Positions 1 through 64,000 of a stretch of 64,000 nucleotides of DNA are shown here, in pieces. How positions within the stretch are numbered: the first letter of the stretch is position 1; each line of letters starts with the position of its first letter. This stretch comes from the human T2T-CHM13v2.0 reference genome, Homo sapiens. Made by a program: the position numbers and the translations under genes. The notes below the pieces were generated by a model, which worked only from the letters and a program-made list of their open reading frames with translations, was not told the DNA's origin and made no database searches. The stretch covers positions 41,056,001 through 41,120,000 of the forward strand of contig CP068257.2 of assembly GCA_009914755.4 (NCBI GenBank), read 5' to 3'.

Positions 1-1539
1 GATGAACCAGGAAGAATGAAAGCACTTGGCCTGCTTCTCAGATGGTCTTGGACTGTCTCCGCTCACAGGAGTTGCAGGTTTTTGGGTTTTATGCAAGTTC
101 GGATCACAACAGGCCTCTTGCAAGAACCAGGCATTACCTTTATTCCAAAAGCCTTGCTGGGCCTTCTTGAAAGGACTGGCAGCCACCACTTCCCTAGAAA
201 CCCGTGGCAAGTTCCCTCCTCCCGACCCCCTGCTGTTTGGTCCAGGACCCCCTGCAGTCCTGACTGGGACCCACTTGGCCCTTCTCAAGGGACCCAGCAC
301 AGGACGTGTGTTTCTGCTTTGATGAACCGCCCTTTCCCCCCTGCAGTTCTAGTGGAATCTCCCCTCCCTTATCCCATTCCCACTTGGAAATGATGATGAT
401 GGAATGGGCGATGCCGGCTTACCAAGACATCCAAGCTCTCTGGGTCGAAGTTGGAGAGAGGGGTGCACAAAAAGGATTCCACTCCTGTCTGCCTTCCCCT
501 GCCTCCCCGCTGGGGTGTCCCTTTCCCATGGTTTCCTCTAAATCTTTTCACCCATGTCCAGCCACACCATTCTCACATACTGCCTTGAAACTGGGCTCGA
601 AGGGGCTGCGTGCTGAGAGAAGGTCCTCTCCCCCAGTGATCCTCCAGAGGGGCTGCCGCCTGGGTCCCCCGAGCACCTCCTACCCCACCCTCCCCATTCC
701 TGCCATCCCCAGGGTCCAGGGAGCCCAGATTCCAGGGAAGGGTTGCATTAGCTCCCACTCGGAGTCCTGATGCAGCAGAGACAGACAGAGGCCCTGGGAG
801 AAGTGAGCATGAATTATTAAGACAAGACAAGGGTGAGGCCCCAGAGAGGGGGTGGCGGAAGGGTCATGTTCATGCAGCGAGAGTTGCTTCGAGCTTGAAC
901 CGCGTATCCAGGAGTCAAGCAGATTGCAACTGGCGAGAGGCCTTCAGAAATGCCCCGTGAGAGTCCTGTGTGCAGAGCTCCATCTCAGCACACTTCCTGT
1001 TCTTTTGGTTCGTCGATTTTTGCATTTTCAGTCCCCTGTGATCCATTATTTATAACAGTGGAGATTGGCCTCAGACACTAGCAGTGAGGAAAACAAAAGC
1101 GAAGCTACGCAGAAAAATGACAAGAGTGATGAGCACAGCAGTCATGACAAATGAGCCCTGTGCGGAGGCCCGGGATCCGCGCAGATGCCGGCGCGGGGGA
1201 AATGGGCCCTGAAATCCCACCGTCAGGCCAGGCAGCTCTGAGCGTGACCTGGAGGGCTGTTCAGACGGTCTGGGTAGCCGTGTCCTGCGCATGAACATCC
1301 TCCGTCGGGAGAGGAATTCCCCACGGATTATCAGAGCTGCTCCCTCCACCCCCCGCCACGTCCCACGCGGGCCACATCAACTCCCTCTGCAGCCTCTGGC
1401 CAGCGGCTGAGCCCTCCGTGTCTCCCCTCGTTAATGCCTCCTTCACCATCCCCTCCTGAAGTTTCCCCCATTGCATACACGCGCTGAGGCCCACCCGGTA
1501 TCAAGGACTCCCATTGCTTGCGAAAAAGATTCCACCCCT

Positions 1540-1990
1540 CTTAGAACAGAGACCAGGGCCGCTGTAGCAAATGGCCATAAATGCCACAGCTTAAAACAAC
1601 AGAAACGGATTATCTCGCAGCTCTGGAGGATGGAGTCCAAAATCTGAATCGCTGGGCTGAAATCCAGGTGTGGGCAGGGCCGCGCTCCCTCTAGAGGCTC
1701 CCCCGGAGATTCCCTTCCTTGCCTCTTCCAGCTGCTGGTGGCTGCCAGCAGTTTGGGAATTGCGGCCGCATCACACCACCTTTCTGTTTGTTGTTGACAT
1801 CCCCGCCTCCCCTGCCTGCGGGGTCTTAGATGTCTCTCTCCTTCCCACTGAGTTTCACTCCACATTTGAATTGGATTAACTCATGCCATGTTAGGCAAAC
1901 GTGCCCCTCAAATCCTTCCACTTAACAGACATTTATTGAAGGTTCCTGTGTGCGGGGCCCAAGAGAAGGGACATTAAATTAGGAGATGAA
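1540..1990. mobile_element. Ancient interspersed repeat copy (family not assignable by eye; LTR/MER-like), diverged
   Basis: Matches a very common mammalian repeat I recognise by its motif ...acagaaa(t)ttat(t)ctc(a)cagttctggagg(c)tggagtccaa(g)atc(a)aggtg...ggcagggc...gctccctctaga(g)ggctc...cttccttgcctcttccagct(t)ctggtggct. Confidence 0.35.
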
Positions 1991-2189
1991 CCTTGGGAGG
2001 CCATGGCATGCTTCGGAGCCTCGGCGTCAAAATGACAACCCACACCCCACTTGGCGGTTCATCTGGGGCCCTGGAATCAGCAGACTGAGGCTGGAACCCA
2101 GCAATGGCACATGCTGGCTGTATGTTCTCGGGCCTCAGTTTCAACATCAGTGACATGGGGATAGAATCTGCCCAGCGGAGTTAAGTCAC

Positions 2190-2360
2190 CGCATCCCGGA
2201 GAGCCGAGTGTCTCATAGAGGCTCCTGGTGTGGTCTCCATGCTGCTGCTCAGCACGGAATGAAGAGGTTCAGGAACTTGCCCACAGCCACGGATAATGAG
2301 GGACAGAGCTGGAATTGAGCCCGGGAACCTGCACACACAGCCCAGTGTGACCGTGCCTTC
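2190..2360 (+). mobile_element. MIR SINE fragment
   Basis: MIR core-like string ...ggttcaggaacttgcccacagccacg...gggacagagctggaattgagcccgggaacctg... Confidence 0.5.
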
Positions 2361-2486
2361 TAGAGAGAGGCCAGCCCTGGCACCAGGTGGGCATGCCAGC
2401 ATCACCTTCAAGGTGTGCTTTAAGGATCCAAGATAATGTGGGTGCTTCAACAGATGCATGGCAATAAAAGGAAAGCACCATGTTTC

Positions 2487-3274
2487 ACCTTCACACACAC
2501 ACACTTACACATTCACACACTCACATACTTACACACATTCTCATACACTCACACATATGCTTACACACATTCACAGGCTCACACATGCTTACACACACAT
2601 TCACACGCACACACATTCACACGCACACATACACTTACACACATTCACACACATACACTTACATTCACACACATACACTTACATTCACACTCATACACAT
2701 ACATACATTCACACACATATTCACACATTCACACATACACATTCACACACATACACTTAGACACCACACTCACATTCACACACATTCACATACATTTACA
2801 CACACATCCACACACACATTCACACACATTCACATTTACATTCACAAACATTCACACATACATTCACACGCACTTACAGTCACACATACACTTATACACA
2901 GTCACACAGACTTGCACATAGACTTACACACATACACTTACACACGCACTCACACCTTCACACACACAGGCAATCACACATTCACACTCACGTACACTTA
3001 CCCACACATTCACACATACACACACCACATACACGCATACACTTACACATGCACTCACACACTATCACATTCACACACACATACACTTACAAACTATCAT
3101 TCACACACATACACACATACACATGCATTCACACACATGCTCACACACTCACACATACACTTACACTCACAGTCACATACACCCACATTCACACACATAC
3201 ACTCACATTCACACGCACATACACTCTGACACACATATACATACATTCACTCACACATACATTCACACACACAC
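2487..3274. repeat. ~0.8 kb degenerate CA-rich simple repeat / cryptic minisatellite, (ACACATTCAC/ACACATACACTT)n-like, almost G-free on the + strand
   Basis: Direct reading shows continuous cacacacattcacacatacacttacac... variants. The HTHTH.. ORFs at 2436-3305 are translation artefacts of this repeat. Confidence 0.9.
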
Positions 3275-4049
3275 GGATGCATTAGTTTTCAAGTCAGGAT
3301 CCTAGCACAGCCCACACCCTGCATTTGCTTGGTGTCTCCTGAGGTCTCTAGTTATACTTCCCATCCCTTTTCTTGCCATGTATTTCCTGAACACATGTTA
3401 TCTTTGATCCTTAAACCATGACTTAGAGATACAGATGTATGACAAGCTGAGAGATGATGTGAGACTGTTGTTAATTTTTTCTCCATGTACTAATTACATT
3501 GTGGTTATCTTAACCACAAAGGAAGCGTTCTACTCCAGAGAACCGCGTGGAAACAGTGCAGATGGACTAGCACGATACCTGAGAGGAGCTTTAGGATAAC
3601 TCCGGTGCTGGGGAGGTTGGGGCCCAGTTCAAGCAGGAGGGGAGGCGTGGGGACAGGTGTTGAAGCTGTGGGTGTGCAGCGGAGGCTTCATGACGCTTTC
3701 CTCCTGCTCTTGTGTACGTCTGAGCATTTCCATAACAGGGAAGTGTTTTGTTTTGTTTTTTAAATAACATTTTAAATGCCTCTGGCACATGGGAATCCAT
3801 GGTAATTTCTGTCGTTGTTGTATATTCTTTTTCAAATGCAAGGACCTGAAAAATATCTCCTAAACTGGAAAAGGAAATGAGGCTGAATACAGATTTTATT
3901 TTAGCAAATAGAGAAGCAGTGATTGTCTGGCGGTTAACTGTAATCCATTCTGAGTGTGACTTTACTGTTAAGTATTCTAAAAACAAGAGACCAAACAAAA
4001 TGAACAATATGTCCAAATGTGTATATATATAATTTGTAACTAGAGGTAA

Positions 4050-4135
4050 ATTGCAGATGAATTGCAGATGTACACAGACAGATGGATGGACAGATGATTG
4101 ATATAGATTGATTGACAGATGATTCATAGATAACT
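4050..4135. repeat. (GATG/GATT)n-like imperfect microsatellite
   Basis: cagatgaattgcagatgtacacagacagatggatggacagatgattgatatagattgattgacagatgattcatagata. Confidence 0.7.
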
Positions 4136-6765
4136 TGCAATGTTTCTTCAGTGAACGCATATTTATTTCTTGGGTAATAAGAAAAAACAATAGAATGTGG
4201 AATTTGGGGCTTGGCCTCTTTTAGCTCATTTAAAAAAATATTAAACACTTGGAATTATCGAGCGCTGAAAAAGGCAATAGAAAATTCACCTTTTAACTCC
4301 CTCAAAGATAGAAATGTGTGAATCTGCTAGTGGGTTGCGTTTGGCTGGTCCTGCAGGCTGATTTGGTCTGTTCTCTCTCCCAGAGAGATCCCCAAGCCCG
4401 GCTGAGATGTGCCTGTTTGTCTTGAGGGCAGACAAAGCCTAGCAAAATCTTATGGAAGCTGATATAAAAGCTTAATAGCTTATAAAAGCTCTAAAAATGA
4501 TTCACAGTCTAGGATAGAGAAAATAAAAGGAATTTGAATTGGTTTATTTTCCTTTAGAGGAGCCTAAATCAATATTTATTCTGAGTATGCAATCAGAAAT
4601 ATCAGTAATTTGAGAACAAGGCAAACAGAGCTGCACATCCCGTTATGGCCACGAGCCCACCTCGCCTTCGTTCAGACCACAGCTGAAGGTCTGACTTAGG
4701 TGCAGCACGCACCCCTGGAGCTGAGGGCCTGGAGCAGGGCCAGGCCGGGCTCTTCTCTCTCTTGTCTGTCCTCGTCTGTGGGGGAATGAAGATGACACAG
4801 CACTCAGGAGGTCCTTTTCAGGACCCAGAGTCACTGGGCTTTTAGGGCGTTTGGCTCTGGTTCTAGCCCGAGTGTGGTCTCAGTCCCCATTGGTGGTTGT
4901 GGTTGTGGCATGGGCATCATTAGTCACACAACATAAAACCACAGAACGCAGAATTTGCTCACCCTGGTTCACACAGGAGCAAGCTTGGGCACCAGCACCC
5001 CCTGAACGCATGCCAAAGGGCAGGTCCAGCTCAGTGCTGGGGTGTGGAGGAACCCACCTGGGGCCTGCCTGCAAAGACAGATGCCCTGCCGTGTTTAGAA
5101 AAAGAGAAAACTGGCCTAAACCACAGTGAGGTCAAATGGATCATTTAACCCGTCGAGTTTGGTTTCTTGTTCATCCGACGCGGTTGATCTTATTAACGCA
5201 TATGTGTTTGTGTTGATGTGGCCTCCAGCTTCTGTCGCACTGTGGACACAGTTGGATGTGGCTGCTAATCAATGCGGGGCTCCGTAGGTCAGTGAGAGCA
5301 ATCAGAGCCTGCTGTGCGGTGGCATCCCCGAGTTAAGACAGGCTTTTGTCCCATACTCTATTGAAACACCCAGAAATGCTGACATGTTGAAGTTAAGGCC
5401 ATGTGCCTTGGTGCTACTTGCTTGCGAAACAGCCTTTGAAGGAAAAAGGAGGAGGAGGATCCATGAGTTTCAAGGGTCCCCTCCTGTAATCACGGCTGCC
5501 ACTCAACGGAGTAAGTAATGTGTAGCGGGCCCTCTATCTGCATGACGAATCCTCCTAACATTCCTGTGGGCGAGGTAGGATTTGTCTCGCTTTGCAGCCG
5601 AAGAATCAGAGCCTCAGAAAAGTTAAGAAATCTTCCCTGGGTCAAGCTGGTAGGAGGAGGGACTGGAACTGAACTCACATCTCCACCTCCTCTCTTCCTA
5701 CTCCTCTGCCTTTCTTGCACCTAGAGCAGTGTACAACATCAACAACTGACCAGGGCGATCCTAGAGGTAAGAGACAGCCGAATGGCACGGACCCAGCCAA
5801 GCCCAGGCCTGCCCAGGTGGAACAGAGCCAGCTAGGAGCATTCGGTAGCAGAGGTCAGTCCGCTGATTGACTGTTCTCACTTCCAGGCCCACAGCCTCCT
5901 CCACCCTGATGGTCTATGAGTCTAGTGCGGCCCTTTGCACAATTTTAGCAACTGAACCCTTTTCCTCACAGAATTGTGATACCGTCCTAACATATGAAGC
6001 ATATATAAACAGTTGGGCAAATCATAATAGTTTCCATTATTTCATAAATTTGCATTTGTGGCACCAAGGAGAGAATTAATGGGAACAAGAGGGTTCTTGT
6101 GTGAGTTCCGCATTTGGATTTGGGGGTTCGAGGTGGCAGCTATAGGCTCACATTAGTGTCTGCATCACTTTGCTTCAGTTTGTCACGGTGGCCCCCCAAA
6201 TCCAGAACCGCCCTCCTCGCTGTGTGAGGAGGGTCCTGCCTGCACCGCTTTGCAGACATGGGCCAGCCTGGATGCCTGGGCGACGCTGCCCTGCGACTCG
6301 CTGGCCTGCAGGACATCTGCAAAACATTCAGGTCTCACGGCAGTGGCCATGAACGGCCTCACAGACACTGAGTGGACCTGACCCCAAAGAGAATGCGTCG
6401 TCCTTGAACGTGTCGATATTTAGGTTATTACACAATGAGTGTGTTGCTTTGCAATTAGTGTCTGAAAGAGTTAGAGCAGATGTACATATAGAAACGAAGA
6501 AACGAAATCTGAATCCATGCTGACAGATTCCCCCTCCCCAAACCTTGCTCAAGGTAACACAGGCGACCAGGAGCAAGTCCCGGCCGGCCCCCTGCTAGCG
6601 TGGTCTGAGTGGCCCAAGCAGGACCCCTGCCCAGGCTCACTGGACTCTCCTGGAGCCCCCAGACACGACACCCTTCCTCATCACTGAAAATCCACTTCCA
6701 CAGTGTAGGAGATGCATGGATCTGAGGGCCAGTAGGAAGTGCTGGAGCTTTAGGCTTTAGACATT

Positions 6766-6830
6766 CTTTTTTTTTTTTTTTTTGAGACAGGGTCTCCATT
6801 TGTGGCCCAGGCTGGGGTACAGTGGCGTGA
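6766..6830 (-). mobile_element. Truncated Alu fragment (poly-T plus ~45 bp of the Alu 3' end, antisense)
   Basis: ttttttttttttttttttgagacagggtctccatttgtggcccaggctggggtacagtggcgtga. Confidence 0.6.
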
Positions 6831-8282
6831 GAAATTCTTTAACACTCTGCCGAGTCCTGGCCCTTGGGGAGTGAGGCCTGGCTATGAGGCTTCTTGTCAG
6901 AACTCCGTGTGACTCTCAGGATGGAAGAACAGGGTGGGGGCTGCTCCTCCCCTCCCTCCCTCCAGCCCCTGGCCTTTGTAAAACGGCTCCGCCTACGCGC
7001 CTGTAGCCAGTGCAGAACCAGGGAGGCCTCTCCCCTTCCCTTCCCAGGAGGGGCCCCGCCTTGTCCTCCATGCCGGATTCTGTTCGTCCTCCCCCAGGTC
7101 CTCTCTGCTGCCTCCCACTGCCCCATTTCCTCCAGGAACCTTCCTCTCTCCTACCACCAGCCTCTCTCCTACCCCCAGACACACACTCTTTACATGCCGA
7201 TTTCTGTCCTCTGGTTAACTGGCGTTTAATTTTCTCAGCTGCTTGGCTTAATGCCAAAGAGTGTTCTTCCAAATAAAAATGGTAAAGACCTTTTTTCTCC
7301 CATGAGAATTTTATGTAAACGCAGTGCAGCATGCTCGTAGGCTGGTTCTGTTATCAATTTCTAAGCTCAGCTTCCAGAGCTAGAGAACTTTTTTATTGGT
7401 TATAAAAACCCTACATATTCAGTGCAGAAATTCTGAAAAATGCAGAACAGTATCAGGGAGAAAATAACTCATCCCCCACTACCCAGAGAAAACCGCTGTT
7501 AACACCGAAGTGCCACAGTTGCTGGCGTTCTCACACAGGTGTGCGTTTAGGAGTGTGTAAGTGCGTGTAAGTGTGTGTCTGGCTTTCTTTCACATAATTT
7601 TGTGTCCTGATCATTTTCACTCAGCATTACATCAGCAGCGGTTTCCAATATAGCATTAAATTGTCTTCAAAAACATGATTTTAATGCCTCTATAAAGTTC
7701 CATCATGGAGGCTCACTAAAATGTAATCACTTCATTGTTTATGAGATACTCAGCTTAATTCCATTTCTCTGCAGTGAATAATCCAGAGGAACACGCTCAG
7801 TGTGCATCTTTGCTTGCAGCAGGGCAGCGCAGGGCATTGGTTGGGGTATAAATCCGGGGGTGCAGTGGAGATTAGATTAGATCGTCCGTGGAAAGCACCA
7901 GAATGGTGCCTGGCACTTAATAAATGCTCTTATTAGTATGTTTATCTTCATTATGTCCCTAAGAGCCATTCCTGGAAATGAGACTGTGAGTCAAAGGGCA
8001 CAAATACCGCCAACCTGCTTTCCGACAGCGCTGTGTGGATACACGGGCCCGAACGGCGCCAGCCTCACTGCCTCTGCGTTAGTGCCGCCACTTCATCTCA
8101 GATACTCTCCTGAAGATAAGAGGAGAGTCCCATGCAGCCATAAGAAAGACAACGGAGAGATCTGTGTACCCTCCACCCAGTCTCCCCTACTGGGACTGTC
8201 GTGCAAAATTATGGCCCAGTCTTACAACCAGGGTATTGACAGCGAGACAAGCCCCCATCTGATCCAGATTCTCCAGTTGTAC

Positions 8283-8700
8283 TTGCTGATGTCGTTTAGA
8301 TATTTGTCCCCGCCAAATCTCATGTTGAATTGGTATCCTCAGTGTTGGAGTGGGGCCTGGTGGGAGGTGACTGGATCGTGGGGTGGGTTTCTCACAAATG
8401 GTTTAGTGCCATCCCCTTGGTGCTATCCTTGAGATAGTGAATTCTTGCAAGATCTGGTTGTTTATGTGTGAAGGTAGAAGGCATCTCCTCTCTCTCCCTC
8501 ACGGGTGTGCACGCCTCCCTTCATCATGTGATATGCCTGCTCCTGTTTCACCTTCCATCCTGAGTGAAAGCTCCCTGAGGCCTCCCCAGAAGCCCAGTGA
8601 TGTCGGTGCCATGCTTATACAGCCTGCAGAACTGTGAGCCAATTAGAAATTGGCTTTATAAATGACCCAGTCTCAGATATTTCTTTATAGCAATGCAAGA
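8283..8700 (+). mobile_element. Solo LTR of the MaLR (THE1/MST-like) family
   Basis: Characteristic LTR string gtccccgccaaatctcatgttgaattggtatcctcagtgttggagtggggcctggtgggaggtgactggatcgtgggg ... ccatgcttatacagcctgcagaactgtgagccaattagaaattggctttataaatgacccagtctcagatatttctttatagcaatgcaagaacag. This matches the remembered THE1/MST consensus (tgtccccacccaaatctcatcttgaattgtagctccc...gggaggtaattgaatcatggggg...ccatgtggaactgtgagtc...tttataaattacccagtctc). Confidence 0.6.
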
Positions 8701-10027
8701 ACAGCCTCATGCACTTGTACTCACTTGAGCATGTGCACTTACTTCTGCACGATGTTCTTGCCTGTGTAGACTCTTACATCCACAACCACAGTCACAGTCT
8801 AGAACATTCCATCGCCGCAAGGCTGCCTCTTATAACCAACCACATCCCCTACCTGCACCCATTTCCAACACCCCATGCCTAACTCGATTTCCAGCACCCC
8901 GTCCTGGTGAACATGAATCTGTTCTCTATCTCTTCAATTCCGTCATTTCAAGAATATTATATAAATGGGATTACACAGTATGTAACCTCTTGAGACTGGC
9001 TTTTTCCAACTGGCATCATTCCCTTGAGATCCATCCAAGTGGTTGTGTGCACCTTTTCCTTGCTGAGCCGTGTTCCATGTTGTGGGCCGACCCCAGTTTA
9101 GCACTCGCCCATTGGAGGGTTGGAGGGCATCCGACTCATCTCTAGTGTGGGGCAGTGCGTCACCTTCTCACAATTGTCAACGGGATTGTCACTAGTATTT
9201 GCCTTCCATGTCTTGGAGGCCAATGTGGCTGCTCTTAGAAATCAGTCCTCCTTATTTTGGTTGGGGAGATTTCTGATGTCAGTTTGACGTTTATAATTAA
9301 TAAGCATCATCATCAAGTTACAAGAGTAAATAAAAATATGAGGCAGGGTGAAATGTAAGATGCTCGAGAGGCTGAGATCAGTAGCTGTGTGAATACAGCA
9401 GGGCGGGCACCAGCAGTGAGCTCCACGGGGCCCAGCGTCCGGCCTCATTAACCAGCTGCCCTTGGGGAGGAGCAGAGCCCGCTCTTCCCTCCTGGGGAAG
9501 GGTAGTGTGATGGAAAGACAGGCTGCCCTTCTCTCCTGCAGGAGCTCAGCATCATGCTGTGTACATGCCTGGGCTCTCTTCTTCAGCCCTAGCCACTTAA
9601 AACCACTTGGAGGGAAAGATTGTAGAATAATTATAATGAGGAAAATTTCGCTCCAGATTCGTTACTCCAAGTTCAGAGAAGCTCTGTAAAAATTGTTGCT
9701 AAGGCAATTGAATAAAGAATGTCAGCCGATGTAAGCGATAACAGCAAGACAATGAACATAATTGCATGTTTTACAACAACCAACCTCAAAGCATGACTTC
9801 CCTGACATAGATATGTTTTTTAATGATTTTGAAAGGTAACACAGACATTTTCAGGGATTTGGAGAGGAAACTAATGCCATCCTGGTTTACCAGCTTTATG
9901 GGGTCATCTCTCCGGTGAAAAAGACTGCAGCCAGCCTCGCAGAGAGGGCGCTGTCTTAGGGAGGCACCTCCAACTGTCCCCGCGACCCAGCCCCTAAGTG
10001 CTTCACATCAACACTGTTCTTTTGTGA

Positions 10028-10392
<365 letters not shown>

Positions 10393-13300
10393 TAGTTATC
10401 TTGTTTGTCCAGGAATTGGAGCATTTCTAGGTAGCACCACAAATGTCTGTGCAAGAAACCCACAATTTCCAGTGGTCATTGGCTTTGTGCCAATCCAAAC
10501 TAGAGTCTGACAAACCCAGCAAGAAATATTCGCGGCAGCTGCAAGGAAGCTCCTCAAATAGAAATAGAAAAATGAACCAGGGTCTGCTCTTCCCTTCCGG
10601 GTGTGGAATCAACGGAAGCCGACTCAACACAGAGCCCTGGGGGCGTGAGGGGTTTGGCGGGATCTCTGCCGGCTGCAGATCTCTGCTCTGTTATTACCAG
10701 CCCTTCTGCCCAGCTCCTAATTGCTCTGAAGAGGGAATAATTTTCTCAGCAGCCATTGCCAGCCACATTTGGACTGAATAGATGCTGAAATGGCAAGGGT
10801 AAATGGGGCAGAGACAGTGAAAAGCCATTTTCTATCTGGAGCCCAAATAAAATCTTCCTCCCACACTCCTGCCTGGCTCCTCCGCAGCCTCAATGCCCTT
10901 CTGAGAGCTGCCTGCCCCAGTAGGAGGCCAGGCTGGGACCAAGGACACCCAGTTCTGGGTAACCATCTTCCCATGGCTCCTTGGACAACCACCTTAAAGA
11001 AGGGAAAGGCAAGAAGCAGAAGGAAAGCAGAGGCTGGACATTGGAATCAGCCTTTCTTTAAACTAAAAAAAAGTTTTCACATATGTGAATGCGTGTGTGA
11101 ATTTGAAGTCGTATGTGGAAGGGGCCATATATCCGTCAATGCATGCTCCAAAAATCAGAACTGATGGACGGCAAACAGCATCGGATGTGCAGCCAGCATT
11201 CTTCCGGCGGCCACCTCCCGGGGGAAATAGGTGCAGCAGACAGGACCGTCTGTGGGACGGGGACAGGCAAGCATGACAGCAGGTACCACAGATCAGGGTG
11301 CACAGACAGGGCTGGGGGAGGCAGCGTGGCACGGCACCCACTTCCCCTCGGCGTGTCTGGGCTGAAGCCCAGTGGACTCCCGCTGATCAGAAGGATCCTC
11401 CACTAGAAGGATCTCACTGGACGAGTCCCCTCCAAACTGGAACATGCAGGTGCCTTGGGCTTCATGCTGCACCTTTCAGATAAAAACACACAGGTGAGCT
11501 GGGAGAGCTGGAGTCCCATGGACCCCAGAGATCCAGGTCACGAGGAGGGGATCGCGCTGCACCAGGACACATTCACCAAGGTGAGCCCTGGTTCCTCCCC
11601 ACAGGCTGTGGGCAAGGAAGTGTCGATGCCAGGCTGGCTCAGTAGGTGGAAGAACCTTCCGGAATGCCTGCCCGCAGGCTGCTGCTGGCATCGAGTCTGT
11701 GTCCTATTTTCCATTCACTGCATGCATCCTCCAAGTATGATTTCCACTCGGAACCCTGAGCTGCCTCATCCCTCGCTCCGTCTCCCCTCCCTCCCGCCCA
11801 GCTCACACTGAAATCACGCCTCGCGTTCAGCGGCTGGAGTCCTGGTGGATTGCTGCTTCGGGGCTCTCAGAAATCCCTTTACTTGAGTCTTGGTTTTACA
11901 GGAAGACCATGAAGCACCCCCCAGGAGCTGGAGCTCCTCCTTCTGGACCCAGTGTCTCTTCTCAGCCTCACGACGAGGAGACCTGCTCATGGAGCTGCTG
12001 CGCCGGCCTGAGCTCTGATCCCTCCTCCGACCCAGCCTCACCCTGCAAGCAGCACCATGTGGGGCTCAGAATGGGGATCTTAAGGGACCCTTCCCACAAC
12101 CTCCCGATAAGCCTTTCCACGGAGGGCCCAAGCGGAGACAGGAGAACACTGTATTTGATAAAATAGAGTCAAATCCAGGAAAATGCCTCTGGACCCGGAA
12201 AGGAAACGACTCACCCCCCACCCATGAGAGACCCTTCTGTCCTGTCCCTTAACCCAGAGGCCCTGGGCATGGGTTTCGCAGCCCCCTGGAGGCCAGACCC
12301 TCAAACTCCAGCCTTGTTTCTTCTAAGTGTGCCAGTCAAGATGCTTCTCACTGCAAGAAACAGACTCTTTCTCAAGCCAGTTCAAGAAGATCTGCGTTGC
12401 TGCAGAGGCCGATGGGTGTGGGGAGCAGGCTCAGTGAGAGACTGTCGTAAGGAGGCTGAGAGGTCTTCAGAAAAATCCCCAGGACCTGGGGTGCCAGGAG
12501 CCTGGGCGGGCCTGGGCTCTCGCAGCCTGCAGCCCCTCCCCTCCCTCTCACAGCCTCCGCTGCCCCCGGGCTCAGGGCCCCTGCCTGTGCCTTCTCCTGA
12601 GGCTTCTCCTTTTTACCTCTCAGGGTCCCAGTGTGGCCAGCCCGGCACTAAACCCATGCGACCCTGGCTCACTGACAGTCGCCACCAGCTCCACATCTCT
12701 CAGTAAAAGTTCCCCCAAAAGAGTGTGATTGGGAGCTAGCCAGCGGGGCTTAAGGCAGCCCCCTGCTCCAGTCCCCTTGGCCATGGAGACAGGGCAGGGT
12801 TAGCAGGAGGCAAGGCATGCGCAGGACAGCTGGCCGGCAGAGGTCCCGTGTGCTGTCATGGGTGCAGGGTGGACACTGTGACCCTGGGTCCCCCACTTGG
12901 AAGGGGTGATCTAGAGGGACTTTTGTCAGAAAGACCCCCACCCAGCCAATCTGACTGATGGGGCCATCACCTTGACAACAGGCTTGGTGGCAAAGCAAGA
13001 GGGTACAACCGACCAGAGCCCCGGGTCCCCTGTGCCCTCCTGCACTGCCTGACAGGGCTGGGCCATGGCCCGTACCAACCGTGAGCTGAGCCAGGAATCC
13101 AGTCAAACCGTGTGCCTGAGTGACACGTAGCTCTCTTCCTTCTCTGGATTCACTGCTGATCAACCCCAACAAGCAGCAGGACTGTCTTGCTGTGAACCCA
13201 CCGCTTGCGGACCCCTCCCCAGGCCTCCATTCCCGCCTTTCTGAAGGTCAAGGCAGCGCCCTCCCCAAGAAACGGTGGGAACAGAGGAGCCAGGTGTTCG

Positions 13301-13584
13301 TTCTTCCCAGCTCCGGAAACGCTGCGGATTGCGCACTCGAGTTCCTGCTGACATAACAGTGGCTGCCAGACAAAATGTGGCGAAAAGTTTTTCTAGGTGC
13401 CTTTGTTCACTCAGAGACTTCCTAGAGACTTGTGTGAAAATCACAGGATTTGCAACCAGTGGGGACGTTGAGATTCGTGGCAACTGAAATGATACAAACT
13501 TGAACTTTGTGTCAAACCAGTAGTGTTTTGTGTAATTCTTTTCAAACCTGTCATTTCACTTACTGCTTCTCACAGCCCCAAGGG

Positions 13585-13700
13585 GCAGGTGGAGTTGATG
13601 CCATCAACCCTATTTACAGAATGGTAAACTGAGGCTCCCACTGGTTATGCGCTTGCCCACAGGGTTGAAAGAGAAGCCATGGACAAAAGGAGTCACTGGT
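13585..13700. mobile_element. MIR SINE fragment
   Basis: tttacagaatggtaaactgaggctcccactggttatgcgcttgcccacagggttgaaag, compared with the MIR core tttacagatgaggaaactgaggctcagagaggttaagtaacttgcccaaggtcacac. Confidence 0.5.
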
Positions 13701-15914
13701 TACCCAAAGGGCTTCCTGTTCTCAAATCCACTGCTCCTTCCATTACGTGGTGTCTAGAAGGAGGCTCTTTTGGATATAGACATTAAATAATCTGGGAGTC
13801 AGTGTATGCTGTGATCAAGCATGTGCGGTCCGCAGCCGATGGCCCAGGATGCAGTCCTGATGTACACTTCTGGCTGGGTGCGTGGGAGCCACACACATCT
13901 CTGTGTGCCTTGGTTTCCGTGTGTAAACATCTTAGACTAGTGCTTGCCTGTGGTTGGCACCTGGTAAGTGTCAGCCTTCTCTAATGTAGGCAGCTTGAGG
14001 GCTCCCAGACAGTGATGTTCCCGCTGACATTCCCAGGTCTCAGCTGATTATGAAGAGGCATCAATTTCCAGTGGGGGAGCCGCCCTCTGTCTCATCATTT
14101 GTTTCTCTCATCTTGCTTTAATATCACAGCACTGCCAGTCAAACCACACAAAAGGGTTTGTGATGACCTGCCGTGCATTCTCGTAAGCTCCAGCCCTGAC
14201 TCGCCTGCAAGCCAGAAGCCAACATAAAACTTTCGTTTTTCCCTTAATCTTGCTGCCTCTGCATCTCATTTTCAAATTTCATTTTATCAACTTTTTTTGC
14301 ACTATTTGTTTCTGGATAAAGGATTTGCAAAATTCTTCAGCATGTGGTCAGGAAGCCCTGTGGCCTCCTGACGAGGCAGCCTAGGGGTCCTCCCGTGGTC
14401 TGAAGCTGCAGCCGGGCTGGCCTCCCACAGTCAGGAGCAGCATCAGGCTGGGTGCTTCTGACACCAGCGAAGAGCGCGGCTGTCCAAGCCCCCATCCCTA
14501 GGGCTCACGCCTCATGCCCAAACTCGCACCCACTTTGGCGCCGCTGGAGACTAATGAACAGCAAAAGCTGAAGTCATGACTCTCATCCAGATCTAAAATG
14601 ACCGTGTGTCAAACATTTTTACTGAACTGATGAATCGAATGGGAACTGGTAAGAAGGTACGACCAGTTCAAAAGAGAAATCCAAGAACCCTAAATGTATA
14701 AGGAGTGAAGCAATGTTGAAATGGACTTACAAACGGATGCAGCTATATTCTCCAGTGGAGACAGCCAGTGCCAACTTTTGTGCTTATTCCAAATTTCCTG
14801 ACAGCCTCCCCACCTTTTTTCCAACATAATCTCAAAGAGAGATTATTCTGGATGGCAGAATAAGGCTGGTCCCCCTAGGTGTGGCATCCTTGCTTGCATA
14901 GAGGTGGCAAGAGTGCCACCATACCAAACAGGCCTTTTTCAGTTTGTTTTGCTGGAAGACCTCAGAAGATATCAGAAGCAAAAGCCTCTGTTGTTTGCTA
15001 TCCTAAGGTTAGGAAGCCAAGCATAAAAAGCTCTCCTCCAGATTTCACCGGCAGTACTTATAAATTTGATGAACCCCTCTCTTCTCAAGGCCCCCACGAT
15101 ATTCCAAAACCCTGGCCTGCCAGAGTAGAGCCTTTTTTCCCATCTTGGAGGCTGTGACCCTGAGAGCCCCTACCCTCCCCCAGGGGACTTTGTGGGCATG
15201 GACGTTGCACAGTCACCCTCGGCCCCTCAAGAGCGGTCACAGCCCAGCAAATGAGCGTCGTTCTCACGCACGTCTCTCAGGCTTAGGCTCGGTTGCATAA
15301 ACCTTCCCCAATTTTATCCTGGCAAGGAGGAGGACAGATCCTTCCGGAACCTTTGCAGATATTGCCACCAAAAGTAAAGCCTTCATAAAAGTTTGCATTT
15401 GGGGAGGAAGGAGAGCAGATGGTGAAAATCAGATATCACTTAAGAATTACTCATTTCAGTTTACAAAAAATCTAGGTCGTTAAAGGTGACTGATAGCTTA
15501 AGAAGACAGGGAAAGGGCTTCATAACAGAGCCGGAAAGTCCAACAGTACAACGACACGCATGATGCCAAAAAGTAAAGCGTTCCTCACTCATTCCACTCA
15601 GTGCTCCGTAACTGATTCTCCACTGGCTCCTGGGCTGCAGCCTCATGAAGCCAGCTGTTCCTCAACTGAAAAGAGCCCTGGAAGCCCTGGGCAGCCCACT
15701 GGCAGGGTCTGAATATCATCTGAGCGAGGCCATCAGAAGCTGTCCCCAGGAGTCTGTGCTTGGGGGTCAGTCATCGGAGGTGCTTACTGCGGTCCTTTTC
15801 CATGGGGCTCGAAGCTTCTGCATTGAATCACGAGCTCTGGCCTCCAGCCTGGTGCAGAACCTTCCAGGGGGCATTGGAGTAAAAGCTTCTGTAGATGACA
15901 GCTACCCCTTTTTT

Positions 15915-15990
15915 GGTCCATTTTATAGCAGAGGAAATTTAGGTTCAAAGAAGTTGAGTTGAGAGTCCCAGGAGTAAGAAGCAGTCAAGG
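15915..15990. mobile_element. MIR-like fragment
   Basis: ttttatagcagaggaaatttaggttcaaagaagttgagt. Confidence 0.4.
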
Positions 15991-17721
15991 ATCCCCCCAG
16001 GCCTCCGGGGCCGCCTGGGCTGCCTGGCCTCACGACCTGGCCCCATGCTCCTGAGATGGAGAAGCCCCAGGCCCATGAGCCTGTTGCCCTTGGCAAAGCC
16101 ACTTCCCTTCTGAGTAAAGTCAGACGAGCCTGCCCAGTCCCAAGAGACTGCGATTCCGTAATCGCCCTCCCCTCGCCTTTTGAGGTCTTGCTGGTAGGTG
16201 CACCCCCTTCAAGCCAGCCCAAGGAGCCATGATTTGAGTCGGTCTTGCCAGATGTGTCTGGAGAGAATTTAACTCCAAGATCATCCCCCGTGCACTCTGA
16301 GGGGCTGGGACAGGATGTGGTGCCCTTTGTGCCCAGGAGGAGAAGCACCCAGTGGGGCGGGGTGGGGCGAGGACTTTATAAAGGCGTCATTTGCTGCGGC
16401 CACCCAGGTTGGAACACAGGGACCACAGGGCCCCCCGCCTTCTGCAGGACCACCCCGCTCATCTGAGGGAGACACTGTAGAAACACATCTTTGAGCAGTG
16501 GCTTCTAATCCAAGAAACCCAATAGAAGTCAAACGCAGATTCCTAGGGCCCAACCCGGACCCACTGCGTGGGAATCCCTCAGCCGGGGCCAGAAGCACGC
16601 TTTGAAGACACCAACCTCCTCAGCAAGCCTCTTGCAAACCACATCCTGCTTCTCCAGAAGCTGCAGATCCAGAATGTTCAAAGAAAGAGCCCTCCTTGCC
16701 TTCCTCTTCTTCCACCCCTGCCCTCTGCAGACTGGGGTTCTGTAGACCCCCAAAGTAAGTCCGCCACACCGGAAGGAAGTGAGTTACACAGGGGCCCACA
16801 TGGGAACCGCTTTTTGTCCTGTCTTGGTGGGAAAATGGCCACGACCCCAGCCCAGGCTCTGCCACGCCACAACTCCACGGGCATAGCCTGGGAGGCCGCA
16901 GCGTGAACTGTGACTAGGGCTGAGGATGGTGCCATGGTAGAAGTGAGGGCCTGGCACCCGGCCAAGTGCAGGACTCCTCGGCAGTGGGGTTGGGAGAAGC
17001 AGCCTCTGCAGGCGAGGCCAGGAACCAGGACACAGGAGGAGAAGCACATCTCAGAGGAGGGAGCTCTGGGAGGAGCCAGCAGAGTCCTGCAAAGGAGGAT
17101 GTGGGGGAAATGGGGTGAGGCCAAAGTGGGGGCTGCTGAAGGGGCTACTGCACCCGTGCGAGCAGGGCCAGGACCAAGCTGCATAGGCAGCCAGGGACAC
17201 AGCCGATGCCACAGACGTCAGGAACCACGCAATGACACAGGCCACCTTTGACCGACCGTTACCCCTGGGGCAAATACCAGTGGGGATAACGGGCAAGGAG
17301 AGGTGCTGTTTACTGTCTTATTGTTGCCAGTTCAGCAGCCCACAGGAAATGGTGTTAGTCACAGAAAAAAAAAATCTGTTTTCTATATTTCACTGTTTCC
17401 AAGTAAAGAAAAAAGAAAACTAATCTTAGCTTAAAAAAAAAAAAAATGGTGCGCTGGGCACCGAAAAATAACCATCTTCCTAGGCCTGCGTTTCCCCCAC
17501 ACCGGGGACTTGTGCTGGAAAGAAAAGCTGCGTTGGCAGCCAGGAGCCGGGGAAACTGTCCAGGGAGGCATCCTCTGCGATGAAGGCGGGGCCTCGGCGT
17601 GGCCCGTTCCGCGCTCTGTCCAGCCCTGGAGAAGCCCCACCCTCACCGAGCTCGAAATACCCCCTCCCTGAGAGCCGAGACTCATGGCCGGGACCCCTTG
17701 GACAGAAGATGCGGATGCTAA

Positions 17722-18437
<716 letters not shown>

Positions 18438-18677
18438 TGAACACGACAATGACATTTTTCACCACCCGTATGCATCAACCAAATGAAAAGATGAGCCTGT
18501 GACATTCCCGTGCGTAGAGTTACAGCTTTTCTTTTCAAAACGAACCTTCAGTTTGGAGCCGAAGCGGAAGCACGTGGCGTCTGACGTCTCCAGGGAGACC
18601 CGCCGCCCTCGCTGCCGCCTCACCGCGCTTCTGTTTTGCAGGTAATCTTCAGCAAGTACTGCAACTCCAGCGACATC

Positions 18678-18712
18678 ATGGACCTGTTCTGCATCGCCAC
18701 CGGCCTGCCTCG
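18678..18712 (+). CDS. Putative first coding exon (coding part): ATG GAC CTG TTC TGC ATC GCC ACC GGC CTG CCT CG, followed by GTGAGT donor. The 5'UTR probably starts ~18560-18642 within the CpG island
   Basis: ATG at 18678-18680 with Kozak A at -3 and G at +4 (gacatcATGg). Consensus 5' splice donor cg|gtgagt at 18713-18718. GC-rich, codon-like composition. The six-frame ORF is open back to 18642, so this could alternatively be an internal exon using the acceptor ttctgttttgcag|gta at 18641/18642. Product not recognised. Confidence 0.5.
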
Positions 18713-18966
18713 GTGAGTGCGCGCTGCGGGCTCTGCCCGGTGACGCCACGCGGCCTCCTCGCCTTTTCGGGATGGCTGGGAGGGGCGGGAAGAGGCGCTG
18801 AAGGGCCCGAGGCACCGGCCTTCTACAAGGGGCTCTTCGAAATCAATCAATGCGCAGAATCCCGAGGGAGGCTCAGCCGCCCTCCGGGCCTCTCTGCCTC
18901 CACAGGTGATGGCTGTGTCCACAAGGAGGAAACCGTCGGGCTGAATTAAACAGAACCGCCCTCCTA

Positions 18967-19314
<348 letters not shown>

Positions 19315-20366
19315 TCATTCACTTTTGGAGAAAGCGGGGTGGTTGTGTGTGTTTGGTCCCCAGCCCCACATCACCCCATAGGTGCCTTTTCTACCCAGGG
19401 GGCTTGACCCAGATCAACACTGGGCGAAAGGCTGACTTCAGAAATGGGTTGAAAAGACCAGTGATCTGCCTTATCGAGTCCTCAGAGTCCCACAGGAGTT
19501 AATGTCCTAAATCAACAGTGTGTTCGAGCCAGTGAATTTTCTAATTATCAGCAAACTTTCCAAATGTAAAGGGTGAGCAGGAGTAGCTTTGGCTCAAGGA
19601 TTAACTTTAAAGTTAGGACGGAGGTGGAGAAGGGCAATTGAAGTTTCTCACAGACAGGTGAGAAAAGGGAGATGAAAGTACACGTCTGAAAGTGCAGCAA
19701 ATGGCAGTTTTAGCCGCAAAAATAGCCCATGGTCTGGGGCATCTTTGGGCACCATATATGAAGCAATGTGCCAATAAATAAATATATATACACAGTATTC
19801 CGTATAGCAGCCCTGGGATTTGAGTATCACCTCTATTTCACAGATTTTAACAATTTACAACTGAAGATCAGAGATTAACTTGGTCGAGGTAACACATCTT
19901 GCAAGAGGCCCCAAAACATGTGAGGTTGGAGGAAGACTCATCCTAAGCATTTAAAACTATTTTGTAGGAGAGACTTGCGCAGTTCAGACGGACTCCCAAA
20001 GGCACTGGAAGCGGAAAGACAAACTATGAGTTCGTCATCTGCTGATATAAATGTTAGTTCCTATTTTACCACAGTTTTTTAAAAAAAATCTCCCAACTCA
20101 ATAAAGTAGACTTGCTCCAATTCCCATTTTAAAGTATTTCAGCATCTACACGCACTTAGGATTATACGCAGCTGTTTAATTTCATTTACAATCGGAGTCT
20201 CAATGCCCTGGGGACGGCCTCCCACCCTTCCCATCCCACCACACCTTGGTCAGGCTGGTCCTGGGACTGTCCTGGTTGTCTCAGGGCTCTGGCCCCATGA
20301 GTACATTCAAGTGTACATCCCAGAGCACGCTATGGGCGAAAACACGGGCTTGGGTGTGTTTTCCAG

Positions 20367-20444
20367 GAACACGACCATCTCCCTGCTGACCACCGACGAC
20401 GCCATGGTCTCCATCGACCCCACCATGCCCGCGAATTCAGAACG
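20367..20444 (+). CDS. Putative internal coding exon, 78 nt, phase 2 at both ends, encoding (R)[25 protein letters not shown](R)
   Basis: Acceptor tgggtgtgttttccag|g (polypyrimidine tract + AG) at 20366/20367. Donor aacg|gtaaga at 20444/20445. It joins in frame to the 18712 donor, where the split codon cg|g gives Arg. Strong third-position GC bias (acc atc tcc ctg ctg acc acc gac gac gcc atg gtc tcc atc gac ccc acc atg ccc). Matches ORF track 20203..20448. Confidence 0.55.
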
Positions 20445-20679
20445 GTAAGAGGCTCCGGCCGCGCTCCTCGGGGTGTGCCTGGCACTTCTCTCCATGACAT
20501 GGGAGGCTTTCTGTGATTTTGTAAATGTGCTACTGCAGAAAGGTGTGAATTGACAGCAGAGATGGAGAGCGAGGGTAGGAGCCAGTGTGAAGGAAGCTTG
20601 ACTCGTCGTGTTCCCCTGCAGAGGAGCTGGGCACGTTCCAAGATAACAATTGCAGCCGTGGCTCTGCACCTGCTTCTCA

Positions 20680-20735
20680 ACGGGAGGAGGCATTGTACAG
20701 AGGGGAAACTGAGGCCCAGGAGGGTGAGCCAAGAG
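20680..20735. mobile_element. MIR-like fragment
   Basis: gtacagaggggaaactgaggcccaggagggtgagc. Confidence 0.35.
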
Positions 20736-21327
20736 CTGCAGAGCCAGGCCCCGGGATCCCCACATTAACCCCAGGAAGGACCTCGGGAGATTCCCTACAG
20801 AGCCCCTGGGGACATTTCGTGTTTACCCACTTAGGGCCGGTCTCTGTGTTCATAAAGTGATGCCTGTGGGAGATTCTAAGCACAGAAGGGCCAGGGACAA
20901 GGGAGGCCCAGGAAGTCAAGAGGAGAGGCCGGTGAAAGCCTCCGTGAATGTCTGTGAACTAGGTCAAGCCAGCGGTGTATGGCCCAGGAAGGACGCGGAG
21001 CAGGGGCCCTCAGGTCAGTGACCTGCCCCTGTTCCTGGTGACCTGGGGAGACCCCAGCAGCCTCCACTGCTCTTTGTGGTTGGGCAAAGTGGAACTTAGA
21101 TTTCCTCATGAGGCGAGGGAGCAGGTGAGCTGGGGGCGGGGCGTGCGACCTCAGGACCCCTCTCTGGCGTCCTCTGTTCCTCCCAGAGTGGGGCTCACTG
21201 TGCCTCCAAGGGACTCAGTAGATGCGATGGTACACTTGTCAATCTGGTCATCAGGGTGTCCTGCCCAACTGACCCATGGCCAGCTCTGAGCCCACAGGAG
21301 AAAGTGCATGTCAGGCAGACCCTTGTG

Positions 21328-21678
21328 TCAGTGAGGTCCCAGTGGGCGTGGCCAGCACCGTCCCCCTCAGTGAGGCCCCCCAGTGGACGTGGCCAGTGCT
21401 GCCTCCCTCAGTGAGGTCTCAGTGGACATGGCCAGAGCCGTCCCCCTCAGTGAGCGCTCAGTAGACATGGCCAGTGCCGTCCTCAGCGAGGTCCCCGTGG
21501 GTGTGGCCAGCGCCATCCCCCTCAGCGAGGTCCTCGTGGGTGTGGCCAGCACCATCCCACTCAGCGAGGTCCCAGTGGACATGGCCAGCGCCGCCCCCCT
21601 CAGTGAGGCTTCAGTGGGCATGGCCAGTGCCGTCCCCCTCAGCGAGGTCCCAGTGGACGTGTCCAGAGCTGTCCTGGT
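21328..21678. repeat. Minisatellite A: ~9 tandem copies of a ~39-bp GC-rich unit (tcagtgaggtcccagtgggcgtggccagcaccgtccccc)
   Basis: Direct reading: successive units tcagtgaggtcccagtgggcgtggccagcaccgtccccc / tcagtgaggccccccagtggacgtggccagtgctgcctccc / tcagtgaggtctcagtggacatggccagagccgtccccc / ... ORFs 21383..21760 and 21474..21800 show the periodic peptide (SEVPVDMASA...). Confidence 0.9.
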
Positions 21679-22317
21679 CAGCCGTCCTCCCTGTCACCTT
21701 GAGGCCTCAGCCGAGCTCCTCTCATCTGGCTGTGCCCGTCAGTCTCCCCTCCTGCCCTAGCCAGGATGCCCGTCTCCTGCCCCACACAGTCTGGCTCTGA
21801 CTCTTGGCTTCCAGACTCCCCGGAAGGTGCAGTGCTAATTGGCTCCCCAGAGACTCCAGTAAGCATCTTGTCAGCCTCAGCACCAGCTCCAGCCTGGGGG
21901 GTCTCGCTCAGAAGCAAAGTCACTGAGTGACCTGTCCTCCTGACACCCACAAGACTAAAATGATCTCTCAGAGGGGACCTCACAGAAACCAGCACCTTGT
22001 CCATGCCAGCTGGGTATCTGAGAGAAACTGCTTTGTTTTCCTGAAGTCATTTGAAACAGCGTGCAGAGACATTTAAACTCGGCGGGAAATAGGAGAAGCC
22101 CACCTTGACCCTTCTAATTCTCTGGCCCCAGGTGCCTTATTAACAAGAGACAGTATCAGACACACCAGACAAAAGCCCTCCTGAGCCCAAAGAGCCCAAA
22201 TGTCTGGAAGCTCTCTGCTGAGATGCCAAAATGCATGCCTTTCTGATAAAGAGACAGAGACAGATGAGGTACCATGATATGGACATGGCAGTGGACGTGG
22301 ACAGGGGAGCAGTGGAG

Positions 22318-22800
22318 ATGGAGAAGATGGAGACACACGCAGTTGAGGATACAGGCGAAGAAGATGGAGACACACGCGGATGAGGATACAGGCGAAGAAG
22401 ATGGAGACACACGCGGATGAGGATACAGGTGAAGAAGATGGAGACACACGCGGATGAGGATACAGGTGAAGAAGGTGGAGACAGACGCGGATGAGGATAC
22501 AGATGGAGAAGATGGAGGTAGACGCGGGTGAGGATACAGGTGGAGAAGATGGAGGTAGACGCGGGTGAGGATACAGGTGGAGAAGATGGAGGTAGACGCG
22601 GGTGAGGATACAGGTGGAGAAGATGGAGGTAGACGCGGATGAGGATACAGGTGGAGAAGATGGAGGTAGACGCGGATGAGGATACAGGTGGAGAAGATGG
22701 AGGTAGACGCGGATGAGGATACAGGTGGAGAAGATGGGGTTAGACGCGGATGAGGACACAGGTGGAGAAGAGGAAGTTAGACGCGGATGAGGATATAGAT
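22318..22800. repeat. Minisatellite B: ~13 tandem copies of a 37-bp unit (gatggagacacacgcggatgaggatacaggcgaagaa), two sub-variants (agacacacgcggatg vs ggtagacgcgggtg)
   Basis: Direct reading. The 228-aa ORF 22073..22759(-) is a periodic translation of this array. Confidence 0.9.
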
Positions 22801-22839
22801 AGATGCATAGGGTGTGGATCTAACCGGGTACGGGTGATG

Positions 22840-22895
22840 TGGAAACGGATCTAGACAGCGATGTGGAAACGGATCTAGACAGCGATGTGGATGTG
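22840..22895. repeat. Small tandem duplication, 2 x ~24 bp (gatgtggaaacggatctagacagc)
   Basis: gatgtggaaacggatctagacagcgatgtggaaacggatctagacagcgatgtgg. Confidence 0.8.
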
Positions 22896-23409
22896 ATCTA
22901 GATAATGTGGCTCTGGACGTAGAAAGAGCTTCAGATGCTCTATCTATGATCGTGGGTGTGGATATAGGCATAGACATGGTGAAGAGGAGAGAATAGACTC
23001 TCCTCTCTCATGACAAACTGATCGTGGCTGGGGGCGGCACGTGCTGAGATGTGGCTGTATTTGTCCCCCAGGCTGGTGCCTGCGCCTCCTGCACCCCCGT
23101 CTCCTTTGTGCCTTCTTCCATTCCCTCTGCCACTGTTAGGTCCAGGCCTCACTGAGCTCTGACCTCCCTGCCTCCAGCCTGCCTCTCCCACACGGCTGCC
23201 AGGTTCAACCTGGTAAGACACCTTCTTCTCCATGGTGGCCTCCCAATCTGGGCCCTGCCAACTTATGCCTCACCAACTTCTCCAACTTACCCCTGTACCC
23301 ACGCCCGCACCATGCCCAGCCCACAGGATCCTGCCTTCCCAGCTCTGCAGAACCAGCTTCTGCTTATCCGCTAGGTGCCAGCCCAGCCACCTGCCTTAAG
23401 CACCATCCG

Positions 23410-24485
23410 CAGTCACCCAGCCCATCACCATCACTAGCAAAGTCACCCAGACCCATCACCATCACCATCCAGAGTCACCCAGCCCTTCACTATCACCATC
23501 CAAAGTCACCAGCCCCATCACCATCACCATCCAGAGTCACCAGCCCCATCACCATCACCATTCAAAGTCACCCACCCCGATACCATCACCATCCAAAGTC
23601 ACCCAGACCTATCACCATCATCATCCAGAGTCACCAGCCCCTTCACCATCACCATCCAAAGTCACCAGCCCCTTTACCATCACCATCCAGAGTCACCCAG
23701 TCCCATCGCCATCACCATCCAGATTCACCCAGACCCATCACCATCTCCATCTAAAGTCACCCAGACCCATCACCATCACTATCCAAAGTCACGCATCCTG
23801 TCACTATCACCATCCAAAGTCACCAAGCCCCTTCACCATCACCATCCAAAGTCACCCAGTCCTATCACCATCACCATCCTAAGTTACCAGCCTTTCACCA
23901 TCACCATCAAAGTCACCAGCCCCATCATCGTCACCATCCTATCCAAAGTCATCCAGTACCACCACCATCCAAAATCACCCAGACACATCACCATCACCAT
24001 CCAAAGCCACCTAGCCCATCACCATCACTATCCAAAGTCATCTAGCACCATCACCATCCAAAGTCACCCAGACACATCACCATCACCATCCAAAGTTACC
24101 AGCCCCATCACCATCATCATCCAGAGTCACCCAGATCCATCACCATCACCATCCAAAGTCACTCAGCCCATCACCATCACTATCCAAAGTCACCAGCCTC
24201 TTCACCATCACTATCACCAGGCCCTTCACCATCATCCGAAGTCACCCAGACCCATGACCATCACCATCCAAAGTCTTCCAGACCCATCATCATCACCATT
24301 TGAGGTCACCCAGACCCATCACCATCACCATCCAAAGTCACCCAGCCCATCACCATCACTATCCAAAGTGACCAGCCCCTTTACCATCACTATCCAAAGT
24401 CACCCAGACCCATCACCATCACCACCCAAAGTCACCCAGCCCCTTCACCATCTCCATCCAAAGTCACCCAACCTGTCACCATCAG
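23410..24485. repeat. Minisatellite C: ~1.1 kb array of ~34 copies of a ~31-32-bp unit (aagtcacccagcccatcaccatcaccatcca)
   Basis: Direct reading: agtcacccagacccatcaccatcaccatccagagtcacccagcccttcactatcaccatccaaagtcaccagccccatcaccatcaccatccag... continues to 24485. ORF 24254..24532 is a periodic translation artefact. Confidence 0.92.
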
Positions 24486-25712
24486 CACATCACTGGCTTC
24501 CTCCCCTCAGTGTGCGCCTCAGTCTGAAGTGATCTCACTTACTTGTTTGAGGTTCTCACTGCTGCTGGCCCCGCTGGACGGTCTTCTCTCATAGGAAGGA
24601 AATTTCACCTTGCTCTCTGCTGGATTTCCAGCCCCTAAACGAGGCGGGGCATGCTGGGTGCAGGATGGAATGAGTTGGGGACGGAGTGAACCAGTCCAGC
24701 TCGTGCGTGCCTCCCCCTCTGCACTGCCCAGAGCAGTTTTTTTTTCTGGGGACGCAGGGCAACGTCTGGAGACATTTCTGGATGTCACCAGGGGTAAGGG
24801 CCTGCTACTTGTATCTGATGGGTGGAGACCCGGGATGCCGATGGCATCCTACAGCGCACAGGACAGGCCCACAACAATGACACACGTGGCCGGAGACATC
24901 AGCGGTGCTGAGGCGGAGCACCTGGTGACTGAGGTCTCCCCTGTGCTCTGTCGCTGTCCTCTCACCCTCCCCCAATCTTCCAACCTAGTAGTTCTCAGAC
25001 AACTGCGTCAGAATCCGCAGGGGGCTTGGTGGAGCACAGAGCTCCCCTCAGTCTCTGGTTTGTGACGGAGGTGGGCCCCGAGAATCTTTCTGCAGCAGAA
25101 AGCCAGGCTTTCTGCAGGTTCCCAGTGAGGAGGACGAGGCTGGCCCGGGACACGCCACTGATGCTCTTCTGACCCAGGGGCTTTTCTCTCCCGCTTCCGT
25201 CCCTCTTCCCTCGCCGGCAGGTGACGTTACTGGCCTTTTCTTTTTTGGCCCTGCCTCCCCCTTGGCTTCTCCCCTCTTCCTCTCCTCCACTCGGTGCCTG
25301 GTGACATGCGGCCATCCTCAGAGATGTGCTTCGGGGCCCGCACGCCTTGCTCCTCGCACTCTTCCTGCACCGGAGCCGCGGTGCGAGGCCTCGGGAATGC
25401 TCACCGTTTCTCTCCCGCCCCCCGGCCGCATGCTGCAGCCATTCCCTCACCACATGTCCAGGAGGGAGCCGGCATCCTTTGCTGACTCTCTTGCTGTGAC
25501 TATGGTGCTGCGTGGAAAAGGGGCCGTGGGAAGGCTGGGCAGGTGGCTGCTCAGAGCCCCACCTGACACGGTGACCCACGGGGCCTGGAAATTCACTGCC
25601 CCGATTTCCACACAGGTGCCTGAGCTCCTGCAGAGAATGCCTGAGAGCGAGACGCATGCCCGTCAATTTGTGCTTTCAGGCGTCCTAAGCACACACGCCT
25701 GCTCTTATTTGA

Positions 25713-26072
<360 letters not shown>

Positions 26073-26074
26073 AC

Positions 26075-26377
<303 letters not shown>

Positions 26378-26674
26378 CACCCAGGAATCTTTTAAAAGGT
26401 ACCAGTTGATGCCCAGACCCCTCAATTAAGTCCAGATTTTTAAGAGATTTTTTTTTTTTAAAGCTCTGCAAGTGATTCCAGCACACAGTCTGGGGACTAA
26501 CCGCTGATATAAGGTCTGGAAAATCTAAGAAACCACTCTACCCCACCCTCTGGTGACCAGAAGCTTATGTCTACCAGACCCAGGGCCTTCCCTTGCTGAA
26601 ACATGCTGGGTAAACTCTTTGTTTCTTCCTAGCAGACAGCAGCCCTCTCCCTCTAGCTCAGAAGCTACGTCAGC

Positions 26675-26712
26675 AGTTGGTTGGTTGGTTGGTTGGTGGG
26701 TTGGTTGGGTTG
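26675..26712. repeat. (TTGG)n microsatellite
   Basis: gttggttggttggttggttggtgggttggttgggttg. Confidence 0.85.
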
Positions 26713-41968: not shown

Positions 41969-42184
41969 CACGTGCATGTAACCGCCACCACAATCAAGAC
42001 AGAGGACATTTCCATCACCCTAGAAAAATGTCCCCGTACCCCCTTCAAGGCAGTCCTCACTGTGGAGTGCTCTGCCTATTTTTGAGTTTCACGGAGTTGA
42101 AATCATACAGCACGAGCTCTTTGTGTCTGGACTCTTTCACTCAACATCATTTTTGTTTGTTTGTTTGTGTGTGTGTGCGTTTGT

Positions 42185-42355
42185 TTTTTGAGACAGGGTC
42201 TCACGCCTGTTGCCCAGGCTGGGGTGTGAGGCACAATCATGGCTCACTGCAGCCTCGACCTCCTGGGCTCAGGTGATCCTCCCACCTCAGCCTCCGAGTA
42301 GAGACATGTTGCCCACGCTGGTGTCGAACTCCTGGGCTAAAGCAATCCGCATCAT
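42185..42355 (-). mobile_element. Partial, internally deleted Alu (antisense)
   Basis: tttgttttttgagacagggtctcacgcctgttgcccaggctggggtgtgaggcacaatcatggctcactgcagcctcgacctcctgggctcaggtgatcctcccacctcagcctcc...gttgcccacgctggtgtcgaactcctgggctaaagcaatccgc. Confidence 0.6.
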
Positions 42356-42591
42356 GATGTTTGTAAGATCCATTCGTGCAGTTATTTCCTTTTGCACTGC
42401 TGAGCACTGCATGCCTCGCTCATTCATTCTTCTGTGGAGGGACATTTGGGTCATTTCCAGTTTAGGGTTCGGCTACTAGAATTATTGTACAAGTCTTATT
42501 GTGGGCATCCTTGTCCATGATCTTGGGTCCACCTAGGAGTTAAATGGCTGGCTCATATGCTGTGTTTGTTTAACTTAAGACTTACTTGTTA

Positions 42592-43039
<448 letters not shown>

Positions 43040-43194
43040 TTAGACATTCGAGTAGGTGTAAGAGCAATCCTATCTTCTTATAGTTTTAATTTGCATTTCC
43101 AAGTAACTTAATGATGTTGAACATGTTGCTATGTCTTATTGACTATTTGAATGTCATATTTTGTGTAGTGTCTGTTCAACAATACTTTGCTCAG

Positions 43195-43484
43195 GCCAGG
43201 TCCGGTGGCTCACGCCTGTAATCCTAGCTCTTTGGAAGGCCAAGGTGGGTGGATTACCTGCGGTCAAGAGTTCGAGACCAGCCTGACCAACATGGTGAAA
43301 CCTCCTCTCTACTAAAAATACAAAAATTAGCTGGGTGTGGTGGCAGGTGCCTGTAATCCCAGGTACTCGAGAGGCTGAGGCAGGAGAATCGCTTGAACCC
43401 AGGAGGTGGATGTTGCAGTAAGCTGAGATCGCGCCTTGCACTCCAGCCTGGGTGACAGAGCAAAAGCTGCATCTCAAAAAAAAT
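43195..43484 (+). mobile_element. Alu SINE (sense) nested in L1
   Basis: ggccaggtccggtggctcacgcctgtaatcctagctctttggaaggccaaggtgggtggattacctgcggtcaagagttcgagaccagcctgaccaacatggtgaaacctcctctctactaaaaatacaaaaattagctggg...gcatctcaaaaaaaa. Confidence 0.9.
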
Positions 43485-43745
43485 ATGTAAAAAGGATTTT
43501 GCTCATTTTTTAAGCTGGCTTGTATTATTTTTGTCACTGGTTTGTAGGAAACTCTACATAAGCTAGGATATAATTCATTTGTCAGATATATGTGGCAAAC
43601 ATTTTTCCCAATTTGTGATTTGCCTTTTTCGTTTTCTTAATGAGGTCATTTGATGAGCAGAGGTTTTTAATTTGGTGAATTCCATCCAATGTAACAAGTT
43701 TTTCTGTTGTGGTCAGTACTTCTTGTGTCTTCTCTAATAAGTTTT

Positions 43746-44068
43746 GTTTTTTTTTTTTTTTGAGACAAGGTTTCTTGTTGCCCAGGCTGGGGTGCAGCTG
43801 TGCGATAAGCTCACTGCAACCTCCGCCTCCCGGGTTCAAGTGATTCTCCTGCCTCAGGCTCCCGAGTAACTAGGATTACAGGCGTTTGCCACCACGCCTG
43901 GCTAATTTTTTTGTATTTTTAGTAGAGATGGGGTTTCACCATGTTGGCCAGGCTGGTCTTGAACTCCTGACCTCATGATCCACCCACCTCGGCCTCCCAA
44001 AGTGCTGAGCCACCGCACCAGGCCCCCCAAATTGCTAGGATTACAGGAGTGAGCCACCATGCCTGGCC
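43746..44068 (-). mobile_element. Alu SINE (antisense) nested in L1, with a ~25-bp internal duplication near its 5' end
   Basis: poly-T + gagacaaggtttcttgttgcccaggctggggtgcagctgtgcgataagctcactgcaacctccgcctcccgggttcaagtgattctcctgcc...cctcccaaagtgctgagccaccgcaccaggccccccaaattgctaggattacaggagtgagccaccatgcctggccc. Confidence 0.85.
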
Positions 44069-45469
44069 CTAATAATTTTTTTTATCCCAAGGTCATGGAG
44101 ATACATTTTAGAAGATTTAGAGTTATAGCTGTTATGTTTTTTCTTAATTTAAAGAAAATTTTTAACAACCCAATCTGTTGAGATGTTATGTTTTAATCTG
44201 TCATTCATTTCAAGTTAATGTTGTGTGTGTTGTGAAGTAGAGACTGCCATTCATTTTCTTCCCCACGCTGACACCCAGCTGTTACTGCACCACTTGTTAA
44301 AAAGACTCCTTTTCCCGCTGAATCCATGGCTCCTTTGTTGAAAGTTAATGGTATCTCTGTGTTTGGGCCTCTCGCTGAACTCTGTTCTGCTTCATTGATC
44401 TATTTGTCTATCCTCACACCAACACCACACTGGCTACGTTACTGTGCCCTGGAATCAGGTACTCTAAGTTCTCCATGTGTTCTTCCTCTGCATTTGTTTT
44501 GACTGTATAGGTTCTTTTCTTTTCCCTACAAATTTTAGGATCAACTTGTCAATTTCAAAAAAAAAAGCCATCTATGACTTTGATTACTATTTTATTTACT
44601 ATATAATTTGGGGAGGGTAGTGTCTTAACCATACTGAGTCTTCCAACCCATGAACATGATACATCCCTCCACTTATTTAGGTCTCATTTAACTTCTCAAA
44701 AGGTTATGGCTTTCAAGATAAAGGTCCTTCATGTCTTCGGTTAACTTTACTCCAAAGTGTTTTCTGTTTTCTGGTTTTATTGTGAATAAGATTTCATTAA
44801 TTTTCCAATTGTTTGCTGCTAGTTTATAAAAATATAATAGATTTTTGGATGTTGGCGTTGGATCCTGTGAATTTGCTTAATTCATTGGTTAGTTCTAGTT
44901 GTTGTTTTATAGGTTCCTATAATTGTCCACAGAGACAATCATGACATCTAAGAATAATGACAGTTTTAATTATTGCATTCCAATTTTTGGCTTTTATTTC
45001 TTTTACTTGTCTTGTTGTACTAGTTGAAACTGCAATACAGTTAAATAAAAGTGAGAGCAGACGTCCTCGCCTTGTTCCCAATCTTAGAGGAGATGCCTTC
45101 GGTCTCTCACCATTACATACGATGTTAGCCACAGATTTTTTTGTGGATGCCTTTCATAAGGTTGGAAGTCCCCGTCTAATGTTAGTTTTCTGAGAGTTTT
45201 TTGTCTCATGTTCTTTGACAAAATTCTTTGTTAACTTTTATCAAATGTTCTCTCTACAGCTACTGAGGTGGGTTGAGGAGGTGTCCTCTTTTTCCTTGTT
45301 TTCTAATGGTTTTGTCCCATAAAGAGGTATTGGATTTTGTTCCAGTACCTTTCTGCATCTATGGGATGAGCATACATATGGTTTTTCTGCTTTATTCTAT
45401 TAAGATAATGAATAATACTGATTGATTTTCAAATGTTAAAACCACTTTGCTTTCCTAGGGTAAATGCAC

Positions 45470-45560
45470 TTATATTTCCAGGAAATGTTCCTAGGAAATT
45501 TCCTGGGGTAAACTCACTTGTATTTCCAGGAAATATTTCCAGGAAAATACTTGGGAATAA
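45470..45560. repeat. Local low-complexity repeat of the palindromic word TTTCCAGGAAAT (3-4 copies)
   Basis: cttatatttccaggaaatgttcctaggaaatttcctggggtaaactcacttgtatttccaggaaatatttccaggaaaatacttgg. Confidence 0.75.
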
Positions 45561-45619
45561 ATGTAACAAAGTATATGTAGGCCCTCTCCCTGGTGTGTTT
45601 GCTTTTTATGTATTGACTT

Positions 45620-45921
<302 letters not shown>

Positions 45922-46333
45922 GCTTTTCATGTATTGCTAGATTTGATTTCCTAACAATTCGTTAAGAATGTGGCTGTCTATGCTTAAATGGGATATTGAT
46001 TTGTAATTTTTTTTCTTGCAGTGTCTTTGTCATGTTTTGATATTGGCCCTATAGTGGCCTCATAAAACACATTGGGAAGTTTACTTTCTTCTGTATTTTC
46101 TGAAAGATTTTATGTAATTTTGGTATTATTTTGTCCTATGTCCCTTTACACTTAATGTATTTGGGTTTTTTGTGTGTGTCTTTTTAATAGTTAATAACAA
46201 TGTATTTTATTCTTGAAAATCACTGAGAGTACATTTTGCATTCTCACCACAAAAAAAAACTATGTGGCATAATGTGTATGTTAATTCACTTGATTTAGCC
46301 ATTCTACAATGTATATATTTCAAAACATCATCT

Positions 46334-46805
<472 letters not shown>

Positions 46806-46894
46806 CCAACTTTTATTTTACGTACAGATCTAAACGTATCACATGCAGGTTTGTTATGTGGTGTGTCGCACCCAGATGGTGAGCAGAGCCCCCA

Positions 46895-47360
46895 AGTCTT
46901 TGTTGATATGGTTGGGGTTAGCTCTCCCAGTCTTTGTTCATATGGTTGGGGTTGGCTCTACCAGTCTTTGTTCATATGGTTGGGGTTAGCTCTACCAGTC
47001 TTTATTGATATGGTTGAGGTTAGCTCTACCAGTCTTTGTCGACATGGTTTGGGTTAGCTCTACCAGTCTTTGTCGATATGGTTGGGGTTAGCTCTACCAG
47101 TCTTTGTTGATATGGTTGGGGTTAGCTCTACCAGTCTTTGTTGATTAGCTCTCCCAGTCTTTGTTGATATGGTTGGGGTTAGCTCTACCAGTCTTTGTTC
47201 ATATGGTTGGGGTTAGCTCTACCAGTCTTTGTTGATATGGTTGAGGTTAGCTCTACCAGTCTTTGTTGATATGGTTGGGGTTAGCTCTACCAGTCTTTGT
47301 TCATATGGTTGGGGTTAGCTCTACCAGCCTTTGTTCATATGGTTGGGGTTAGCTCTACCA
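46895..47360. repeat. Minisatellite D: ~14 tandem copies of a 34-bp unit (gtctttgttgatatggttggggttagctctacca)
   Basis: Direct reading: ...agtctttgttgatatggttggggttagctctcccagtctttgttcatatggttggggttggctctaccagtctttgttcatatggttggggttagctctaccag... One unit (47131-47160) is truncated. Confidence 0.92.
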
Positions 47361-47698
47361 CGTTGCTATTTGCTGTTTCTTGATCTTGGGTTTTGTTTTT
47401 CTGTTCCTCCTTTTCTGCCTTCTCCTGTGTTAATTGAATAAATTTTTGTTTTCCATTTTATTCCTTCTGCTGACTCTTTAGCTGTCTCTTTTTGCATTAT
47501 TTTTCCTCGGCTGTTGTAAGTGTTACAATATGCATCTTTACTTTTTTTTTTTTTTTTTTTTTACAATTGATAGACTTTGTTTTTTAGATTCACGGCAAAA
47601 TTGAGTGAAAAGTGTGGAGCTCCCACATGTTCCCCCCACACACAGACATTCAGCCTCTGCCACCGTCAACGTCCTGCATCAGATTGTATATTGGTTAC

Positions 47699-47991
47699 AG
47701 CCGGGCGCACTGGCTCACGCCTGTAATCACAGCACTTTGAGAGGCCAAGGCAGGCAGATCACTGGAGGTCAGGAGTTCAAGACCAGACTGGCCAACATGG
47801 TGAAACCCTGTCTCTACTAAAAATATAAAAATTAGCCAGGCGTCATGGCGCACACCTGTAATGCCAACTACTTGGCAGGGGAATCGCTTGAATCCGGAAG
47901 GCGGAGGTTGCAGTGAGCTGAGATTGCATCACTGCACTCCAGCCTGGGCGACAGAGAGAGACTCTGTCTCCAGACAAAAGAAAAAAAAAAG
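47699..47991 (+). mobile_element. Alu SINE (sense) nested in L1, 17-bp TSD
   Basis: agccgggcgcactggctcacgcctgtaatcacagcactttgagaggccaaggcaggcagatcactggaggtcaggagttcaagaccagactggccaacatggtgaaaccctgtctctactaaaaatataaaaattagccagg...ctgtctccagacaaaagaaaaaaaaaag. TSD ga(t/c)tgta(t/c)attggttaca at 47682-47698 and 47991-48008. Confidence 0.9.
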
Positions 47992-48069
47992 ACTGTACAT
48001 TGGTTACAATCAGTGAACCAACATTGACATATCCTTATCAGCCAAAGTCTATATTCCACCTCAGAATTC

Positions 48070-48235
48070 ACTCTCAGGGCTGTACATTCCCTGGGTTTGG
48101 ACAAATATATGATGACCTGTGTGTCCCATCCCAGTCTCAGACAGAATCGGTTCTCTCAGGGCTGTACATTCCCTGGGTTTGGACAAATATATGATGACCT
48201 GTGTGTCCCATCCCAGTCTCAGACAGAATCGGTTC
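48070..48235. repeat. 83-bp perfect tandem duplication (2 copies) inside the L1 body
   Basis: ctctcagggctgtacattccctgggtttggacaaatatatgatgacctgtgtgtcccatcccagtctcagacagaatcggtt occurs at 48070-48152 and again at 48153-48235. ORFs 48097.. and 48119.. are artefacts of it. Confidence 0.9.
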
Positions 48236-48977
48236 ACTGCCTTCAAAACCCCCTGTGCGCCACCTATTCATCCCTCCCGCCCCAAGCCCCAGATCTTTTT
48301 ACTGTCTCCATAGTTTGGCCTTTTCCAGAATGTCACATAGTTGGAGTCATACAGAATAAAGCCTCTTCAGGTTTTCTTTCACTTACTAATATGTCTTTAA
48401 GATTCTTTTATGCCTTTTCCCGGCATCTTAGCATTGAAGCATATTCCATGGTCTGTATGTATCACAGTTTATTTGCCCACTCACCTATTGAAGAGCATCT
48501 TGGTTGCTTCCAGGTTTGGGCAGTTATGAATAAAGCTGCCATAAATATTTGTGCACAAGTTTTTGTGTGCACATAAGATTTTAACACATTTGGATAAATA
48601 CCAAGAAGCACAATTGCTGGATCTTTTGGTAACAGCATGTTTAGTTTTGTAAGAAGCTGCCAAACGGTCTTCCAAAGTGACTGGGCCATTTTGCACTCCC
48701 AGCAGCAATGAACGAGCATTCCTGCCGCTCCACATCCTCCCCAGCTTTTGTGTTTCAGTGTCTTGGATTTTCACCACTCTGATAGGTGTATTGCAGTATC
48801 TTCTTCTTGTTTTATTTTGCAATTCCCTAGTGACATATCATGATAAGCATCTTCTCATATGCCTGCTTTCCATCTGCATGTCTTCTTTGAGGTGTCTGTT
48901 CATATCTTTTGGCCACTTTTAATCATCCTGAACTTTTCACAATCTATTTAGAATTAATACTGTACCGCCTCACATAA

Positions 48978-49437
<460 letters not shown>

Positions 49438-49654
49438 TAGTTGTTTTCTGAAGAAATTATGAAAATAAACTTCCAGATAGTTTTTTAATAGTTGCCTATA
49501 TATTTGCCATTTCTGATGTTTTTATTTCTTCTCAACTTCCAACTTATATTATATCCCTTCACTCTAAAGCATTTCTTTTTTCTTTTAATGTTTCTTGCAG
49601 TGCATATCTGCTAGTAACTAATTCTCTCAGCTTTTGCTGATTGGAACATGCCTT

Positions 49655-50048
<394 letters not shown>

Positions 50049-50257
50049 GCAAGGAACATGCCTTTATTTTGCCTTCATTGTGAAGGATGAGTTTTCATGG
50101 TGTGGAATTCTGCATTCACAGTTTGTTTTCTTTAAGAAGCTTAAAGATGTTGACTCACTTTCTTTCTGGCCTCCATTGTTTCTGATGAGAAGTCAGCTTA
50201 ATTTGATCATTATTCCTCTGTATGAAGTGTGTCTTTCTTCTCTGGCTGCTTTCTTTG

Positions 50258-50572
50258 GGGGTTTTTTGTTTGTTTGTTTGTTTGTTTGTTTGTTTTGTTT
50301 TGTTTTTGAGATGGAGTTTTTGCTCTGTTGCCCAGGCTAGAGTGCAGTGGTGCGATCTCGGCTCACTGCAACCTCCGCCTCCTGATTCTCCTGCCTCAGC
50401 CTCCAAGTAGCTGGGATTGCAGGTGCCCGCCACCAGGCCCAACTAATTTTTAGTAGAGACAGGATTTCACCATGTTGGCCAGGCTGGTCTCGAACTCTTG
50501 ACCTCAGGTGATCCACCCACCTCGGGCTCCCAAAGTGCTAGGATTACAGGCGTGAGCCACTGTGCCCAGGCC
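50258..50572 (-). mobile_element. Alu SINE (antisense) with (TTTG)n-modified tail, nested in L1, TSD ctctggctg(c/t)tttc
   Basis: gttttttgtttgtttgtttgtttgtttgttttgttttgtttttgagatggagtttttgctctgttgcccaggctagagtgcagtggtgcgatctcggctcactgcaacctccgcctcctgattctcctgcc...aggattacaggcgtgagccactgtgcccaggcc. Confidence 0.9.
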
Positions 50573-51723
50573 TCTGGCTGTTTTCAAGCTGTTGATTTCT
50601 TTCCTTTATCTTTAGGTTTCAGCAGTTGGACTATGATGTGCTTCAGTCTCATTTTCTTCTTATTTATCCTTCTTCATGTTCATTGAGCTTCCATGGACTA
50701 TGAATTTACCTTTTCAGCAAATTTGCAAAATTGTCAGCCATTACATGTTATATGTGCCATTCTTTCTCACTAATGACCTGTATGTTAGAAAGTTTGCTGT
50801 TGTCTTTCAAGTGACTGCAGCTTTGCGGTTTTTTATAATCTTTTTTTTCTTTGCCCTTCAAATTGGGTAATTTCTGTTGATCTGTCCTTGATTTCCCTGA
50901 CTCTTCCACTGACTCCAGACTTCTGTAAGTTGATCCATGAAGTTTTTTTTTGTTTAGGATATTATATTTTAAAATTCTAAAATTTGCACTTGACTCTTGT
51001 TCATAGATTTGTCTCTCGAGACTCCCCTCTGTTTACGATTTACTGACGCCGCTTTTGTTTCGGTGTTTGCACGTACCTGCAATTGCTGCATTAAAGTCTC
51101 GTTTGCTCATTTTGGCATCTGAGCCGGCAAGCGTCCAGGGTGTCTGAGGGATGATTTTCTCTTGGCCATGGGTCACATTTTCCTATTTCTTTGCATGTCT
51201 ATTTTTTATTGTAGACTAAGATTATGAATAACACCTAGGAGAGACATTGGATTTTGTTATCATCCTCTGAAGAGTGTTAATTTTGCTCCAGCAGTCAGTT
51301 CCGTTACTGACTGATCATCTGAACTTCGTGCAGCCTGGTTTTATGCTTTGTTGGGGTAGATCTCTAGACTGACCCTTCTGTGGTTTTAGTAGGAAGCCTG
51401 AGGTATTTATCAAGCCTCTCTAACTCGACTACATTTAAACTCCAAACTTTGTCTCCTCCACAGCAGGAGCTGAAACCTCTGCCACACTAGGCCCACAAAC
51501 ATGCGTCATTCAGGGATCCACCAAGGAACAGGGTAGTTTATACAGAATTTGGGTCCCACTGCCATGGCCTCCTCCTTTGGGAACTCTCCTTTCCATTTCC
51601 ATCCTCTCTGACAACCTAAAACTGTGTCATCTGACGCTTCAACCTGGAACTTTCTGCTTAAGTTTTAGCCATCTACATTATAAGGGCACTTTATAGCAAG
51701 AAATAGAATATTATTCCATTCTA

Positions 51724-52032
51724 GGCCAAGTACAGTGGCTCACACCTGACATCTCAGCACTTTGGGAGGCCGAGGTGGGTGGATCAACTGAGGTCAGGAG
51801 TTTGAAACCAGCCTGGCCAACATGGTGAAATCCTGTCTCTTCTAAAAAAAATTTTGAAAAAATTAGCCGGGTGTGGTGGCGCATACCTGTAATCCCAGCT
51901 ACTCAGGAGGCTGAGGCAGGAGAATCCCTTGAACCTGGGAGCCAGAGGTTGCAGTGAGCCGAGATGGCGCCACTGCCCTCCAGCCTGGGTGACAGAGTGA
52001 GAGTCTGTCTCAAAAATAAAAAAAAAAAAAAG
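51724..52032 (+). mobile_element. Alu SINE (sense)
   Basis: ggccaagtacagtggctcacacctgacatctcagcactttgggaggccgaggtgggtggatcaactgaggtcaggagtttgaaaccagcctggccaacatggtgaaatcctgtctcttctaaaaaaaattttgaaaaaattagccggg...gagtctgtctcaaaaataaaaaaaaaaaaa. Confidence 0.9.
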
Positions 52033-52517
52033 AAATATTCCTTCGTTCTTTTATAGGAGCATAGTACTTCATTTTGTAGATGTACTATTGTGTATCCTAC
52101 TGATAGATACTTGTGTTGCTTCCAGTCTTGTTTTTACAGCGATCAGATGGTTCTTCTTAATTTCTCTTGCTACAAATGTTGCTGCTGTGTACAACCTGTT
52201 AAAGTCCACAGATGGAGTAAAAGCTTTGGTTTGCAAAAATGACTCAATCTTTACAAACATTCTGTCATTTGTACCATAATCAATTAGTTTATTGGATCAC
52301 AGAATTGCCTGACAGAATCCTTCCTGGAACTAGTCTATGGGGTCATTTGGCATAGAGTCAAAGCCTCAGACACGATAAGCCAGAGTTGATTTCCTTTGGC
52401 TTCACATAATTAAACTTTCCCAGAGGATTATCAGGTTACAGTGACACACACACAGGCTGTCAGATAATGGACAAAGTCCCAGCAGCGTGTACAACCAGCT
52501 GGTGGCTCCCAAATTCA

Positions 52518-53549
<1,032 letters not shown>

Positions 53550-54325
53550 CTAATCCTAAGGAAGAGAGGAGGGCAGGGGGAGAAATTGCACCCAGTCAAA
53601 TGTAAACGATACAAAACGTGAAATTCCCCTCTCTGAAAATGAAAGGGAAAAAACTCGATTCAATGCCTGCCCCTGAGGTGAACCTGAAATGACAAGGCAG
53701 ACACTCTCCAGAACTTCACGTTTGGCCACCAGGGTCTTCAGTTGATTTTCCTTTCTTCGTCATATCTGAGTGGCTGAAACGCCAGTGATCTGGGATAGTC
53801 CTTTGGCTGCTGATAGACTTATGCAATCCCTTGGCAGGCAGGACAGGCCAGAGGAAGGGATCCTGTGCCTTTAAGGTCACTGTTAATCTTGTAACTTTAT
53901 TGTGTTCCTGGGCTATAAAGGAAATGTCGTCCTTGATCTGAATGTCTGTTTTATGATGTCCATAAACAGTGAATTGCCAGTGACTGTACCCTGAGTGAGA
54001 ACATCCTCAGCCAGTTGAATAGTTCAAGGGCAGTTGCAGGGGTCAGGAGAGAGCAAAAGTGGGACAGAAGATGAGTTTGCTTCCCAGGAAGAGAGACAGT
54101 GCCACCCCACCCCTCGCTGACAGGGAAGCCTTCCAGCCCTTCCTCCGAAGAGCCTTGGCTCTCAGGGGTCGGAGGTTGGACAAGAGCAGAAATAAAGGCA
54201 CCCTGCCCCCACCCCCCACAATCTTCCGGACGTCTAGAGTGCTTATCTCTTTGGGGGCAAGTAATGTGAATTATTTTCCCTAATGCAAAAATAAAAAATA
54301 AGAGACCCCTTTTACCCTTTTCTGA

Positions 54326-54644
<319 letters not shown>

Positions 54645-57530
54645 AGCAGAGGTATTTTTTCTAATACTTGAGAAGTGTCTGCTAAGTATGTATTCACCGG
54701 AGGGTGCTCAGCACCTCGCCCTGTTGCTCTGGGTTGGGACTAACAAGGTGAAACATGGCTCATTGCATCATATTAATAGCATGCAAATCTAAGCCCAGTG
54801 ATGCCGTGCAATGGCTACGATCAAGGGCAATAGAATGGATCGTGCATGAGCTCCCAGGCCACACACACACGCCCTTGTGATGTATTATTCCCTCTACTCT
54901 TGCAGGTCGGTGCTTGGGATGCTAGTGCCCAAGCTGATGTTCCTAGGTCACCTCCCTCAATGCATGGGTCTAGGGGCCAGCATGTTCTATTGCTAGGGCC
55001 ATGTGTGCATTCGTTTGCCTAGGGGAGAAAAGTACACATTCCCATCAGCTCAGGTGCGTGGAGGACGGAAGAACTGCTGTTGCTGCTAGTATTCTCTTCA
55101 GCACAAGATAAAAAGGAGATAGGCAAATCAGCTGGCTGGCCAATCAAATTAACTTATTGTTACACTAATTTTTAGAATCAGAATTATGGGTCAGGCTGTG
55201 CTAGCAATCAGTGAAATCAAATTTCATGTCATTCTGCGCTGGGTAGACTCAGGATTTGCCTGAAACAAGTAAACAATTCCTGGAAGAAGTGGGCGAGGCA
55301 GAGGCTTGAACTATCCACTCAGACCAAGGAGGAGTCAGGCAATGGCTTCTGGGCATCGTGTGGGGTGGGGGCAGCCCCTGCCCTGGACACCCGTGAACAC
55401 GGAGGCAGCCGTGTGAACACCATGAGGCAGGGTGTCCATCCTGCCACCCACACAGCTGCGTCCTGCCCAGGAATGAGGCTGGCAGCCCATAGGCCCCTCC
55501 TCGGTCCCTCTAGAGGTTTGCTTCATTCCAGTACCCTTGGTTCTGTCAAGTGGGCAGGGCCTGGGCCCCTCTGCTGCAAACCCATGGCCCAAAGCGGACC
55601 TGATCCGGCAGCATCTAAAAACAGGACCCGGAGAATCTGCTGGACTCCAGGATTGCCCTGGAACAAACCTAAAGTCTCCTATGACATGCAAACAATTCTG
55701 CCAGCCCCGGCCAGCATTCCCTGCATGTGCTTATCAAGTGAGGAGGCCAGCAGGACTTAGCACCCAGGTGAGCACACTTCATTGAGTCCAGGTGTGTGCA
55801 GATGAGAAGCAGCCAGGAGTTGAGGCTGAAGAGGAGCCTACCTAAACCTGTCATTACAACTGATTGATCCTTGGTGTAGTCAAATCTTCTGCCTTTATGA
55901 AAGTCATGGTATCTAGAGGTAAATCCCCATCAGCTTGGAGCAGCACCATGAAATCCACTCTAGCATGCAGACTCGGGGGCACTTTTAGATATTCTATTGG
56001 TTGTTCTTGGGGGACAGCTTCCTTTGGAGAACATGTGAGTTGTCTGTGAATATCAGCTTGCTCTCCCTAGGTTTCCATCACATGGATCAGCGAGAGTTAA
56101 TGCTGACTCCCCCTCCCTCGGGGGCTTATTTGCAATCTCCCGATTTGCTCAAAAACTTCCAGGTCCAGAGGGACCCTAAAGACCCTGTCATGTCCCCCTG
56201 TGAATTACCAGCATCCCAGGCCATTGCTGGGTTTTCTTAAAACTATTAAGACACTATCAACGTGAAATGACTTGAATAGGCTTTAATTTTTAAAATTCAT
56301 TATACGTCCTGCAGCATTTAGGAAAAAGAGGGAGGTGTCACACATAATATCAAATTTGGCTGACACAAGGTGATTTTGCCACGAAGGTTGGGAAGGATGA
56401 ACATTTGCAATTGAAAACTGTTTGTTGCCCCCAGAATCCAGCGGTTTCAGGCTCTCTGAGGATTCCAGAGGTGCTAGAGGGGGTAAGGCCACATTCAGGT
56501 GGTGCAGGTGGGATTCACCCCTTCACAGCCTGGAGGTGGTGCCCGGAGCGCACCCTGTCACCCCAAGGATGATGACACCCCAGGGAAGGTGGTGGAAGCA
56601 GGAAGGGGAGGTCAGAGGAAAACTGGGGCCCTCAGTGGGCATCCGTGATGCGGAAACACTAATAATGCCAACAGCAATAGCAGAGGCAGGCAGGGCTTAC
56701 GTGGCCAGGGCTGGGCTGGTGCTGTCCTGAGCACTTGACATGCATGAAATCACAGTTGTTTTAAGTTCTGAACTCCCCTGGGAGGAAACTGTGGCCACAG
56801 CAGGAATTCCAATGATTCTAGGGTCAGGAGAGGAGGCACCCACTTCCTGATCAGGGCTCTGTTTGTGGATGCGTGGGTGTGGTTGGCCTTTGTGCACACT
56901 GGCGGTTTTGCTTCTTTCCCCCAGCAAAAGAATGCAGATTTTGCATTATCTAAAGAGGCGGTTCCGTGAGCCCACTGTGCTGAGTCACATATATTCCATC
57001 GGTGTAAGTACCACCACCTGGGCAGTGCCCCTGGAGTGTTCTCACTGGGAGCGCAGCTTTGTGTCTGTACCCTTCCTGAGAATAGCTGACATGCTGGCCT
57101 GGGTGGCGCATTGGCCGAGGTGTGGCTATGACAGACCAGGATACCAGCATCTGCCCCAGCACTGAACTGAGCACACCACAGAAGGTGTGGACAGAGTGGC
57201 ATGAAACATGACAGCTGCTTGTGCTCGAAATTAGATGTAGCCACACAAATCCTGTCGTGCTCAAAGGGTTCCATCTCCAAAGTCCAAAGGAAAACTCTTC
57301 CTTAACTGTTATTCCATTCTGTCTATACATTTCTTATTTTGAAGCAAGGATAGGTTCACACGCTGCTGTAATGATGCATGCAGAGAAAGCCCACTCATGG
57401 CCCGGTTTCTCCCAGTGGTGACATCTTGCAAAACTCTAGCACAATGTCACAGCCTGGCATTGACCGTGACACGGTCCAGATCCGGAACATGGCGTCCCCC
57501 ACAAGGATCCCACCTGCCGCTCTTTAATAG

Positions 57531-57941
<411 letters not shown>

Positions 57942-64000: not shown

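What the first reader, a model, noticed from the sequence alone, without database searches (positions are those of the whole stretch)
21328..24485. Cluster of three unrelated GC-rich minisatellites (39-bp x9, 37-bp x13, ~31-bp x34) within 3.2 kb of intron 2
Three different tandem arrays follow one another immediately downstream of the coding exon, with unit lengths of 39, 37 and ~31 bp and a total of ~1.9 kb. The 37-bp array carries two clearly separated sub-variant blocks (..agacacacgcggatg.. then ..ggtagacgcgggtg..), which implies recent unequal-exchange expansion. Such VNTR clusters are typical of subtelomeric or otherwise recombination-active human regions and are usually highly length-polymorphic. 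Intronic VNTRs of this kind can be hard to assemble, can act as expression-modulating elements, and can cause spurious ORF calls, as they do here.
Basis: seen in the sequence. Interest (0 to 1): 0.6.

Follow-up and report, generated by a model that had tools for sequence, protein, structure and literature searches.

The report
Intronic minisatellite cluster in human PDE9A
Three real, mutually unrelated non-coding tandem-repeat arrays lie in an 11-kb intron of the PDE9A gene on distal chromosome 21; this is an ordinary repeat cluster of the kind common near chromosome ends, and nothing found here points to a special function.

Summary
TRF finds 39 bp x8.9 (21328-21674), 37 bp x12.9 (22319-22795) and 31 bp x35.1 (23401-24484), 1,908 bp in total. 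It also finds a perfect 24 bp x2.3 array at 22836-22891. Thirty dinucleotide shuffles gave no arrays. The units are unrelated to each other and occur nowhere else in the window. The host gene is PDE9A at 21q22.3: three window exons match residues 24-87 of PDB PDE9A chains at 100%. The arrays lie in the 11,009-bp intron between exons at 20367-20444 and 31454-31497. That is canonical intron 3 if exon 1 is a single exon upstream, not "intron 2". Only array 1 is GC-rich (68%); arrays 2 and 3 are 54% and 52%. The 37-bp array is young: 95% identity, runs of identical units and CpG o/e 1.24. The other two are older and CpG-decayed. ORFs through the arrays have no homologues and no Pfam hit above cutoff. 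I found no PRDM9 motif, no Jeffreys core, no canonical G4 and no unusual folding. Two non-primate orthologous contigs lack the arrays. Length polymorphism and expression effects could not be tested here. Verdict: an ordinary distal-chromosome VNTR cluster of low interest.

The parts
21328..21674 (.). Array 1: 39-bp minisatellite, about 9 units, consensus TCAGTGAGGTCCCAGTGGACGTGGCCAGCGCCGTCCCCC. GC is 68% and CpG o/e is 0.42. It is older and CpG-decayed, with a roughly 192-bp (5-unit) higher-order duplication.
   Evidence: TRF one search gives periods 39, 78, 153 and 192. The unit alignment shows 34 of 42 substitutions are transitions, 19 of them at CpG-type columns. Autocorrelation is 0.69 at lag 39 and 0.66 at lag 192.
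22319..22795 (.). Array 2: 37-bp minisatellite, 12.9 units, consensus TGGAGAAGATGGAGGTAGACGCGGATGAGGATACAGG. Identity is 95% with no indels. It is purine-rich on the sense strand (G 207, C 50), with CpG o/e 1.24. Units 2-3, 6-8 and 9-11 form blocks of identical units.
   Evidence: TRF, unit listing and composition, CpG scan, autocorrelation (0.95 at lag 37).
22836..22891 (.). Small perfect 24-bp x2.3 tandem duplication (GATGTGGAAACGGATCTAGACAGC), 40 bp downstream of array 2.
   Evidence: TRF (100% matches). It matches only itself in the window.
23401..24484 (.). Array 3: 31/32-bp minisatellite, about 35 units, consensus CACCATCCAAAGTCACCCAGACCCATCACCAT. It is C/A-rich on the sense strand (C 479, G 84), with CpG o/e 0.16. 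Unit variants are interspersed and carry indels, so it is older.
   Evidence: TRF (77% matches, 8% indels), unit listing, composition.
18642..18712 (+). PDE9A coding exon (residues about 24-46, [23 protein letters not shown]). This is canonical exon 2.
   Evidence: tblastn, sequence and splice sites, 100% match to PDB PDE9A chains.
20367..20444 (+). PDE9A coding exon ([26 protein letters not shown]). This is canonical exon 3 and the exon upstream of the arrays.
   Evidence: Sequence, tblastn, PDB match. It is conserved in two other vertebrate contigs.
20445..31453 (+). The host intron, 11,009 bp with GT..AG ends. The four arrays make up about 18% of it.
   Evidence: Splice junctions read. The orthologous intron is only 908 bp in contig L002.
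31454..31497 (+). PDE9A coding exon (TPYKVRPVAIKQLS). This is canonical exon 4.
   Evidence: Sequence, tblastn, PDB match. It is conserved in L002.

Best explanation
This is a cluster of independent, non-coding minisatellite arrays inside an 11-kb intron of PDE9A, between the exons at 20.4 kb and 31.45 kb, on distal 21q. Each array arose from a different seed sequence. Each grew by replication slippage, unequal sister-chromatid or allelic exchange, and gene conversion. The arrays differ in age. The 37-bp array expanded or was homogenised recently, as shown by identical neighbouring units and intact CpGs. The 39-bp and 31-bp arrays are older and have diverged, the former mainly through CpG-to-TpG/CpA decay, which indicates germline methylation. 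The arrays are transcribed only as part of the pre-mRNA intron and removed by splicing. They most likely have no sequence-specific function, and their main consequence is probably allele-length variation. What is shown here: the periodicity, the mutual unrelatedness, the block structure, the intronic position and the lack of coding signal. What is inferred: the mutational mechanism, the relative ages and the neutrality.
For: TRF scores run from 361 to 1109, against zero arrays in 30 shuffles. There is no cross-similarity between units and no other copies in the window. In array 2, units 6-8 and 9-11 are identical, units 2-3 are identical and the edge units are diverged. CpG o/e is 1.24 in array 2, 0.42 in array 1 and 0.16 in array 3. 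In array 1, 34 of 42 substitutions are transitions, 19 of them at CpG-type columns. The flanking exons match PDB PDE9A residues 24-87 at 100% and have canonical splice sites. The 37- and 31-bp periods are not multiples of 3. ORFs through the arrays have no homologues and no Pfam hit above cutoff. Rfam finds nothing in the region. Single-strand folding is no better than shuffles, with z from -0.75 to +0.11. The arrays contain no canonical G3+ quadruplex motif, no PRDM9 13-mer and no Jeffreys core. Orthologous contigs from two other vertebrates have no tandem repeats downstream of the same exon, and in one the whole intron is 908 bp. The literature places such clusters preferentially within 5 Mb of chromosome ends (PMC7608644), and PDE9A maps to 21q22.3 (PMC1647287).
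Against: Neutrality was not tested. Array 2 and its flanks (22221-22920) have the highest CpG o/e of the whole window, 1.05. Retained CpGs could reflect germline hypomethylation, which is a regulatory hallmark, rather than youth alone. Array 2 carries about 9 CAGGTG E-boxes and 13 GAAGAA/GGAGAA purine motifs on the sense strand. Array 3 carries 45 CACCATC motifs. Such motif arrays could bind transcription or splicing factors. The arrays also sit in the 5' exon region that is heavily alternatively spliced in humans (PMC1647287). No population or primate data could be obtained.
Confidence: 0.85

Rival explanations
1. The cluster, or the CpG-rich G-skewed 37-bp array alone, is a cis-regulatory VNTR. 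Under this reading, its length or motif composition tunes PDE9A transcription, local methylation or the choice among 5' exons. It would do so by presenting tens of copies of factor-binding motifs in the DNA or the pre-mRNA.
For: Array 2 with its flanks is the most CpG-dense stretch in the window (o/e 1.05 over 700 bp). Array 2 has 9 CAGGTG, 11 AAGATGG and 13 GAAGAA/GGAGAA motifs, and array 3 has 45 CACCATC motifs. Human PDE9A has at least 20 variants made by alternative splicing of 5' exons, whereas rodents have one (PMC1647287). The arrays are absent from two non-primate orthologous contigs. Expression-associated VNTRs are a documented class (titles and abstracts).
Against: Nothing ties these particular arrays to expression. 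PDE9A is absent from the held supplements of two VNTR studies, and no paper links PDE9A to a VNTR or tandem repeat. The known PDE9A differentially methylated marker maps 2.55 kb upstream at 18702-18780, not in the arrays. Motif counts inside a repeat follow automatically from repetition and are not evidence of binding.
Confidence: 0.1
2. The arrays are internal repeat regions of a transposable element or composite retroelement (SVA-like or LTR-derived), rather than locally born minisatellites.
For: Many human VNTRs derive from retroelements (general knowledge). The window is Alu-rich.
Against: The three units are unrelated to each other and have no other copies in 64 kb. No flanking long inverted or direct repeats were found, only weak chance-level pairs. 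No poly-A tract abuts the arrays in the sequence read. No Dfam or RepeatMasker tool was available, so this rival is not formally excluded.
Confidence: 0.04
3. One or more arrays are protein-coding, or are exonised as repeat-encoded peptide segments of a PDE9A isoform or another gene.
For: The 39-bp unit is a multiple of three and gives a 125-aa ORF with 13-residue repeats. That ORF hits Pfam Lysostaphin_N at E = 3.4e-8. Each 39-bp unit contains acceptor-like (CCCCCTCAG) and donor-like (GTGAGG) strings.
Against: The Pfam score of 33.9 bits is far below the curated cutoff of 60. Lysostaphin_N is itself a 13-residue repeat (from memory), so the hit is most simply a match of period and composition. 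Variation in the 39-bp array follows a CpG-decay pattern, not a codon pattern. The segment from an acceptor-like AG to the next donor-like GT is 38 nt and would shift the frame (read). The 37- and 31-bp periods cannot be coding. The 228-aa ORF has no homologue. The PDE9A protein sequence runs directly from the 20.4-kb exon to the 31.45-kb exon.
Confidence: 0.01

Closest known systems
Subtelomeric intronic VNTR clusters of brain-expressed genes, such as PTPRN2 and DLGAP2 (Linthorst et al. 2020, PMC7608644)
   Same: Both have several minisatellites with units longer than 15 bp packed into introns of a gene on a distal chromosome band. Array 1 meets that paper's class definition of >60% GC and a unit >15 bp. 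Unequal recombination is the presumed origin in both.
   Different: Arrays 2 and 3 fall below the 60% GC criterion. PDE9A is not named in that paper or its held supplements. Polymorphism was not shown here.
CACNA1C intron 3 VNTR (PMC12452837 and PMC11118589, abstracts listed)
   Same: Both are large intronic arrays with many unit variants. Array 3 here is a 31-bp x35 array. From memory, the CACNA1C unit is about 30 bp.
   Different: The CACNA1C repeat lies next to disease-associated SNPs, and its population variability has been delineated in long-read assemblies. No such data exist for the PDE9A arrays. The unit sequences were not compared.
Classical Jeffreys 'core' hypervariable minisatellites
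   Same: Both are tandem arrays of 10-60-bp units with interspersed unit variants and polar homogenisation.
   Different: The GGGCAGGANG core is absent from all three arrays, even allowing one mismatch. No PRDM9 13-mer is present in them either.
SVA-element VNTR region
   Same: Array 1 resembles it in being a GC-rich repeat with a 35-50-bp unit.
   Different: I saw no Alu-like, SINE-R or poly-A parts flanking the array (sequence), and the window holds no further copies of the unit. A Dfam comparison was not possible.

Membership tests
Minisatellite / VNTR | Head-to-tail tandem array with a unit of roughly 7-100 bp, well beyond chance | tested here: met
   TRF scores are 361, 723 and 1109, against 0 arrays in 30 dinucleotide shuffles.
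Minisatellite / VNTR | Copy number varies between individuals (the 'variable' in VNTR) | not testable with these tools
   No human or primate haplotypes could be reached. The metagenome scans were empty and the protein-based search was empty. Blocks of identical units in array 2 show only recent turnover.
Minisatellite / VNTR | Non-coding | tested here: met
   The arrays lie inside a GT..AG intron between two PDE9A exons that are contiguous in the protein. There are no homologues and no Pfam hit above cutoff. The 31- and 37-bp periods are not multiples of 3.
Subtelomeric GC-rich long-unit VNTR class (PMC7608644) | GC content >60% and unit >15 bp | tested here: inconclusive
   Array 1 meets the criterion at 68.3% GC. 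Arrays 2 (53.9%) and 3 (51.9%) do not. All three units are longer than 15 bp.
Subtelomeric GC-rich long-unit VNTR class (PMC7608644) | Located within 5 Mb of a chromosome end | not testable with these tools
   The gene is PDE9A, which maps to 21q22.3 (PMC1647287). From memory the gene lies about 4 Mb from 21qter in GRCh38, but no coordinate tool was available.
Jeffreys core minisatellites | Unit contains the GGGCAGGANG core | tested here: not met
   None of the 47 matches at one mismatch or fewer falls within 21328-21674, 22319-22795 or 23401-24484.
PRDM9-motif recombination-hotspot repeats | CCNCCNTNNCCNC motif in the unit | tested here: not met
   The window has 8 matches and none lies in the arrays.
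G-quadruplex-forming minisatellites (CEB1/CEB25-like) | Four or more runs of G3+ per unit, or G4Hunter above about 1.5 | tested here: not met
   There are 0 canonical G3+ motifs on either strand of any array. Mean G4Hunter scores are -0.37, 0.65 and -0.85. Only two-tetrad patterns occur.

The most novel reading that the evidence does not exclude
The cluster may be primate-specific and sits in the intron between exons 3 and 4, inside the 5' exon block that humans splice into at least 20 PDE9A isoforms while rodents make one. It might act as a length-dependent modulator of PDE9A isoform choice or expression. Candidate routes are the CpG-dense, G-skewed 37-bp array (methylation or R-loop sensitive) or the purine-rich and CA-rich motif arrays in the pre-mRNA.
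Probability: 0.07. Interest if true: 0.4.

Novelty: already known. Interest (0 to 1): 0.1.

Why it matters
It matters little beyond housekeeping. The arrays explain several long spurious ORFs. They mark a stretch of PDE9A that short reads will genotype poorly. PDE9A is a drug target and a chromosome-21 dosage and methylation marker gene, so someone fine-mapping PDE9A expression or splicing signals should genotype these arrays with long reads. Nothing here suggests a new mechanism.

Tried and rejected
1. Gene identification by database. A padded 41-aa query returned only two non-human Logan ORFs, and peptide strings were not found in the literature. The gene was finally identified by matching the three spliced exon translations to PDB SEQRES entries.

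2. Other alleles or species. Exact-pattern scans of JGI metagenome contigs with array 2 and array 3 units found nothing. The 228-aa ORF spanning array 2 found no protein. The collections evidently hold almost no primate DNA, so I did not spend the last protein search or the representative search.

3. Idea that the CpG-rich array 2 is the published placenta-hypomethylated PDE9A marker. This is rejected, because the qMSP primers and probes map to 18702-18780.

4. Idea that arrays 2 and 3 are inverted relatives, given their opposite GC skew. This is rejected, because there is no similarity on either strand and only weak chance-level inverted pairs.

5. Structure-driven instability. DNA folding z-scores are near 0 and there is no canonical G4.

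6. Recombination motifs. PRDM9 and Jeffreys core motifs are absent from the arrays.

7. The Lysostaphin_N Pfam hit for the 39-bp array ORF is dismissed as a periodicity artefact. It scores 33.9 bits against a cutoff of 60.

8. Literature on PDE9A repeats. There was nothing relevant in main texts or in the held supplements of two VNTR studies. No supplement text was held for two further studies.
Full report
**Observation**

- Array 1: 21328-21674, period 39, 8.9 copies, 78% matches. Rows at periods 78, 153 and 192 describe the same array.
- Array 2: 22319-22795, period 37, 12.9 copies, 95% matches, no indels.
- Array 3: 23401-24484, period 31, 35.1 copies, 77% matches, 8% indels.

The three main arrays sum to 1,908 bp. 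Thirty dinucleotide-preserving shuffles of the region gave no TRF row at all. BLAST of tripled unit consensuses against each other and against the window shows no cross-similarity on either strand, and each unit occurs only in its own array. 'Three unrelated arrays' is therefore correct.

**Anatomy**

Array 2 is in perfect 37-bp register.
- Units 1-5 carry GAGACACACGC(G/A)G, and units 2 and 3 are identical.
- Units 6-8 are identical (GGAGGTAGACGCGGGTG).
- Units 9-11 are identical (GGAGGTAGACGCGGATG).
- Units 12-13 are diverged.

Autocorrelation falls only from 0.95 to 0.86 over seven periods.

Array 1 has 34 transitions among 42 substitutions from its consensus, 19 of them at CpG/TpG/CpA columns. 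Its lag-192 autocorrelation (0.66) is nearly as high as its lag-39 value (0.69), which indicates an internal duplication of about five units.

Array 3 consists of interspersed 31- and 32-bp variants with occasional fused or truncated units.

Composition differs sharply between arrays.

| Array | GC | CpG o/e | Strand bias |
|---|---|---|---|
| 1 | 68.3% | 0.42 | none marked |
| 2 | 53.9% | 1.24 | G 207 vs C 50 |
| 3 | 51.9% | 0.16 | C 479 vs G 84 |

So 'GC-rich' holds for array 1 only. The pattern fits a young, or germline-unmethylated, array 2 and two older, methylated and decayed arrays. That reading is an inference.

**Where it is**

The window contains Alu elements, seen as Rfam SRP-type hits and a 294-bp Alu dimer, so it is primate DNA. 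The exon just upstream of the arrays encodes [25 protein letters not shown]. I recalled this as PDE9A and then tested the recollection. tblastn of the recalled protein found three consecutive exons on the + strand. The concatenated window translation of those exons is 100% identical to residues 24-87 of PDB chains 3qi3_A and 4qge_A, 'High affinity cGMP-specific 3',5'-cyclic phosphodiesterase 9A'.

The exons are 18642-18712, 20367-20444 and 31454-31497, all with AG/GT junctions. Residues 1-23 (MGSGSSS..., encoded by exon 1 according to PMC1647287) are not in the window. If exon 1 is a single exon upstream, the arrays lie in canonical intron 3, which runs 20445-31453 and is 11,009 bp long. They begin 884 bp after the exon and make up about 18% of the intron.

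PDE9A maps to 21q22.3, has at least 22 exons over 122 kb, and has at least 20 human mRNA variants made by alternative splicing of 5' exons, against one in rodents (PMC1647287). From memory, not tested here, the gene lies roughly 4 Mb from 21qter.

**Is it coding, structured or motif-bearing?**
- ORFs of 84-228 aa run through the arrays.
- The 228-aa ORF has no homologue among 5.8 billion proteins.
- Of five ORFs scanned against Pfam, only the 13-residue-repeat ORF of array 1 hit anything. The hit was Lysostaphin_N at 33.9 bits against a cutoff of 60. That family is itself a 13-residue repeat (from memory), so this is most simply a periodicity artefact.
- Rfam finds nothing in the region.
- Single-strand DNA folding of three-unit segments on both strands is no better than shuffles, with z from -0.75 to +0.11.
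- There are no G3+ quadruplex motifs, only two-tetrad patterns.
- The PRDM9 13-mer and the Jeffreys core are absent from all three arrays.
- No meaningful inverted repeats flank or link the arrays.

**Comparative data**

The only related DNA reachable was two Logan contigs that carry the same exon. L001 aligns to the window at 68% through the upstream intron and the exon, so it is presumably a non-primate mammal. It has 1.17 kb downstream of the exon with no tandem repeat and no alignable sequence. L002 is GC-rich and compact. It contains both flanking exons separated by only 908 bp and has no tandem repeat. The arrays are therefore not an ancient conserved feature of this intron. The lineage in which they arose cannot be fixed here. 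Scans of metagenome contigs for array 2 and array 3 units found nothing.

**Interpretation**

The most likely account (about 0.85) is the ordinary one. Three independently seeded minisatellites grew by slippage and unequal exchange in a repeat-prone distal chromosome region, are transcribed only as intron, and have no sequence-specific role.

Long-read comparisons report VNTRs enriched 7.1-fold within 5 Mb of chromosome ends, and 21-fold for those with >60% GC and units >15 bp, and attribute this to elevated recombination (PMC7608644). The same window holds further arrays at 2486-3274, 46895-47360 and 48071-48235, which fits a repeat-rich neighbourhood.

The main rival (about 0.1) is that the cluster, especially the CpG-dense, G-skewed 37-bp array, is a regulatory VNTR. 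In its favour:
- The stretch 22221-22920 has the highest CpG o/e in the window (1.05).
- The arrays multiply CAGGTG, GAAGAA/GGAGAA and CACCATC motifs.
- They sit in the alternatively spliced 5' block of the gene.

Motif counts in a repeat are automatic, though, and no study links PDE9A to a tandem repeat.

I tested one concrete version of this idea and rejected it. The published placenta-unmethylated, blood-methylated PDE9A marker maps by in-silico bisulfite conversion of its primers and probes to 18702-18780, at the exon 2/intron 2 junction and 2.55 kb upstream of array 1. A transposable-element origin (about 0.04) and coding use (about 0.01) are unlikely but were not formally excluded, because no Dfam or RNA-seq data were available.

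**Verdict**

This is a known kind of feature in a reference genome and is of low interest.

Noticed in passing
window 18702-18780: The published qMSP primers and probes for the PDE9A fetal epigenetic marker (unmethylated in placenta, methylated in blood; PMC3223183) map here by in-silico bisulfite conversion, with 0-1 mismatch each. The site is the 3' end of the exon at 18642-18712 plus the start of the next intron, inside the CpG-rich stretch 17401-19020. It is 2.55 kb upstream of the repeat cluster and distinct from it.
   Followed up: yes
window 22221-22920: The 37-bp array with its flanks is the most CpG-dense stretch of the whole 64-kb window (CpG o/e 1.05, 35 CpGs). It formally meets CpG-island criteria although it is a tandem repeat. 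Its methylation state is unknown.
   Followed up: partly
window 46895-47360 and 48071-48235: There are two further repeats in a downstream PDE9A intron. One is a 34-bp x14 minisatellite (89% matches, with 159/193-bp higher-order rows). The other is a perfect 82-bp x2 duplication. Neither is related to the three arrays of the finding.
   Followed up: partly
window 2486-3274: A compound imperfect CA/CACATTCACA-type repeat of about 790 bp lies here (TRF periods 6-44, about 62% matches). It coincides with the strong negative GC skew in the 2-3 kb bin.
   Followed up: no
window 21383-21757 (+): The 125-aa ORF through the 39-bp array has 13-residue repeats and hits Pfam Lysostaphin_N at E = 3.4e-8. 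Its score of 33.9 bits is below the curated cutoff of 60. This is an example of a repeat-period artefact in domain searches.
   Followed up: yes
L002 1024-1931 versus window 20445-31453: The orthologous intron between the same two PDE9A exons is 908 bp in an unidentified GC-rich vertebrate contig (Logan SRR28250427), against 11,009 bp here. In that species the next exon reads TPYKVRPVATKRLS, against ...AIKQLS here.
   Followed up: partly
window 18100-18216 (-), 51866-52013 (+), 25787-26367: These are Alu elements. Two register as Rfam Metazoa_SRP hits just above the gathering score, and one adjacent Alu pair appears as a 294-bp 'tandem repeat' in TRF.
   Followed up: no
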